Source of the DNA: Acidobacteriota bacterium
GTDB taxonomy: Bacteria; Acidobacteriota; UBA4820; DSQY01
Reading direction: 5' to 3'
DNA length: 64,000 nucleotides
Assembly (NCBI GenBank): GCA_049967655.1
Contig: JBMFSH010000002.1
Location: 1 to 64,000 of the forward strand
Part shown: piece after piece, positions 1-64,000 of the stretch
Position numbering within the stretch: position 1 is the first letter of the stretch
Layout: each line of letters starts with the position of its first letter
The notes under the pieces: generated by a model
Seen by the model: only the letters and a program-made list of their open reading frames with translations
Told to the model about the DNA's origin: nothing
The model's database searches: none
Translations under genes and position numbers: made by a program

Positions 1-141
1 GGGCAATCTCCCGAACCGTCGGGCTTAGCTCGCGGTTCGGGGGGGCAAGGCCATGGCCCTCCCCGTCCAGGAGACAATGTCTTTCTCCCGTGAACCCGGG
101 CGGTAGCCGGAGGCACCCGCGTTTTCATCGCGGAATTTGGG
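1..141 (+). mobile_element. Partial (right end) copy of a 260-bp MITE-like element
   Basis: Positions 53-141 (ATGGCCCTCCCCGTCCAGGAGA...CATCGCGGAATTTGGG) closely match the 3' part of the element at 55698-55957 and the reverse complement of 28020-28279. The left end lies outside the window. Confidence 0.8.
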
Positions 142-220
142 GGGAGGGGGCTACTGGCCCGGCGCGGGATTTGGAGATAGGCTCTGGAAGGGGAGGAGTG
201 GGCTGGAGGAGGGAGGCGAG

Positions 221-913
221 ATGACGCCTGAAGTACCGTTGCTGGAATTGATCGCACAGACCCCCTTCGCCCATCTGGGGCCGGAGGGCTCGCGGAGCCT
301 GGCTGCCCTCTTCAGGCCCAGGCGGCTGGATAAAGGGGGCGTGGTCTTTCTGGAGGGAGAGACGGCGGGCTCCTTTTTCGTCGTGGCCGAGGGGCGCCTG
401 AAGGCCTTCCGGCGCCTGCCCGACGGCCGCGAGATCACGGTGTTCTTGATCAAACCCAGGGAGTTCTTCGGTTTTTTGCCCCTCCTGGACGGCGGCCCCA
501 GACCGCTCTCGGTGGAGGCCCTCGAGCCCTCGACGATCCAGGAGCTTGACCGGACGGGCTTCCTGAGCTTCATCCACCAGAACCCAACCTTCTGCACCCA
601 GCTCATGGCCTATCTCGCCGGCAGGCTGAGGGGTTGTCTGGACCAGCTCAGCCTCGTGGGCCAGCAGGGAGCTCTCGATCGGACGGCGCGAGGGCTGCTC
701 GGCCTCGTCGAACGCGCGGCCCCTGACACCGGAGTCGTCCGCGCCCAGCTCCCCTTCACGCAGGAGGAATTCGCGCGCACCCTCCACCTGGCTCCGGAAA
801 ACCTCTCCCGCGCCCTCGCCAGACTCCGGCGGGATGGCCTCATCGAACGCGAAGGCCGGGGCCGTTTCCGCCTGCTGAACGTGGAAGAGCTCAGGCGAAT
901 AGCGGGGGAATAG
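221..913 (+). CDS. Crp/Fnr family transcriptional regulator
   Basis: ATG at 221 after a GGAGG RBS. cNMP-binding-like N-domain (VFLEGE...GRLKAFR...GREIT) and C-terminal HTH with an FNR/Dnr-type PENLSR recognition helix. Confidence 0.9.
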   Translation: MTPEVPLLELIAQTPFAHLGPEGSRSLAALFRPRRLDKGGVVFLEGETAGSFFVVAEGRLKAFRRLPDGREITVFLIKPREFFGFLPLLDGGPRPLSVEALEPSTIQELDRTGFLSFIHQNPTFCTQLMAYLAGRLRGCLDQLSLVGQQGALDRTARGLLGLVERAAPDTGVVRAQLPFTQEEFARTLHLAPENLSRALARLRRDGLIEREGRGRFRLLNVEELRRIAGE

Positions 914-1197
914 GGGCCCGGGACCAGGAGCTCTTGGAGGCTCCCCTCTCCGTGGGCGGCGCGTCTCCCCGCGTCGTGGCGGCCTACATCTCCCCGCTGG
1001 AACCGCTCTCCACGATCTCCAACCGCCGGGCGGTGCCCGCGCGGGCGACCTTGCTCCTCGGGATTCGAGGCCAAGGCTGAGCCTTGAATGGCAGGAGGCC
1101 ATTGGTGTTACTATGGCCGTACACCAGGTCGGACCTCAAGGAGAGGGCAGAACTCCTCGATAGAGCCTGATGGGTAGGCCTTCCAGGCGAGGCGGCG

Positions 1198-4167
1198 ATG
1201 GAGGAGAGGTCGGCACAACCCGCCACGGAACAGGCTCCAAAATCCTGGCCGAAAGGGGCGGCCCTGCTCCTGGGTGGCGCGTCGGTGGCGGTGGTGCTGT
1301 TCCTTCTCTTCGCCCACTGGCAACGCCTTCAGACTTTCGCCCTCTGGCAGGGGCGGCTCACGGCCATGGCGCAGGACCGCGAAGCCACCGTCCAGCGGTG
1401 GCTCGACGACCGGCAAGAGGACGCCGTGACGCTCTCCTGCCTCCTGGCCGCCGCTCCCGCGGGACCCGGGCAGGAGGCGGAAGCCGCCCATCTGCGGGAG
1501 CTCCTCGCCGCCATGGTCCGCCACGATCACTACGTGGGGGCGGCGCTCGTGGGGAGCGGCGGGGAGCCATTGACCTGGGCGGGGCAGAGGCCCTCCCGCG
1601 AGGCGCTGGCCTTCGCGCGGGAGGCCGCCGCCAGCGGGACCGCTCACCGGCAGCGCTTCCTGGACGAGGCGGGAGGGCCTCTGGTGGCCACGGTGCAGGC
1701 GGTGCGAGGCCCCGCAGGCCCAGCGTCCGTCCTTCTGCTCTCGGACCCCGCGCGCTGGCTGTTCCCCTTCCTGGCCAAGCAGCCCTTCCCCACGGAGAGC
1801 GGCGAGTGTCTGCTGGTGGAACGGGAAAAAGCGGGGGTGCGCGTGCTGAACCCTTCGCGCGGGGGCGCAGCGGGGCGGCTGGTGACGCAACCGGCCGCCT
1901 CCTGGGCGGCCTCCCAGGCCGCCGCGGGCGTGGAGGCCTTTGGGCTTATGCACGATCTGGATGGCACGGAGGTGCTGGCCGCCACGCAGTACCTGCCCGG
2001 GCCCGGTTGGGGACTCGTCGTCCAGGTGGACCGCTGGGAGGCCATGGCCGGCTACCGCCGGGCCCTGGCGGCCGGCTCCTTCCTTCTTCTCGCCGTCTTC
2101 CTCATCGGCGGCGCCCTGCTGCAGGCCTACGTGCGGCACAGGCGCCTCCTGGAGATGGGCCGGACGCTCGCCGAACGCGAGCGGACGCGGGCGCGCGAGG
2201 CCCTCCTGGCCCGCGTGCTGGCCACGCAGGTGCAGGCTCAGCAGGCCATGGTGAGGGCCGGGAGCATCGAGGAGCTGCGTCAAACCGTCTGCCGCCTGCT
2301 CGTGCAGGAGGCGGGTCTGAAGATGGCCTGGATCGCCCTCAAGGAGCCGGGCACCTTTCGGCTGGCCCCGGCCGCCGCCTACGGCATCGCGCTGGAGGAC
2401 CTCAAGACCATCGAGGTCCGATGGGACGACAGCCCCCTCGGCCAGGGCTCCATGGGCACCGCGGTGAAAACTAAGCGTCCCTCGCTCCACCAGGACCTCC
2501 TGAGCGAGGCGAGCTTCTCGCCGTGGAGGGGCTTCATGGAGCGCTACGGCTTCCGCTCGGTGGCGAGCTTCCCCATCGTTGTGCGCGGCGAGGTGGAGGG
2601 GGTGCTGGCCGTCTACTCGGGAGAGCGAGGAGCCTTCTTCCCCGAGCTCGTGGAGCTGCTCTCGGGCCTCGTTTCCGACCTCGCCTTCGCCGAGGAGGCG
2701 TTGGAGGACCGGCTGAAGCGGGCCAGGGCCGAGGCCGAGCTGGAGGAGAGCCGGCAGACCTTCCAGATGCTCGCCGAGTCGGCCCACGCCGCCATCTTCG
2801 TCTACCGCGGCGAGGAGTTCGTCTACGTCAACCCCGAGGTCTGCCGCCTCACGGGCTACGAGGCGGAGGAGCTGCTGGGCCGAAGCGTGCTCTCCGTGGT
2901 GCACCCGGAGGATCTGCCCCTGGTGCGGGCCAACCTCCAGCTCCGCGGGCGGGGAGGGAGCGCATCGCCGCGCTACGAGTTCCGCGTGGTGGCAAAGGGG
3001 GGACAGACTCGTTGGATCGACTTCACCGCTGCGGCGTACGCTATTCGCGGAGAGAAGGCCGTCCTCTGCACCGCCTACGACATCACCGAACGCAAGCGGG
3101 CCGAGGAACGGCTCGCGGAATCGGAGCGGCGCTACCGCGCCTTCTTCGAGCGGAACGTCGCGGGCATCTACCGCAGCAGGATGGGCAGAGGTCTCACGGA
3201 GTGCAACGCCGCCTTCGCCCGCCTCTTCGGCTATGACAGCCCCGAGGAGGTCATGGCCCAGCCCGTGGAGGCCTTTTACCTCGACGAGGCGGATCGGGAC
3301 TCCTTCCGGGAGAGGATTCTTCGCGAAGGGACCGTCATAAACCTGGAGGCACGCTACCGGCGCAAGGACGGCCGCACCCTCTGGCTCCTGGAGAGCGCCG
3401 CGCTGGTGGAGGACGAGGCGGGGGGCCCGCCGTGGATCGAGGGGACCTGCATCGACATCACCGAGCGCAAGGAGCTGGAGGAGGCGCTAGTCCGCGTCAA
3501 GAACCTCGAGACCGTGGGGCTAATCGCCGGCGGCGTGGCTCACGAGGTGCGGAATCCGCTCTTTGCTATTACGACCGTCGTCACGGCGCTGGAACGCAAA
3601 CTCAAGGACCACCCGGAGTTCGGCGAGTACGTCAGCCACATTGTCGATCAGACCCGCCGCCTGAACACGCTCATGAACGACCTCCTGGCCCTCGGCCGAC
3701 CCGTGGAAGAGGCGGCCTTCGCGCCCGTGGCCCTCCAAGAGGTGCTGAGGCAGTGCTTCGAATTAGCGCGCAAGAGCCTCCCCGGCGAATGTCCGTGCAC
3801 CCTCGATCTGCCCCCCGAACCGCTCTGGGTGATGGGGCTTTCCGACAAGCTCGTCCAGGTCTTCCTGAACCTCATGCAGAATGCCGTCTCCTTTACGCCT
3901 CCGGGGGGGCGCGTCGTGGTGTGCGCCCGGCGCGAGGAGGAGCGCGCCGTCGTCACCGTCTCCGACGAGGGTCCGGGTATCGCGGGCGAGCTGTTCCCCA
4001 GGCTCTTTCAGCCCTTCCAGACGGGCCGCCAGGGAGGCACTGGGCTGGGGCTCGCCATCGTCCGAAAGATCGTCCAGGCCCACCACGGCACCGTCCACGC
4101 CGTCAACAACGATCCGCCGCCCGGTTCCACCTTCACCGTCGTGCTTCCGCTTCGCAGAGGCGAGTGA
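1198..4167 (+). CDS. Membrane sensor histidine kinase (2 TM + extracytoplasmic domain, GAF, 2 PAS, HisKA, HATPase)
   Basis: H-box AHEVRNPL, N-box NLMQNA, DEGPG and GTGLGL motifs, PAS signatures (YVNP...VHPEDL; DITERK), two hydrophobic segments. Confidence 0.92.
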   Translation: MEERSAQPATEQAPKSWPKGAALLLGGASVAVVLFLLFAHWQRLQTFALWQGRLTAMAQDREATVQRWLDDRQEDAVTLSCLLAAAPAGPGQEAEAAHLRELLAAMVRHDHYVGAALVGSGGEPLTWAGQRPSREALAFAREAAASGTAHRQRFLDEAGGPLVATVQAVRGPAGPASVLLLSDPARWLFPFLAKQPFPTESGECLLVEREKAGVRVLNPSRGGAAGRLVTQPAASWAASQAAAGVEAFGLMHDLDGTEVLAATQYLPGPGWGLVVQVDRWEAMAGYRRALAAGSFLLLAVFLIGGALLQAYVRHRRLLEMGRTLAERERTRAREALLARVLATQVQAQQAMVRAGSIEELRQTVCRLLVQEAGLKMAWIALKEPGTFRLAPAAAYGIALEDLKTIEVRWDDSPLGQGSMGTAVKTKRPSLHQDLLSEASFSPWRGFMERYGFRSVASFPIVVRGEVEGVLAVYSGERGAFFPELVELLSGLVSDLAFAEEALEDRLKRARAEAELEESRQTFQMLAESAHAAIFVYRGEEFVYVNPEVCRLTGYEAEELLGRSVLSVVHPEDLPLVRANLQLRGRGGSASPRYEFRVVAKGGQTRWIDFTAAAYAIRGEKAVLCTAYDITERKRAEERLAESERRYRAFFERNVAGIYRSRMGRGLTECNAAFARLFGYDSPEEVMAQPVEAFYLDEADRDSFRERILREGTVINLEARYRRKDGRTLWLLESAALVEDEAGGPPWIEGTCIDITERKELEEALVRVKNLETVGLIAGGVAHEVRNPLFAITTVVTALERKLKDHPEFGEYVSHIVDQTRRLNTLMNDLLALGRPVEEAAFAPVALQEVLRQCFELARKSLPGECPCTLDLPPEPLWVMGLSDKLVQVFLNLMQNAVSFTPPGGRVVVCARREEERAVVTVSDEGPGIAGELFPRLFQPFQTGRQGGTGLGLAIVRKIVQAHHGTVHAVNNDPPPGSTFTVVLPLRRGE

Positions 4168-4407
4168 GCGGGGATTCGCAATGAGGAGGAGGGCCCTCCG
4201 CTCTCGGCGCTCCATTCTCGGTCCGCCGTGAGTCCTGGGTTGCTGAGGCTTTCTCCTGGGACACGGCACGTCCCCAGGGGCTCTGCCCTAGGACGCCTGC
4301 CTGCGGCTGGCTGTTATCCCGACGGGGCGGGGAGGTTTCCTCCCAGCACCCCTCCGCGTGCCGTCTTTCACGTGCTTCCATGCCAACCCCGCTTCAGGGA
4401 CGACAGG

Positions 4408-4911
4408 CTAGGACTGCCAGCTCAGCCTGACCTTGCCGCCGAAGGGGATGAAGGTGGCCCAGTAGCTGTTGACGTGGGCGTAGACCGTCCAGGCTTCGCC
4501 GCCTGCCAGGCGCAGGAGGCGGATCTTCTGGGAGAAGGGCATGAACATGCCGAGGAAGGTGAACTTCGAAACGCCGATTCGCTCGGCCTCGCGGCGGGCG
4601 GCCTCGGCGCTGGGGTTGGGCGGCGTGGAGGTGGGCTCCATGAGGACGCCCTGCTGGATCACCTTCCCGCCCAGGCCGTAGACCGTGTAGGAGAGGGTGC
4701 CGGCGGGGACGGCGTCGCCCTTGGGCAGGACCACCAGCTTGAGGTCGTTCATGGAGATGATGGGATCGTGGATGATGCGGACCTGGAAGTGGCGCGTTAC
4801 GCTCGCATCCACGTCGAGGCGAGGCCGAAAGCGCACGAAGGTGCTGAGGTAGAAGAAGCCGAGAATGGCGATCGCGATCAGAGGCATGACGCGCCGGGTC
4901 TTTTTTCCCAT
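4408..4911 (-). CDS. Hypothetical membrane-anchored protein
   Basis: ATG at 4911 preceded by GAGGAG. Basic N-terminus plus hydrophobic helix (LIAIAILGFFYL). No family recognised. Confidence 0.55.
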   Translation of the reverse strand: MGKKTRRVMPLIAIAILGFFYLSTFVRFRPRLDVDASVTRHFQVRIIHDPIISMNDLKLVVLPKGDAVPAGTLSYTVYGLGGKVIQQGVLMEPTSTPPNPSAEAARREAERIGVSKFTFLGMFMPFSQKIRLLRLAGGEAWTVYAHVNSYWATFIPFGGKVRLSWQS

Positions 4912-4988
4912 GAACAACTCCTCTGCGGCTCGGGCCGCTTGCCCTCCCCCGTCGTGAATCACTGTGTGAACCTAGCCTGCCCTTTTCC

Positions 4989-5002
4989 TTGACGGCCGTC
5001 AA
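4989..5002. promoter_or_regulatory. Palindromic TTGAC-N4-GTCAA, FNR/Dnr-type box candidate
   Basis: Perfect palindrome TTGACGGCCGTCAA between divergent genes. The FNR consensus is TTGAT-N4-ATCAA. Confidence 0.45.
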
Positions 5003-5116
5003 GGCGCGGCCATCGTCTCTCTCGTTACCCTTAGGCCGAGCTGCGAGGCTTGCCCTCCTGCGCCGTTGCGGCGGAAGATGAGAGCGAGCCGTCCAGCTTT
5101 TTTGTAGGGCAGGGAG

Positions 5117-5134
5117 TATGCACCTATGCGCATA
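5117..5134. promoter_or_regulatory. Candidate ArsR/SmtB operator TATGC-N8-GCATA
   Basis: Inverted repeat overlapping the start codon of the ArsR gene. Confidence 0.5.
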
Positions 5135-5443
5135 GATCGCCAGAGCGCTGAGATGGGCCAGGTCGCCTCTTGGTGCCGCCACCTGGGACACCCGCTGAGG
5201 CTGAGGCTTCTGGGGATGCTCCGGGATGAGCACGACATCTGCGTCTGCTCCCTGGCGGCGGAGCTGGGCGTGGACCAGCCGACCCTGTCGCGCCACCTGA
5301 GGATCCTGAAGGACGCAGGCATGGTGGATTGCCGGAGGGAGGGGGCCCGGGTCCTCTACTTCGTATCGCGGCGGAGCGTACGCCGTTTCCTGGCCGCCTT
5401 GGAGGCCCTGCTGGCCCGGGAACAAGGAAAGGAGGGATGGTGA
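5126..5443 (+). CDS. ArsR/SmtB family repressor
   Basis: LGHPLRLRLL, Cys motif ICVC, QPTLSRHLRILKDAG HTH, RREG wing. Confidence 0.9.
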   Translation: MRIDRQSAEMGQVASWCRHLGHPLRLRLLGMLRDEHDICVCSLAAELGVDQPTLSRHLRILKDAGMVDCRREGARVLYFVSRRSVRRFLAALEALLAREQGKEGW

Positions 5444-5447
5444 TCCC

Positions 5448-6776
5448 ATGAATCGTCGAGTGTGGATGATGGTGAGTCTGCTGCTGGCGCTGGCGGCGGC
5501 GCCCGCGTGGTGGGCGGCCGAGCCTCTGACGTTGAGGCAGGCCATGGCGAGGGCGCTCGCCGCCAACCCCAAGCTCCAGGCGGCCAAGCTGGAGACGGTC
5601 GCCGCCTCGCAGCGGACGAAGGAGGCCGTCGGCCGGCACTTCGGCGAGCTCGATTTGGTGGCGGGCTACGATCAGTTCGAACACGCGCGGCCGCTGATCC
5701 CCATTTCCGAAGAGCTCCTGGGCCCCAAGGGCATCGCGGGTCTGCCCTGGGCCCAGAACCAGCGGCGCTACGGGATCTCCTACGAGATTCCGCTGCTGGC
5801 CTCGGGCGGTCTCCACGAAGGGCTCAAGATCGCCAAGCTCTCGCAGAACGCCTCCGAGGCCGTGGCCCTCTTCACGCGGGACGAGGTGCGCTACAACGTT
5901 CGAGCCGCCTACCGAAACGCGCTGGTGGCCGAGCACGCCTTCGAGGCCGTCCGGGCCTACCGCACTTTCCTCGAAAAGGACAAGGCCGATGCCGACCTGA
6001 AGGTCAAGGTGGGAACGTGGGCCCCGGTGGACGGCGCCAAGGTGGACTTCGCCCTCGAAAACGCCAAGGCCCTGGAGGCGGCGGCCGAGGGCCACGTGAA
6101 GATCGCAGAAGCGACCCTCGCCGCCCTGATGGGCGAGGACCCGCCGGCGGACGGCTACGAACTGAGCGACGAGACCGCCTTGCCGCCCGTTCCGGCCGAC
6201 AGCCAGGCGCGGCTCCTCAACCAGGCTCTGACGGGCCGGCAGGACCTGGTCGCCACGCTGAGGGCGACGCAGATCGCCGAGCGCAAGAAGCGCCTCGCCA
6301 TGGAGGCTTTCGGCCCCCAGCTCGAACTGGCGGGCACCTATCTCAGGAATGACTCCCCCGCCGTGCCGGGGGAGCTTCGCAGCCACGACTTCGGCATCTA
6401 CCTCAAGATCCCCGTGTTCAAAGGTTTCACGCGCATTGCTGCGCTCCAGGAGGAGAACGCCAACCTTCTCGTCGCGAAGCAGCGCGAGCGCGCCAAGCGG
6501 TTGGAGGTGGCCACGCAGGTGGTGGAGGCGGAGAGCCGCCTCACGGCGGCCCAGGCGGCCCTGAAGGCGGGGGAGGCCCAGCGCTCGCTCGGGGCCGAGG
6601 TGGCGCGCGTGGAACACCTCAAGCTGGAGCAGGGGACGGGCAAGATGGAGGACTACCTCGCCGCCCGCGCCGAGCAGCTCCAGGGGGAAACAGCCTATTG
6701 GCAAGGACTCTATGGCCTTCAGAGCGCCGTGGACTACCTCGATTTCGTGTGTGCCCGGGGAGGAGAGCATGAGTAA
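5448..6776 (+). CDS. TolC family outer-membrane efflux protein
   Basis: Signal peptide, LTLRQAMARALAANPKL OEP start, 442 aa, first gene of a TolC-MFP-RND operon. Confidence 0.88.
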   Translation: MNRRVWMMVSLLLALAAAPAWWAAEPLTLRQAMARALAANPKLQAAKLETVAASQRTKEAVGRHFGELDLVAGYDQFEHARPLIPISEELLGPKGIAGLPWAQNQRRYGISYEIPLLASGGLHEGLKIAKLSQNASEAVALFTRDEVRYNVRAAYRNALVAEHAFEAVRAYRTFLEKDKADADLKVKVGTWAPVDGAKVDFALENAKALEAAAEGHVKIAEATLAALMGEDPPADGYELSDETALPPVPADSQARLLNQALTGRQDLVATLRATQIAERKKRLAMEAFGPQLELAGTYLRNDSPAVPGELRSHDFGIYLKIPVFKGFTRIAALQEENANLLVAKQRERAKRLEVATQVVEAESRLTAAQAALKAGEAQRSLGAEVARVEHLKLEQGTGKMEDYLAARAEQLQGETAYWQGLYGLQSAVDYLDFVCARGGEHE

Positions 6777-7872
6777 GAAGCTGCTCGTCGTCTTGATCGT
6801 CGTCCTGATCATCCTCGCCCTCACGGCGGTGGTGTTCCACAAGGAGTGGCAGCTCGCCCACCTTCCGCCGCCGGCCAACCCGCCCATGCCCGTGGCCACG
6901 GCGGTCGCCAAGGAGGGTGAGGCCAGCAACACGGTGGCCACGGTAGCCCTCATCCAGTCGGAGACCTCCGCCACGGTGTCCGCCGAGGTGCCCGGTGCCC
7001 TGCTGGAGGTCCGCTTCCACGAGGGCGATTCGGTGAAGAGGGGCGAGATCATGGCCCTCATTGATCCCCGGACCCTCGACGACGCCGTGCAGGCCGCCCA
7101 GGCGCGCCTGGCCGCGGCCGAGGAGGACTACGCCAAGCAGAAGGCCATCTTCGACCGGGACAAGGTCCTTGTCGCAGCGGGGGCCATCTCCCAGCAGGCT
7201 TTCGACATCTCCAAGGCTCAGCTAGCGGGGGCGGAAGCGGCCAAAGTCTCCGCCGAGAAGGCGCTCCAGTCGGCCCGCGTCTACCGCTCCTACTGCTCCG
7301 TGCCGGCCCCCTACTCGGGAATCGTCACGGGCCGCCTCGTGGAGCCGGGCGACCTCGCCGCCCCGGGCAAGCCTCTCTACTCCCTCCAGATCCCGGGGCC
7401 CGTGAAGGTGCTCTCCAAGCTCTCGCAGGACCAGTTGGCGAGGCTCAAGGTCGGGGGCGCGGTGACCTTCACCAATGAGGGCCAGAGGTTGAAAGCGCAG
7501 ACGACCCGGATCTATCCGGCCCTCGACGCGGCCCACCTGGGCTCCGTGGAGACGGACCTCAAGCAGTCCCCCTTCGGTCTGCCCTCGGGCGCCACCGTGG
7601 CCGCGAGCTACGCCGCCGCCCCCGTGCAGGGGCTCCTGGTGCCCAACGACGCCCTGCTCCAGGGGATCCGGCAGACCACGGTGGTCAAGGTCGAGGAGGG
7701 CAAGGCGCAGCCCGTACCCGTGACGGTGCTCGGCCGCGGCGAGCAGGAGTCGGCCGTCTCCGCGGGCGGCGCCCTCAAGGCGGGTGACGCGATCATCGTC
7801 GGCCTGCCCAGCGAGCTCATGGCCCTCACGGCGGGGACCCCCGTGGCCCCGCAGCCGGGAGGGCAGCGATGA
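6769..7872 (+). CDS. RND efflux periplasmic adaptor (MFP)
   Basis: ATG 6769 after GGAGGAG. Lipoyl-like motifs EGDSVKRG and APYSGIV...VEPGD. Confidence 0.9.
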   Translation: MSKKLLVVLIVVLIILALTAVVFHKEWQLAHLPPPANPPMPVATAVAKEGEASNTVATVALIQSETSATVSAEVPGALLEVRFHEGDSVKRGEIMALIDPRTLDDAVQAAQARLAAAEEDYAKQKAIFDRDKVLVAAGAISQQAFDISKAQLAGAEAAKVSAEKALQSARVYRSYCSVPAPYSGIVTGRLVEPGDLAAPGKPLYSLQIPGPVKVLSKLSQDQLARLKVGGAVTFTNEGQRLKAQTTRIYPALDAAHLGSVETDLKQSPFGLPSGATVAASYAAAPVQGLLVPNDALLQGIRQTTVVKVEEGKAQPVPVTVLGRGEQESAVSAGGALKAGDAIIVGLPSELMALTAGTPVAPQPGGQR

Positions 7873-10800
7873 ACTTCGTCGGCGCCTACGTCAAGAAGCC
7901 CCACCTCCTGCTCTCCATCGTGCTCCTGCTGGCGGTGGTGGGGGTCGTGGGCTTCTTCGAAATGCCCGTGAACCTCTTCCCCGACAGCGAGCGGCCGCAG
8001 ATCGCCGTGGTCACGGTCTGGCCCGGCGCCTCGGCGGGCGACGTGGCGAGCGACGTGAGCCGGGTCATCGAGAAGGAGCTCAAGACCATCGAGCTCGTGC
8101 GCCGCGTCACCTCCACCTCCAACGACGAGGTCTCGGTGGTCTCCGCCGAGTTCCAGTACAAGAAGGGACTCGATTCGGCGGCCACGGACGTCTCCAACTC
8201 CCTCAACAAGATCCGCCCGCTCCTGCCTCCCGACATCAAGCCCTTCCAGGTCTACAAGGTCTCCTCGGCGACGCCGGCGGTCTTGACCCTGTCGGTCACG
8301 CCCAAGAAGGGCTCGCAGATGGACCTGGCCCAGGTCCGGCGGCTCGTGGAGAACCCCATCAAGGAGGCGCTCCTGCGCCTTCCGGACGTCGAGAACGTGG
8401 AGATCTTCGGCGGCTACCAGAGCCTCGTCCAGGTGGATCTCGACCCCAACCGGCTCCAGGCCTACCACCTGAGCCCGGGACAGGTGGTGGAGGCGCTCAA
8501 CGCCTGGAACCGCAACACGCCGCTGGGCCTCGTCCTCTCCAAGGGCAGCCAGATCCTCCTCAAGAGCCAGGGCGAGTTCGAGCGGCCCGAGGAGGTGGGA
8601 AGCGTGGTCGTGAGCGCGGCCCCCGGCCCGCCCGTCTACCTGCGCGACGTGGCCGACGTCCACGTGGGCATCCAGGAGCGCCTCTCGGCCTTCCACGGCA
8701 ACGGCCAGCCCGCCATCGGCATCAACATCCAGCGCGCCCTCTCGGGCTACGCCCTGCCCACCATCCAGTCGGTGATGGAGTACCTGCCCACGCTCGAACG
8801 CCAGTACCCGGGCCTCTCCTTCCAGGTGGCCGACACGCAGGGCCAGCTCATCCAGACGAGCGTCTCAAACATGGTGGATGCTCTGCGCGACGCCATCATC
8901 ATGACGATCATCGTGATCTTCTTCTTCCTGGCGGACGTGCGCGGCATGCTGCTGGCCGGCATCTCGATCCCCTTCACCTACCTCATCACCTTCGCCTTCA
9001 TGTGGCTCTTCGGCTTCGAGTTCGACCTCGTGACGCTCACGGGGGTCATCCTGGGGGTGGGCATGCTCCTCGACGACGCCATCGTCGTCCTGGAAAACAT
9101 CGAGCGGCACTACCTCAAACTGGGCCAGAAGCTGGAGGACGCCGTCATCGGCGGCACGCAGGAGGTGATGCTCGCCATCCTCTCGGGCACCTATGCCACC
9201 GTCGTCGTGCTGATCCCCATCATCTGGATCGGCGGCTTCGTCCAGACGGTGCTGAGGCCCCTGAGCCTGACGCTCTCCATCGCGCTCATCGCCTCCTACC
9301 TCGTCTCCGTCACCATCCTGCCCATCCTGGCCCCGTTCATCTTGAGGCTGGGCGGCAAGCTGGAGCGGTCGCGCTGGGAGCTGGGGCTGGACCACTTCGT
9401 GCAGGGCAAGATCCTCCACCCCATCCAGGAGTTCTTCGTGAAGGCCGTGGACGTGGCCCTGCGCCACAAGGTGATGTTCATCATCCCGGCCCTGGCGCTC
9501 CTCATGTTCACCGGCCGGGCCCTCATGCCCCTCATCGGGCGCGACCTCATGCCCCCCATGGACACGGGCATCTTCCGCGTCACCTTCGAGAGCTACCCCA
9601 ACACCTCCATGAGCGATACGGAGGCTCTGCTCGACCGGGTTGAGAAGGTCGTCTACCAGCAGCCCGGCGTCACCATGGTCTCCTCGACCCTCGGCTCGGA
9701 GCCGGGCGTGCTCTCCTTCGGTTCGGGCCGCAACCCCCAGCAGGCCTTCATAACGGTCCACCTCGTGGACCGGTTCCACCGCAAACAGACCATGTGGGCC
9801 ATCGAGGGGCACATCCTGAAACAGCTCCAGACGATACCGGGCCTGCGCTTCCCGGCGGTCTTCGACTACGGCGCCACGCCCCTCTCCACGATCCGCTCCA
9901 CGGTGGACCTCATGATCTCCGGACCGGACCCCGCCGTGCTCGACCGCATCCGGCAGGCGGTGCAGGCGCGCCTCATGACCGTGGGCGGGCTCACCTCGGT
10001 GGTGCCCACCTGGACGCTGGACCGCGTGGAGTACCGGTTCCTGCCCAACCGGAACCTGCTCTCGCTCTACGGCGTCAACGCCGGCGCCGTGGCGGCCCAA
10101 GTCAACGCCCAGGTGCGGGGCTTCCCCGCGACCCTCTTCCGCGTCCCCAACCAGGACTCCTTCGCCGTCTGGGTGCAGGACGTGGCCCACCGGCGCGACG
10201 CCCAGAACCGGCTGGAGACGCTTCCCATCCTGACGCCGCGGGGACCCGTTCCCCTCTCCAGCCTCGGGACCATCGAGAAGTCCGTCGTGCCCACGCTCTA
10301 CACCCACCAGGACCTGCTGCCGACGGTGGACCTCCTGGGCTACCGCAACGTGCACGCCGTGACGCACATCGAGGACAACGTGAACGCCGCCCTCAAGGGG
10401 CTCCAGCTTCCTCCCGGCAACACGATCCAGAAGGACGCGGGCTGGTGGATGAAAACTATGGTGCCGCTCATCAACCAGCTCCCGCCGGGCTACTCGATCC
10501 GGGAGGAGGGCGAGCTCAAGACCATGGACGAGGCCTTCTCGGCCCTCATGACGGCGCTGCTGCTCGGCCTCGTGCTGCTCTACTTCTCCCTGGTGCCGGC
10601 CTTCAAGTCCTTCATCCACCCCTTCACCATCATGGTGGCCATCCCGCTCGGCATCATCGGCGCGGCCTGGGCCATGCTGCTGACGGGCAAGCACTCGTGC
10701 ATGCCCTCCTTCATGGGGATGATCCTTTTGGCCGGCATCGTGGTGAAGAACTCCATTCTGTTGATCGACTTCATCGAGGAGGCCCGGGCCAAGGGCGAGA

Positions 10801-11072
10801 GCCTGGAGGAGGCGCTCAAGGGCTCCGTCCGCGTCAGGACACGCCCCATCCTCATGACCGCCGTGGGCACCGCCGTGGGCATGCTCCCCATCGCCCTCCA
10901 GTGGGCCATCGGCCTGGAGCGCCTCAGCCCGCTGGCCGTGGTGGCCATCGGCGGCCTCATGGTCTCCACCTTCTTGACGCTGATCTACGTGCCCGTCTTC
11001 TACGATTTGTTCGACACCCTGCGAACCAAGGTGACGGGGAGGTTCGGGAGGGGTGAGGAAGTTAGGAAGTGA
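7869..11072 (+). CDS. RND efflux permease (AcrB/AcrD/AcrF family)
   Basis: 1067 aa; TM4 GMLLDDAIVVLENI, GIVVKNSILLIDF and RTRPILMT motifs. Confidence 0.95.
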   Translation: MNFVGAYVKKPHLLLSIVLLLAVVGVVGFFEMPVNLFPDSERPQIAVVTVWPGASAGDVASDVSRVIEKELKTIELVRRVTSTSNDEVSVVSAEFQYKKGLDSAATDVSNSLNKIRPLLPPDIKPFQVYKVSSATPAVLTLSVTPKKGSQMDLAQVRRLVENPIKEALLRLPDVENVEIFGGYQSLVQVDLDPNRLQAYHLSPGQVVEALNAWNRNTPLGLVLSKGSQILLKSQGEFERPEEVGSVVVSAAPGPPVYLRDVADVHVGIQERLSAFHGNGQPAIGINIQRALSGYALPTIQSVMEYLPTLERQYPGLSFQVADTQGQLIQTSVSNMVDALRDAIIMTIIVIFFFLADVRGMLLAGISIPFTYLITFAFMWLFGFEFDLVTLTGVILGVGMLLDDAIVVLENIERHYLKLGQKLEDAVIGGTQEVMLAILSGTYATVVVLIPIIWIGGFVQTVLRPLSLTLSIALIASYLVSVTILPILAPFILRLGGKLERSRWELGLDHFVQGKILHPIQEFFVKAVDVALRHKVMFIIPALALLMFTGRALMPLIGRDLMPPMDTGIFRVTFESYPNTSMSDTEALLDRVEKVVYQQPGVTMVSSTLGSEPGVLSFGSGRNPQQAFITVHLVDRFHRKQTMWAIEGHILKQLQTIPGLRFPAVFDYGATPLSTIRSTVDLMISGPDPAVLDRIRQAVQARLMTVGGLTSVVPTWTLDRVEYRFLPNRNLLSLYGVNAGAVAAQVNAQVRGFPATLFRVPNQDSFAVWVQDVAHRRDAQNRLETLPILTPRGPVPLSSLGTIEKSVVPTLYTHQDLLPTVDLLGYRNVHAVTHIEDNVNAALKGLQLPPGNTIQKDAGWWMKTMVPLINQLPPGYSIREEGELKTMDEAFSALMTALLLGLVLLYFSLVPAFKSFIHPFTIMVAIPLGIIGAAWAMLLTGKHSCMPSFMGMILLAGIVVKNSILLIDFIEEARAKGESLEEALKGSVRVRTRPILMTAVGTAVGMLPIALQWAIGLERLSPLAVVAIGGLMVSTFLTLIYVPVFYDLFDTLRTKVTGRFGRGEEVRK

Positions 11073-11100
11073 GGAAGTGAGGAAGTGAGGAAGTGAGGAA
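11053..11100 (+). repeat. Tandem 8-mer (GTGAGGAA)x6 across the RND stop codon
   Basis: Six consecutive units, one variant GTTAGGAA. Confidence 0.9.
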
Positions 11101-11181
11101 GAGGAGCGCGAAGAGCTCTGGATCGGGTCCGCCGACCGGGCTCCGCTCCGTGATGCGGTACAACCGAAAGGGAGAACGACG

Positions 11182-11556
11182 ATGGAGATGAAAACGCCGC
11201 CGACCGCCGACCAGGTTCTCGGCATGATGAAAGGGAAGATGGGTGCCACCGCCCCGGCGTGGGGGGAGCTCCTGCACCGGCTCGCGCCCGACCTGCTCGT
11301 GGCGACGGGTATGAATTCGGCCCAGAGCGTGAACCGCGAGGCCAGCACCATTGAGCCCAAGTACCGCCACCTCATCGCCGTGGCGGCGGCTCTCGGCCGC
11401 GGAGACGCGCTCTGCGCGCGCTCCCAGGCCCACATCGCGCGGGAGGCGGGGGCCACGCAGGAGGAGGTCCTCGACGCCGTGCGCATCACCCGGCACTTGA
11501 TGGCCTCGGCGACCTTCGGCTTCGCCGAGGAGCTGCTCAAGGATTTGGCGGGCTGA
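11182..11556 (+). CDS. Carboxymuconolactone decarboxylase/AhpD-like protein
   Basis: IEPKYRHLIAVAAA...C...H.AREAGATQEEV pattern. Only one Cys. Confidence 0.85.
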   Translation: MEMKTPPTADQVLGMMKGKMGATAPAWGELLHRLAPDLLVATGMNSAQSVNREASTIEPKYRHLIAVAAALGRGDALCARSQAHIAREAGATQEEVLDAVRITRHLMASATFGFAEELLKDLAG

Positions 11557-11627
11557 CCCGGGGGGAAGGCCCCTCGCGGCGAGGGGCCGTCGGGCCGTCC
11601 CGAGTTTTAGAAAAGGAGAACCACGCC

Positions 11628-12239
11628 ATGACTCACACCGACCACCGCTTCGTACCGCCCGACTGGGCCTTTCAGTTCCACGGCCACAAGTGCCCCTTCA
11701 TGCCGCTCGGCTACCGCATGGGCCGGCTCGCCCTTGAAAAGTTGGGCACCGAGCGCGAGCTCGATCACGCCCTCCACGTGTTCTGCGAGCTGGGGGAAGG
11801 CCACCCGCAGACCTGCTTGATGGACGGCATCCAGATCGCCACCGGCGCCACCTTCGGCAAAACCCTCATCGAGAAGACCTACTGGGGCAAGCTGGCCGCC
11901 ACCTTCTGGTATCCCGGCAAGACCCCCGTCCGCTACAACCTCAAGCCCGAGTTCCTCAAGGAGATGGGGCAGTTCGAGTTCTTCACCTACCGGAAGAAGG
12001 GGATCGAACCCTCGGGAATTCCGGAGGCCGTCACCCAGCAAGTCATCGACTGGGAGCTGGGCCTGCCCGACGAGACGATTTACACCGTGGCTGAGCGCCC
12101 CGACTTCCACTACCAGCCGCCCAAGGGCTCCTTTGCCAGCGCCATCTGCACGGGCTGCGGCGAGCTCGTCTTCGAACGCTACGTGCGCATGAAGGACGGC
12201 AAGCCGTACTGCATCCCGTGCTCGGGGTACAAGGGGTAG
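11628..12239 (+). CDS. FmdE family protein with C-terminal Zn ribbon
   Basis: FHGHKCP motif, CLMDGIQIATGATFGK, C-terminal CTGC...CIPC. Confidence 0.9.
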   Translation: MTHTDHRFVPPDWAFQFHGHKCPFMPLGYRMGRLALEKLGTERELDHALHVFCELGEGHPQTCLMDGIQIATGATFGKTLIEKTYWGKLAATFWYPGKTPVRYNLKPEFLKEMGQFEFFTYRKKGIEPSGIPEAVTQQVIDWELGLPDETIYTVAERPDFHYQPPKGSFASAICTGCGELVFERYVRMKDGKPYCIPCSGYKG

Positions 12240-12415
12240 AGGAAAAGGCGGGAGGATCGGCTCGCGGCGGAGGCGCGCGGGGCCGGAGGAAACGGAGGCG
12301 AGAAGAGAGCTTCGCCGGCCGACCGTCCGCGGTCTGCCGCCGGCGGCCGGCGAAGTTCCGCCTCGGCCTTTCACCGTCCTTCGCGTCTTCGCCTCGTGAG
12401 CCGGGGAGGTTAGCC

Positions 12416-13183
12416 ATGAGCACCCCGTTTCTGATCATCGCCTTCGTCACCATTCTGGTGATCTCGGGCGTCTTCTCCATGTTCGGCAAGGGCGGCGGGT
12501 CGCTCTACACGCCGGTGCTGGTCATGCTCGGCATGGCTATACAGCCGGCCATTTCGACGGCCCTCTTCCTGAACCTCGTGACCGCGCTCACGGCCACCAT
12601 CGTCTTCCAGCGGAACAAGCTGGTGGACTACCGCTTCTGCCTCGTCTTTTTGCCGGGGACCATCGCCGGCTCGTTCCTGGGGGCGGTGCTATCGAGCATG
12701 GCCCCGAAAGATATCCTGCTGGGGATCTTCTCCGCGTTCCTCTACGCCGTGGGGCTGATCATGGTCTTCTCGGCCAAGGAGAAGCCCGGCCAGCAGGTGA
12801 AGAGGCTCAGCGCCTCGATGATCGTGTTGATCACCGTCTTCTCCTTCGGCGTGGGCGTGCTCTCCAGCCTCATCGGCGTGGGAGGGGGCTTGATCATCTT
12901 CCCCTTCCTCGTCCTGTACATGAAGTACGGGGCGCAGATGGCGGCGGGGGCCAATTCGCTCATCGTGACGGTCAGCTCTCTCGTGGGAACCGTGGGCCAC
13001 TTCGCCCTGGGCCACGTGGACTACCGCTTCCTCGCGGCCGTGACCGTGGCCTGCATCCTCGGCTCGGCGGTCGGCTCGCACGTCACGGTGAAGGCCAGCC
13101 CCGGTTTCGTGAAGATCGCCTTCGCCTGCATCATGTGGTTCTTCGCGACCCAAATCGCCCTCAAGCTCATGGGCATTCTCTAG
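12416..13183 (+). CDS. Sulfite exporter TauE/SafE (TSUP) family protein
   Basis: ATG 12416 after GGAGG. Duplicated GxGGG motifs (FGKGGGSLYTP, IGVGGGLIIFP) and about 8 TM helices. Confidence 0.9.
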   Translation: MSTPFLIIAFVTILVISGVFSMFGKGGGSLYTPVLVMLGMAIQPAISTALFLNLVTALTATIVFQRNKLVDYRFCLVFLPGTIAGSFLGAVLSSMAPKDILLGIFSAFLYAVGLIMVFSAKEKPGQQVKRLSASMIVLITVFSFGVGVLSSLIGVGGGLIIFPFLVLYMKYGAQMAAGANSLIVTVSSLVGTVGHFALGHVDYRFLAAVTVACILGSAVGSHVTVKASPGFVKIAFACIMWFFATQIALKLMGIL

Positions 13184-13195
13184 GAGTGTACGGTC

Positions 13196-14119
13196 ATGGG
13201 CCATAGCCACGACCACGAGATCCCCGAGAACGGCGCCATGGACCTGAGGCTCTGGGCGAGCGCGGCCCTCAATGGGGCCATCACGCTGGCGGAATTTTTC
13301 GGCGGCCTCCTTTCGGGCAGCCTGGCGCTGCTCTCGGACGCGGCCCACAACCTGAGCGACGTGGCGGCGGTGGTGCTGGCCCTCTGGGCGCGGCACTTCG
13401 GCCGGCGCCCTCCCACGGCGCGCCACACCTACGGCTTCAAGCGGGTGGAGGTGCTCGCGGCCCTGGCGAACGCCGTGGTCCTCATCGCCATCACCGTCCT
13501 CATCGCCCGCGAGGCCCTCGTCCGCCTCGCGCACCCCGAGCCCGTCCAGCAGGGACTCATGCTCGCGGTGGCGCTCGTGGCGCTCTTTGCCAACGTGGGG
13601 TCGGTCTTCCTGCTGAAGCACCACGAGAAGGACGACGTCAACGTACGCAGCGCCTTTCTCCACATGGCCCAGGACGCGCTGGCCTCCCTCGCCGTGGTGA
13701 TCGCCGCGCTCCTGGCCCACACGCGCGCCGGCCCCTACGTGGACCCGGCGGCGGCGCTCCTGGTGGGCCTCGTCGTCCTGCGCAGCGCGCTCCTCCTCGT
13801 GTGGGAGACGGTCTCCACGCTCATGGAGGGGGCTCCCTCCGGCGCCGACCCCGAGGCCATCGCTCAGGACGTGGGCCGGGCCTTCCCCTCGGTTCGGCTC
13901 CACCACCTCCACGTCTGGCAGAACGGCCCGGGCCAGCGGCTGCTCACGGCCCACGTGGCCTTGGAGCGGGACATGGCGGCCAGCGCCGCTGAGAAGCTCT
14001 TCGACGAGATCCGGGCGCACCTGCACGAGGAGTGGGCCATCACCCACGCCACCCTGGAACCCGAAGTGGAGGGCTGCGGGGAGACGGAGCTACTGGGTCG
14101 CTGGGAGGATCACCTATGA
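13196..14119 (+). CDS. Cation diffusion facilitator (CzcD/ZitB-like)
   Basis: SLALLSDAAHNLSD, TYGFKRVEVLAAL, NVRSAFLHMAQD, HHLHVW, HATLEPE. Confidence 0.93.
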   Translation: MGHSHDHEIPENGAMDLRLWASAALNGAITLAEFFGGLLSGSLALLSDAAHNLSDVAAVVLALWARHFGRRPPTARHTYGFKRVEVLAALANAVVLIAITVLIAREALVRLAHPEPVQQGLMLAVALVALFANVGSVFLLKHHEKDDVNVRSAFLHMAQDALASLAVVIAALLAHTRAGPYVDPAAALLVGLVVLRSALLLVWETVSTLMEGAPSGADPEAIAQDVGRAFPSVRLHHLHVWQNGPGQRLLTAHVALERDMAASAAEKLFDEIRAHLHEEWAITHATLEPEVEGCGETELLGRWEDHL

Positions 14120-15210
14120 GATCGAGCATCGGCTTCGTGTTCTGTTTCCTGGCCATGGTCACCGGCACGGCGGCGTTCGCCGACGGCCCGGCGGCCTCCT
14201 CGCCCTACCTGCCCGTGCTCAGCTCCTACATCCAACTCCGCTACACGGACCCGAGCAAGGGCGAGGACGAGTGGGCCATCCGGCGCTTCAAGGCCATGTT
14301 CGACGGCGGCCCGCAGGAGGGCCTCCACTACCACGTCCAGTTCGTCTACAAGACCAACCTCCAGAGCTCCACCGACGACCAGGTCTACCTCCAGGACGCC
14401 TACGTCGTGGCGCCCGCGGCCCGAGGCCTCGCCTTCAAGGTGGGCCAGTTCGTGCCGCCCTTCGGCCTCGAACGCTTCGAGCCCGATTCGGCCCTCGACC
14501 TCATCGACCGGACCGACCTGACCAACCGCATGGTGGTGAACGGCAACCTGGGCAAGAGCTTCGCCCGGGACCGGGGCGTGGAGGGCGACTTCGACCGCGG
14601 CGGGTGGGCCTTCTCCGCCGGCCTCTTCCAGGGCGAGGGAGCCAACATGAACGGCAAAGGCAACGGGCCCCTCGGCGTGGCGCGCCTGAGCTACGGCCGG
14701 AAGGCCTCGTCCGGAGGCACCCCGTGGTTCTGGCGGACGGGGCTGGCGGCTTCGGACCGGCACGACGCGGAGGTGAACCTCTCCTCCGAGCTCACCGGCC
14801 TCAGCAAAAAGCTCACGAGCCGTTTCGCCGGCCGCGACAGCCGCCTCAACGCCTTCGCGGAGGCGGGCTGGGGCAAGGTGCGCGGCCAGGCCGAGTACTT
14901 CCGGGCGTGGCTCTCGCCGGACAAGGGAGGCGAAATCGCCGCCCACGGCGCCTACGGCCAGGTGGCCTACCTGCCGGTGAGCCAGCTCATCCTCGCCCTG
15001 CGCTACGAGTGGTTCACGCCCGACCTCCACGAGGAGAAGGCCCCCTCGCTGAGGCAGTGGGACTCCTCCATCACCTACGATTTTCGCCGCGTGCCGCTAC
15101 GCCTGGTGGCCGATTACCTCTCACCGCGAGGCGGCAGCGAGGCCTACACCCACACGTGGCGCTTCCAGATCCAGTACGTACTGCTCAAGGGCCTGCGCCT
15201 CGGGCGCTGA
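14116..15210 (+). CDS. Outer-membrane porin (OprO/OprP-like)
   Basis: Signal peptide, LQDAYV, KVGQFVPPFGLE, RDRGV motifs, aromatic C-terminal strand. Confidence 0.75.
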   Translation: MRSSIGFVFCFLAMVTGTAAFADGPAASSPYLPVLSSYIQLRYTDPSKGEDEWAIRRFKAMFDGGPQEGLHYHVQFVYKTNLQSSTDDQVYLQDAYVVAPAARGLAFKVGQFVPPFGLERFEPDSALDLIDRTDLTNRMVVNGNLGKSFARDRGVEGDFDRGGWAFSAGLFQGEGANMNGKGNGPLGVARLSYGRKASSGGTPWFWRTGLAASDRHDAEVNLSSELTGLSKKLTSRFAGRDSRLNAFAEAGWGKVRGQAEYFRAWLSPDKGGEIAAHGAYGQVAYLPVSQLILALRYEWFTPDLHEEKAPSLRQWDSSITYDFRRVPLRLVADYLSPRGGSEAYTHTWRFQIQYVLLKGLRLGR

Positions 15211-15230
15211 GCCCCGATGGGGGGGATGGC

Positions 15231-15980
15231 ATGCTGCTGCTCTGGGTTCCGCTGCTCTTTTTAGGGATCTCATTCGTTTTCTCCATGCTGGGCATGGGGG
15301 GCGGCGTGCTCTACATCCCGATCCTCTTCTGGGTGGGCCTCCGGTTCAAGACGGAGGCCATCCCGCTGGGGGTGCTGCTAAACGTCCTGACGACGGCCTC
15401 GGCCTCGGTCACCTACATCCGCGACAAGCTGGTGGATTGGAAGCTGGCCCTGCCCTTCGGTCTGGGCATGCTCGTCATGCCACCCCTGGGCGCCTGGGCC
15501 GACCTCACGGTCCCCTCCAAGCCGGTGATCCTCCTCTTCGCGCTTTTCACCGCCGCGGCCGGCGTGCTGAGCCTTTCGGGTTGGAAGCCGAAGGGCGCGG
15601 GCATGGGGCCGCGCCAGAAGCTGGCCCTTGGCCTTCTGGCCGGTGCCATCCTCGGCTTCTTCACCGGGCTCCTCGGCCGGGGCGGAGGGGCCTTCGTGGT
15701 GCCGCTCCTGCTCATGGCCGGACTGCCCGGCAAGATGGCCGCGGCCACCTCTTCGGTGGTCGTCACGGCGGCGGCCCTCTCCACCTTCTTCGCCCATCTG
15801 CTGACGGCGCGGAGTCCGCGCTGGGGCCTCTGGCTTCTCTGCTGCGCTGCCGTCCTCGTGGGCAGTCAGGCGGGTTCGCGCTACATGGCGACCCAGATGA
15901 AAACGAAGATGGTGCACACGCTCTTCGGTATGCTCCTCTTAGCCGTGGCGGCGCTGCTCATTATCATGGACGTGCTGTGA
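15231..15980 (+). CDS. Sulfite exporter TauE/SafE (TSUP) family protein
   Basis: FSMLGMGGGVLYIP and GLLGRGGGAFVVP motifs; polytopic membrane protein. Confidence 0.88.
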   Translation: MLLLWVPLLFLGISFVFSMLGMGGGVLYIPILFWVGLRFKTEAIPLGVLLNVLTTASASVTYIRDKLVDWKLALPFGLGMLVMPPLGAWADLTVPSKPVILLFALFTAAAGVLSLSGWKPKGAGMGPRQKLALGLLAGAILGFFTGLLGRGGGAFVVPLLLMAGLPGKMAAATSSVVVTAAALSTFFAHLLTARSPRWGLWLLCCAAVLVGSQAGSRYMATQMKTKMVHTLFGMLLLAVAALLIIMDVL

Positions 15981-16041
15981 GGGGCGCGGCCGCAGCCGGA
16001 AAGGCTGGCGGTCCGCTCCCGTTTGGAAAGGATGGAACGCC

Positions 16042-19000
16042 ATGTGGATCGTAAGGCTCGCCCTTCGCAGACCCTACACCTTCGTGGTGATGGCGCTCGT
16101 CGTCCTCCTCCTCTCGCCCTTCGTCATCTGGAGGACGCCCAAGGACATCTTCCCCTCCATCGACATCCCCGTGGTCAGCGCCGTCTGGATCTACAACGGC
16201 ATGAGCGCCCAGGAGATCGAGCAGCGCATCCTCTACAACCACGAGCGGATGATCAGCGCCATCGTGGACAACATCGAGCACATCGAATCCACGGCCTACA
16301 CGGGGGCGGGGGTCATCAAGGTCTTCCTGAGGCCCGGAGCCTCGGTGGACACGGGCGTGGCCCAGCTCACCGCCACTGGCCAGGCCATCCTCCGCCAACT
16401 GCCGCCCGGCATCACGCCGCCCATCATCATCCGCTACAACGCCTCCTCCGTGCCCATCCTCCAGTACAGCTTCGCCAGCCGCAAATTCTCCGAGCAGGAG
16501 CTGCAGGACATGGTCTTCAACCAGGTCCGCGTGGGCCTCATGAACGTGCCCGGCGCCTCCATGCCCTACCCATACGGCGGCAAGCCGCGCGTCGTCGCCG
16601 TGGACCTGAGCCTCTCCGCCCTCAAGGCCCACGGCCTCGCACCGGCGGACGTGGTGAACGCCCTGAACGCGCAGAACCTCATCCTGCCCAGCGGTACGGT
16701 GAAGATCGGCCCCACCGAGTACGACGTGGGGATGAACGCCAGCCCGCCCGTTCTCTCGGAGCTCAACGACCTGCCCGTGAAGGTGGTGAACGGCGCTTTG
16801 ATCCGCGTGAGAGACGTGGCCTTCGTCCACGACGGCTACCTGCCCCAGCAGAACATCGTCCGCCTCAACGGCGTGCGCGGGGTTTTGCTGACCGTGCTCA
16901 AGAGCGGCCGGGCCTCCACCCTCGACGTGGTGAGGGCCATCAAGGCCGCCATGCCCAAGGTCCTCAGCACCCTGCCCAAGGAGCTCCAGGTCAAGGAGTT
17001 CGCCGACCAGTCGCTCTTCGTGCGCGCCGCCATCAGCGGCGTGGTGCGCGAGGGGGTCGTGGCCGCCCTGCTCACGGCGCTCATGGTCCTGCTCTTCCTG
17101 GGGGCCTGGCGCGGGACGCTCATCATCGCCCTCTCGATCCCGCTCTCGGTGCTCGTCTCCATCCTCGCCTTCAGCGCCCTGGGCGAGACGATCAACCTCA
17201 TGACGCTGGGCGGACTGGCCCTGGCCGTGGGCATCCTGGTGGACGACGCCACGGTGGAGATCGAGAACGTCCACCGGCAGATGGCCCTCGGCAAGCCGAC
17301 CGTCCAGGCCATCCTGGACGGCGCGCAGGAGATCGCCCTGCCGGCCTTCGTGGGCACCCTCTGCATCTGCATCGTCTTCGTCCCCATGTTCTTCCTGAGC
17401 GGCACGGCGCGCTACCTCTTCGTGCCGCTGGCCGAGGCGGTGGTCTTCGCCATGCTGGCGAGCTACCTGCTGTCGCGGACGCTCGTCCCCACCCTGGTCA
17501 TGTGGTTCTACCGCCGCCACGCCTACCACGGACACCTCGCGGAGGAAGACTCGGCGGCGCCGTGGATGCGGCCCTTCATCGCCCTTCAGCGGCGGTTTGA
17601 AGAGGGCTTCGCGCGCTTCCGAGAGGGCTACCGGCGCCTCCTCGGCGCTGCGCTGCGCCACCGCCGCGCCTTCCTGCTGGGCTTCGCCGCCTTCTGCGCG
17701 CTCACGGCTCTGCTCGTCCCCTTCCTCGGCGAGGACTTCTTCCCCTCCGTGGACGCGGGCCAGTTCCGCCTGCACGTGCGGGCCCGCAGCGGCACGCGCA
17801 TCGAGGAGACGGCCAAGCTCGCCGACGAGGTGGAGGCCGCCATCCGCCGCCAGATCCCGCCGCGGGAGCTGGGCGGGATCCTCGACAACATCGGCATCCC
17901 CTTCGGCGGCATCCCGCTCACCTACATCGACAACGGACTGGTGGGAGTGGGGGACGCCGATATCCTCGTGGCCCTCAAGCCGGGCCACCACCCCACGAGC
18001 GGTTACGTGGAGAGCCTGCGACTGAAGCTCAACCGGGAATTCCCGGGGGTGACCTTCTACTTCCTGCCCGCCGACATCGTGAGCCAGACGCTCAACTTCG
18101 GCCTTCCGGCCCCCTTCGACATCCAGATCTCCGGGCGTGACCAGCGCAGCAACCGGTCCATCGCCTACGGCATCGCCAACCGGTTGAGGCACGTTCCTGG
18201 CATCGTGGACGTCCGCGTGGGCCAGCCCGACGACCTGCCCAAGTTCCAGGTGGCCGTGGACCGCGCCAAGGCCATGGAGTTCGGGCTCACCGAACGGGAC
18301 GTGGCCAACTCCGTCCTCTTGGGCCTCAGCGGGAGCAGCCAGGTCCAGCCCATGTACTGGCTCAACCCCAAGAACGGCGTGCAGTACCTTATGAACGTGC
18401 GGGTGCCCCAGACGGCCATCGAATCCCTCGCCGCCCTCAAGGCCATCTCCTCGGGGAGCGCCGACAGCCCCGGCGGCGTGCAGCTCCTGGCCAACGTGGC
18501 CTCCATCCACCGCACCATGGCGCCCCCCATCGTGAGCCACTACAACGTCATGCCCGTCATCGACGTGCTCGCCGGCGTGAGCGGACGGGACCTGGGCGGG
18601 GCGCTGAGGGCCATCGACCCCATCCTCGCCAAGGCCCGCAAGCAGTTGCCGAGGGGAAGCTTCCTCACCATGCGGGGCCAGGCCGAGACCATGGCATCGA
18701 GCTTTCTGGGCATCGGGATCGGCCTGACGATGGCCGCGGTGCTCATCTACCTCCTGCTCGTGGTGAACTTCCAGAGCTGGACCGACCCCTTCGTCATCAT
18801 CACGGCCCTTCCGGGCGCCCTGGCGGGTGTGGCCTGGGGCCTCTTCCTGACCTTCACCACCCTGAGCGTGCCGGCCCTCATGGGGGCCATCATGAGTTTG
18901 GGCGTGGCGACGGCCAACTCGGTGCTCGTGGTCACCTTCGCCCGAAACCACCTGCGGGAGGGGATGGAGCCCCTTCAGGCCGCGTGGGAGGCCGGCGTAG

Positions 19001-19260
19001 GCCGCCTGCGGCCCGTCCTCATGACGGCCCTCGCCATGATCATCGGCATGGCGCCGCTCGCCCTCGGCCTGGGCGAGGGCGGCGAGCAGAACGCTCCTTT
19101 GGGGCGGGCCGTGATCGGCGGCCTGGCCGTGGCCACCCTCGCCACGCTCTTCGTGGTGCCGGTGGTCTTCTCTCTCCTGCACCACCAGGAGCCCGCGGGC
19201 TCCGGTGGGTCGGAGCCTCTTCCCTCCCCATCCAGCGAAACTCGCGAGGAGAAGCCATGA
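16042..19260 (+). CDS. RND efflux permease
   Basis: 1072 aa; MWIVRLALRRPYTF, GILVDDATVEIEN, RLRPVLMT. Confidence 0.95.
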   Translation: MWIVRLALRRPYTFVVMALVVLLLSPFVIWRTPKDIFPSIDIPVVSAVWIYNGMSAQEIEQRILYNHERMISAIVDNIEHIESTAYTGAGVIKVFLRPGASVDTGVAQLTATGQAILRQLPPGITPPIIIRYNASSVPILQYSFASRKFSEQELQDMVFNQVRVGLMNVPGASMPYPYGGKPRVVAVDLSLSALKAHGLAPADVVNALNAQNLILPSGTVKIGPTEYDVGMNASPPVLSELNDLPVKVVNGALIRVRDVAFVHDGYLPQQNIVRLNGVRGVLLTVLKSGRASTLDVVRAIKAAMPKVLSTLPKELQVKEFADQSLFVRAAISGVVREGVVAALLTALMVLLFLGAWRGTLIIALSIPLSVLVSILAFSALGETINLMTLGGLALAVGILVDDATVEIENVHRQMALGKPTVQAILDGAQEIALPAFVGTLCICIVFVPMFFLSGTARYLFVPLAEAVVFAMLASYLLSRTLVPTLVMWFYRRHAYHGHLAEEDSAAPWMRPFIALQRRFEEGFARFREGYRRLLGAALRHRRAFLLGFAAFCALTALLVPFLGEDFFPSVDAGQFRLHVRARSGTRIEETAKLADEVEAAIRRQIPPRELGGILDNIGIPFGGIPLTYIDNGLVGVGDADILVALKPGHHPTSGYVESLRLKLNREFPGVTFYFLPADIVSQTLNFGLPAPFDIQISGRDQRSNRSIAYGIANRLRHVPGIVDVRVGQPDDLPKFQVAVDRAKAMEFGLTERDVANSVLLGLSGSSQVQPMYWLNPKNGVQYLMNVRVPQTAIESLAALKAISSGSADSPGGVQLLANVASIHRTMAPPIVSHYNVMPVIDVLAGVSGRDLGGALRAIDPILAKARKQLPRGSFLTMRGQAETMASSFLGIGIGLTMAAVLIYLLLVVNFQSWTDPFVIITALPGALAGVAWGLFLTFTTLSVPALMGAIMSLGVATANSVLVVTFARNHLREGMEPLQAAWEAGVGRLRPVLMTALAMIIGMAPLALGLGEGGEQNAPLGRAVIGGLAVATLATLFVVPVVFSLLHHQEPAGSGGSEPLPSPSSETREEKP

Positions 19261-20459
19261 CGAACGATCCAACGACTCAAGCGGTTTCTCCCGCCGGGCC
19301 CGAGGCCGGCGGCCCTCCCCTGCGTCTGAAACGCCTCGGGTTCGCGGCCTTCGTGCTGCTCGCCGTGGCCCTCCTCGTGGGCTTCGTTCCCCGCTGGCTC
19401 CACGCAAAGGCCCTGGCCAAGGAGACGGCGGAGCTGGCCGTACCCACGGTGCAGGTGGTCCACCCCGCGCCGGGCAAGTCGCAACCGGGGGTACCCGTCC
19501 CCGCCGACGTGGAGGCGTGGAGCGAGGCGCCCATCTACGCCCGCGCCACGGGCTACTTGAAGCGGTGGGCCGTGGACATGGGCGCGTCGGTGAAGGCGGG
19601 GCAGGTGCTGGCCGAGATCGAGACCCCCGAGCTCGACCAGGAGCTCGACCAGGCGCGCCACCAGCTCGTGGAGGCCCAGGCGGCCCTCTCGCTGGCCAAG
19701 ATCACGGCTCAGCGCTACGCCGGCCTCGTGAAGAGCGCCAGCGTGAGCGAGCAGGAGAACGCCGAGAAACAGGCCGACCTCGCCCTCAAGGCGGCCCAGG
19801 AAAAGGCGGCCCTCGCCAACGTGCGGCGCCTTCAGCAGCTCAAGGGCTTCGCCCTCGTCACGGCGCCCTTCGCCGGCACGGTCACGCAGCGCAACGTGGA
19901 CGTGGGCGACCTCGTGGCGGCGGGCGGCGGTAAACCGCTCTTCCGCTTGGCCCAGACCGACCGGCTCCGCGTCTACGCCGACGTGCCCCAGAGCATGGCC
20001 GCGGGCATCGCGGCGGGCCAGCGCGCCGAGGTGCTCTTCCCCGAACGGCCCAACGAAGCCTACGAGGCCAGGGTTCTGAGCACCGCGGGAGCCCTCGATC
20101 CCTCCTCCCGGACCCTTCGCGTGGAGCTCGAACTCGACAACCCCGGGGGGCGCCTGCTGGCGGGCAGCTACGCGCAGGTCCGCTTCGCGGGGGCCAAAGC
20201 GCCCCAACCGCCGCTCACCCTGCCCGGAAACACGCTGCTCTTTCGGGCCCAGGGGCCGCAGGTGGCGGTGGTCGGGGCCGACGGGAGGGTGACGCTGCGC
20301 TCCATCAAGCTGGGCCGGGACTTCGGGCAGACCATCGAGGTGCTTTCTGGCGTTGCCGCCTCGGACCGCGTCATCCTGAACCCCGCCGACTCGCTCGTGA
20401 GCGGCGTCACGGTCCGCGTGGCCGCGCCGCCCGGCGCCTCCGGAAAGGATGCACCATGA
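19257..20459 (+). CDS. RND efflux periplasmic adaptor (MFP)
   Basis: IYARATGYL...VDMGASVKAGQVLAEIETPELDQ and APFAGTVTQRNVDVGD. ATGA overlap with the upstream stop. Confidence 0.92.
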   Translation: MTNDPTTQAVSPAGPEAGGPPLRLKRLGFAAFVLLAVALLVGFVPRWLHAKALAKETAELAVPTVQVVHPAPGKSQPGVPVPADVEAWSEAPIYARATGYLKRWAVDMGASVKAGQVLAEIETPELDQELDQARHQLVEAQAALSLAKITAQRYAGLVKSASVSEQENAEKQADLALKAAQEKAALANVRRLQQLKGFALVTAPFAGTVTQRNVDVGDLVAAGGGKPLFRLAQTDRLRVYADVPQSMAAGIAAGQRAEVLFPERPNEAYEARVLSTAGALDPSSRTLRVELELDNPGGRLLAGSYAQVRFAGAKAPQPPLTLPGNTLLFRAQGPQVAVVGADGRVTLRSIKLGRDFGQTIEVLSGVAASDRVILNPADSLVSGVTVRVAAPPGASGKDAP

Positions 20460-21964
20460 GGAGGGAACGGCACCGTGGGCGTCTCCTGCGCCGCGCTGCG
20501 GCCGCGGCGCTGGTCCCGGCGCTGCTCGCGACGCTCTCGTGCGCCGTGGGGCCGGACTATCACCGGCCCGAGGCGGTGGCCCGGATGCCGGAGCGCTTCG
20601 AGGGGGCCGGCGTGACGTGGCGGCGCACCGAGCCGGCCTCGGCGGCCGTCCCCAAGGGGCCCTGGTGGGAGGTCTTCGGCGATCCGGAGCTGAGCCGTCT
20701 CGAAAGCGAGGCGGCTTCGGCCAACCAGGACCTCCGCGCCGCCGCGGCCCGCTATGCCGAAGCTCGGGCCTCCGCCGACGTGGCCCGCTCGGGCCTCTTC
20801 CCGCGGCTGGCGGCGGGCGCCTCGGCCACGCGCCAGCAGGACTCCCGGAACCGCCCCCTCTCCACCACCGGCGAAGCCGCCGGCAAGGGCTTCACCTACG
20901 ACAACTACACCGTTCCCTTCGACGCGAGCTACGAGGTGGACCTGTGGGGGCGCGTGCGGCGCCAGCTCCAGGGGGCCAGGGCGAGCGAGGAGGCGAGCGC
21001 GGCCGACTGGCAGGGGGTGCGGCTCTCGGTGGAGGCGGAGGTGGCGGCCGACTACTTCACGCTCCGCTCCCTGCTCGCCGAGGAGAGGGCTCTGGCGGCG
21101 AGCGTGGAGGCCTACAGGAAGAGCCTTGAGCTGACGAGGAATCGTCGCGAGGCAGGCCTTTCGAGCGATCTGGACGTGGCCCAGGCCGAGACCCTCCTGA
21201 ACGCCGCGCAGGCCCAGCAGCCCGCCCTCGAAGAGGCTCGCCTGCGCTTCGTGCACGCGCTCGCCGTCCTCGTGGGCCAGAGTGCGCCGCTCTTTCACCC
21301 GAACGAAGAGGCCCTGGCCGGGGATCCGCCCCTCATCCAGCCGGGCTTGCCCTCCACGCTCCTGGAGCGCCGGCCCGACGTGGCCGCGGCCGAACGGCGC
21401 ATGGCCGCCGCCAACGCGGCCATCGGCGTGGCCGAGGCGGCCTTCTTCCCGGTCCTGAAGCTCGGCGGCGCGGCCGGCTTCCAAAGCATCGAATCGGGCA
21501 CCCTTCTGAGCGCCCCCAGCCGCTTCTGGGCCGTGGGCCCCTCGCTGGCCCTGCCGCTCTTCGAGGGGGGCCAGCGGCGGGCCGGCGTCCGCTCCGCCAG
21601 GGCCCGCTACGACGAGACCGTGGCGCTCTACCGGCAGACCGTGCTGAAGGCCTTCGCCGAGGTGGAGGACGACCTCTCGGCCCAGCGGCTCCTCGAGGAG
21701 CAGTACGAGCGGGAGCGGGGCGCCTATTTCGCCGCGAGGCGCCAGCTCGAACTCGCCCAGACCCGCTACCGAAGCGGGCTGGTGAGCTACCTCCAGGTGA
21801 CCAGCGCCCAGAGCGCGGCGCAGGCCCACGAGCAGGCCCTCGCGGTGATTCGCGGCCAACGGTTCGTATCGTGCGTATCGCTCATCAAGGCCCTCGGCGG
21901 GAGCTGGGGCGAGGGGCCGGCGCCCGCGCCGCCGGACGGGCCTTCCGGGAGGAAACGCCCGTGA
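20456..21964 (+). CDS. NodT/OprM family outer-membrane efflux lipoprotein
   Basis: Lipobox-like LSC-AVGPDY, WWEVFGDPEL, YEVDLWGRVR, LLERRPDVAAAE, LIKALGGSW. Confidence 0.93.
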   Translation: MRRERHRGRLLRRAAAAALVPALLATLSCAVGPDYHRPEAVARMPERFEGAGVTWRRTEPASAAVPKGPWWEVFGDPELSRLESEAASANQDLRAAAARYAEARASADVARSGLFPRLAAGASATRQQDSRNRPLSTTGEAAGKGFTYDNYTVPFDASYEVDLWGRVRRQLQGARASEEASAADWQGVRLSVEAEVAADYFTLRSLLAEERALAASVEAYRKSLELTRNRREAGLSSDLDVAQAETLLNAAQAQQPALEEARLRFVHALAVLVGQSAPLFHPNEEALAGDPPLIQPGLPSTLLERRPDVAAAERRMAAANAAIGVAEAAFFPVLKLGGAAGFQSIESGTLLSAPSRFWAVGPSLALPLFEGGQRRAGVRSARARYDETVALYRQTVLKAFAEVEDDLSAQRLLEEQYERERGAYFAARRQLELAQTRYRSGLVSYLQVTSAQSAAQAHEQALAVIRGQRFVSCVSLIKALGGSWGEGPAPAPPDGPSGRKRP

Positions 21965-23208
21965 GCGGCCGGAAAGGAACGAGGCCTGGGCCCGAGGCCG
22001 CTGGCGGGGCGAGGCTCTCGCTGCCCGCCCTGGTCCTGCGCTTCCTCGTCATCGGGACCATCGGCTTCGGGGGCGGCATGGCCAACATCGCCCTCATGGA
22101 GCGCGAGCTGGTGCGCCAGCGCAAGCTTCTCTCCAGCGAGGAGTTCCTGCACGGCGTGGGCTTCGGCCAGCTCCTGGGCCCCTTCGCCACGAACACCGCC
22201 TTCTTCGTGGGATGCAGGCTCTTCGGCCCCTTGGGCGGCCTTCTCACCGCAGGGGCCTTCATGGCGCCGTCGGTCCTCATCGTCATCGTTTTTTCCTGGC
22301 TCTACTTCGCGTACCACAGCATCCCCTCGCTCCAGGCGGCGGTGGGGGGCGTCGGCCCGGTCGTGATCGCCCTCATCCTGGCGGCCGCCTGGTCCCTGGG
22401 GCGCAAGGCCCTTCGGCGCTGGCCCGCCGTCGTGGTGGCCCTCCTGGCCTTGGCCCTCTCGCTGCTCAAGGTCAACGCCGTCTACGTGCTGGCGGCGTCG
22501 GGCTTGCTGGGGCTGGTGCTGGGCCGCTCCCGGTTCGGCGGCCAGGGTTCGCCCAAGGCCGCAGGCCGTGGGGAGGGGGCGGCCCCCGGCGCGGCCGGAG
22601 TGGTTCTCTCTTCCAAGCTTTCCCCGCTGCCCGCCGCCCTCCCGCTCGAAGGCGCCGCCGCGGGGGGGCCGGCTGTAGGAGGGGGTGTGGGACTGGCGGC
22701 CCTGAGCTGGACCTTCCTCAAGGTGGGCTTCGTCTTCTTCGGAGGCGGCTTCGTCCTCATCCCCATCCTCCACCAGAAGCTCGTGACCCAGCTCCACTGG
22801 CTCAACAGCCGCGAATTTCTGGACGGCGTGGCCATCAGCAACCTGACGCCCGGACCCATCGCCGTGCTCGCCACCTTCGCGGGCTTCCACCTGCACGGCG
22901 TGGCGGGCGCGCTCGCCGCCACCCTGGCCCTCTTCGCCCCCGCCATGGTCCTCATGACGGTGCTCACGCTGGGCTACGGCCGCTTCAAGGGCAACGAGCG
23001 CTTCGAGGACTTCCTCGCCGGCGTTTCGCCCGCCGTGGCGGGCCTCATCGTCGGGGCGGCCTTCCTCCTCGGCCCCTCGGCCCTCCACGGCCTTCCGGGC
23101 TGGGCCCTCATGGCGCTGGCCCTCGTGCTGCTCCTGAGGTTCAAGGTGCATCCCGTCTTCCCACTGGCCGCGGGGGCGCTCCTGGGCGCCGCCGGGTGGA
23201 TCGTCTGA
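21961..23208 (+). CDS. chrA: Chromate/anion transporter ChrA
   Basis: Two homologous halves with GTIGFGGG...GPFA and GFVFFGGG...TPGPI motifs. Confidence 0.88.
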   Translation: MSGRKGTRPGPEAAGGARLSLPALVLRFLVIGTIGFGGGMANIALMERELVRQRKLLSSEEFLHGVGFGQLLGPFATNTAFFVGCRLFGPLGGLLTAGAFMAPSVLIVIVFSWLYFAYHSIPSLQAAVGGVGPVVIALILAAAWSLGRKALRRWPAVVVALLALALSLLKVNAVYVLAASGLLGLVLGRSRFGGQGSPKAAGRGEGAAPGAAGVVLSSKLSPLPAALPLEGAAAGGPAVGGGVGLAALSWTFLKVGFVFFGGGFVLIPILHQKLVTQLHWLNSREFLDGVAISNLTPGPIAVLATFAGFHLHGVAGALAATLALFAPAMVLMTVLTLGYGRFKGNERFEDFLAGVSPAVAGLIVGAAFLLGPSALHGLPGWALMALALVLLLRFKVHPVFPLAAGALLGAAGWIV

Positions 23209-23267
23209 GTCGCCGGCCGGCCGCGCCCCAGCCGGGGGTGACGCCGGATGAAAGGAGGCTTGTCGTG

Positions 23268-23744
23268 ATGAGAATGAAGAGGCTTCTCCTGGCCGCGCTT
23301 TTCATCGTGAGCTGCCCGGTCTTGGCCCAAGAGACCTTCGTGCTGGTGGGCCCGGCGGTGGGCAACGTGCAAAACAAGAAGCGGCACCTCTACGGTTCGG
23401 TAGAGCTCCGCCACCTCTTTCATTCTTGGGGGAAGCTCTCTTGGGGGGGCGGTGGCGTGGTGGAATCCAGCTCTCTTGAGAACTACGAGGGGCTCAATCT
23501 GACCCTTCAGTACGCTTTTTCAGACCGCTGGAGCGCCTCGCTGACCTCCGGTCCCGGCCGCTATTCGGATCACCACTACGACCTGGGGAGCCACCTGGAG
23601 TTCCGTTCGGGTCTGGAGCTGTTTTACCATCTCGGCAAGGGGTGCCGTCTGGGGGTCGGGGTCTTCCACTACTCGAACGGCGGCGTGGCACGCCACAACC
23701 CCGGCACGGAATCGGTCCGTGTGGCCCTTGTGATACCCTTATAG
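23268..23744 (+). CDS. Lipid A 3-O-deacylase PagL-like beta-barrel (acyloxyacyl hydrolase family)
   Basis: Signal peptide, LGSHLEFRSGLE and C-terminal HYSNGG...NPGTES motif. RBS AGGAGG. Confidence 0.8.
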   Translation: MRMKRLLLAALFIVSCPVLAQETFVLVGPAVGNVQNKKRHLYGSVELRHLFHSWGKLSWGGGGVVESSSLENYEGLNLTLQYAFSDRWSASLTSGPGRYSDHHYDLGSHLEFRSGLELFYHLGKGCRLGVGVFHYSNGGVARHNPGTESVRVALVIPL

Positions 23745-23780
23745 AAGAATGAGCCAGGGGTTGAAGGAGAGTGGATCGCC

Positions 23781-25259
23781 ATGAGGAGCAAGGCGCCAAC
23801 CCAGATGCGGGTCCGGGCCGTAAGAGGGCTGCGAAGGTTCATCGGCCTCTCTCTGCTGATCCTGGCCGCCGGTTGTTCGCACCGCGAGCCCGACCTGGCG
23901 CTCCTCTACCACGATTGGGCCAATCAGAAGCAGGGCCGGCCTCCGCTGGTGGGCATCCACGGCCTCATGGGCTCCCAGATTGTGGACCCGAGGACGGGGA
24001 AGGTGCTGTGGGGGAAGATGCGGGAGTTCTTCTCCACCACCGCCGATATGCGCTTGGCCTTGCCCATCGCGCCGGGCGAGAAGAGCGACCTGGTGGCCGT
24101 GGGCTCCATCAAAAAGGTCGGCGGAGTGGAGGTCTACGCGGGAATCGTGCAGACGCTCACCCAAGACGGCGGGTACACCCTGGTCAAGGGGGCGGAGCCG
24201 GTGCCCGAGGCCCCCTTCTTCCCCTTTGCCTACGACTGGCGCCTGAGCTGCGTGGAGAACGCCAGGCGGCTCTCGGCCTTCATCGACGCCATCGCCCAAC
24301 GGTGCCACGATCCCTCGCTCAAGGTGGATATCGTGGCGCACTCCATGGGCGGGCTCATCGCGCGCTACTACATCCTCTACGGCCGCAAAGACGTGCTGGG
24401 CGAAGAGACACCCGTGCCCACGGACGCCGGGGCGGCGCACGTGCGCAAGCTCGTCATGCTGGGGACGCCCAACATGGGCGCCGTCTCCAGCCTGCTGGCC
24501 CTCATCGACGGGAGCCGCGTGGGATTGGCGCGGATTCCCCCCGACCTCATCGCCACCATGCCCTCCATAATCCAGCTCATGCCCTCGCCTTCGGACCACG
24601 TGCTCTTCACGGCGGCGGGGGAGCCGGTCGCCCTGGACATCTACGACGTGAAGACGTGGGAGCGCGAGCGCTGGGGGATCTTCGACCCACGAAAACGTCC
24701 CGGCATCCTGCGGCGCTACCTCGACCTCCACCCCGGCGAGGGCGAGGAGCAGGCCCGAGCCTACCTGCGAGCACTGCAGGCGCATTTCGGCCTCCTCCTC
24801 CAGCAGGCCAAGGCCTTTCACCTGGCCCTGGAGGCCGGACCGGTGCCGGCCTCCATCCAGACGCTCCTCCTGGGCGGAGACTGCACGCCGACGCTCCGCG
24901 GCCTCGTGGTAGAACGGGAGGGAAGCCGGTGGGTGGTGCGCCGCAAGCCCGATGAGGTGCAGCACCCGGTGGCGGGGGTGAACCTCGCGAGCCTCTTCTA
25001 CGGGCCGGGAGACGGCGACGTGACCAAATCGAGCCTGCTCGCCGAGGTGCCCGCGAGCGCCCTGTGCGAGCCCCACACCGATCTGCCCTACGCCCTCTCG
25101 GGCTTCATCTGCGAAGAGCACATGAAGCTCGTCAAGAACTGGACCTTTAGGGACAACCTCCTCAACTTCCTGCTCTACAAGCCCCTCCCCGCGGCGGCGG
25201 CGTGCCGGGTGCCCTCGGCGAGCGGAAAAACGGCGGCGCCTTCGAGGCAAGCGAGATAA
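23781..25259 (+). CDS. Lipoprotein alpha/beta hydrolase (LCAT/lipase-like)
   Basis: Lipobox LAAGC, GIHGLMGS, YDWR, nucleophile motif AHSMGG, GTPN.G, GDG.V. Confidence 0.85.
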   Translation: MRSKAPTQMRVRAVRGLRRFIGLSLLILAAGCSHREPDLALLYHDWANQKQGRPPLVGIHGLMGSQIVDPRTGKVLWGKMREFFSTTADMRLALPIAPGEKSDLVAVGSIKKVGGVEVYAGIVQTLTQDGGYTLVKGAEPVPEAPFFPFAYDWRLSCVENARRLSAFIDAIAQRCHDPSLKVDIVAHSMGGLIARYYILYGRKDVLGEETPVPTDAGAAHVRKLVMLGTPNMGAVSSLLALIDGSRVGLARIPPDLIATMPSIIQLMPSPSDHVLFTAAGEPVALDIYDVKTWERERWGIFDPRKRPGILRRYLDLHPGEGEEQARAYLRALQAHFGLLLQQAKAFHLALEAGPVPASIQTLLLGGDCTPTLRGLVVEREGSRWVVRRKPDEVQHPVAGVNLASLFYGPGDGDVTKSSLLAEVPASALCEPHTDLPYALSGFICEEHMKLVKNWTFRDNLLNFLLYKPLPAAAACRVPSASGKTAAPSRQAR

Positions 25260-25304
25260 AGGAGCGCGTACCGATCCTAACCCACTTGCAGAGAGAGGCT
25301 TCGA

Positions 25305-26564
25305 ATGCACGAATTCTGGCAGTTCGCCCCGCCCGACGCGTTCAAGATCGTCTTGTTGCTCTTCCTCTCCTTCCTTCTCGGCCTCGAGCACGAAGAGCAC
25401 CGACCGCAGAAGGGCTATGCCTTTGGAGGAGTCCGGACCTTTCCGCAGCTCGGGCTGTTGGGGTACATCCTCTCCACCCTGGCCGGCTCCTCCGTGCTCC
25501 CGGTGGCCATCGGCTTACTCGGCGTCGTTGCCTTTCTGATCGTCTCCTACCGCCACAAGCTGGAGATCAATCCCGAGGCGGGCATCACCACCGAGATTTC
25601 GGGCCTCGGGACCTACCTGCTGGGGGCGCTCGTCCAACGCGACCACCTTTGGCTCGCGGCCACCGTCGTCGTCGCAGCCCTCCTTCTGTTGGAGCTAAAG
25701 ACGGGCCTTGAGAACTTGGCCCAGCGCATCGAGCCCGTCGAGATCATCACCTTCACGAAATTTCTCCTGCTCTGCGCCGTCATCCTGCCGGTGGTTCCCA
25801 ATCAGCCCTTTACGTCTTTCGCCATCAACCCGTTCAAAACCTGGCTCGTGGTGGTGGCGGTGAGCGCCATCTCTTACGCGAGCTACGTCTTGCAGAAGCT
25901 CACCAAGGATAAGGGGGGCATCCTGCTCTCCGCCTTCCTGGGAGGTGCCTACTCCTCGACCGTGGCCACCGTCGTGCTGGCCAAGCGCGCGGTCAGGGAA
26001 GAAAGGCCACACCTCTTCGCCGGCGCCACGCTGCTGGCCTCGGGGGTCTTCTACCTCCGGCTCATCCTCCTTCTGGCCTTCTTCAGCCTTCCCTTGACGC
26101 GCATTCTGGCGCCGAGCTTTCTCCTCATCGGGGCGGCCACCACGCTGGCGGGCTGGCTCTGGTCGCGCATACCGGATGTCCATTCAGAGAAGCTCAAGCG
26201 GGAGTGGACGGCCAGCAACCCCCTGGAGCTGCGAGCCGCCTTCACCTTCGCCCTCATCTTCGTGGCCATGCTGGTAGCCACCCACCTCACCGTGATCTAC
26301 CTGGGCGCCGGCGGCGTGTATACCCTCGGGGCCCTCATGGGTCTCACGGACATCACGCCGTACGTGCTGGGATTGACTCACGGGCTCAATACGGCGTCAG
26401 CCCTGACGGTGGCAGCCGGGGGCATCGTGATCTCTGCCGCGAGCAACAACCTCGTCAAGGGCGGCTACGCCTACTTCTTTTCGGATCGACGGACGGGCAG
26501 GCAGAGCCTTATCCTCCTGCTGGGTCTGACCCTCGTGAGCCTGGCGCCTCTCCTCCTCCTCTGA
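25305..26564 (+). CDS. MgtC/SapB-DUF4010 membrane protein
   Basis: GLEHE...FGGVRTF, GITTE, LGGAYSSTVAT, SNPLEL..A..F. Confidence 0.87.
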   Translation: MHEFWQFAPPDAFKIVLLLFLSFLLGLEHEEHRPQKGYAFGGVRTFPQLGLLGYILSTLAGSSVLPVAIGLLGVVAFLIVSYRHKLEINPEAGITTEISGLGTYLLGALVQRDHLWLAATVVVAALLLLELKTGLENLAQRIEPVEIITFTKFLLLCAVILPVVPNQPFTSFAINPFKTWLVVVAVSAISYASYVLQKLTKDKGGILLSAFLGGAYSSTVATVVLAKRAVREERPHLFAGATLLASGVFYLRLILLLAFFSLPLTRILAPSFLLIGAATTLAGWLWSRIPDVHSEKLKREWTASNPLELRAAFTFALIFVAMLVATHLTVIYLGAGGVYTLGALMGLTDITPYVLGLTHGLNTASALTVAAGGIVISAASNNLVKGGYAYFFSDRRTGRQSLILLLGLTLVSLAPLLLL

Positions 26565-26666
26565 GGGAGGGACGCGAATCCGAGGGGCGTGCCCGGCGGG
26601 AGGGCGCCGAACGCGGCTTCGCCCACAGGGCGGGGGTGTGCTAGGGTAGGGAGCGGAGGTACCACC

Positions 26667-27005
26667 ATGGCAGCATTGCAGCGCCCCCCCATCTCGGTCT
26701 TGATCGCCCATACCGAAGGTTGCGGCCACACGCCGGCCACTCGCGAGCTTGTGGAACGCGTGGCGGCCGAACTCTCGTTGCCCATCGAACTGAAGATGAC
26801 CCTCGTGCGGACGGACGAGGAGGCCCGCCGCTACCAGCTTCACGGCAGTCCCACCGTCCTCGTGAACGGCCAGGACGTGGACCCCGCCATGCGGGGCCGC
26901 ACGGACTACGGGTTCACCTGAAGGCTCTACGGGGCATCGGGCATGCCCTCGAAGGAGCTCGTAACCAGGGCCCTGCTCGAGGCGGCGGGCGGCGGCGGGC
27001 GGTAA
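26667..27005 (+). CDS. Small thioredoxin-fold putative selenoprotein (Sec at UGA 26919-26921)
   Basis: ATG 26667 after GGAGG. GC motif, GSPTVLVNGQD, then YGFT-(UGA)-RLYG...GMPSKELVTRAL continuing in frame to TAA 27003-27005. Related Cys-containing domains, as I recall them, read xCRLY...GAPS. Confidence 0.8.
26924..26958 (+). promoter_or_regulatory. Bacterial SECIS-like hairpin
   Basis: Upper stem GGGGCAT/ATGCCCT with loop CGGGC starting 16 nt after the UGA; lower stem GCTCT/GGAGC. Confidence 0.65.
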
Positions 27006-27068
27006 GAAGCGGCCGCTCCCCCCATTCCGCGACGCCTCCGCCCGTCTTTCCACGCCATCTACCGCCTC

Positions 27069-27110
27069 TTGATTTGCGTCAAGGCCGCGGGATGCGGGGG
27101 GAGCTATCCT
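27069..27110 (+). promoter_or_regulatory. Class II FNR/Dnr-type promoter candidate
   Basis: TTGAT-TTGC-GTCAA (9/10 to the FNR consensus) at 27069-27082 and -10-like TATCCT at 27105-27110. This places the box centre at about -41.5. Confidence 0.6.
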
Positions 27111-27203
27111 TGTCATCAGAGAGGCACGGCAGGGGTCCCCGAAGAGGGCCCCGCCGAATGAGAGGGCGGCAAGACCCTGGGCCTCGATACAAGGAGGTAG
27201 ACC

Positions 27204-27776
27204 ATGAAAAAGCTCGTCATCGCCGCATTGGTCCTCATGACGGCCAGCCTTGGCCTCATGGCGCAAACGCCGAAGAACCCCTGGACGTGGGAGTTGCAGG
27301 GCGGCTACTACACCTCCAGCAACTTCATGGACAGCGACTGGAACGCGAGCACGGGCATCGCCTACAACTTCACCGACAACTGGAAGCTCGCCTTCCACGC
27401 CACCTACTGGGACGGCAAGGTGAAAGACAGCCTGAACAGCACCACCAACAACATCTGGACCTTCACCATCGCCCCCGAGTACGACTACAACCTGACCGAC
27501 AAGGACCAGTTCTTCGTCTTCGTCGGTGCGGGCGTGGCCGACTTACAGTCGAAGGATTACTGGATCCGTGACAGCGGCCGTTTGCTTTACGTCCATCAGC
27601 CCTCGCAAACCAAGTGGGCCGGCGAGGTGGGTTTCGGCTACCGGCGCTTCTTCACGCCGAATGTAGGCATGTCCTTCCAGCTCACCTACACCCACATGGG
27701 TTTCGATTCCGTCCGTTACGTGAGCGACAAGACGGACATCGGCGACGCGCGCATCGGCCTGGTGGTGCGTTTCTGA
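27204..27776 (+). CDS. Small outer-membrane beta-barrel protein
   Basis: Signal peptide, alternating aromatic strands, terminal Phe (GLVVRF). RBS AGGAGG. Confidence 0.85.
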   Translation: MKKLVIAALVLMTASLGLMAQTPKNPWTWELQGGYYTSSNFMDSDWNASTGIAYNFTDNWKLAFHATYWDGKVKDSLNSTTNNIWTFTIAPEYDYNLTDKDQFFVFVGAGVADLQSKDYWIRDSGRLLYVHQPSQTKWAGEVGFGYRRFFTPNVGMSFQLTYTHMGFDSVRYVSDKTDIGDARIGLVVRF

Positions 27777-27825
27777 CGAGCGTTCCTCCCCACCTTTCCT
27801 CTCTTTTTTTCCTTCCTTCCCTTGG

Positions 27826-27854
27826 CCGGGGCCCTTCGGGGCCCCCTTCTTTTG
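27826..27854 (+). terminator. Intrinsic terminator
   Basis: GGGGCCC-TTCG-GGGCCCC hairpin followed by a T-rich tract. Confidence 0.7.
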
Positions 27855-28019
27855 TGACTCGGACCGAAAACTTGCGGCGGCTCGAAGGTGGTGCCGTTCC
27901 GAGCCGCGGGAGAGATCGGGCTTCCTGAGCCGGCGGGCCTCACGCCCGGAAGGCGGCGATTCCTCAGCCGCCGGCACCGAACCGATGGGGCCTTTCATCC
28001 CTAGACCCTCGCCGATCGG

Positions 28020-28279
28020 CCCAAATTCCGCGATGGAAACGCGGGTGCCTCCGGCCACCGCTCGGGTTCACGGGGGAAAGGCATTATCTCCTGGACGGGG
28101 AGGGCCATTCCCTCCCCGCTCCACGGGCTAAGCCCGTGGAGCCTCACCCTACCCTTGGTGCCCTCTCGCCTTTGGCTCGAGGGCGCCCCAATCCCTTGAT
28201 AGGTGACGTGGGCCTCTTCTTCAATGGCTTGCCCCGCCAACTTTCCATGCTCTTTCCCCCGTTCCATCGCGGGATTGGG
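28020..28279 (-). mobile_element. 260-bp MITE-like element with 6-bp target-site duplication
   Basis: Imperfect terminal inverted repeats CCCAAATTCCGCGATGGAAACG / CGTTCCATCGCGGGATTGGG, flanked by GATCGG on both sides (28014-28019, 28280-28285). Colinear without indels with 55698-55957. Confidence 0.88.
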
Positions 28280-28293
28280 GATCGGTGCCGACC

Positions 28294-28322
28294 TTGACTT
28301 TATATTCGGATATCCGAATAAT
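28294..28322 (+). promoter_or_regulatory. sigma70 promoter with overlapping ArsR-type operator
   Basis: TTGACT-N17-AATAAT; perfect palindrome TATTCGGATATCCGAATA at 28303-28320. Confidence 0.75.
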
Positions 28323-28340
28323 TGGATTCTTGGAGGGAAT

Positions 28341-28664
28341 GTGGCCGAATCGCTCGCTGCGCAAGCCAGATTATTTCGAGACCTGGGTCATCCTCTGCGC
28401 CTGAGGATCCTCTGCCTTCTGGCGCGGGAGGGCCGGCAGTGTTCGTGCCGCATGCTGCCCGAGCTCAAGGTGCCCCAGCCGACCCTCGCCCGGCACCTGA
28501 CCATCTTGCGGGATCACGGGCTCATCGCGGACGAGCGCGAGGGGACCATGGTCTTCTATCGGATCGCGGACGAAAACGCGCGGGCCGTGCTTCGCGCCGC
28601 CGGACTCCCCTGCGCCGGCGGCAGCGCCCCGTCGAAGAGAACGACCAAGAGGAGGAACCGATGA
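28341..28664 (+). CDS. ArsR/SmtB family repressor
   Basis: GTG start after GGAGG; LGHPLRLRIL, CSC, QPTLARHL, REGTMVFY. Confidence 0.88.
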   Translation: MAESLAAQARLFRDLGHPLRLRILCLLAREGRQCSCRMLPELKVPQPTLARHLTILRDHGLIADEREGTMVFYRIADENARAVLRAAGLPCAGGSAPSKRTTKRRNR

Positions 28665-29083
28665 TGAGGAGAGTCGTCGCGGGTGCCGTGTTCGTGTCTT
28701 TGATCCTGGTGTCGGTGTGGGTTATCGCCGGAGCTCGGGGCGGGAAGGCGACGCCTCCGCCGGAGGAGACGACCGCCGGGAAGCCGGCGGACTCCCGGGC
28801 CCTTCCCCGGATGGTGGATCTGGGCAAGACGTGGTGCATCCCGTGCAAGCAGATGGTGGCGGTCCTCCAGGAGGCCGAGCTCCGCTACAAGGGCAAGGCG
28901 GTCATCGAATTCATCGACCTGGACAAGAAGCCGGAGGCGGCCCAGGAGTACAAGATCATGATGATCCCCACCCAGATCTTTTTCACCGCCGACGGGAAGG
29001 AGTTCGAACGTCACGTGGGCTACCTGCCCTTCGAGGAGGTGGAGAAGATCTTCACCAAGATGGGCGTCGAGCGGGCCCACTGA
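28661..29083 (+). CDS. Membrane-anchored/exported thioredoxin
   Basis: N-terminal hydrophobic segment, WCIPC, IPTQIFF...GKE..RHVG. Confidence 0.88.
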   Translation: MMRRVVAGAVFVSLILVSVWVIAGARGGKATPPPEETTAGKPADSRALPRMVDLGKTWCIPCKQMVAVLQEAELRYKGKAVIEFIDLDKKPEAAQEYKIMMIPTQIFFTADGKEFERHVGYLPFEEVEKIFTKMGVERAH

Positions 29084-29787
29084 TGGAACAGCTCCTGAGC
29101 CAGTTCGGCAGCCTCATCGAGACGGCGCCCCTGCTCGCCTTCGGGGCGGCCTTCCTGGGCGGACTCCTGACCGCGAGCAACCCGTGCGTGCTCGTGAGCA
29201 TCCCCCTGGTCCTGGCGTACGTGGGGGGAAGCCAGCAGGCCACCTCGATCCGGCGATCCCTGCTGTACGCCCTGTCGATGGTGGCCGGCCTGGCTCTCAC
29301 CTTCACCGCGCTGGGGCTCGCCGCGGCCCTGCTGGGCCGCCTCTTCGGCCTCCAGGGGCGCTTCTGGCCCTACCTCATCGGGGGAGTCTGCCTCGTGATG
29401 GGGCTCCACATGCTGGGTTGGCTTCCACTTCGAATCGGCTTTTCAATGCCCTTCCGGCCCCAGAGCAAGGGTGCGCTGGGCGCCTTTTTCCTCGGGATTC
29501 TCTTCGGGCTCATCTCGACCCCCTGCGCGGTGCCCATCCTGGCCGTGCTCCTGGCCTTCATCGCCGCCAAGGGAAGCGTCCTCTACGGGGGAAGCCTGTT
29601 GCTGACCTACGCCCTGGGCCACTGCACGCTGGTGCTCCTGGCGGGCGTCTCCATGGGAGCGGTGAGGGGGCTGCTGTCAAGCCGCCGGTGGGCGAGCGCC
29701 AACCTCTGGCTGCGCCGCGGAGCCGGGGCGCTGATCCTGGCCCTTGGCCTGTACGTCATCGGGGCGCCCCTGATGGGGGGAGCCTGA
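29083..29787 (+). CDS. CcdA/DsbD-type thiol-disulfide transmembrane transporter
   Basis: NPCVL and TPCAVPIL Pro-Cys motifs, six TM helices. Confidence 0.88.
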   Translation: MEQLLSQFGSLIETAPLLAFGAAFLGGLLTASNPCVLVSIPLVLAYVGGSQQATSIRRSLLYALSMVAGLALTFTALGLAAALLGRLFGLQGRFWPYLIGGVCLVMGLHMLGWLPLRIGFSMPFRPQSKGALGAFFLGILFGLISTPCAVPILAVLLAFIAAKGSVLYGGSLLLTYALGHCTLVLLAGVSMGAVRGLLSSRRWASANLWLRRGAGALILALGLYVIGAPLMGGA

Positions 29788-29812
29788 TCTCATCGAAGAA
29801 AGGAGTGCATTC

Positions 29813-30064
29813 ATGAATCTCGACATACGCATCGCCGCTCCCGGCTGCCGCAATTGCCAGGAGCTGGAATCCAGGGTGATTAAGGCCCTGGAGGAGCTCC
29901 AGGCGGAGGCCACGGTCGTGAAGGTGACCGACTTCAAAGACATCGCCGCCTTGGGCATCTTCATGACCCCCGGCCTCATCATCAACGGCAAGGCCGTCCT
30001 CCAGGGCAAGCTGCCCAGCGTGGGGATCGTGAAGGAGCTGATCCTGGAGGCCATGAGATCGTGA
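29813..30064 (+). CDS. Small redox-active disulfide protein (MTH895-like thioredoxin)
   Basis: PGCRNC, VVKVTD, MTPGLIINGK...GKLPS. Confidence 0.88.
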   Translation: MNLDIRIAAPGCRNCQELESRVIKALEELQAEATVVKVTDFKDIAALGIFMTPGLIINGKAVLQGKLPSVGIVKELILEAMRS

Positions 30065-30780
30065 GCCGGCGAACCCTGCGGACGTTTCTCGCGCGGGCGG
30101 CCCTTCTCCTGGGTGCCTCCATCGTGGCGGGCCATGCCTGGGCAGCGGCCCAAGGCGTGGTCAACTTTGCGCCCTTGACGGCGAAGGTCTCCTCGCGGGT
30201 CCTTGTTCGCGTGCTGGACACCGAGTCGAGCCTTGGCCCCATGTCGCAAAGGCCGCAGACGGTGACGCTGGCGGATCTGGTGCGGTTCCACGGGCATCCG
30301 TGCGACGGACTGATCGCCGCGGCGGAGGGCATCACCCTGGGGCTCAAGAGGCTCTTCCCGGACGGGATCGTGGACCGCACCGACGTGGCCGCCGCCACGA
30401 ACGCCTCGCCCTGTTACTCCGACGCGGCGGCCTACTTGACCGGGGCCCGGACCCTCTACGGAACCCTGGTGATCGACAGGAACCTCGGCGACGAATGGAT
30501 TCTCGCGCGGCGCTCCACGGGCGAGGCCGTCATGGTGCGCCTCAAGCCCGGCGTCAAGCCGGCCGACCTGCCGGCCATGGAGAAGACATTGAGGGCCGCC
30601 GGGTGCGACGGACCGCTCATCGTCCGGGTGCAGGGACTTCAACTGACGTTCATCCATCGGCTGCTCTCCGCGCCGCCCGGTTCTCTCTACGAGGTAACCG
30701 AGCTGCCTGCCTTCCCCTACCCCGTGACGGGAGAAAGGCCGGATGCGGCCAAGGCGCGGTGCGGCGACCGGGGACGCTGA
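30061..30780 (+). CDS. FmdE family protein with N-terminal signal peptide
   Basis: Arg-rich/hydrophobic leader ending AHAWA; FHGHPCDGL and SPCYSDAAAYLTGAR. Confidence 0.75.
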   Translation: MSRRTLRTFLARAALLLGASIVAGHAWAAAQGVVNFAPLTAKVSSRVLVRVLDTESSLGPMSQRPQTVTLADLVRFHGHPCDGLIAAAEGITLGLKRLFPDGIVDRTDVAAATNASPCYSDAAAYLTGARTLYGTLVIDRNLGDEWILARRSTGEAVMVRLKPGVKPADLPAMEKTLRAAGCDGPLIVRVQGLQLTFIHRLLSAPPGSLYEVTELPAFPYPVTGERPDAAKARCGDRGR

Positions 30781-30793
30781 GAAAGGACAGGAA

Positions 30794-31894
30794 GTGAAAG
30801 CTCAAGAACTACCCGCCGAACCATCGGGCGTAACGGAAACCGAACCCCCCCGCGAGACCTCTTCCCAGAGAAATAGGGGCCTGGGTCGCTACCTTCTCGC
30901 CGGCCTCCCCGCGCTGGCCACCTGGATCGCCCTCTACTGGGTCCTGGAGCCCTTTTCCAAATGGGTGACCTTTAATCTGGCGGGCCTGACCGAGAGCTCG
31001 CGGCTCGGGATGGCGGTGCAGTTCTTCCTTTTTGAGGCCCCCAAGGTTCTCATGCTCCTCCTGCTCGTGGTCTTCGGCGTGGGCATCCTCCGCAGCTTCT
31101 TCACGCCGGAGCGCACCCGGCGCATCCTGGCCGGCAAGCGGGAGTCGGCGGGGAACGTGCTCGCGGCCCTCCTGGGAGTGCCCACGCCCTTCTGCTCCTG
31201 CTCCGCGGTGCCGCTCTTCATCGGTTTCGTGACGGCGGGCGTTCCCCTGGGCGTGACGCTCTCCTTCCTCGTGGCCTCGCCCATGGTGAACGAGGTGGCC
31301 CTCGTCCTCCTCTTCGGCCTCTTCGGCTGGAAGGTGGCGGCTATCTACGCCAGTACTGGCCTCATCATCGCCATCTTCGCGGGCTTCGTCATCGGCAGGT
31401 TGAAGCTGGAGGGGTGGGTGGAGGAGTGGGTCTACGCCACGTCGGCCGGGGCGGGGATGGGCGGCGAGGAGCAGATCGGCTGGGCCGACCGCGTCGGCGC
31501 CGGCCTGCAGGCGGTGAGGGAGATTGTAGGCCGGGTCTGGCCCTACGTCCTCGCGGGCATCGCCGTAGGGGCGGGCATCCACGGCTACGTTCCGACCAAC
31601 GCCATGGCGCACCTGATGGGAAAGAGCGCCTGGTGGGCCGTGCCCGCGGCCGTGCTCGTCGGAGTCCCCATGTACTCCAACGCAGCCGGCATCATCCCCA
31701 TCGTCCAGGCCCTCATGGAGAAGGGCGCGGCGCTGGGAACGGTGCTGGCCTTCATGATGGCCGTCATCGGCCTGAGTCTGCCCGAGGCCGTCATCCTTCG
31801 AAAGGTCCTCAAGCCCAAGCTCATCGCCGTCTACTTCGGCGTCGTCGCCATCGGAATCCTCGCGGTGGGATACTTGTTCAACATGATCTTCTAG
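30794..31894 (+). CDS. ArsP/DUF318 family permease
   Basis: TPFCSCSAVPLF, SFLVASPMVNE, GVPMYSNAAG, AFMMAVIGLSLPE. Confidence 0.9.
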   Translation: MKAQELPAEPSGVTETEPPRETSSQRNRGLGRYLLAGLPALATWIALYWVLEPFSKWVTFNLAGLTESSRLGMAVQFFLFEAPKVLMLLLLVVFGVGILRSFFTPERTRRILAGKRESAGNVLAALLGVPTPFCSCSAVPLFIGFVTAGVPLGVTLSFLVASPMVNEVALVLLFGLFGWKVAAIYASTGLIIAIFAGFVIGRLKLEGWVEEWVYATSAGAGMGGEEQIGWADRVGAGLQAVREIVGRVWPYVLAGIAVGAGIHGYVPTNAMAHLMGKSAWWAVPAAVLVGVPMYSNAAGIIPIVQALMEKGAALGTVLAFMMAVIGLSLPEAVILRKVLKPKLIAVYFGVVAIGILAVGYLFNMIF

Positions 31895-32161
31895 GATCGC
31901 ATCGGGAATCATAGGAAGAGGCGTTCCCTCTTGGCAACGTAGGCAGGCGCTGGGAGGGGTACGGCCACCTCTATGGGCCGCCGGATGGATGGAAAAGGGA
32001 AGGGTAACAGATGGTTTGCAGGGGAAACGGATGGAGGCCGCGGGCCGGATCCGTGCCTTGAACATTTTTTCCTCTTGTGGATATATTTGCCTTTACAATT
32101 GTTGGCGCAGACCTTCTAGGCAGCGCCATCACGGGTGCGATGAAGTCGAGGGAGGAAGCAG

Positions 32162-32644
32162 ATGCGTGTCGCCAGAGCCTGCCTGATCGCCGCGTTTCTG
32201 GCCCTGTCATTGCCGGCCCTTGCCCAACAGAGCACTTTCCTCATGATCGGACCGGGCCTGGCCAATTTTCGGCACCACACCCACTACGGTTATGGCTCCG
32301 TGGAGGCCCGCCACCTCTTTCATTCGTGGGGAAAATTGTCCATTGGTTTCGGCGGGGCCCTGGAGGTGAGCCGCAACGAAGACTATGTGGGGCCCAACCT
32401 GACCCTGGACTACCACTTTGCCCCCCACTGGGGGGCCTCCCTGACCTCCGGCCCTGGTTGGTATTCGAACCATTCCTTCAACCTGGGAAGCCATCTGGAG
32501 TTTCGCTCGGGGCTGGAGTTTTTCTACTTCTTCCACGGGAATTGGCGGATCGCCGCGGGGATATTTCACTATTCCAACGCCGGCGTGGCCTCACACAACC
32601 CGGGGACGGAGTCGGTGCGGCTCGCCATCGTGATCCCGCTCTGA
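32162..32644 (+). CDS. PagL-like beta-barrel, paralog of 23268-23744
   Basis: Shares YGSVE.RHLFHSWGKLS, LGSHLEFRSGLE and HYSN.G..HNPGTESVR with the first copy. Confidence 0.8.
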   Translation: MRVARACLIAAFLALSLPALAQQSTFLMIGPGLANFRHHTHYGYGSVEARHLFHSWGKLSIGFGGALEVSRNEDYVGPNLTLDYHFAPHWGASLTSGPGWYSNHSFNLGSHLEFRSGLEFFYFFHGNWRIAAGIFHYSNAGVASHNPGTESVRLAIVIPL

Positions 32645-32728
32645 GTCCGAGCGGACCGATGGAGCCTTCCGGGCCGCCGGCTCTGGAACGGGCCATTCGG
32701 GGCGAAGGTCCGTCGGCGTAGCGGCCAA

Positions 32729-33370
32729 TCAGGCCGAAGCGGCGATGAGCCACTGGGCCGCGGTGTAGGCGCTCAGGATCAGGAGCTGCGCGCTTCGGAA
32801 CCGCCCGCGGAAGCGGTCGAGGGCCAGGGTCGCGTCGGAGGCCACGAAGAGCAACGCTCCCGTGGCGGCCCCGAACGCTTCAGCGCCGCCCACTTGCTGC
32901 CATCGGACCAGGGCGCGCCACGCCATGCAGAGGATGACCGCGACATACAGGAGGACGGGAATCCTCATGCTTCCCAGATGCGGCCACAGGAGCCACAGCA
33001 GAATGGCGGCGGCGGCCACGAGCGGCAGGGTGGTCCAGGGGGAAAGCCCCATGGCGACGCCCGATGAAAAGGCCGCGATGTAGCAGAGGTGGGCCACCAG
33101 GAAGCTGACCAGGCTGGCCACGAAGCGGTCCCGCGGCAGCATGAGAAAGATATCGCCCGCCAGGGAGAACAGGAGCCCGGCGAGGATGGCGCCCCGGTAC
33201 AAGAGGCCCGGCGCGTGGGGCGGTGCCAGGGCCACCAGAAGGATCAGGGCGGTGGTCAGGGGCTTGAAGAGGTACACCTGCCAGCGGGGCCCTCGGTACT
33301 CGGCGCGGATGTGCCCGAACGCCGAACCGACGACGGCCAGGGACAGCCAGAGCCGAACGTCACCCATCAT
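32729..33370 (-). CDS. YhhN/lysoplasmalogenase family membrane protein
   Basis: FKPL, GLLFSLAGDIFLM, SFLVAHLCY, LFVASD..LA.DRF, Y.AAQ. Confidence 0.9.
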   Translation of the reverse strand: MMGDVRLWLSLAVVGSAFGHIRAEYRGPRWQVYLFKPLTTALILLVALAPPHAPGLLYRGAILAGLLFSLAGDIFLMLPRDRFVASLVSFLVAHLCYIAAFSSGVAMGLSPWTTLPLVAAAAILLWLLWPHLGSMRIPVLLYVAVILCMAWRALVRWQQVGGAEAFGAATGALLFVASDATLALDRFRGRFRSAQLLILSAYTAAQWLIAASA

Positions 33371-33540
33371 GCCCCCTCTCCGAACGGAGGCCCGCTTGCC
33401 ACCGAGCTTGGCCCCGCACCCTCCAGTCCTGTACCGCCTACCATCACCCGCCCGCCCATGTGCTCCGCGAAATGAACCATGTTATCATCGAAACACTCCA
33501 CAGACGGTACCTTCGAGGTTTGAGGACAATGGGGGCGACC

Positions 33541-34077
33541 ATGAAGAGAGTATGGCTGTTGGCGGTTTTGGTGCTGACCGGATCGAGCGTGCTGCGGGCG
33601 CAGGAGCCGCTCCATCGCTGGACGTGGGAGCTTCAGGGCGGCTACAACACGTCGAGCGGCTGGGTGGACAGCGGCTGGATGGCCCAGACCGGGATCGGTT
33701 ACGCCTGGACGGACCACTTTTCGGTGGTGCTTCACGGGGCTTACTACCAGGGAAACCTGAAGGGGATATCCGGCTCCAACGCCCTCTACACCTTCACCCT
33801 GGCGCCGGAGCTGAGGAGATCGGTGTCAGCCCACGGGGAGGTGTACGTCTTCCTGGGCGCGGGCGTAGCGGGAACCTACAGCTACTATTGGGGACGGGGG
33901 TGGCGACAAATCCACATCCCATCGCAGACCAAGTGGGCTGGTGAGGCGGGCATCGGCTACCGGCATTTCTTCAGCCGCCGGGTGGGGATGAGCTTCCAGG
34001 TGACCTACACGCACATGGCCTTCGATCCGAGCGTCGATGTGGGAGATGGCCGATTCGGCTTGGTGGTTCGCTTCTAG
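33541..34077 (+). CDS. Small outer-membrane beta-barrel protein, paralog of 27204-27776
   Basis: Shares WTWELQGGY, PSQTKWAGE.G.GYR, MSFQ.TYTHM and GLVVRF. Confidence 0.83.
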   Translation: MKRVWLLAVLVLTGSSVLRAQEPLHRWTWELQGGYNTSSGWVDSGWMAQTGIGYAWTDHFSVVLHGAYYQGNLKGISGSNALYTFTLAPELRRSVSAHGEVYVFLGAGVAGTYSYYWGRGWRQIHIPSQTKWAGEAGIGYRHFFSRRVGMSFQVTYTHMAFDPSVDVGDGRFGLVVRF

Positions 34078-34090
34078 GGCGCCTATCTCC

Positions 34091-34675
34091 TCACGATTCG
34101 TCGGCCTGAAGATCCGATGTCAGCTCCCGGCGGAGGGCCGCCTGGACCTCCACCTCGGCGGGGCAGAAGGGGTGCGTGGTCCCGATGTGCAGGGCCTCTC
34201 CGGCGAGAAAGCGGCGGAGGAACGAGGGTGTGAGCGTCCAGGTGAGGTAGTGGACCGTGCTGGTGTAATCCTCGCGGCTTCGCCCCTCTTCGCCCACGGC
34301 CCGGATCCGGTCATCCCCGATGCGCGCGTAGAAGGAGTGTTCGACGCCGGGCAGCTTGGGGAGGGCGGCCTTGAGGCGCGCCTCGTCCGGGATCTCGATG
34401 TAGAGCGTGGTCTTCCATTGGTTGGGGCCGGGGATGAGGGGGCTGTAGGCGTCGATCTCCCCCTGGATGGCCGCCTCCTCCACCATGCGCTCGGCGCGCG
34501 CCATCTCCTGGATCTGGTACCAAACCGTCCGGCGGTTCTCGAAGAGCAGGGTGAGGATTTCGTTCACCGGCAGCCGCCGGTTCACCTTCATAGCCATCAC
34601 CTCGCCCCGGAGCTCCTTGCGGCGCTTCTCGTATTGGGTCAGGTCCAGGATGTCCGACAACTCGAGCCTCTTCAT
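34091..34675 (-). CDS. DUF3501 family protein
   Basis: YEKRR...LFENRRTVWYQIQEMARAE...EIDAY.PLIP, STVHYL. Typical partner of rubrerythrin and FeS oxidoreductase genes. Confidence 0.85.
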   Translation of the reverse strand: MKRLELSDILDLTQYEKRRKELRGEVMAMKVNRRLPVNEILTLLFENRRTVWYQIQEMARAERMVEEAAIQGEIDAYSPLIPGPNQWKTTLYIEIPDEARLKAALPKLPGVEHSFYARIGDDRIRAVGEEGRSREDYTSTVHYLTWTLTPSFLRRFLAGEALHIGTTHPFCPAEVEVQAALRRELTSDLQADES

Positions 34676-34757
34676 GCGTTCTCCTCAATAAGCCGACGGG
34701 AGCAGGGAATCGGGGGCCGCTGGGCCGGCGGCGCTCCCCCTCTGCCCGTGGGCCGGA

Positions 34758-36056
34758 TCAGTCGTTGGCAGTGACGACGATGCCGTAGGCCCTGGCCAGC
34801 AGGACCACGGGGTGAACGGCCTGTCGTCCGGTGGCGTGGTCGATCTGGAGGGCGGAGAGGGGGCACTCGGTGGCGATGTGGCCTTCCGCGTCCCTCACCT
34901 TGTTGAAGAGTTTGCGGCCCACCTTCATGGAAGCCTCGTATGTCCCGGTGCGGATGCCGTAGGTGCCGTCGTGACCCGAGCAGGCATCCAGGACCTTCAC
35001 GGTGGTGCCGGGAATGTCGCGAAGCAGGTCGCGCCCCTTAAACCCGACGCCCATCTGTTTGAGGTGGCACGGGAGGTGATAGGCCACCTCACCGAGGGGC
35101 GAAGGTTGCGAGGCCGGCCAGAGGCCCCTGGCCTTCAGGTCGGCCAGGTAGTCGAAGAGGTCCCGGGTGGCTGCGGCCACCGCCTTGGCCGCCTCACCCG
35201 CGACGAGGAGCGGGTATTCGGTGGCCAGCGCCATGGCGCAGGAGGAGACGGGAGCCACGATCGCCAGCCCCTGCTTGGCGTACGGGTAGAGCAGGGCCAC
35301 GTTCTTTCGCGCCTTGGCGGCCGACGTCTCGATGTCGCCGATGTCGAAGGAGGGAATGCCGCAGCACTCCTGGCCGGAAGGCAGGAGGACCTCCACCCCG
35401 CAGGCCGCGAGAAATGCGACGAGAGCCTCGCCCAGGCCCGGGTAATTCCCGTCCACCAGGCAGGTCGTGAAAAGGACCACCCGTTCGCGCGGCTCGGAGG
35501 GCTTGGCCATCTTCCGGAAACGGGAGGTGAAGGAGTGGGAGGCAACGGGCGGAAGCGGCGCCTCCGGGTGAATCCCGAGAAAGGCCGACATCAATCTGCG
35601 GGCGGGCTTCGAGCGGTTGACCGCGTTGGCGAGGGGCGCAACGGGCCGGGACTTGCGCGTCATTCCGGCGGGGTCGGCGAGGAGGCGGCCGGAGAAGCTC
35701 GATCCCCGCTTCTTGAATTGAACGGCCTTGTGGCGAAGGGCGAGGTGCGGGAAATCCAGCCGGAACTCGTGGGGCGGGGTGTAGGGGCACTTGGTGTAGC
35801 AGAGCTTGCAGTAGTAGCAGGCATCCATGACCGCGTGGAGGTCGTCGCCGGAAAGCTCCGCGGCCGAGATGTCCCTGGAGTCGATGCGGTCGAAGAGAAT
35901 GTCAAAGGAAGGACAGAGGCCGGCGCAGAGCCTGCATCCGTGGCAGACCTCGAAGATGCGCCGCTCCTCCTCGGCGAGCGATGCCTCGTCGTAGAACTCC
36001 GGCGAGGCCGGATCGAAGACGTACTCCTTGATGCCGCCAAGGCCCTGTCCGCTCAT
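34758..36056 (-). CDS. Fe-S oxidoreductase (GlpC/HdrD-like, rubrerythrin-associated)
   Basis: CHGCRLCAGLC and CYYCKLCYTKCP ferredoxin motifs; CCG domains (ECCGIP, CSGHDG, ECPLS). Confidence 0.9.
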   Translation of the reverse strand: MSGQGLGGIKEYVFDPASPEFYDEASLAEEERRIFEVCHGCRLCAGLCPSFDILFDRIDSRDISAAELSGDDLHAVMDACYYCKLCYTKCPYTPPHEFRLDFPHLALRHKAVQFKKRGSSFSGRLLADPAGMTRKSRPVAPLANAVNRSKPARRLMSAFLGIHPEAPLPPVASHSFTSRFRKMAKPSEPRERVVLFTTCLVDGNYPGLGEALVAFLAACGVEVLLPSGQECCGIPSFDIGDIETSAAKARKNVALLYPYAKQGLAIVAPVSSCAMALATEYPLLVAGEAAKAVAAATRDLFDYLADLKARGLWPASQPSPLGEVAYHLPCHLKQMGVGFKGRDLLRDIPGTTVKVLDACSGHDGTYGIRTGTYEASMKVGRKLFNKVRDAEGHIATECPLSALQIDHATGRQAVHPVVLLARAYGIVVTAND

Positions 36057-36281
36057 CTTGAACCCCCTTTTCTCGAGTCCCTTCGCCCGGATTCTCGTCG
36101 CACCACGGCTACGCAACGACCCTCCCGCAACATGCACCAAGGGTCCCCTTCGAAGAGTCCCTGCCAGCGGCTGCCCGCCCGCTCGCCCCATGAGAAATGG
36201 AGCCCGCCCGGCGGGATTCCCCGTTGGCTGCCCTTCGAAGGGGCCCTCGGGATAGGGGAAGGGCGGCGTTGCGCCCTTCCC

Positions 36282-36701
<420 letters not shown>

Positions 36702-36702
36702 G

Positions 36703-37113
36703 TTACACCTCCTTGGAAAAGGGGTTGGGGGCCGCGGCGCAGGAGGCGCAGCAGCCTTTGATGGTGACCTCTCTGGCCTGCGGTTCAAAGCCCGCCGGCA
36801 TGGGCAGGTCCCACCGGGTGTTGGGGCCGAGGGGCATGTCCCATACGCGCTGGCAATGTGTACACGTCACATGGTAGTGGGGTTTCAGGTTCGCGTCAAA
36901 CCGGTCCGGACCCTCATCCAGCCGCAGTCGCCGCACGTGTCCCGAGGCCACGAGGATGTCGAGGTTGCGGTAGAGGTTCGACAGACTCACGCGGCCGTAC
37001 TCGGCGGCCATGCGCTTGGCCACCTCGGCGGCGGTGGGGTGTTCTTCCGTCGACATGAGCAGATCGAGGAGACGCTGGCGCTGGCCGCTTCGCCCCTTAA
37101 TGTTCGGAATCAT
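36703..37113 (-). CDS. Fur family regulator (PerR-like)
   Basis: HPTAAEV, SLSNLYRNL, RFDANLKPHYHVTCTHC, C-terminal CASC. Confidence 0.88.
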   Translation of the reverse strand: MIPNIKGRSGQRQRLLDLLMSTEEHPTAAEVAKRMAAEYGRVSLSNLYRNLDILVASGHVRRLRLDEGPDRFDANLKPHYHVTCTHCQRVWDMPLGPNTRWDLPMPAGFEPQAREVTIKGCCASCAAAPNPFSKEV

Positions 37114-37160
37114 TCCGCTAGCTCCTTCGACAATGTAGGGCCGCCTCGGGGAGCCGTCAA
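37100..37160 (-). promoter_or_regulatory. sigma70 promoter and Fur/PerR-like operator of the perR gene
   Basis: TTGACG-N17-TACATT on the minus strand (37160-37132). Dyad CGGAAT-C-ATTCCG at the start codon. Confidence 0.6.
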
Positions 37161-37168
37161 GTCCGATC

Positions 37169-37654
37169 TCAGGAGGTGCTGCCTTCGAGGGTCGCGCGGA
37201 GCATCCAGGCCATCTTCTCGTGGCTCTCCATGAGCCCCGTCAGGAAGTCCGCCGTGCCCGCATCACCGTGCTCGTCGGCGCAGAGGTCCACGTCCTTCCG
37301 GAGCTGGCGGATCAGCGCCTCGTGGTCGTGCAGGAGCAGGCCGACCATGTCGGCGGCCGGCGGAGCGGAGCCGGGTTTCTCCGTGAGCCGGGAGTGCTCG
37401 ACGAACTCCCGCAGGGAGCCGAGGCTCCTGCCTCCCAGTTGCCGGACTCGCTCGGCGAGGTCGTCCACGGCCTCGTCCAGGGTTCCGATCTGTTCGCCGA
37501 AGAGCAAGTGGTAATCGCGGAAATGCGGTCCGGTGACGTTCCAGTGGAAGCCGCGCGTCTTGGCGGCCAGCACGTATTCGTCCGAAAGCAGCCGGTTTAA
37601 CATGAGTCCGACCGCCTCTCTGCTTTTGTCCTTCAGTCCGATCTCTGTGGGCAT
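37169..37654 (-). CDS. dps: Dps DNA-protection ferritin-like protein
   Basis: FHWNVTGPHF...H..F, DDLAERVRQLGG, D.GTAD, EKMAWML. Confidence 0.95.
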   Translation of the reverse strand: MPTEIGLKDKSREAVGLMLNRLLSDEYVLAAKTRGFHWNVTGPHFRDYHLLFGEQIGTLDEAVDDLAERVRQLGGRSLGSLREFVEHSRLTEKPGSAPPAADMVGLLLHDHEALIRQLRKDVDLCADEHGDAGTADFLTGLMESHEKMAWMLRATLEGSTS

Positions 37655-37687
37655 GGGTGCCTCCTTTCAAGATAGGCTCAACACGGC

Positions 37688-37710
37688 ATGTTAGGAGTTA
37701 TTCCGAACAT
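37688..37710. promoter_or_regulatory. Fur/PerR-like operator candidate upstream of dps
   Basis: Dyad ATGTTAGGAGT-T-ATTCCGAACAT. Its reverse complement shares ATGTTCGGAAT with the site at 37100. Confidence 0.6.
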
Positions 37711-37810
37711 ATGGCCCCCTTCCCCAGCCACGTGCTGTGCGGGATATGCGCCCACGGCACCCACCGTCGCGGTCCTGTACAATGAAGTCTTTGAGAAGGT
37801 GAAGACGGCC

Positions 37811-39037
37811 ATGGCCAAACGGTGGACCAGGCAGGGATGGCACGTCCGGGTCGGGCTGGTCGTCGCGCTTCTCCTCGCGGTGGCTTGCGCCCACCGCCCG
37901 GTGGCCGAAAAGCAGCCCTCGCCTCGGGGCGCCGTTCTGGTGCCGGCCCACTGGCGCGATCTGGGGAGCTTTCAGGACGACCGGGACTTCGACGGGCTCG
38001 TGAGCGCCGTCGAAGGGAGCCTGGCCTATTACGGGCGGCTCGCACCCTACAGCCCCCTGCGTTTCGGCGACCGCGGTGTGACCGTCAAAGACTACGCGGC
38101 GGGGCTGAGGTGGCTGCTGATGGTCCTTCGGGACGGTGGGCTCTCCGCCTCAGAGAAGCTGGAGCGCATCCGGGCCCGGTTCGATCTCCTGCGGAGCGTG
38201 GGCAGCGACGGCAAGGGGGGGGTGCTGTTCACCGGGTACTACGAGCCCGAGCTGGAGGGAAGCCTCACCCCGGACGCGCGGTTCCGCTATCCCCTCTACC
38301 GCCGCCCCACCGACCTGCTGACCATCGATCTCAGCCAGTTTCCGCTGGCCATGAGCGACCGGACGATCGTGGGACGGTTGGATGGGGAGAGGGTCGTTCC
38401 CTATTTTTCAAGGCGCGACATCGACGGGAAGGGCGTTCTGGACGGGAAGGGGCTGGAATTGCTCTGGCTGGACGACCCGGTGTCGATCTTCTTCCTCCAG
38501 ATCGAAGGCTCCGGCATCGTGAGGCTTCAGAACGGCGATGAGGTCCACGTCCAGTACGACGGCAAGAACGGGCGCCCCTACGTGAGCCTCGGAAAGCTCA
38601 TGATCGAGCGGGGCTTGCTGCCGAAGGGCCAGGCCTCCATGCAGGCCATCCGGCGCTACCTGGCGGACCATCCCGCGCAGCTCAGGGAGCTGCTGGATCT
38701 GAACCCCAGCTACACCTTCTTCCGCATCGCGAAGGATGGGCCCTTCGGCAACATTGGTGTGGCGCTGACGCCGGGACGCTCCATCGCCACGGACTCCCGC
38801 CTCTTTCCCAAGGGGGCCCTCTGCCTGATCCGCACCGAAGAGCCCGAGCTGGCGAGTGACGGCCACGCCAAGGCGTGGAGACCCTTCACCCGCTTCGTGT
38901 GCAACCAGGATACGGGCGGGGCGATCACCGGGCCGGGGAGAGTCGATCTCTTCTGGGGCGCGGGAGAGAAGGCCGAAGCCTCGGCGGGGCTGCTCCAGCA
39001 GCCCGGATCGCTCTACTTTCTCGTGCCCAAGGGCTGA
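37811..39037 (+). CDS. mltA: Membrane-bound lytic murein transglycosylase A
   Basis: Lipobox AVAC, FTGYYEP, FFLQIEGSG, NPSYTFF, QDTGGAITGPGRVDLFWG. Confidence 0.93.
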   Translation: MAKRWTRQGWHVRVGLVVALLLAVACAHRPVAEKQPSPRGAVLVPAHWRDLGSFQDDRDFDGLVSAVEGSLAYYGRLAPYSPLRFGDRGVTVKDYAAGLRWLLMVLRDGGLSASEKLERIRARFDLLRSVGSDGKGGVLFTGYYEPELEGSLTPDARFRYPLYRRPTDLLTIDLSQFPLAMSDRTIVGRLDGERVVPYFSRRDIDGKGVLDGKGLELLWLDDPVSIFFLQIEGSGIVRLQNGDEVHVQYDGKNGRPYVSLGKLMIERGLLPKGQASMQAIRRYLADHPAQLRELLDLNPSYTFFRIAKDGPFGNIGVALTPGRSIATDSRLFPKGALCLIRTEEPELASDGHAKAWRPFTRFVCNQDTGGAITGPGRVDLFWGAGEKAEASAGLLQQPGSLYFLVPKG

Positions 39038-39045
39038 GAGAATGA

Positions 39046-39207
39046 ACCGCAGAGGCACGGAGACACAGAGGAAAATTGTTTTGCCGGTAGCAAGAGAGGC
39101 CTTGGACCCCAATCACGCAATAGGAAGGAGACCGGCGACAGGCAGAAAGCCGGTTATTCTCTTTTTCCGCTAGCCTTTTTTCTCGGTGCCTCTGTGTCTC
39201 TGTGGTG
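39046..39207. repeat. Long-range inverted repeat with CACAGAG-type 9-mer periodic arms
   Basis: ACCGCAGAGGCACGGAGACACAGAGG (39046-39071) versus TCTCGGTGCCTCTGTGTCTCTGTGGTG (39181-39207). Confidence 0.75.
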
Positions 39208-39259
39208 AAAGAGGCGAAGGTTTAGCCGGGGGGAAAAAAGGTCGGGAGGCAGACCCGCC

Positions 39260-39997
39260 TCAGGCGGCGTTGGCGGTGTCTCGGACGATGAGGCCGTCGC
39301 GTATCTCCACGACCCGGCCGGCCCGATTGGCGAGGGCCATGTCGTGGGTGACCACCACGAGCGTCCCGCCCTGCTCCCAGAGGTTCTTGAACAGGGTCAT
39401 GATGTCTCCGCCCGAGGCCGAGTCCAGGTTGCCGGTGGGCTCGTCGGCCAGCAGGATGTCGGGGTTCATAGCCAGGGCCCGCGCGATGGCCACGCGCTGC
39501 ATCTGGCCGCCCGAGAGTTCGGTGGGTTTGTGGTCCATGCGATTGCCGAGCCCGACGCGCTCCAGGAGCTCGCTGGCCCGCTCATGGCGCTCCTTCTTGG
39601 AGACGCCGCCGAAGAGCATGGGCATCTCCACGTTCTCAAAGGCGCTGATCTGCGGAAGCAGGTTGAAGTTCTGGAAGATGAACCCGACCCGCCGGTTGCG
39701 GACGTCGGCGAGCTGGTCGCGATCTAGCCCCGACACGGCCTCACCGGCCAGATCGAAGCGCCCCTCCGAAGGGGTGTCCAAACACCCGATCAGGTTCATG
39801 AGGGTGGACTTGCCCGAGCCGGAGGGGCCGACGATGGCCACGAACTCGCCCTTCTGGACCGAGAGGTCGATGCCCCGCAGCGCCTCCACCTTGACCTTGC
39901 CCGTGTCGTACACCTTGGTGATGCCGTCCATATGGATGATGGCGCCGGTGCCGTTGGCGCCGTTCTTGCCGTTTCTCCTGATCAGCGGCCAGTTCAT
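39260..39997 (-). CDS. ABC transporter ATP-binding protein (LolD/MacB-type)
   Basis: GPSGSGKST, LSGGQMQRVAIARAL, LLADEPTGNLD. Confidence 0.95.
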   Translation of the reverse strand: MNWPLIRRNGKNGANGTGAIIHMDGITKVYDTGKVKVEALRGIDLSVQKGEFVAIVGPSGSGKSTLMNLIGCLDTPSEGRFDLAGEAVSGLDRDQLADVRNRRVGFIFQNFNLLPQISAFENVEMPMLFGGVSKKERHERASELLERVGLGNRMDHKPTELSGGQMQRVAIARALAMNPDILLADEPTGNLDSASGGDIMTLFKNLWEQGGTLVVVTHDMALANRAGRVVEIRDGLIVRDTANAA

Positions 39998-40118
39998 CGG
40001 ATCCTCCTGCGTGCTTTTACGAGGGCCGGGGGTTCAGGGTTTCTAGAAAGTGGGAAGGGAGGAGTGAGGGGCAAAGAAAGCGACAAGTGAGAAGCGCAAC
40101 GCTGGCCTTCTTCTCCAG

Positions 40119-40164
40119 TTACCTACTTATCTACTCACCTACTCACCTACTCACCTACTCACCT
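40119..40164 (+). repeat. Tandem 8-mer (TCACCTAC)n, intergenic
   Basis: About 6 units, the first two degenerate. Confidence 0.85.
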
Positions 40165-40177
40165 CCGCTTCCCGCCG

Positions 40178-41428
40178 TCATTCGTACCTGAGGGTCTCGG
40201 CCGGATCGATGCTGGCGGCGCGGCGCGCCGGGAAGTAGCCGGCCAGCAGGCCGATCAGGCCCAGGATCGCCGCCGTGGAAATGCCGATGGGCCAGGAGAG
40301 GGTAGGCTTCCCGAGGAAGGCCAGCGCCTGGTTGCCGCCCGTGGGGATCAGGCTCAGCAGGATGACGATGGTGACGGCGATGACGAGGCCGCAGGCCCCG
40401 CCCAAGAGGGTGTAGATCAGGCCTTGCAGGACGAAGGGGCCGGTGATCCACGAGCGGCGGGCGCCCATGGCCATCTGGATGCCGATCTCCCGGGTCTTCT
40501 CCTTCACCACGGCGTACATGATGTTGGCGACGCCGATGCCGCCGATGAGCAGCGTCAGCGCGCCGATGATGCCCAGGAAGAGCTCGATGCCCAGCATCAT
40601 CTTGCCCATGATCTCCGAGCCCTTGACCGTGTCCCAGATCCCGAAGACCTTGGGGTCCTCCGGGTCGAAGCCGTATTTGGCCGAGAGGACCTGCTTGAAG
40701 CGCTTCAGGGCCTCGGGCATCTCCTCGGGACGGCGCACCTGGATGACGAGGTTGTTCAGCTGCTGCGTGCCGTACTGGGCGATGTAGGTGGTGATCGGAA
40801 TGACGGCGTGTTCATCCTCCGGGCCGGCATAGTTGCCCATCTGGAGCTTGGGCTTCATGACCCCGATGACGAGGTAGGGGGAGCCGTTGAGCTGGAGCGT
40901 CTTGCCCACCGGGTCCTCCTTCCCGAAGATGTCCGTGGCCAGTTTGTTTCCCAGGAAGACCACGCGGCGCTTCTCGGCCTCGTCGATGGGGTTGAAAAAG
41001 CGTCCGCCGGGTTGCGGGATGTGGTTTCGCATCTCCCCGTAGATCCAGTTCGTGCCGATGACGTGGCCGGTGACGGTCTTCCTGCCGTAGGTCAGCGTGG
41101 TGCCCCAGCTGTGGATCTCACCCAGGACGCCCTTGAGGTCGGGCATCCTCTGCCGGAGGTACTCCACGTCGTCGGCGATGGGGCGCACGGGCCTTCCGGC
41201 CGGCAGCCCCTTCCACGGCTGCGAGGTCTCGCCGGGCCAGATGACCGCGATGTTTAGCCCCATGGCCCGCCGGCTTTTCATGAGTTGGTCCTTCAGCCCC
41301 TGCCCGAAGGCGAGCAGGAGCAGGATGGCGACCGTGCCCCACGCGATGGCGGCCACCGTGAGGATGGCCCGCTTCTTCTGCAGCATCGAGGAGCGGAGAA
41401 ACAGCTGGAAGATCAGCTTCAGGCGCAT
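40178..41428 (-). CDS. ABC transporter permease (MacB/FtsX family)
   Basis: IGGIGVANIM...EKTREIGIQMAMGA, GYFPARRAASIDP. Confidence 0.92.
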   Translation of the reverse strand: MRLKLIFQLFLRSSMLQKKRAILTVAAIAWGTVAILLLLAFGQGLKDQLMKSRRAMGLNIAVIWPGETSQPWKGLPAGRPVRPIADDVEYLRQRMPDLKGVLGEIHSWGTTLTYGRKTVTGHVIGTNWIYGEMRNHIPQPGGRFFNPIDEAEKRRVVFLGNKLATDIFGKEDPVGKTLQLNGSPYLVIGVMKPKLQMGNYAGPEDEHAVIPITTYIAQYGTQQLNNLVIQVRRPEEMPEALKRFKQVLSAKYGFDPEDPKVFGIWDTVKGSEIMGKMMLGIELFLGIIGALTLLIGGIGVANIMYAVVKEKTREIGIQMAMGARRSWITGPFVLQGLIYTLLGGACGLVIAVTIVILLSLIPTGGNQALAFLGKPTLSWPIGISTAAILGLIGLLAGYFPARRAASIDPAETLRYE

Positions 41429-41451
41429 GAGGAAACCCAGGCAAGGGGCTT

Positions 41452-41532
41452 ACCACCAAGGCACCAAGGCGCCAAGAGGGATCTATTCCTCTTCAAATTC
41501 CCTGTTCTTGGTGTCTTGGTGCCTTTGTGGTT
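41452..41532. repeat. Inverted repeat with CACCAAGG 8-mer periodic arms
   Basis: ACCACCAAGGCACCAAGGCGCCAAGA versus TCTTGGTGTCTTGGTGCCTTTGTGGT, between the two permease genes. Confidence 0.8.
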
Positions 41533-41545
41533 CATCTTTTTCTCC

Positions 41546-42784
41546 TCACAGCTTCATGGCGACGACGGGATCGAGGTTGGCCGCGTCGCGCGCCGGAAAG
41601 TAACCCGCCAGCAAACCGACGAATCCGAGGACTCCGGCTGTGAGAGCCGCCACGGACGGGGAGACGAGCGGCGTGCCCACGTATTCGGTGAGCCCGAACT
41701 TTGGGAAGATGGCGCAGATCCCGGCCGAGAGGAGCAGCCCCAGCGCCCCGCCGATCCCGGTGAGCGTCATGGTTTCGAGGAGGAACTGTCGGAGGACGTC
41801 CCCCCGCTTGGCTCCCAGCGCCATCTTGATGCCGATCTCCCGGGTGCGCTCTTCCACGACCACGTTCATGATGTTGGAAACGCCGATGCCGCCCACCACG
41901 AGCGTCAGGGAGCCGACGATTCCCAGGAAGAGTTGGAAGCCCAGCATGAAGGCGTCCATGAAGGCGAACATGTCGGTGGTGTCCCACACCATGAGCGCCT
42001 GATCATCCTTGGGATCGAAGTGAAGGCGCTTGGCCAGAATGCCCCGGATGTCGAGGGTGAGAGGCTTGTTGCCTTCCGGAGCCTCGGCCTTGTAGATGAA
42101 GTCGTCCATGTATTTCTCGCCGGTGATGGCCCGGAAGGTGGTGGAGGGGATGAACATCTTGTCCTTGTCCCGCCCGCTGTAGCTGGAGTCCTGTTCCTTG
42201 GGCTTGAGGACGCCGACGACCAGGAACGGCGAGTCGGCGAGCATGAAGGTTTTGCCCACGGGATTGGCCTCCCCGAAGAAGTCCTTCGCGAACGCGTCCC
42301 CGATGAAGGCCACCCTCCGCCGGTCGCTCATGTCGAGCGGGTCGAAGAACCGGCCCCCCTCCTGGGGAATCAGGTTGCGCATGGCGCCGAAGACGGGGGA
42401 GACGCCCGAGACATCCACCATCATGGTCTTGTTGCCGCTGTGGACCTTGAAGCTCTTGGCGTACTCGCTGGAGATGCCCGCCAACCCCGCGGCCTGGCGT
42501 TTGACGGCCTCGATGTCCTCCTCCGTCATGAGGAGGCGGCGTCCCTTCCCGATGCCCTCCCAGGGGAGCGAGGTGCGCATCGGCCAGCCGATGACGATGC
42601 GGTCGCCGAGGCCCGCCGCGCTCTGGATCATGGACTTGTGAAGCCCTTGGCCGAAGGCCAGCAGCAGGCTCACGGCCACGGTGCCCCACACGATGCCGAA
42701 GGTGGTGAGGAAGGTGCGGAGCTTCTGGCTGCGGAGGTTCCGATAGAGCTGGCGGAAGACCTCGATCGGGCCGGATATGGACAT
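41546..42784 (-). CDS. ABC transporter permease (MacB/FtsX family)
   Basis: VGGIGVSNIM...ERTREIGIKMALGA, GYFPARDAANLDP. Confidence 0.92.
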   Translation of the reverse strand: MSISGPIEVFRQLYRNLRSQKLRTFLTTFGIVWGTVAVSLLLAFGQGLHKSMIQSAAGLGDRIVIGWPMRTSLPWEGIGKGRRLLMTEEDIEAVKRQAAGLAGISSEYAKSFKVHSGNKTMMVDVSGVSPVFGAMRNLIPQEGGRFFDPLDMSDRRRVAFIGDAFAKDFFGEANPVGKTFMLADSPFLVVGVLKPKEQDSSYSGRDKDKMFIPSTTFRAITGEKYMDDFIYKAEAPEGNKPLTLDIRGILAKRLHFDPKDDQALMVWDTTDMFAFMDAFMLGFQLFLGIVGSLTLVVGGIGVSNIMNVVVEERTREIGIKMALGAKRGDVLRQFLLETMTLTGIGGALGLLLSAGICAIFPKFGLTEYVGTPLVSPSVAALTAGVLGFVGLLAGYFPARDAANLDPVVAMKL

Positions 42785-42854
42785 GGCTCCCTCCCTGGGA
42801 TCGGGCGGCGAGGGGGCGTGGCGAGGGACCCTCCGCCGCGCGGCCGGTTCTGAC

Positions 42855-43961
42855 CTAGCTGATTTCCTTCGGCGGGCGCTGGACCACCTTTTCGCCGACC
42901 TTCAGCCCCGAGACCACTTCGATGTTCAGGCCGTCGGAGAGGCCGAGCGTCACCGGCACCTTCTTGGGCGGCTCGTCGGACCTGGCCGCCGGCACCTCGA
43001 CGTAGGCCTTCTTGCCGCCGTCCTCGAAGGAGACCAGCCTTTCGGGGATGATGGGGATGTCCTTCTTCTCCCGGATGATCACGTCCGCGTTGGCGGAGTA
43101 GCCCGCGCGCAGGGTGATCTTCGCGTCGGGAGTCAGCTCGATCTCCACGTCGAAGAGGGTGGAGCCCTCCTTCTTCTCGGCCTGGGGCGCGATGCGGGAG
43201 ACGCGGCCGGTCACGACGTCCGAGGGCAGGGCTCCCACCTTGATCCTGACCGGCAGGCCCAACCTCATCTTGCCCACGTCGATCTCGTCCACCGTGCCCT
43301 TGAAGATGAGGTCGCTCATGTCGGCGATGCTGGCCAGCTCGGTGCCCGCCTGGTAGGAGGTGAGGGGCACCACGGGGTCGCCAGGATCCACGCTTCGCGT
43401 CAGCACCGTGCCGGCGGCGGGGGCCCGGATGATGGTCTCCATGGCCGCCCCTCCTCCCGTGACGCGGCCCTTCATGGTCAGCTCGCGGTTGTCACGGGCT
43501 CGCGCGAGGGCCACCTGGGCCTTCTCGTAGGCCTCGCGCATGGCGTCCAGATCCTCCCTCGCCACGACGCCCTGAGAGGCCAGCTCTTTGTAACGCAGGA
43601 AGTCCGCCTTGGCCCGGTCGAAGCCGGCCTGGGCATTCTGGAGGTCCCGGTCCACTTGAATGAGATCCTGGGGCGTGGGATCGGGTGCGATCTCGAAGAG
43701 GGGGTCGCCCGCCTTCACCGTGTCGCCCACCTGCACCACGCACCGCTTCACGATGCCGCTGATCTTGGATTTGACCTGAAATTTCTGTCTCGGTTCGATC
43801 TGTCCGACGGCCAGTGCCTTCTCCGTGATGGAGCCCCGTTCCACTGGAACAAGCTTGAAGTCGTCCTTCTTGGAGCCGGCGTGTCTGACCCACGCGTACA
43901 CCCCTGCCGCCGCCACCCCCACGGCGACCAGGATGAACAGAATCTTCACCAACCTCGCCAT
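42855..43961 (-). CDS. MacA-like periplasmic adaptor
   Basis: VKSKISGIV...VGDTVKAGD, IRAPAAGTV, VDEIDVGK, GYSANA. Confidence 0.9.
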   Translation of the reverse strand: MARLVKILFILVAVGVAAAGVYAWVRHAGSKKDDFKLVPVERGSITEKALAVGQIEPRQKFQVKSKISGIVKRCVVQVGDTVKAGDPLFEIAPDPTPQDLIQVDRDLQNAQAGFDRAKADFLRYKELASQGVVAREDLDAMREAYEKAQVALARARDNRELTMKGRVTGGGAAMETIIRAPAAGTVLTRSVDPGDPVVPLTSYQAGTELASIADMSDLIFKGTVDEIDVGKMRLGLPVRIKVGALPSDVVTGRVSRIAPQAEKKEGSTLFDVEIELTPDAKITLRAGYSANADVIIREKKDIPIIPERLVSFEDGGKKAYVEVPAARSDEPPKKVPVTLGLSDGLNIEVVSGLKVGEKVVQRPPKEIS

Positions 43962-44192
43962 CGTCCTCTCCTTAGCTCTCTTCGGCGGATGCCCTGAGGT
44001 TCACCACGCTGGGTTATACGGGGGGAGGGGAGAAAGGTTTGGCCGGGCCAGCCAGGCCGAGGGCCGCGCAGACCCGCCGGGGGAATAGCGGAGGCGGCAA
44101 GCAGGGAGACTTGACGACCACGGTCCGCCGCTCGGCGGATGGACCGCCCGGCCTACCCAAGAACAGCATTGCTCCAGTTGGAAGATGCCGTC

Positions 44193-44642
44193 CTAGGCCG
44201 GGAACTTGCCCGTCTTGTTGCGCCGGTAGCGGAGGCCGAGCGCGGCGAGCGCCACGGCGAGGAAGCCGAAGTCCCGGAGGATGGAGAGGAGGATCTCCCC
44301 GCGGGCGCCGGAGTGGCCGAAGCATCCGCAGTTGATGTCCAGGCCGCGGACCCAGGCCTGGCCCATGGCGGCCAGAAACGCCACCAGCATGAGGTTGGCC
44401 AGGACGATCCCCCCCTCCGCCGAGAAGCCGGATAGGAGGGCCAATCCCATGACGGCCTCGATCCAGGGAAGGATCACGGCCAGCGGATTGACCAGCCCGT
44501 CCGGGAGTATCGCATAGTGGGAGATGTCGGCCGCAAAGCCTGATGGATTCAGGATCTTGGGAACGGCGGCGGCCAAGAAGATGCCCGCCACGGCCCAGCG
44601 GGCGAGGCGCTCCGCCCAAATCACCCAGCCGCTTGGTTTCAC
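44193..44642 (-). CDS. MauE/DoxX family membrane protein
   Basis: FLAAAVPKILNP..F, LPWIE, GLDINCGCFG, RD. GTGA overlap with the rhodanese stop. Confidence 0.85.
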   Translation of the reverse strand: MKPSGWVIWAERLARWAVAGIFLAAAVPKILNPSGFAADISHYAILPDGLVNPLAVILPWIEAVMGLALLSGFSAEGGIVLANLMLVAFLAAMGQAWVRGLDINCGCFGHSGARGEILLSILRDFGFLAVALAALGLRYRRNKTGKFPA

Positions 44643-45118
44643 GGTTTGTAGGTCCCCCGTTCGATAGGCAGGTTGGCCCTCATCCAGCCCGGCAGTCCGT
44701 CGTGGAAGACGGCCACCCGGTTGTCCGAGTAGCCCTTGGCGATGAGCTCCTTGGCCAGCTCCTCGGAGGTGCCGCACGAGCCGCCCGAGCAATAGACGAT
44801 GATGAGCTTGGCCTTCTGGAGCTCGGGGGCCACCTTGGCGTAGTAGGGAGCGAAGTTGTCCGCCGGCACGTTGAGCGCGTGGGGAATGTGGCCGAGCGCG
44901 AATTCCTCGGAGGAGCGAGCGTCCACGATGACCGTGCCCGGCTGCTGCAGATAGTACCGGACCTCCTGGAGGGACATCATCCGCGCCCCCTCCTGGGCCA
45001 GGCGCGCGGCTGTGCCTCCGCGCAGAGGAAGTCCACTGGGTGAAAGGGCGTTGTAGGCCAGGCCCACCAGGGAGCCGACGGCAACCAGGGCGGCCATCTG
45101 AAGGAAACTGCGGCGCAT
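44639..45118 (-). CDS. Membrane-anchored rhodanese-like protein
   Basis: N-terminal TM, VDARS.EEF..GHIPHA, YCSGGSC, GLPGW. Confidence 0.88.
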   Translation of the reverse strand: MRRSFLQMAALVAVGSLVGLAYNALSPSGLPLRGGTAARLAQEGARMMSLQEVRYYLQQPGTVIVDARSSEEFALGHIPHALNVPADNFAPYYAKVAPELQKAKLIIVYCSGGSCGTSEELAKELIAKGYSDNRVAVFHDGLPGWMRANLPIERGTYKP

Positions 45119-45476
45119 GATTCCTCCTCGTCGAAGAACGCAATCTTATAACCAAGGGGCAAGGGGGAGCAAGCGGCTCCCGCCGGAACCTGAGCCGAGG
45201 ACAATTCTCAACTAGGAGGAGCAGCTGAGACCTTCCGACATCCACGAGCCCCAGGTTCGACATCCAAAATCCAGACGACCCTCCGCGGAGGACCTTCACG
45301 CAATCCCGATCTCCGATGGAGAAACATGGGATGCGCGTGGTTTCATCCCTGATACCCCGGCCTCCGCGAAGGAGACCGAGAGGCCGACGGCCCGGCCGAG
45401 CTCCCGCGGCACTGCGTCTCCGCCATGGGCCGTCCAGCGTCCAGATCGGACTCCTTATAGCGGGACGAGCACCATC

Positions 45477-45492
45477 TGGCATTGAGCTTGCT
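45477..45492 (+). promoter_or_regulatory. sigma54 (-24/-12) promoter
   Basis: TGGCATTGAGCTTGCT matches TGGCAY-N5-TTGCW, 29 nt before the ATG at 45522 and at the end of a 400-bp intergenic region. Confidence 0.7.
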
Positions 45493-45521
45493 GAAGTAAC
45501 CCCCCGGAGGCGCAGGCAGGC

Positions 45522-47177
45522 ATGGTCAAAAGTTCTTTCGAGTGGCGGGATTGGGGGCCGTCGGCTTTGGAGGAGGCCGGTCGGTCGCGCAAGCCGCTCT
45601 TCCTGCTGGTCACAACCTTCAGTTCGGAGCAAGCAATCGGTATTTCCGGGGCCATCGCGGAAGACAGGGTGCTCTCTTCCCTCCTGGCCCGCTCCTTCGT
45701 TCCCGTGCTTGCCGATGGGGATTGCCACCCGGAATTGGGGCGACTCTACTTCTCGACACCGGCGCCCGCTGCGGCCCTCCTGCATCCCGACGGGACCCTC
45801 CTGGCCAACTGTCCGCTGGAGGCGCCCGGCACCCTCGTGAAGCTCCTTAGGTCGGCGGTCGTGGCGGCCTCCCATTACAGCCCGCCGGTGGCGCCGGTTT
45901 TCGGAGGATACCCGGTGCCCTTCATCGAGCATCATCCTCGTAGCCTCGAGCGCGGGTTGGAATTGGTGGAGGGTATCTACCAGAAGCTCCTGGACCGTCT
46001 GATCGTGGAAGGAGGCGAATTCGGCGAAGGGGCCGGAGCGCCGTGCATCGAACCGATCCGCTTCCTCTTGCGGTACGGGACCTTCATGGGTAGCCGCGAG
46101 GCCCTCGAAAGGGCTGTTCAGATACTCCAGTCGTTGGCCTACTCGCCCCTTTACGACTCCGTTGAGGGCGGATTCTTTCACGCCCGGGACGGCTCGCGGC
46201 TAGATACCCGAAAGTTCCTTCAGGACAACGCCCACTGGCTCATCCTGTCGCTCCGCGTGGCCGCCGTGCCGGAGGGCGGATTTGCCCTTCCTCTGGCGAG
46301 GGGCATCCTCCATTATCTCCAGCAGAAGATGCTCCAGAAGGGAGGCCTGTTTGCGGCCGCGCAGCGGGATGACGATTCCTACTACGCGCTGAGCGGAGAA
46401 GAGCGACGGCGCGTGCGGCCGCCGCAGCTGAATGCGGCGGCCTTGGCGCCGCCCAACGCACTGGCCGTGAGGGCCCTGTGCAACGGGTGGCAATTTCTGG
46501 GGGAAAGGGCCTACCTGAACTTCGCCCAGCGGGTCCATGGCCGGCTCGAGAGCGACCTGATGGGACCGGATGGAGCCCTCGCCCACTCCAGAACCGGTGA
46601 GGCGCTCGGTGCGGCGTACCTCGGCGCCCAGGTGGAACTCGGCTACGCGCGGCTGGCCCTATACCAGTCCACGTTGGATCCCCGCTATCTGGAGGGGGTG
46701 GAGAAGGTCGCCAGGCTCCTGGTGTCGGACTACTCCAATCCGGCGGGCCTGGGATTCCTAGACGTGCGTCCCAAGGACAGGGACCGGCTGGCCGTCTTCC
46801 GGCCCATGCTTGATCCGGTCATGAACGCAAGAGCGGCTGGCTTCCTGATCCTCGCCTCGGCCCAACTGGAGGATGAGAAACTGGCCCTTCCCGCGCGGAG
46901 GGTGCTGGGCGCCCTCGTGGAGGCCGAGCTCGAAGATCTGAGTGCCCTGTGCCAATTGGGCAACGCGCTCCTGGTGACGCTCACGCCCCTGGCCGTCTAC
47001 GTTGCGGTGACCGATGGTTCAAGCCGGCAGCGCAATCACGTTCTGGAGAAGCTCCGGAAGCTCGGCGCGTCCTTCAGTCTGGTCATGCATCGCGGGCCCT
47101 CCCGTTTCGAGAAGATGCAGGCCCTGCCCCGGCTCATCGCCTGCTGCGGGAACCAGCAGCGCGAGATCCCCATCTGA
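45522..47177 (+). CDS. Divergent YyaL/DUF255-like protein (thioredoxin-like + six-hairpin glycosidase-like domains)
   Basis: WRDWGPSALEEA...KPLFL, PEL..Y, LYDSVEGGFFH, KFLQDNA, GGLFAAQ..D. No CxxC. Confidence 0.7.
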   Translation: MVKSSFEWRDWGPSALEEAGRSRKPLFLLVTTFSSEQAIGISGAIAEDRVLSSLLARSFVPVLADGDCHPELGRLYFSTPAPAAALLHPDGTLLANCPLEAPGTLVKLLRSAVVAASHYSPPVAPVFGGYPVPFIEHHPRSLERGLELVEGIYQKLLDRLIVEGGEFGEGAGAPCIEPIRFLLRYGTFMGSREALERAVQILQSLAYSPLYDSVEGGFFHARDGSRLDTRKFLQDNAHWLILSLRVAAVPEGGFALPLARGILHYLQQKMLQKGGLFAAAQRDDDSYYALSGEERRRVRPPQLNAAALAPPNALAVRALCNGWQFLGERAYLNFAQRVHGRLESDLMGPDGALAHSRTGEALGAAYLGAQVELGYARLALYQSTLDPRYLEGVEKVARLLVSDYSNPAGLGFLDVRPKDRDRLAVFRPMLDPVMNARAAGFLILASAQLEDEKLALPARRVLGALVEAELEDLSALCQLGNALLVTLTPLAVYVAVTDGSSRQRNHVLEKLRKLGASFSLVMHRGPSRFEKMQALPRLIACCGNQQREIPI

Positions 47178-47261
47178 TGAATCGGGCAGAAAAGTCGACG
47201 GAATTGCGTCCGGAGAGGGTAATGTGGTATTAGAACGAGGTCCGGGGGAGTTCTTCCGTGT

Positions 47262-47338
47262 GCGCCCGTAGCTCAGCCGGATAGAGCGTCGGCCTTCGAA
47301 GCCGCAGGTCCCCCGTTCGAGTCGGGGCGGGCGCGCCA
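47262..47338 (+). tRNA. tRNA-Arg (anticodon TCG)
   Basis: GCGCCCG/CGGGCGC acceptor stem, TAGCTCAG D-arm, loop CTTCGAA, GTTCGAGTC T-arm, encoded CCA. Confidence 0.92.
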
Positions 47339-47475
47339 AGTATCCGGGGCGGAGCGTTCGCTGGCAGAAGTGCTCGCCCGGCGGCAATCTCCACGTCAGA
47401 CCGCATCCCACGCCAGGTTGCCTCTGCCCGGAAAATCCACGGAGGCTCCGGAGGACAACGCAGGTAGTGAGATGG

Positions 47476-47560
<85 letters not shown>

Positions 47561-47719
47561 GTTGATCGAGGATGGCTGCCCGCGCGGGGCACGGATGGCT
47601 CGTGCGGGCGTCTGGGCGGGGTGAGGCCGAGAAGGCCCGCCGGAAATGGGTCGAAGCCGCGGGAAGAGCCGGCCTCAGAGGGAGGCCGCAGGGAGCTCCA
47701 CAAAGATAAAGGATTCAGG

Positions 47720-49072
47720 ATGGACATCACATTCAAGCGAGAAGATGGGTGCCAGCGGCTGTACGAGGCGGTCGCCTCATGGGAAGAGATCGCCCCGCGG
47801 TTCTCCGAAGTGGCGCGCACCCTCAGGAGCCAGGTGAGACTGCCCGGTTTCCGGGCGGGCAAGGCCCCCGAGTCCATGGTGCGATCGCGGTTTCGGCGGG
47901 AGATCCGAGAAGAGGTCCTGGATCACCTGCTGGCGGACACGGCCAAGAGCATGGTCGAACAGTACGGCCTCAAGCCGGTGGTGGAGCCCTACGCCCAGGA
48001 GGTGCATCTCGAAGAGGGGGAACCATTCCGATGCACCCTGGTGGCCGAAGAGGCTCCGCAGGTTCCCGCGGTGGAGGCCGCTGGAATCACCATCGAGGTG
48101 CCCAAGGTCGAGGTCTCCGAGGAGCAGGTCGGACGAGCTCTCGAGTCCCTCAGGCAGAGGGCGGCGGTGATGAAGCCCCAGGAGGGTCCCGCGGCGGAGG
48201 GCGATTTCGCGGTGACGACCCTCCAGCGTAAGGGGCAGAGCAAGGGGCAGGAGCGCTTTTTCTGCGCCCTCTCCAAGAGTGAGCATCCCGCTGAAAGAGT
48301 CCTCGTCGGGGCCAAGCCGGGAGACCTGTTGAAGCTTTCGGTTCCTCAGGAGGACCACGGCCACGAGGAGGGTCACGCCCACGAGCACGACCACGGGCCT
48401 GGGCACCTGGCGCCCGGGGAGTACACGCTCAACGTGGTCAAGGTGGTGCGCCGTGAGGTTCCCGAGCTGGGCGACGAATTGGCCAAGGATCTCGGGGCCG
48501 AGAGCCTCGATGCCCTCAAGGGGCAGGTCCGAAATGACATGGAAGCCCGCTTCGCCTCGGAGGTGCGCGGCATCGAGGAGGAGCGCCTGGTGGGAGAGCT
48601 GCTCGAGCGCTACCCGTTTCCGGCCCCGCCCACGCTGGTGGACCGCCAATTGAGAAACGACCTCGAGGAGCTGGCCGAGGAAATGACCAGGCAGGGAGTA
48701 GACCTGGAGAAGGCCGACATGAACTGGGAGGAGATCGCCAAGTCCCGCCGGCCCATCGCGGAGCGCAAGGTGAAGGCGTACTATCTCTTCGAATCCGTCG
48801 CATCGGCCAAGGGCCTGACGGTCTCGGATGCGGAGGTGGACGCCTACTTCGAGCGCAAGGCCGAGGGCACCCGGGTCACGGCCGCTCAGCTCAAGAGCCA
48901 CGCGGTGAAGGAGAAGCAGATCGACATGGTGCAGCGCCTTCTTCTTCACCAGAAGGCCCTGGACTTGCTTCTTTCTCAAGCTTCGGTTACATTCACGGAG
49001 GGGAAATCCGCCACACAGGAGGGATTGAATGCCCCTGATTCCGATAGTCGTGGAGCAGACCAACCGCGGTGA
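47720..49072 (+). CDS. tig: Trigger factor
   Basis: Signature [20 protein letters not shown], position after tRNA-Leu and before clpP. Confidence 0.9.
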
Positions 49073-49625
49073 GCGGTCCTACGACATCTACTCCCGGCTG
49101 CTCAAGGACAACATCATCTTCGTGGGCGAGGAGATCGACGATCATCTGGCGAATCTGGTCATCGCCCAGCTCCTCTTTCTCGAAGCTGAGGACCCGCAGC
49201 GCGACATCTGGCTGTACGTCAACAGCCCGGGAGGTTCCGTGACCTCCGGTCTGGCCATTTACGACACGATGCAGTTCGTGAAGCCGGACATCAACACGAT
49301 CTGCATCGGCCAAGCTGCATCCATGGCGGCCGTTCTGCTGGCCGCCGGGACCAAGGGCAAGCGCTTCGCGCTTCCCAACTCCCGGATCATCATCCACCAG
49401 CCCTTGGGCGGCGTGAGCGGGCAGGCCAGCGACATAGACATCCAGGCGAAGGAGATCCTGAGAATGCGGGAGGCCATATTTCAGATCCTCGCCAGTCATA
49501 CGGAGCGGCCGATCGAGACCATCCGGGCCGACTGCGACCGGGATTTCATCATGACGCCGGCACACGCGCTGGAGTACGGGATCGTGGACAAGATCCTTAC
49601 GCACCATGGGATACCGGAGAAATAA
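49029..49625 (+). CDS. clpP: ATP-dependent Clp protease proteolytic subunit
   Basis: [31 protein letters not shown]. Confidence 0.97.
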
Positions 49626-49677
49626 AACGGCCTGGCCGAGCATTGCTCTGGATACCCCGGTGGCGGAGGGAAGGTAG

Positions 49678-50910
49678 ATGAGCCGAGGTTACGCGGACAA
49701 CGAACTCAGGTGCAGCTTCTGCAACAAGCCCCAGCGCGAGGTCAAGAAATTGATCGCGGGGCCCAACGTGTACATCTGCAATGAGTGCGTGGACACCTGC
49801 AACGAAATCCTGGCCGAAGACGTCGAAAAGGACGAGAAAGGCCGCAACCCTCTCCCCAAGCCCAAGGAGGTCAAGACCTTCCTGGACGAGTACGTGATTG
49901 GCCAGGATTTCGCCAAGAAGCGGATCGCGGTGGCGGTGTACAACCACTACCGTCGGACCCAGCTGAACGTGCGGCGCGGGGACGTGGAGGTCCAGAAATC
50001 CAACATCCTCCTCGTAGGCCCCACGGGGACGGGGAAGACCCTTCTAGCCCAGACCCTCGCCCGGCTCCTACAGGTTCCCTTCGCCATTGCCGATGCCACC
50101 ACCCTGACGGAGGCGGGCTACGTGGGTGAGGACGTGGAGAACATCCTCCTCAAGCTGCTCCAGAACGCCGACGGCGACAAGGTGCGGGCCGAACGGGGTA
50201 TCGTCTACGTGGACGAGATCGACAAAATCGCCAGGAAGGGCGAGAACCCCTCGATCACCCGCGACGTCTCGGGCGAGGGAGTCCAGCAGGCCCTCCTGAA
50301 GATCCTGGAGGGGACCGTCGCCAACGTGCCTCCTCAGGGCGGCAGGAAGCACCCCCACCAGGAGTTCATCCAGATTGACACGACCAACATCCTCTTCATC
50401 TGTGGGGGCGCCTTCGTGGGTTTGGACAAGATCATTGAACGGCGCCTGCACAAGTCCTCCATCGGGTACGGCGGCGTTCCCGAGCAGGGCGACCCCAAGA
50501 GCCTGAGCGACCTCCTCCACCTCGTGCAGCCGCAGGACCTCATCAAATACGGGATGATCCCGGAGTTCGTCGGCCGGGTGCCCGTCGTGGCGGCCCTGAA
50601 CGAGCTGGATCTCGATGCCCTGAAGACGATCCTGACCCAGCCCCGCAACGCCCTGGTCAAGCAGTTCCAGAAGATCTTCGAAATGGAGGGCGTAAAGCTC
50701 ACCTTCACGGCGGAGGCCGTGGAGGAGATTTCCAAGGAGGCCATCGCCCGGGGCGTGGGAGCCCGGGGATTGCGGATCATCATGGAAGACCTCATGCTCG
50801 AACTCATGTACGACATCCCTTCGCAGAGCAACGTCAAGGAAGTGGTCATCACGCGCGACGTCGTCCTGGCCAGCGCCAAGCCCATCATGCTGATGGAGCA
50901 CGCCGGCTGA
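49678..50910 (+). CDS. clpX: ATP-dependent Clp protease ATP-binding subunit
   Basis: CSFC...CNEC zinc domain, [28 protein letters not shown]. Confidence 0.97.
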
Positions 50911-50936
50911 ATCGCGCCCGGCAAAAAGGTTCCCTC

Positions 50937-53345
50937 ATGAAAGAACTTTTCGCCTCTCCACCAGGAGCCCCCAACCTGGAGGTCGTCCCCCTCATCACCC
51001 TGAGGGACATGGTGGTCTTCCCGCACTCCGTCCGGCCCTTCATCGTCGGCCGGACGAATTCCATCGCCGCCGTGGAGGCGGCCCTGGCCTCCGACCGCCG
51101 CGTTTTCCTGTCGCTTCAGCAGGACCCGCAGGCCCAGGAGCCCTCTTCCGCCGGGCTCCACCGGATGGGGGTGCTGGCGCAGGTGGTCCAGTCCCTCTCG
51201 CTCCCCAGCGGCCATCTCAAGGTGCTCGTGGAGGGTCTCAGCCGGGGCTTCGCGAAGGATTTCCTGCTCGACGAGAAGGTCCCCCACGCCTGCGTGGAGA
51301 CCGTTCCGGACCCCTCCCCGGTGGAGGTGGAGACGGAGGCTCTGGCCTTCGAGGTGAGCCGGAGCTTCGATGAGTTTGTCCGCAAGCAGCAGGGCTTTTA
51401 CGGGTCGGTCAGCGCTTCCTCACTCAATCCCGAGGACCCCGGACGGTTCTGCGACCAGGTCGCCTCCTACCTCTCCATTCAGACGGCTCTCAAGCAGAAA
51501 ATCCTGGAGACGGTGCCCACCCTGGACCGGCTCAAGCTGGTGAAGCGGCTCCTGGGTTCCGAGATCGAGCAGGCCCACCTCGATCAGCGCCTCAACAAAG
51601 AGGTGGAAAAGCAGATCGAGAAGACCCAGAAAGAGTACTACCTCAACGAGAAGATGAAGCTCATCAAGAAGGAGCTCGGCCGCGAGGACTCCACGAACGA
51701 GATCGAGGAGCTCCGGGAGCGGATCGAGAAGGCCGGCATGACGGAGCTGGCCAAGGAGAAGGCCATCTCCGAGCTCAAGCGGCTGGAGATCATGCCGCCG
51801 GTTTCGGCCGAAGCCACCGTCTCCCGCTCCTACATCGACTGGCTTCTGGCCCTCCCGTGGTCCAAGGCGAGCAAGGACAATACCGACATCCACCGGGCCC
51901 GGAAGATCCTCGACGAGGACCACCACGGGCTCGAGAAGGTGAAGGAGCGGATCCTGGAGTTCCTCTCCGTGCGACAGCTCGCCAAGGAGCACAAGGGCAG
52001 CATCCTGTGCTTCGTGGGGCCGCCCGGTGTGGGGAAGACCTCCGTGGCCCGGTCCATCGCGCGGAGCATGGGGCGGGAGTTCGTGAGGCTTTCGCTCGGC
52101 GGCGTGCACGACGAGGCCGAGATCAAGGGCCACCGCCGCACCTACATCGGGGCCTTTCCCGGCCAGATCATCCAGCTCCTCAAGAGGGCCGGGACGCAGA
52201 ACCCCGTGTTCCTTCTGGACGAGGTGGACAAGCTGGGCGCCGACTACCGGGGCGATCCCTCCTCGGCCCTGCTGGAGGTCCTGGATCCCGAGCAGAACAA
52301 CGCCTTCGTGGACCACTACGTGGACGTTCCCTTCGACCTATCGAAGGTCTTCTTCATCACCACGGCCAACGTGACCCATACCATCCCGCCCGCCCTACTG
52401 GACCGGATGGAGGTGGTCTCCTTCTCCGGCTACACCCTTCCCGAAAAGCTCTCCATCGCCAAGGGCTACCTGATCCCCAAGCAGCGGAAGAGCCACGGGC
52501 TGAGGGTCAAGGACCTGGAGTTCACGGACGATGGTCTGTCCTTCATCATTGACGGCTACACCCGCGAAGCCGGGGTTCGCAACCTGGAGAGGGAAGTCGC
52601 CTCCGTGTGCCGCAAGGTGGCGCACAAGGTGGTCAAGGAGCACCGAAGGGCCCACGAGGTCATCAACCCCGCGAAGGCGGAGGAATACTTGGGCGTCGCG
52701 AGGTTCAAGACGCGAAAGGTCCTCCCCGGGGACGAGGTGGGGATCTCCGTCGGGCTGGCCTGGACGCAGAACGGCGGGGACATCCTCCTCGTGGAATCCA
52801 GCCTCATGCAGGGCAAGGGCGAACTGATCCTCACCGGCCAGCTGGGCGAGGTCATGCAGGAATCCGCGCGGGCGGCCCTCTCCTTTATCCGCGGACAGTC
52901 CGAGCACCTTGGGCTCGCCAGGGACTTCTACTCGAATCACGACGTTCACATCCACGTGCCGGAGGGAGCCATCCCCAAGGACGGACCCTCGGCCGGAATC
53001 GCCCTCGGCGTGGCCATGATCTCCACCTTCACGGGCATGCCCGTGAGGCACGACGTGGCCATGACCGGAGAGATCACTTTGAGGGGCAAGGTCCTGCCCG
53101 TGGGTGGGCTCAAGGAGAAGATCCTGGCCGCCAAACAGCACGACATCACGGAGGTGATCCTGCCCAGGGACAACGAGAAGGACGTTTCCGAGGTGCCCGA
53201 GAGCCTACGGCAGGGGATGGTGTTCCACTTCGTGGAGTCACTGGAGGAGGTCATCGGGCACGCGTTCCGCAAGGATCCGTACCGGTCCCATCCGTCACTT
53301 CTGCTAGAAAAGCCGGACGCGGCACAGCCCGAGAAGAGGCCCTGA
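50937..53345 (+). CDS. lon: Lon protease
   Basis: GPPGVGKTS, GHRRTYIG, PKDGPSAG, GGLKEK. Confidence 0.97.
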   Translation: MKELFASPPGAPNLEVVPLITLRDMVVFPHSVRPFIVGRTNSIAAVEAALASDRRVFLSLQQDPQAQEPSSAGLHRMGVLAQVVQSLSLPSGHLKVLVEGLSRGFAKDFLLDEKVPHACVETVPDPSPVEVETEALAFEVSRSFDEFVRKQQGFYGSVSASSLNPEDPGRFCDQVASYLSIQTALKQKILETVPTLDRLKLVKRLLGSEIEQAHLDQRLNKEVEKQIEKTQKEYYLNEKMKLIKKELGREDSTNEIEELRERIEKAGMTELAKEKAISELKRLEIMPPVSAEATVSRSYIDWLLALPWSKASKDNTDIHRARKILDEDHHGLEKVKERILEFLSVRQLAKEHKGSILCFVGPPGVGKTSVARSIARSMGREFVRLSLGGVHDEAEIKGHRRTYIGAFPGQIIQLLKRAGTQNPVFLLDEVDKLGADYRGDPSSALLEVLDPEQNNAFVDHYVDVPFDLSKVFFITTANVTHTIPPALLDRMEVVSFSGYTLPEKLSIAKGYLIPKQRKSHGLRVKDLEFTDDGLSFIIDGYTREAGVRNLEREVASVCRKVAHKVVKEHRRAHEVINPAKAEEYLGVARFKTRKVLPGDEVGISVGLAWTQNGGDILLVESSLMQGKGELILTGQLGEVMQESARAALSFIRGQSEHLGLARDFYSNHDVHIHVPEGAIPKDGPSAGIALGVAMISTFTGMPVRHDVAMTGEITLRGKVLPVGGLKEKILAAKQHDITEVILPRDNEKDVSEVPESLRQGMVFHFVESLEEVIGHAFRKDPYRSHPSLLLEKPDAAQPEKRP

Positions 53346-53453
53346 AGCCTCCGGAATCCGGTTCGCAGAACGAGCAAGGCAAGTCCGGACGCTTACCCCG
53401 CATAAGGTTCTAGGGGCGGAGCGCATCGTGGGCCGCGCCATTGGGGTGTAGGA

Positions 53454-54044
53454 TTGAACGAATTGGCCGCGCAGTTGGAGAGGGTCGCCGCAAACCGCGG
53501 CCAGCTTCCCGTGCCTACCCTTCCGGAAGTTCCGGTCATCGGGCGATCCAACGTGGGGAAGTCCTCCTTCATCAACACCTTGACCGGGAGGAAGGGATTC
53601 ATGAGGGTCAGCAACTCCCCCGGACGCACGGGCGCCGTGTTCTTTGTGAATGTCGGGGGAAGGGGCTATGTGGTGGACCTTCCGGGTTACGGGTTTGCCA
53701 AGGTTCCCCTGCCGGTCAAGCGGGCTTGGGCCGACCTCGTGGAGGCCTACCTGGCGAGACCGGCCAGGGGCGGAGGAATCCTGCTGGTGGATGCCAGGCG
53801 CGAGCCCAGCGCAGGGGACCGGCAGATGGTGTCCTACTTTCGCCACTACGGCCGGCCCTTCAGCGTGGTGATGACGAAGGTGGACAAGATTTCGAGAGGA
53901 CGTTGGAAAGGGAGGGCCACGGCCATCGCCGATGCGCTGGGCCTGGGGGCGGATCAGGAGCCCATCCCCTTTTCGGCTGTGACGAATGAGGGTGCGAAAA
54001 GGGTACTTCGGCTCATCGAGGAGTATATGGAGCAAACGGCATGA
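53454..54044 (+). CDS. engB: Ribosome biogenesis GTPase YihA/YsxC
   Basis: [26 protein letters not shown] start. Confidence 0.92.
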
Positions 54045-55315
54045 ACAAAGGGCGGACGGAAAATCTAGACTTGGCCAAAATGCACGACATGAGCTACCAG
54101 GATCTGCTGAAGCTGGGGAGGGAGTACGAGATCGAGGGTATTTCGTCCCTGAAGCGTCAGGAGCTCATCTTCCAGATCCTCAAATCCCAGGCCGAGGCCA
54201 ACGGATTCATCTTCGCCGAGGGGGTACTGGAGATCCTTCAGGACGGATTCGGCTTCCTGAGGGCGCCCGAGTACAACTACCTTCCCGGCCCCGACGACAT
54301 CTACGTAAGCCCCTCCCAGATCAAGAAGTTCGGCCTGCGAACCGGCGACACCATTTCGGGCCAGGTGCGTCCGCCCAAGGAGGGTGAAAAGTACTTCGCC
54401 CTCATCAAGGTGGACGCCATCAACTTCGAATCCACGACCAAGACGCGGGACCGCATGTGGTTCGACGCGCTGACGCCCATCTACCCCAACCGGCGCATCA
54501 AGCTCGAAACCAGCCGTGAGGCCATGTCCGGGCGAGTGCTGGACATGGTGACGCCCATCGGTTTCGGCCAGCGCGGCCTCATCGTGGCCCCGCCGCGGAC
54601 CGGCAAGACCATGCTGCTGCAGGCCATCGCCCACGCCATCACGGCCAACCATCCCGAGGCCTACCTCCTGGTCCTGCTCATCGACGAGCGGCCCGAGGAG
54701 GTGACGGACATGCAGCGCTCGGTGAAGGGCGAGGTCCAGGCCTCCACCTTCGACGAGCCCCCCACGCGCCACGTCCAGGTGGCCGAGATGGTGATGGAGA
54801 AGACCAAGCGCCTGGTGGAACAGGGCCGAGACGTGGTCATCCTGCTGGACTCGATCACCCGCATGGCGAGGGCCTACAACACCGTGACGCCCCCTTCGGG
54901 CCGGGTCCTTTCGGGAGGTCTCGACGCCAACGCCCTCCAGAAGCCGAAGCGCTTCTTCGGCGCGGCGCGGAACATCGAGGAGGGAGGCTCCCTGACCATC
55001 ATCGCCACGGCGCTGGTGGACACGGGCTCCCGAATGGATGACGTCATCTTCGAGGAGTTCAAGGGCACGGGCAACATGGAGATCCACCTGGACCGTAAGC
55101 TCGTGGACAAGCGGGTCTTCCCCGCCATCGACATCAACAAGTCGGGCACCCGCAAGGAGGAGCTGCTCACCGGCGAGTTCGAACTGAACCGGATGTGGAT
55201 CCTGCGCAAGATCCTCAACCCGCTCTCCACCGTCGAAGCCATGGAGCTGCTCCTGAACAAACTCGGGGAATTCGAATCCAATGAGGCCTTCCTGAAGGGA
55301 CTGTCGGGAGGGTGA
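54041..55315 (+). CDS. rho: Transcription termination factor Rho
   Basis: [46 protein letters not shown]. Confidence 0.97.
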
Positions 55316-55697
55316 TCCGAACGGGCCGTATGGCCTCCATTCTCGTCCGGCTTCCCTCCGGGCGAGCCGCCCGCGGAACGGGGCTCCGCCCGTGGCCGGC
55401 GACCTGTGCCGCGCAAGTGACCACCGCTCACCACCCAGACCCGCCGACTCGGCACCGGCTGGCAGCCGCCAAGCGAACGTCCGTCCGGCGCTGGTCGCGG
55501 CGCTGAATGCCGCATCGATCGTGCAGGGTCATGGCTGTCCAATTGAGGGGTTTGCCTTCCGGAGCGGAGCCACGCTCGCGTGGACGCGCCCGGCCCAGGC
55601 CCCCAGCGCCGCGCCAAAGGCGCGGCCCAGACCCAGCCGTGGTTCGGACCCGGCAGGGCAGTCTATGTTGAACAGGCGTGATGCAGGGTTTTCCAGC

Positions 55698-55957
55698 CCC
55701 AATCTCGCGATGGAACGGGGGAAAGAACATGGGAAGCAGGCGGAGCAAGCCATTGAAGAAGAGGCCTTTGTCACCTATCAAGGGATTGGGGCGCCCTCGA
55801 GCCAAGGGCGAGAGGGCACCAAGGGCGGGGTGAGCCTCCACGGGCTTTGCCCGTGGAGCGGGGAGGGAATGGCCCTCCCCGTCCAGGAGATAACGCCTTT
55901 CCCCGGTGAACCCGAGCGGTAGCCGGAGGCACCCGCGTTTCCATCGCGGAATTTGGG
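55698..55957 (+). mobile_element. 260-bp MITE-like element
   Basis: TIRs CCCAATCTCGCGATGGAACG / CGTTTCCATCGCGGAATTTGGG. Flanks TCCAGC / TCCAAT (4/6, possible eroded TSD). Roughly 18 substitutions versus the 28-kb copy by manual count. Confidence 0.85.
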
Positions 55958-56044
55958 TCCAATGGCCCGCTGGTCCGATTCGGGGCGGGAGGGTAGAATC
56001 GTCTCTTGGGAGTGGGGATCTCCGCAAAACTCGAGGAGGAGGCG

Positions 56045-57730
56045 ATGAATAGACCCGCGATGGGGCTGGCGCTGGCGCTGGCTGGAAGTCTGTTCGCCCT
56101 GGGCGCGCTGGCCCAGGAAGTTCCCGGAAAGGTCCTCAGGCAGTTCCCGCTTGACCTCAAGACTCCCACCGGCCTGACCTGGGATGGGAGCCGTCTGTGG
56201 GTAGCCGATTTCGACTCGGCCAAGCTCTACCGGTTGAATCCTTCAGACGGCAAGGTCGAGGAGAGCGTGGATGCTCCAGGCTATTCGCCCATGGGACTCG
56301 CGTGGGATGGCTCCAAGCTCTGGTGCCTGGACCTCTCCGACAAGACCGCCTACGCCCTGAATCCCACCACGCGCGTCACGCTTCGCGCCCTCGCCCTGGA
56401 CACCGATACGGCCGAAGGGATCGCGTGGGACGGCGAGGCCCTCTGGACGGTGGACGCCAGGGCGGGGGTGATCAATCGGCTGGACGACGAGGACGGGACG
56501 ACCTTCAAGAGCTTCACCTGTCCCACGGGCGGCGGATCCCGCCGCACCGAGGAGATCGGCATGGCCTTCGACGGCGCGCACCTCTGGGTGAGCGACCGGA
56601 TCACCGACGCCATCTACGAGGTCGATCCCGCCAGCGGCGCCGTGCTGGCCGACTTCCCCTCTCCCGGTCCCTATCCCGCGGGCCTGGCCTGGGACGGGCA
56701 CCACCTCTGGTGCGCGGACTACGAGACGCGGACCCTCTACGAGCTTCAGGTGACCAGTTCGGCCCCTTACGTCACGCGCGATCCCAAGCGCGAGGAGATG
56801 GTTTACACCGAGGCCTGGCGAAACTTTGGGCCGGGGGTCGTGAAGAGCCTGGATGTCTATATCGCCGTTCCGCAGGACCTGCCCAACCAGAAACTGCTCG
56901 CCCCCCCGCGGTTCGAGCCGAGCCCCGCGGATTTCGTGACGGACCAGTGGGGGCAGAAGTGCGCCCACTTCGCCTTCCACGACGTGAAGCCCGACCAGGA
57001 GGTCACGGCCGTCATGCGGGTGAAAGCTGAACTCTACCGGGTTCGGTGGTTCGTCGATCCCGAGAGGGTGGGCAAGCTGGAGGAGATCCCGGAGGCGATC
57101 CGGAAGGCCTACACCCAGGACAGCAGCAAGCTCGTGATGACCGACCCGGTGATCGAAAGAGCGGTGAAGGAGGCCCTCGGCGGGGAGCACAACCCCTACT
57201 GGATGGCGCGCAAGATCAACCAGTACATCCAGGACCACATGCACTACGAGCTGGCGGGGGGATGGAACGTGGCGCCCACGGTCCTGGCGCGCGGCTCGGG
57301 CTCCTGCTCCGAGTACACCTTCGTCATGCTGGCCATGTGCCACGCCGCTGGCCTGCCGGCGCGCTATGCGGGCTCCGTGGTGATCCGGGGCGATGACGCC
57401 TCCAGGGACGACGTGTTCCACCGGTGGGTGGAGGTGTACCTGCCCAATTACGGATGGTTCCCCGTGGACCCCTCGGGCGGAGACTCGCCGGTGCCCGCGG
57501 AGCAGGCGGACTACTTCGGCGGCCTGGCCAACCGCTTCCTCATCACGACGCTGGGGGCCGGCGACAGCAAGACGCTGGGGTGGGACTACGACAGCAGCGC
57601 CTCTTGGACCGCCGTGGGCCGAGTGAAGCTCATGCAGAGGAGGGCGGGCGAGTGGAGCCCCATGGGCAAGCGCTTCGAGCCCGCCCTCGTGGGCGAGCCC
57701 GGAGGGCTCACCTGCAATCCCAAGGGGTGA
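56045..57730 (+). CDS. Secreted beta-propeller + transglutaminase-like domain protein
   Basis: Signal peptide, five G(L/I/M)x(W/F)DG..LW..D repeats, Cys-His-Asp motifs GSCSEY, HRWVEVY, VDP. Confidence 0.85.
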   Translation: MNRPAMGLALALAGSLFALGALAQEVPGKVLRQFPLDLKTPTGLTWDGSRLWVADFDSAKLYRLNPSDGKVEESVDAPGYSPMGLAWDGSKLWCLDLSDKTAYALNPTTRVTLRALALDTDTAEGIAWDGEALWTVDARAGVINRLDDEDGTTFKSFTCPTGGGSRRTEEIGMAFDGAHLWVSDRITDAIYEVDPASGAVLADFPSPGPYPAGLAWDGHHLWCADYETRTLYELQVTSSAPYVTRDPKREEMVYTEAWRNFGPGVVKSLDVYIAVPQDLPNQKLLAPPRFEPSPADFVTDQWGQKCAHFAFHDVKPDQEVTAVMRVKAELYRVRWFVDPERVGKLEEIPEAIRKAYTQDSSKLVMTDPVIERAVKEALGGEHNPYWMARKINQYIQDHMHYELAGGWNVAPTVLARGSGSCSEYTFVMLAMCHAAGLPARYAGSVVIRGDDASRDDVFHRWVEVYLPNYGWFPVDPSGGDSPVPAEQADYFGGLANRFLITTLGAGDSKTLGWDYDSSASWTAVGRVKLMQRRAGEWSPMGKRFEPALVGEPGGLTCNPKG

Positions 57731-57794
57731 AACGGGCCGCCCGGCCGCGGGAGGCCCGCCGCGGAGCGGCTTCCCGTGGGGACTCCCCCAATCG

Positions 57795-57822
57795 GAACGG
57801 CCGCCCGTGCGGGCGGCCGTTC
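57795..57822. terminator. Hairpin between convergent genes
   Basis: GAACGGCCGCCCG-TG-CGGGCGGCCGTTC. Confidence 0.65.
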
Positions 57823-57849
57823 GCATTTCCTGGGAAGCCTGAGAGGGCC

Positions 57850-59202
57850 TCAGTGGTTGCCGTCCGAGTTGGAGCCGGCCACCACCAAACCGAGCTTCTC
57901 GGCCAGCAGCTCGCCGAGATTCAGCCCCGGCGGGGGCGTCTCCTTCATCTTCACGGGGCGTTCCTCCGAGCGCCTGGCAGACCTCGGTGCCGGCCGCTCG
58001 CGCCTGGGCGCGTCCTCCACCCTGGGTTCACGGGGCTCGCGCGGCGCCGGGGCCTCGAGCGTGCCCGGAGGCAGGTCTTCCACCCTGAGGGGTGGCGGAG
58101 CATCCTTGCCGAGCCGCGATCGCACCGAACGAACCTTTTCCTGGAGCTCGGCGGCCGTCTCCTTGACCTTCTCCATGCGGCCGCGCTTCTCCTCGACCCA
58201 CCTCGTCATGCGCTCGGAGAGGCCGGGCTCGGTGGCCGAGGCGATCCTGGTGTCCAGATCCGCAATCTCTGCGGCGAGGCGCTCCTGATAGAACTGGTTC
58301 TTGAGGAGGGTGATCTCCCAACGCTGGAGGTGCTCGCGCATGCGTTCAACCCAGTCGTCGTGCTGGCGCCGTCGCTGCTGGCGGCCCTCTTCGATGCGTT
58401 CGGAGCAACGCTTCCAAGCGTTTCTCAAAGTTTCGCGGATCTTTTCAGCCTTGGGAGGCGGCATGGGCGAGCCCTTCAACTCCAACTGGAAGTCCCGAAT
58501 CTGCCCCTGGACGCCGTGCGGTTCCTCGCTCTCGGCTGCGGCGAGCAGGGCGGCGGCACGCTCCTCCAGCTCGCCGAACAGCTTCTGGCGGAATTCACCG
58601 CGGTGCTTCCGGATGGCCTCCCTGGCTTCAAGCCAGCGGATCCAGCACGACTCGCGATCCTCTTTCAAAAGCCTGGCCGTGACGAGGGGGTCGGCTCCCG
58701 AGGGGTTGGGTGACCCCGAATCGCCCTCGGTCTTCTCGTCCGAGGAGGAAACCGCTTCGGCTGCGGCGGAGGAGACGGACAGGGGATCCTGGTTCTTCAT
58801 GAGCGCCAGGGCCCGATTCAGGGCGGACTGGGCGCGCTCCAACTCCTCAAGCGTGGAGGCCTGATCGTTGAGGCTCACCGCCTCTTCGGTGAGGGCCTCG
58901 ATGGCGGCGCGCTTGAGCTGGGACTCCTCTCGAAGCTTGGCCCTCTCCCCATCTTGACGGGAACGGGTCTGCTTGCAGAGGTCGTGGAAGTCCTTCCAGA
59001 GCTGCTCCCGCTCCTCCGGTTCGAGGGGTTTGAAGGACTTGAACTGGGAGGTGATCTCCCTGGCCTGCGCCCAGAAGTCGACGTACTGGGCGGCTGAATC
59101 GCCCTCGACGAAACCTCTGAGCTTGACGATCTCCGTCCGGATGACCTCGGCATTCGCCCTGGCGAGCTGAAGCCAGCGTTCCCGGTCCAATTCTCCGCTC
59201 AT
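57850..59202 (-). CDS. Coiled-coil protein with DUF349-like helical repeats
   Basis: ATG after GGAGG. Repeated E.RE.(L/C)W..(F/W) helical units; highly charged. Confidence 0.65.
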   Translation of the reverse strand: MSGELDRERWLQLARANAEVIRTEIVKLRGFVEGDSAAQYVDFWAQAREITSQFKSFKPLEPEEREQLWKDFHDLCKQTRSRQDGERAKLREESQLKRAAIEALTEEAVSLNDQASTLEELERAQSALNRALALMKNQDPLSVSSAAAEAVSSSDEKTEGDSGSPNPSGADPLVTARLLKEDRESCWIRWLEAREAIRKHRGEFRQKLFGELEERAAALLAAAESEEPHGVQGQIRDFQLELKGSPMPPPKAEKIRETLRNAWKRCSERIEEGRQQRRRQHDDWVERMREHLQRWEITLLKNQFYQERLAAEIADLDTRIASATEPGLSERMTRWVEEKRGRMEKVKETAAELQEKVRSVRSRLGKDAPPPLRVEDLPPGTLEAPAPREPREPRVEDAPRRERPAPRSARRSEERPVKMKETPPPGLNLGELLAEKLGLVVAGSNSDGNH

Positions 59203-59460
59203 GATGTCCTCCCAGCGCTCTGCCGACAGGTTCTCGGCGGCCGAGGAACCCGTGCGACGCATTCTACCAGAAAACGGCCTTAGCGTCAGGCGGGGGATCC
59301 GCATGCCCGAGGTGTGGGTCAGGTCACCAAAGCGCGCGAAGGAGGAGGCGTGGAACGGCTTGGCCACGTTCCCTGGAACGGCGGCGGGCTTCCGTTACGA
59401 ACGGGTCCGGGGCCCGGATGGACCGGGCCCCGGTATGGATGAAAAGAGGCGCGATGGGGA

Positions 59461-60732
59461 TCAGTCGTCTCCACCTCCGCCGTCTCCTCCGCCGCTTCCA
59501 CCGTGCGGACCTTCGGAGGAATCGGGTGAGTTGGTGTGGCAGGCGCTGCACTTCTGGCCGATGGATCCTGAAGTGCCCTGGTAGTTGATGGGCTGCCAGT
59601 TGTCGGCGGCCCGCATGGAGGGGTACCACGCGTGCGGGCTGTTGTGGCATGCGGCGCAAGCCACGCCGTGGTGTCCCACGCTGTTGCGGTAGAGCACCGA
59701 TCCCGTGTTCATGTTGGAGCCGTCGTGGCAGTCTCCGCAGTTCGGCTCGTCGAGCCAGGGCCTGCGTCCCTGCTGAATGGTCGCCGCCACGTTGGCCAGG
59801 GTGCCGTGGCAGTGCTGGCAGTTGGGATCGGTGGGACTGTTGGGGCCCATCTCCTCGATGGCGCTCCTGTTGCACTGGGTCTTGGCGCCGGGGTGGCAGT
59901 CGTAGCAGGCGGGTTGGTCGGCCTGGGATAGGGAGCCGTGCTTGAGGTGCATGGCGAGGGAGAGGGAGGGAACGCCGTAGCTCCCCGGCATGCCGAGCGC
60001 ATTATCGCTGTGACAGCTCGAGCAAAGCACCGGCTGGTGGTCGTAGAGGTTGGTCCCGTAGGTGGCGTCGTGGAGCATCAGGATGTTGCCCTCGGGCGTG
60101 CCGCTGGAGAATCCGCCCGTACCCACTCCTCCGTCGGCGTGGCACTTCTGGCAGTTCATTTCGTCGGAGATGGGGGCCGTGGCCTGGATCTGCGAGAGGA
60201 TCTTTCCCGTTGAGGACGATTTCACCGTGATCACGGCTGTCTGGTAGGGATTCCAGGTCATATCGTCGTTGTAAGGAAGCAGCGGAATGCCGGTGGCTTC
60301 GTAGTGAGGGAAGGGGCTGGTGTTGAGGACCATGTTGCCGGAGAGCCCGTTGCCCGTGAGCCCTTTGCCCTGAGGAAGGGCCACGCCGAAGAGGGCCTGA
60401 GCGTAAGTCCAGAAGTCGGTCTTACCGACCGTGGTGGTGTTCTGAGGAAAGTTGTAGGAGACGGTGATGCCCGAGGTGACGAGCTGAGGTTCGTCGCCGC
60501 GCTTGATGACCTGGACCATGAGGTTGTTGTAGGGAGGAAGAATGGCCATCTGGGCGAAGCGGGGGCTGATGCAGTGCATGCCCAGATCGTTCCAGGCCAG
60601 CACCGTATAGCTGCTCGATGTTCCGCTACGCCTGTCGGAGTAAACGGCCAAGCTGGTTGCCAGGCCGAGGAGCAACAAAATAACTGTCCCGGCGGCCACG
60701 AGGCTCCGCCGGTCTATTCGAGGCTTGAACAT
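59461..60732 (-). CDS. Exported multiheme cytochrome c (7 CxxCH)
   Basis: ATG 60732 after AAGGAG, signal peptide, N-terminal WNDLGMHC domain; CQKCH, CSSCH, CYDCH, CQHCH, CGDCH, CAACH, CSACH. Confidence 0.92.
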   Translation of the reverse strand: MFKPRIDRRSLVAAGTVILLLLGLATSLAVYSDRRSGTSSSYTVLAWNDLGMHCISPRFAQMAILPPYNNLMVQVIKRGDEPQLVTSGITVSYNFPQNTTTVGKTDFWTYAQALFGVALPQGKGLTGNGLSGNMVLNTSPFPHYEATGIPLLPYNDDMTWNPYQTAVITVKSSSTGKILSQIQATAPISDEMNCQKCHADGGVGTGGFSSGTPEGNILMLHDATYGTNLYDHQPVLCSSCHSDNALGMPGSYGVPSLSLAMHLKHGSLSQADQPACYDCHPGAKTQCNRSAIEEMGPNSPTDPNCQHCHGTLANVAATIQQGRRPWLDEPNCGDCHDGSNMNTGSVLYRNSVGHHGVACAACHNSPHAWYPSMRAADNWQPINYQGTSGSIGQKCSACHTNSPDSSEGPHGGSGGGDGGGGDD

Positions 60733-60774
60733 GTCGGACTCCTTGTCCCAAAGTCTCGTCTGTACTGGGAAACG

Positions 60775-60924
60775 ACTGCGGGGCGGGTCCTTTGGCAACC
60801 CTCCTTTCCGGTAACCGGGCCCCCGAGTCCGGCTCAACCAACCGTTCTCAGATCGTCGCGGTACAGGTCCACTTCGGGGCGGGTCCTATGGCAAGCCTCC
60901 TTTCCCGGTAACCGGGCCCCCGAG
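60775..60924 (-). repeat. Tandem 53/54-nt direct repeat in the cytochrome 5' region (candidate cis-regulatory element)
   Basis: 60775-60827 and 60871-60924 differ by 3 substitutions and 1 indel. Confidence 0.85.
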
Positions 60925-61016
60925 GTATTGCAAGATGAAATACTCGGCAAAAGGTAACAGGCGGGCGCCGGCCGGTAGCCGGCCCCAGTCCGGCGAGATA
61001 GGGGCTCGAGGCCGAG

Positions 61017-61044
61017 AAAAGGGCCCGGCGTTTCCGCCGGGCCC
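61017..61044 (-). terminator. Intrinsic terminator after aldehyde dehydrogenase
   Basis: GGGCCCGGCG-loop-CGCCGGGCCC followed by TTTT on the minus strand. Confidence 0.7.
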
Positions 61045-61150
61045 ACCGTCATCGGGGCAGGAACGCTCTGGGAGCGGGAGCTCCGCCAGAAGCGAAAGGT
61101 CCCCCTCGCTCAGCCCTCGGGTTCTTTCCTCCCAGGCCCCGACCTTGCCG

Positions 61151-62665
61151 CTACTCCACCTTGACGATGGCGTCCGTGTCGATCTGGGCGCGCTGTAGGC
61201 TTCCAGAAAAGTCCACGTAGACGGCCTTCCACTCGGAGAAGAGGTCCAGGGCCTCCTTGCCGCCTTCTCGGTGGCCGTTGCCGGTCTGCTTCACGCCGCC
61301 AAAGGGCAGGTGATTCTCGGCGCCGATGGTGGGGGCGTTGACGTAGAAAAGACCGGTGTGTACGTCGCGCATGGCCGCGAAGGCCTTGTTCACGTCCTGA
61401 GTGTAGATGGCACCCGAGAGACCGTAGGCGCAGTCGTTCTGAAGCGCGATGCCCTCCTCGAAGGTATTGAAGGGCACCACCGAGAGGACCGGACCAAAGA
61501 TCTCCTCCTTGAAGATGCGCATGGACGGCTTCACGTCGGCGAAGATGGTCGGCTCCAGGAAGAAGCCCTTGGCGTAGGACTTGCCTGTGAGCCGCTTCCC
61601 ACCGCAGAGGAGCTTGGCGCCCTCCTTCTTTCCGATGGCAATGTATTCCAGATCGGTGTTGAGCTGGGCCTCATCCACCGCCGGGCCCATCTCCACGCTC
61701 TCGTCCAGGCCGTTGCCGATCTTGAGGGCCTTAGCGCGCTTGACCAGGGCGTCGAGGAACTTCTTGTAGATCCCCTTTTGAACGAGACATCGGCTCGTGG
61801 CCGTGCAGCGCTGTCCGGTGGTGCCGAAGGCGCCCCAGAGCACCCCGTCCACGGCCAGGTCCAGGTTGGCGTCGTCCATAACGATGACGGCGTTCTTCCC
61901 GCCCATCTCCAGACCCACGCGCTTGAAGTCCTTGGCGCAGGCGAGATTGATCTGACGCCCCACGTCGGTGGAGCCCGTGAAGGAGACGAGGGACACGTCG
62001 GGGTGTTCGCAGAGGGGGTTACCCACCTTCCGGCCGGAGCCGGTGACGTAGTTGACCACGCCCTTGGGGAAGCCCACCTCCTCGGCGCCCTTGACGAGGT
62101 TCCAGACGGTCAGCGGTGTGAGGGTGGCCGGTTTGATCACGACCGTGTTTCCGCACACCAGTGCCGGCATCATCTTCCAGGTCGGGATGGCCATGGGAAA
62201 GTTCCAGGGCGTGATGAGGGCGCAGACGCCGATGGGCTGGCGGACCGCCATGGCGAACTTGTTGGGAAGCTCGCTCGGGGTGGTTTCGCCGTACATGCGG
62301 CGTCCCTCGCCTGCCATGAAGAGGGCCATGTCGATGCCCTCCTGCACATCGCCGCGGGTCTCGGTGAGGATCTTCCCCATCTCCCGGGTGGCGTCATGGG
62401 CCAGCCGCTCCTTGTTCTCCTTGAGCCAGAGGCCGAGTTTCATGACCAGCTCGGCGCGCTTGGGCGCGGGCACCAAGCGCCACCTCTGGAAGGCCGCCTT
62501 GGCAGCCGCCACGGCGGCGTTCACGTCGCGCTCGTCGCTGTCCTGAAAGTACCCGATCACATCGTCGGTATCGGCGGGGTTGACGTTCGCGAAGGTCTTC
62601 CGGGTGGCCGAGGCGACCCACTCCCCGTTGATGTAATTTTTATAGACCGTCGGTTTCTTGGCCAT
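61151..62665 (-). CDS. Aldehyde dehydrogenase family protein
   Basis: ITPWNFP, FTGS, LEMGGKN, GQRCT, EEIFGP, PFGG.K.TG. Confidence 0.95.
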
Positions 62666-62711
62666 TTCATGCCTCCTCTTGGGATTGAACGAGCGCCATT
62701 ACGCAGGGGAG

Positions 62712-62740
62712 AGTCTATCAGCGGGCTTGCGGGGCGTCAA
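62712..62740 (-). promoter_or_regulatory. sigma70 promoter candidate for aldehyde dehydrogenase
   Basis: TTGACG-N17-TAGACT on the minus strand. Confidence 0.6.
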
Positions 62741-62847
62741 AGTGCCGAGGGGAAGGGGACAAGGGACAGGGGTTAAGGGAAGCAGCGGCAGTAGCCTCCT
62801 CTCGGAATCCCCTCATCCCCTCATTACGAATCCTCCGGCTCCAGAGG

Positions 62848-63576
62848 TCAGCGCGCCTCCAGCGTCTTCAGGGCCTCCTCCACGACCTCGTCCATCGCCT
62901 CCCCGGCCGGAAGCCTCCACGACCTCTGGCAGAGCTGGGAGAGCGGAGTGGCCTCGGGGTTCACCTCCCAGAGCGCGGCGCCGCAGGTTTCGGCCACCCT
63001 CGCTAGGCTCGCGGCGGGCTCCACCACCGCCGAGGTCCCCACGACCAGGAAAAGGGCGCAGTCCTGGGCCGCCGCCACGGACTTCGCCAGGACCTTTTCA
63101 GGAAGAAACTCGCCGAACCAGACCACGCACGGGCGCAGCAGGGCCCCGCAGGATCCGCAGCGTGGCGGCAGAGCGGGAAGGGGCACGGTCCGGTCCTCGG
63201 CCTCCGCGCCGCAGACGGTGCAGCGCAGGCGCCAGAGGCTTCCGTGAAGCTCCAGGACCTCCTGGCTCCCCGCGGCCTGGTGCAGGCCGTCCACGTTCTG
63301 GGTGATGAGGATGAGCCGGGGGCCGAGGCGCCGGCCCAGTTCCGCCAGCGCCCGATGGGCCGCATTGGGTTCGGCGCGCGCGGCCTGGTGCCGACGCGCC
63401 TCGTAGAAGCGCCACACCTTCAGGGGATCCTTGGCGAAAGCCTGGGGGGTGGCCACCGCCTGCACGGGCTCGTTCTCCCAGAGGCCGCCCCTTCCCCGAA
63501 ACGTCCCCAACCCGCTCTCTGCAGAGATCCCGGCGCCGGTCAGAACGACCAGCCGCCTCGCCTCAAGGGCCGCCAT
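62848..63576 (-). CDS. cobB: NAD-dependent protein deacylase (sirtuin)
   Basis: [40 protein letters not shown]. Confidence 0.93.
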
Positions 63577-64000
63577 GCCACGCCTCCCGGATGCGCAGGG
63601 CGCCGATGGGTCCCTCCCGGAGGACCACCGGTTCCTCGCCGGCGGCCGCGACCACCGTGGAGGGCAGGCCTCCCGGCGCCCTCCCGCCGTCCAGCACGAG
63701 GAGAGGGGCCCCCGGAAAGGCGCGAGCCACCGCCTGGGCATCGAGACAGGGCGGCTCACCGCTCAGGTTGGCGCTGGTCACCGCCAAGGGGTCCTCGGCC
63801 TTGGCGAGCAACCGCAGGGCAACGGGATGGTCGGGAACCCTCACGGCCAGCGTGGAGCCTCCGGGAGCGAACCAGGCCGGGCACCTGGGCGGCCTGGGGA
63901 GGACGAGGGTGAGGGGGCCGGGCCAGAAGGCGAGGGCCAGCCGCTCGGCCCCCCGGGAAAAGGGAAAGCCCCAGGCTCGAACCCGGGCCAGGCTGTCCAT
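63563..64000 (-). CDS. L-threonylcarbamoyladenylate synthase TsaC/Sua5 (5' end outside window)
   Basis: FWPGPLTLVL, AVRVPDHPVAL, TSANLSG, PSTVV, LREG. Confidence 0.88.
   Translation of the reverse strand: MDSLARVRAWGFPFSRGAERLALAFWPGPLTLVLPRPPRCPAWFAPGGSTLAVRVPDHPVALRLLAKAEDPLAVTSANLSGEPPCLDAQAVARAFPGAPLLVLDGGRAPGGLPSTVVAAAGEEPVVLREGPIGALRIREAWHGGP

Follow-up and report, generated by a model that had tools for sequence, protein, structure and literature searches.

A probable C-terminal selenocysteine site in a DF-family thioredoxin-fold protein of an Acidobacteriota bacterium

A small gene on contig JBMFSH010000002.1 of an Acidobacteriota bacterium begins with an ATG at 26667 on the forward strand, and its open reading frame under translation table 11 ends at a TGA at 26919-26921. 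Positions are those of the window, meaning the whole 64,000-nucleotide stretch that was analysed. A sequence-only reading had proposed that the frame runs on beyond this TGA, that the UGA is decoded as selenocysteine (Sec), and that standard gene callers would cut the protein short. The locus raises the question of whether the TGA is a stop or the Sec codon of a hidden selenoprotein and, if the latter, what such a protein might do.

Reading frame and selenocysteine machinery

The frame does continue past the TGA, which lies in frame at codon 85, and translating the UGA as Sec gives a product of 112 amino acids with Sec at position 85 (U85). The tail after the UGA, RLYGASGMPSKELVTRALLEAAGGGGR, ends at a TAA at 27003-27005. 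The 112-residue product contains GSPTVLVNGQDVDP together with the N-terminal EGC that had been pointed out as a possible redox partner and that includes Cys19. Its overall layout is EGC19GHT near the N-terminus, GSPT at 60-63 and YGFT-U85-RLYGASGMP; codon 19 is TGC, so the N-terminal site is Cys and not UGA. Truncation by annotation was rightly anticipated, as entry P0002 of the protein collection is an 84-residue form of this DF-family product. The features of the locus are the following.

26655..26659, + strand: Shine-Dalgarno-like GGAGG, 7 nt before the ATG, recognised by sequence and of putative function
26667..27005, + strand: gene for a predicted 112-aa DF-family (NF049942) thioredoxin-fold selenoprotein, made by UGA read-through
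26721..26723, + strand: Cys19 (C-G-H-T), aligned through 1fo5 with the leading Cys of the thioredoxin CxxC
26844..26855, + strand: G-S-P-T motif, with Pro62 aligned to the thioredoxin cis-proline (alignment and relatives)
26919..26921, + strand: in-frame TGA, predicted Sec85
26923..26959, + strand: bSECIS-like hairpin, with the upper stem GGCAU/AUGCC kept and the apical loop CGGGN at 26938-26942

A scan for promoters and terminators detected no sigma-70 site and no terminator 3' of the gene. When the window was compared with contigs from four DNA runs, none of the differences listed fell at 26919-21. A sequencing error as the source of the TGA is rejected because the TGA is conserved in homologs.

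The genome that carries the gene is 99% complete and encodes all four components of the Sec machinery, each over its cut-off: selA (460 bits), selB (309 bits), selC, the tRNA-Sec with a TCA anticodon (72.8 bits), and selD (343 bits), the last with an in-frame TGA of its own. A long open frame around selA that could have been taken for a fusion was rejected, as the upstream part is open sequence overlapping another ORF. The tRNA-Sec, which scores over the Rfam cut-off, is the only TCA-anticodon tRNA found in this genome. In addition, TGA is the commonest stop, closing 801 of 1266 long ORFs, and a general reassignment of UGA is therefore rejected. At least two sel genes were detected in all four of the other TGA-bearing genomes that were checked: selA, C and D in G067, where the search covered these three; selA, B, C and D in G478; selB and D in G330, which is 67% complete and in which selA and selC were not found; and selB and C in G401, in which selA and selD were not found. 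Two selD copies are present in G478 (C80:83531-84457 and C84:35377-36300), each with an in-frame TGA. Another candidate selenoprotein of the Acidobacteriota genome itself is a match resembling pyridine-nucleotide oxidoreductases, with one in-frame TGA, at C3:18448-18981.

Conservation of the UGA column and of the hairpin behind it

The 112-residue product matches the NCBIfam model NF049942, "DF family (seleno)protein", with 94.8 bits against a cut-off of 70, over residues 13-102 and profile positions 3-96 of 96. The truncated 84-residue form scores 71.2 bits, so that the 28-residue tail contributes 23.6 bits. Columns were counted in the best 150 of 1366 representatives, and at the UGA column 116 of these have Cys, as the sequence-only reading had proposed, with homology continuing beyond it. 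Another 28 end exactly one residue earlier, as known from protein sequence alone with their stop codons not seen. The remaining six comprise three Trp, one Leu, one Gly and a spurious repeat-protein match (P0022) that was rejected as a homolog. Within the same best 150, Cys occupies column 19 in 141, Pro62 is present in 146 and D70 in all 150, and at column 22 H, T, Y and A predominate. Both conserved Cys/Sec columns of the NF049942 family, and its GSPT..NG.D core, are thus present in the protein. Three of the representatives (P0019, P0080 and P0092) combine Trp at the Sec column with a Sec-type tail (YGASSM or YGGSGM), possibly reflecting a TGA translated as Trp by the gene caller.

At the DNA level, 33 of 401 genomes of the same phylum match the family model (26 of 401 in a protein-level search), and TGA was found at 3 of 34 places, in the Acidobacteriota genome itself, G330 and G067; an unpublished genome, G024, is counted only in these own-phylum tallies. 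In a second phylum, five of 88 genomes match the family, two of the five with TGA on the same column, and the same holds for four of five metagenome loci and one of two genome-contig loci. Because the aligned parts of L051, L052 and L060 translate into one identical protein, the distinct TGA-bearing sequences number seven, our own and six others, from loci of 39-68% GC. The pattern R-x-Y-G-x-S-G-M-P follows the UGA in all seven, down to 45% identity.

Could the TGA nevertheless be a true stop or a nonsense mutation, leaving an 84-residue protein or a pseudogene? TGA is after all the commonest stop of this genome, 28 database proteins among the best 150 of 1366 end here when judged from protein alone, and the copy in G067, of the same genus, is decayed at its 5' end. 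Against this stand the tail motif, kept in every TGA-bearing sequence, and the predicted fold, whose last helix (residues 96-111) the tail supplies. Furthermore, in the DNA seen, the stop is in every case TGA and lies on the conserved Cys column. We regard termination at this codon as very improbable. In the G067 copy (L025:1494-1740) the first ~33 residues, Cys19 among them, are missing, but the TGA and the SECIS are kept; it may be a remnant.

A quick tree of 152 rows and 76 columns, from which P0022, P0066, P0087 and P0089 were left out, places 25 of the 28 truncated proteins and all six of the TGA sequences it contains on one side of a branch. That branch has an SH-aLRT support of 35, and a single origin of the Sec form is therefore not established.

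RNA folding predicts that 26923-26959 forms a hairpin of two tiers (-18.8 kcal/mol), its apical loop being CGGGC at 26938-26942. A SECIS-like hairpin of two tiers with a G-containing loop had been proposed to begin 16 nt downstream of the UGA; its two tiers and its loop are borne out, but the hairpin begins 1 nt past the UGA and it is the apical loop that begins at 16. Applied as a loose model, the bSECIS criteria of a 2026 review (PMC13188914) agree with the loop CGGGC, the spacing of 16, the 6-bp stem and the energy of -18.8 kcal/mol. The same loose model is also passed by ordinary stops of this genome (TGA 85/250, TAG 70/250, TAA 41/131), and the folding energy is only modestly below that of shuffled sequence (z = -1.82, with 12 of 200 shuffles equally good), so we rejected hairpin energy as proof of Sec.

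Across the seven TGA-bearing sequences the upper stem is 89.8% paired, and the lower stem, 52% paired, is not conserved. No covariation was detected in the seven sequences, where one pair changed on both sides and 221 of 500 shuffles scored as high. Where the residue is the same, the codon is identical in 45 of 48 cases over codons +1 to +9 of the four closest sequences, compared with 112/198 upstream and 14/29 further downstream. Across the two groups of sequences the corresponding counts are 37/80, 44/210 and 10/57, and over all seven they are 97/150 for codons +1 to +9 versus 197/502 upstream; all of these counts compare related sequences, not independent ones. GCA, a rare codon that accounts for 3.1% of Ala codons in this genome, is kept in six of the seven. 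Judged from these alignments, silent codon positions are nearly frozen across the SECIS stem, a constraint that fits Sec. Contigs from other organisms, present in two metagenome runs, match the window at 26890-26967 only, the UGA-SECIS stretch, with both ends loose, which is in line with conservation of that stretch at the DNA level. A scan of viral contigs for the SECIS motif gave no matches.

Reading of the UGA as Cys, for which special tRNAs are known, or as Trp, found at this column in three of the best 150 of 1366 representatives and there perhaps a product of the gene caller, is the least probable account of all, given a tRNA-Sec as the sole TCA-anticodon tRNA found, TGA as the end of most long ORFs, and a SECIS-type constraint that fits Sec. 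We thus consider it very likely that UGA 26919 is read through as Sec. SelB would very likely bind the GGCAU-CGGGN-AUGCC hairpin and deliver Sec-tRNA to this UGA. Recoding of UGA with the help of a bSECIS is textbook knowledge, and no new mechanism is proposed. The gene is very likely a real, mis-annotated selenoprotein, as the sequence-only reading had held, with a tail that raises the family score and is kept with its TGA in distant homologs; its function is a matter of inference.

A probable second selenocysteine site in a predicted thioredoxin fold

The DF family takes its name from the "hypothetical protein DF" of Desulfosediminicola flagellatus, described with deep-Sep by Xiao and Zhang in 2025 (PMC12013277) and corresponding to NF049942. 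That paper describes a single DF sequence and no TGA-containing homologs, and the 2026 review gives a single Sec and no motif for DF (PMC13188914). The Acidobacteriota protein belongs to the same family as the D. flagellatus protein and shares its two conserved Cys columns, and Cys homologs are widespread. However, the printed D. flagellatus sequence carries its U where our protein has Cys19, and it breaks off after a further 65 residues, one position short of the U85 column; in our protein Cys19 likewise lies 65 residues ahead of the position just before U85, matching the printed length. The Acidobacteriota protein, in contrast, has Cys19 at the N-terminal site, carries its predicted Sec at the C-terminal one, and has many homologs with TGA. 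Since the published Sec falls on the Cys19 column and ours on column 85, U85 very likely marks, on the evidence of the aligned sequences, a second Sec site, and the protein would be a new form, set apart by the place of its Sec, within a family that already has a name.

In the literature on selenoproteins, mer and DUF2703, which we covered incompletely, no report of a C-terminal DF Sec site was found, and the DF terms looked for were absent from BSepDB (PMC13326102), in its main text and its one supplement. Because the NF049942 model spans both Cys columns, NCBIfam curators may already know of the C-terminal site.

AlphaFold2 was run with an alignment of 86 sequences and Cys in place of Sec, and gave a model with a mean pLDDT of 91. 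The top structural matches to this predicted model are mostly thioredoxins (Foldseek probability 1.0), the best having Z 8.8 and rmsd 2.8 over 83 aligned residues. The 112-residue product is therefore predicted to adopt a thioredoxin fold, in agreement with the sequence-only reading. Since residues 96-111, after the UGA, form the final helix of the model, the truncated form would be an incomplete fold. A search of PDB sequences returned only a weak match, 1fo5 (E 1.7e-4), in which Cys19 aligns to the first Cys of CPHC and Pro62 to the proline of VPT, the cis-Pro beside the active site.

Similar to thioredoxins of the MTH895/MJ0307 type (PF13192, TIGR00411/412, 1fo5), the protein thus has a predicted thioredoxin fold with its first Cys at the start of helix 1 and a Pro at the cis-Pro position. 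Unlike them, it has no CxxC, the second Cys being missing (C-G-H-T), and its second redox residue lies 66 positions away. It falls below the cut-offs of PF13192 (21.2 against 24.8) and TIGR00411 and has no match to DUF2703 (PF10865); among the 86 aligned relatives, 52 match PF13192 and 35 match DUF2703 at E<=0.01. A DUF2703 gene has been described in a Rhodococcus ars cluster (PMC6514093). The absence of CxxC also sets the protein apart from canonical thioredoxin and glutaredoxin, even though the predicted model has the thioredoxin fold.

Isolated beta-bridges occur in the model at 61 (Ser61), 85, 88 and 91. As the domain keeps only the first Cys of CxxC, the C-terminal loop would have to provide its redox partner, and a pairing of 61 with 85, if real, would set residue 85 beside the cis-Pro/Cys19 site, where thioredoxin binds its substrate; we consider these two steps, taken together, likely. 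Cys19 and Sec85 would then likely form one active-site pair, acting in redox chemistry or in metal(loid) binding.

Genomic context and a possible link to metal(loid)s

An association with metals is most evident from domain fusions among the relatives. Of the 56 representatives longer than 150 aa, 55 were scanned, and 32 of these carry MerT, HMA, MerB or MerC domains: 25 have MerT, mostly with HMA, two HMA only, four MerB and one MerC. The others have YHS (one), other domains (three) or nothing further (19). A link to alkylmercury lyase, as the sequence-only reading had put forward, is thus real in the four MerB fusions, but fusions with MerT/HMA are far commoner. The 300-aa MerT-HMA-DF fusion P0131 stops right at the Sec column and is a candidate mercury-transport selenoprotein cut short by annotation. 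By eye, two genome homologs (L030 and L037) run on into an ArsC/LMW-phosphatase-like domain. Also by eye, in four Cys-form fusions of 480-530 aa (L031, L036, L040 and L042) the DF domain leads into a Cys-rich domain, beyond which come a membrane segment and a tail with CxxC. Together, the Mer and ArsC-like fusions suggest an accessory role in metal(loid) detoxification.

Other selenoproteins with a heavy-metal link are the MerB-like SaoL, a putative mercuric transport protein and a MerT/CopZ selenoprotein (NF045683). Like the present protein, they have Sec at a conserved Cys and are routinely truncated in databases. They differ from it in fold and family, and our protein matches none of them.

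In the window, the gene is preceded by one of the MgtC/DUF4010 type; a chromate transporter lies to one side of it and, 1.2 kb downstream, an ArsR/ArsP cluster to the other. This cluster (28203-31894) runs in the order ArsR, exported Trx, DsbD-like membrane protein, MTH895/ArsE-like Trx, FmdE-like and ArsP permease, with the FmdE-like gene as an unexplained member. Similar pairs flank it, PagL-like at 23235-23744 and 32162-32644, and an outer-membrane beta-barrel at 27204-27776 and 33505-34077. On the reverse strand, 34091-37654 holds an oxidative-stress cluster of Dps/ferritin, Fur/PerR, rubrerythrin, an Fe-S CCG protein and DUF3501. The G067 homolog lies directly 3' of chromate transporter and PagL-like genes, and it looks as though a deletion there removed the lipase and MgtC/DUF4010 genes found between them in the window.

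Neighbours of the other Sec forms vary, from 35 of 53 candidate ORFs scanned: three of six loci have a chromate transporter, a CDF exporter or ArsR, and the rest have Crp/methyltransferase, XdhC/Fe-S or MFS/DUF362 genes. For the Cys forms, where 79 of 132 candidate ORFs were scanned, MerR, Mer, SBF or multicopper-oxidase genes occur at six of 12 loci and no metal gene at the other six. Four of 12 plasmid matches were examined; one follows merR-merB, two lie amid metal-resistance genes and one amid transposases. No MerA or HMA over cut-off was detected in our own genome, and tblastn gave no match for MerB, MerT, MerC or HMA, so that the gene is not part of a mer operon with detectable MerA, MerT, MerP or MerB. 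The placement of the gene in a metal(loid) cluster accordingly stands as nearness to metal(loid) genes, but not as a conserved neighbourhood or a mercury pathway.

Two functional readings can be set against each other. In the first, which we hold to be the better of the two at somewhat over even confidence, the protein is an accessory module whose Cys/Sec pair serves in redox chemistry or in metal(loid) binding. The targets that the Cys19/Sec85 pair binds or reduces would be thiols that are oxidised or blocked by metal(loid)s; the pair itself would close into a selenenylsulfide or take up soft metal(loid) ions. As mer genes were not found in this genome, its likely partners here would be the ArsR-Trx-DsbD-MTH895-ArsP cluster or other thiol proteins, and not a mercury pathway; the pair's chemistry, the accessory role and these partners share that same confidence as a whole. 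In the second, the protein is a true selenoprotein but a general thiol-disulfide oxidoreductase with no special metal link here, the Mer fusions being a specialised development within the Cys branch. The lack of detectable mer genes, the varying neighbours of the Sec forms, and the quick tree, in which most Sec-type sequences lie apart from the Cys forms that bear nearly all Mer fusions (SH-aLRT 35), all fit a general oxidoreductase. It is harder to reconcile with P0131, truncated and presumably of the Sec type yet fused to MerT-HMA, with the three of six Sec-form loci that adjoin metal(loid) genes, or with the position of our own copy between the chromate transporter and the ArsR/ArsP cluster. 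We consider a general oxidoreductase the less probable reading, but one with an appreciable share of the probability.

A bolder version of the accessory-module reading would hold that the C-terminal Sec forms are an uncatalogued, widespread subfamily, that the type DF protein is a two-Sec (diselenide) protein cut short at its second UGA, and that the domain is dedicated to trapping mercury and other soft metal(loid)s with a Cys/Sec or Sec/Sec pair. It would then supply MerT/MerP/MerB systems with the accessory module they lack, and its own C-terminal loop would occupy the groove in which a thioredoxin holds its substrate. Taken all together, we think this doubtful.

The accessory-module reading in its plainer form, and the probable read-through on which it builds, bear on the family in several ways. 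With 28 of the best 150 of 1366 representatives cut at the UGA column, the annotation error would be systematic. A family known in the papers found from one sequence without TGA homologs would gain a second Sec site, and by the convention of PMC13188914, under which different Sec positions define separate subfamilies, the C-terminal Sec form would be a subfamily of its own. The fusions to mercury and arsenic resistance proteins provide a lead to the function of a domain so far called "hypothetical". Finally, the protein is small and soluble and occurs naturally in both Cys/Cys and Cys/Sec forms, which may allow sulfur and selenium to be compared in metal(loid) binding.
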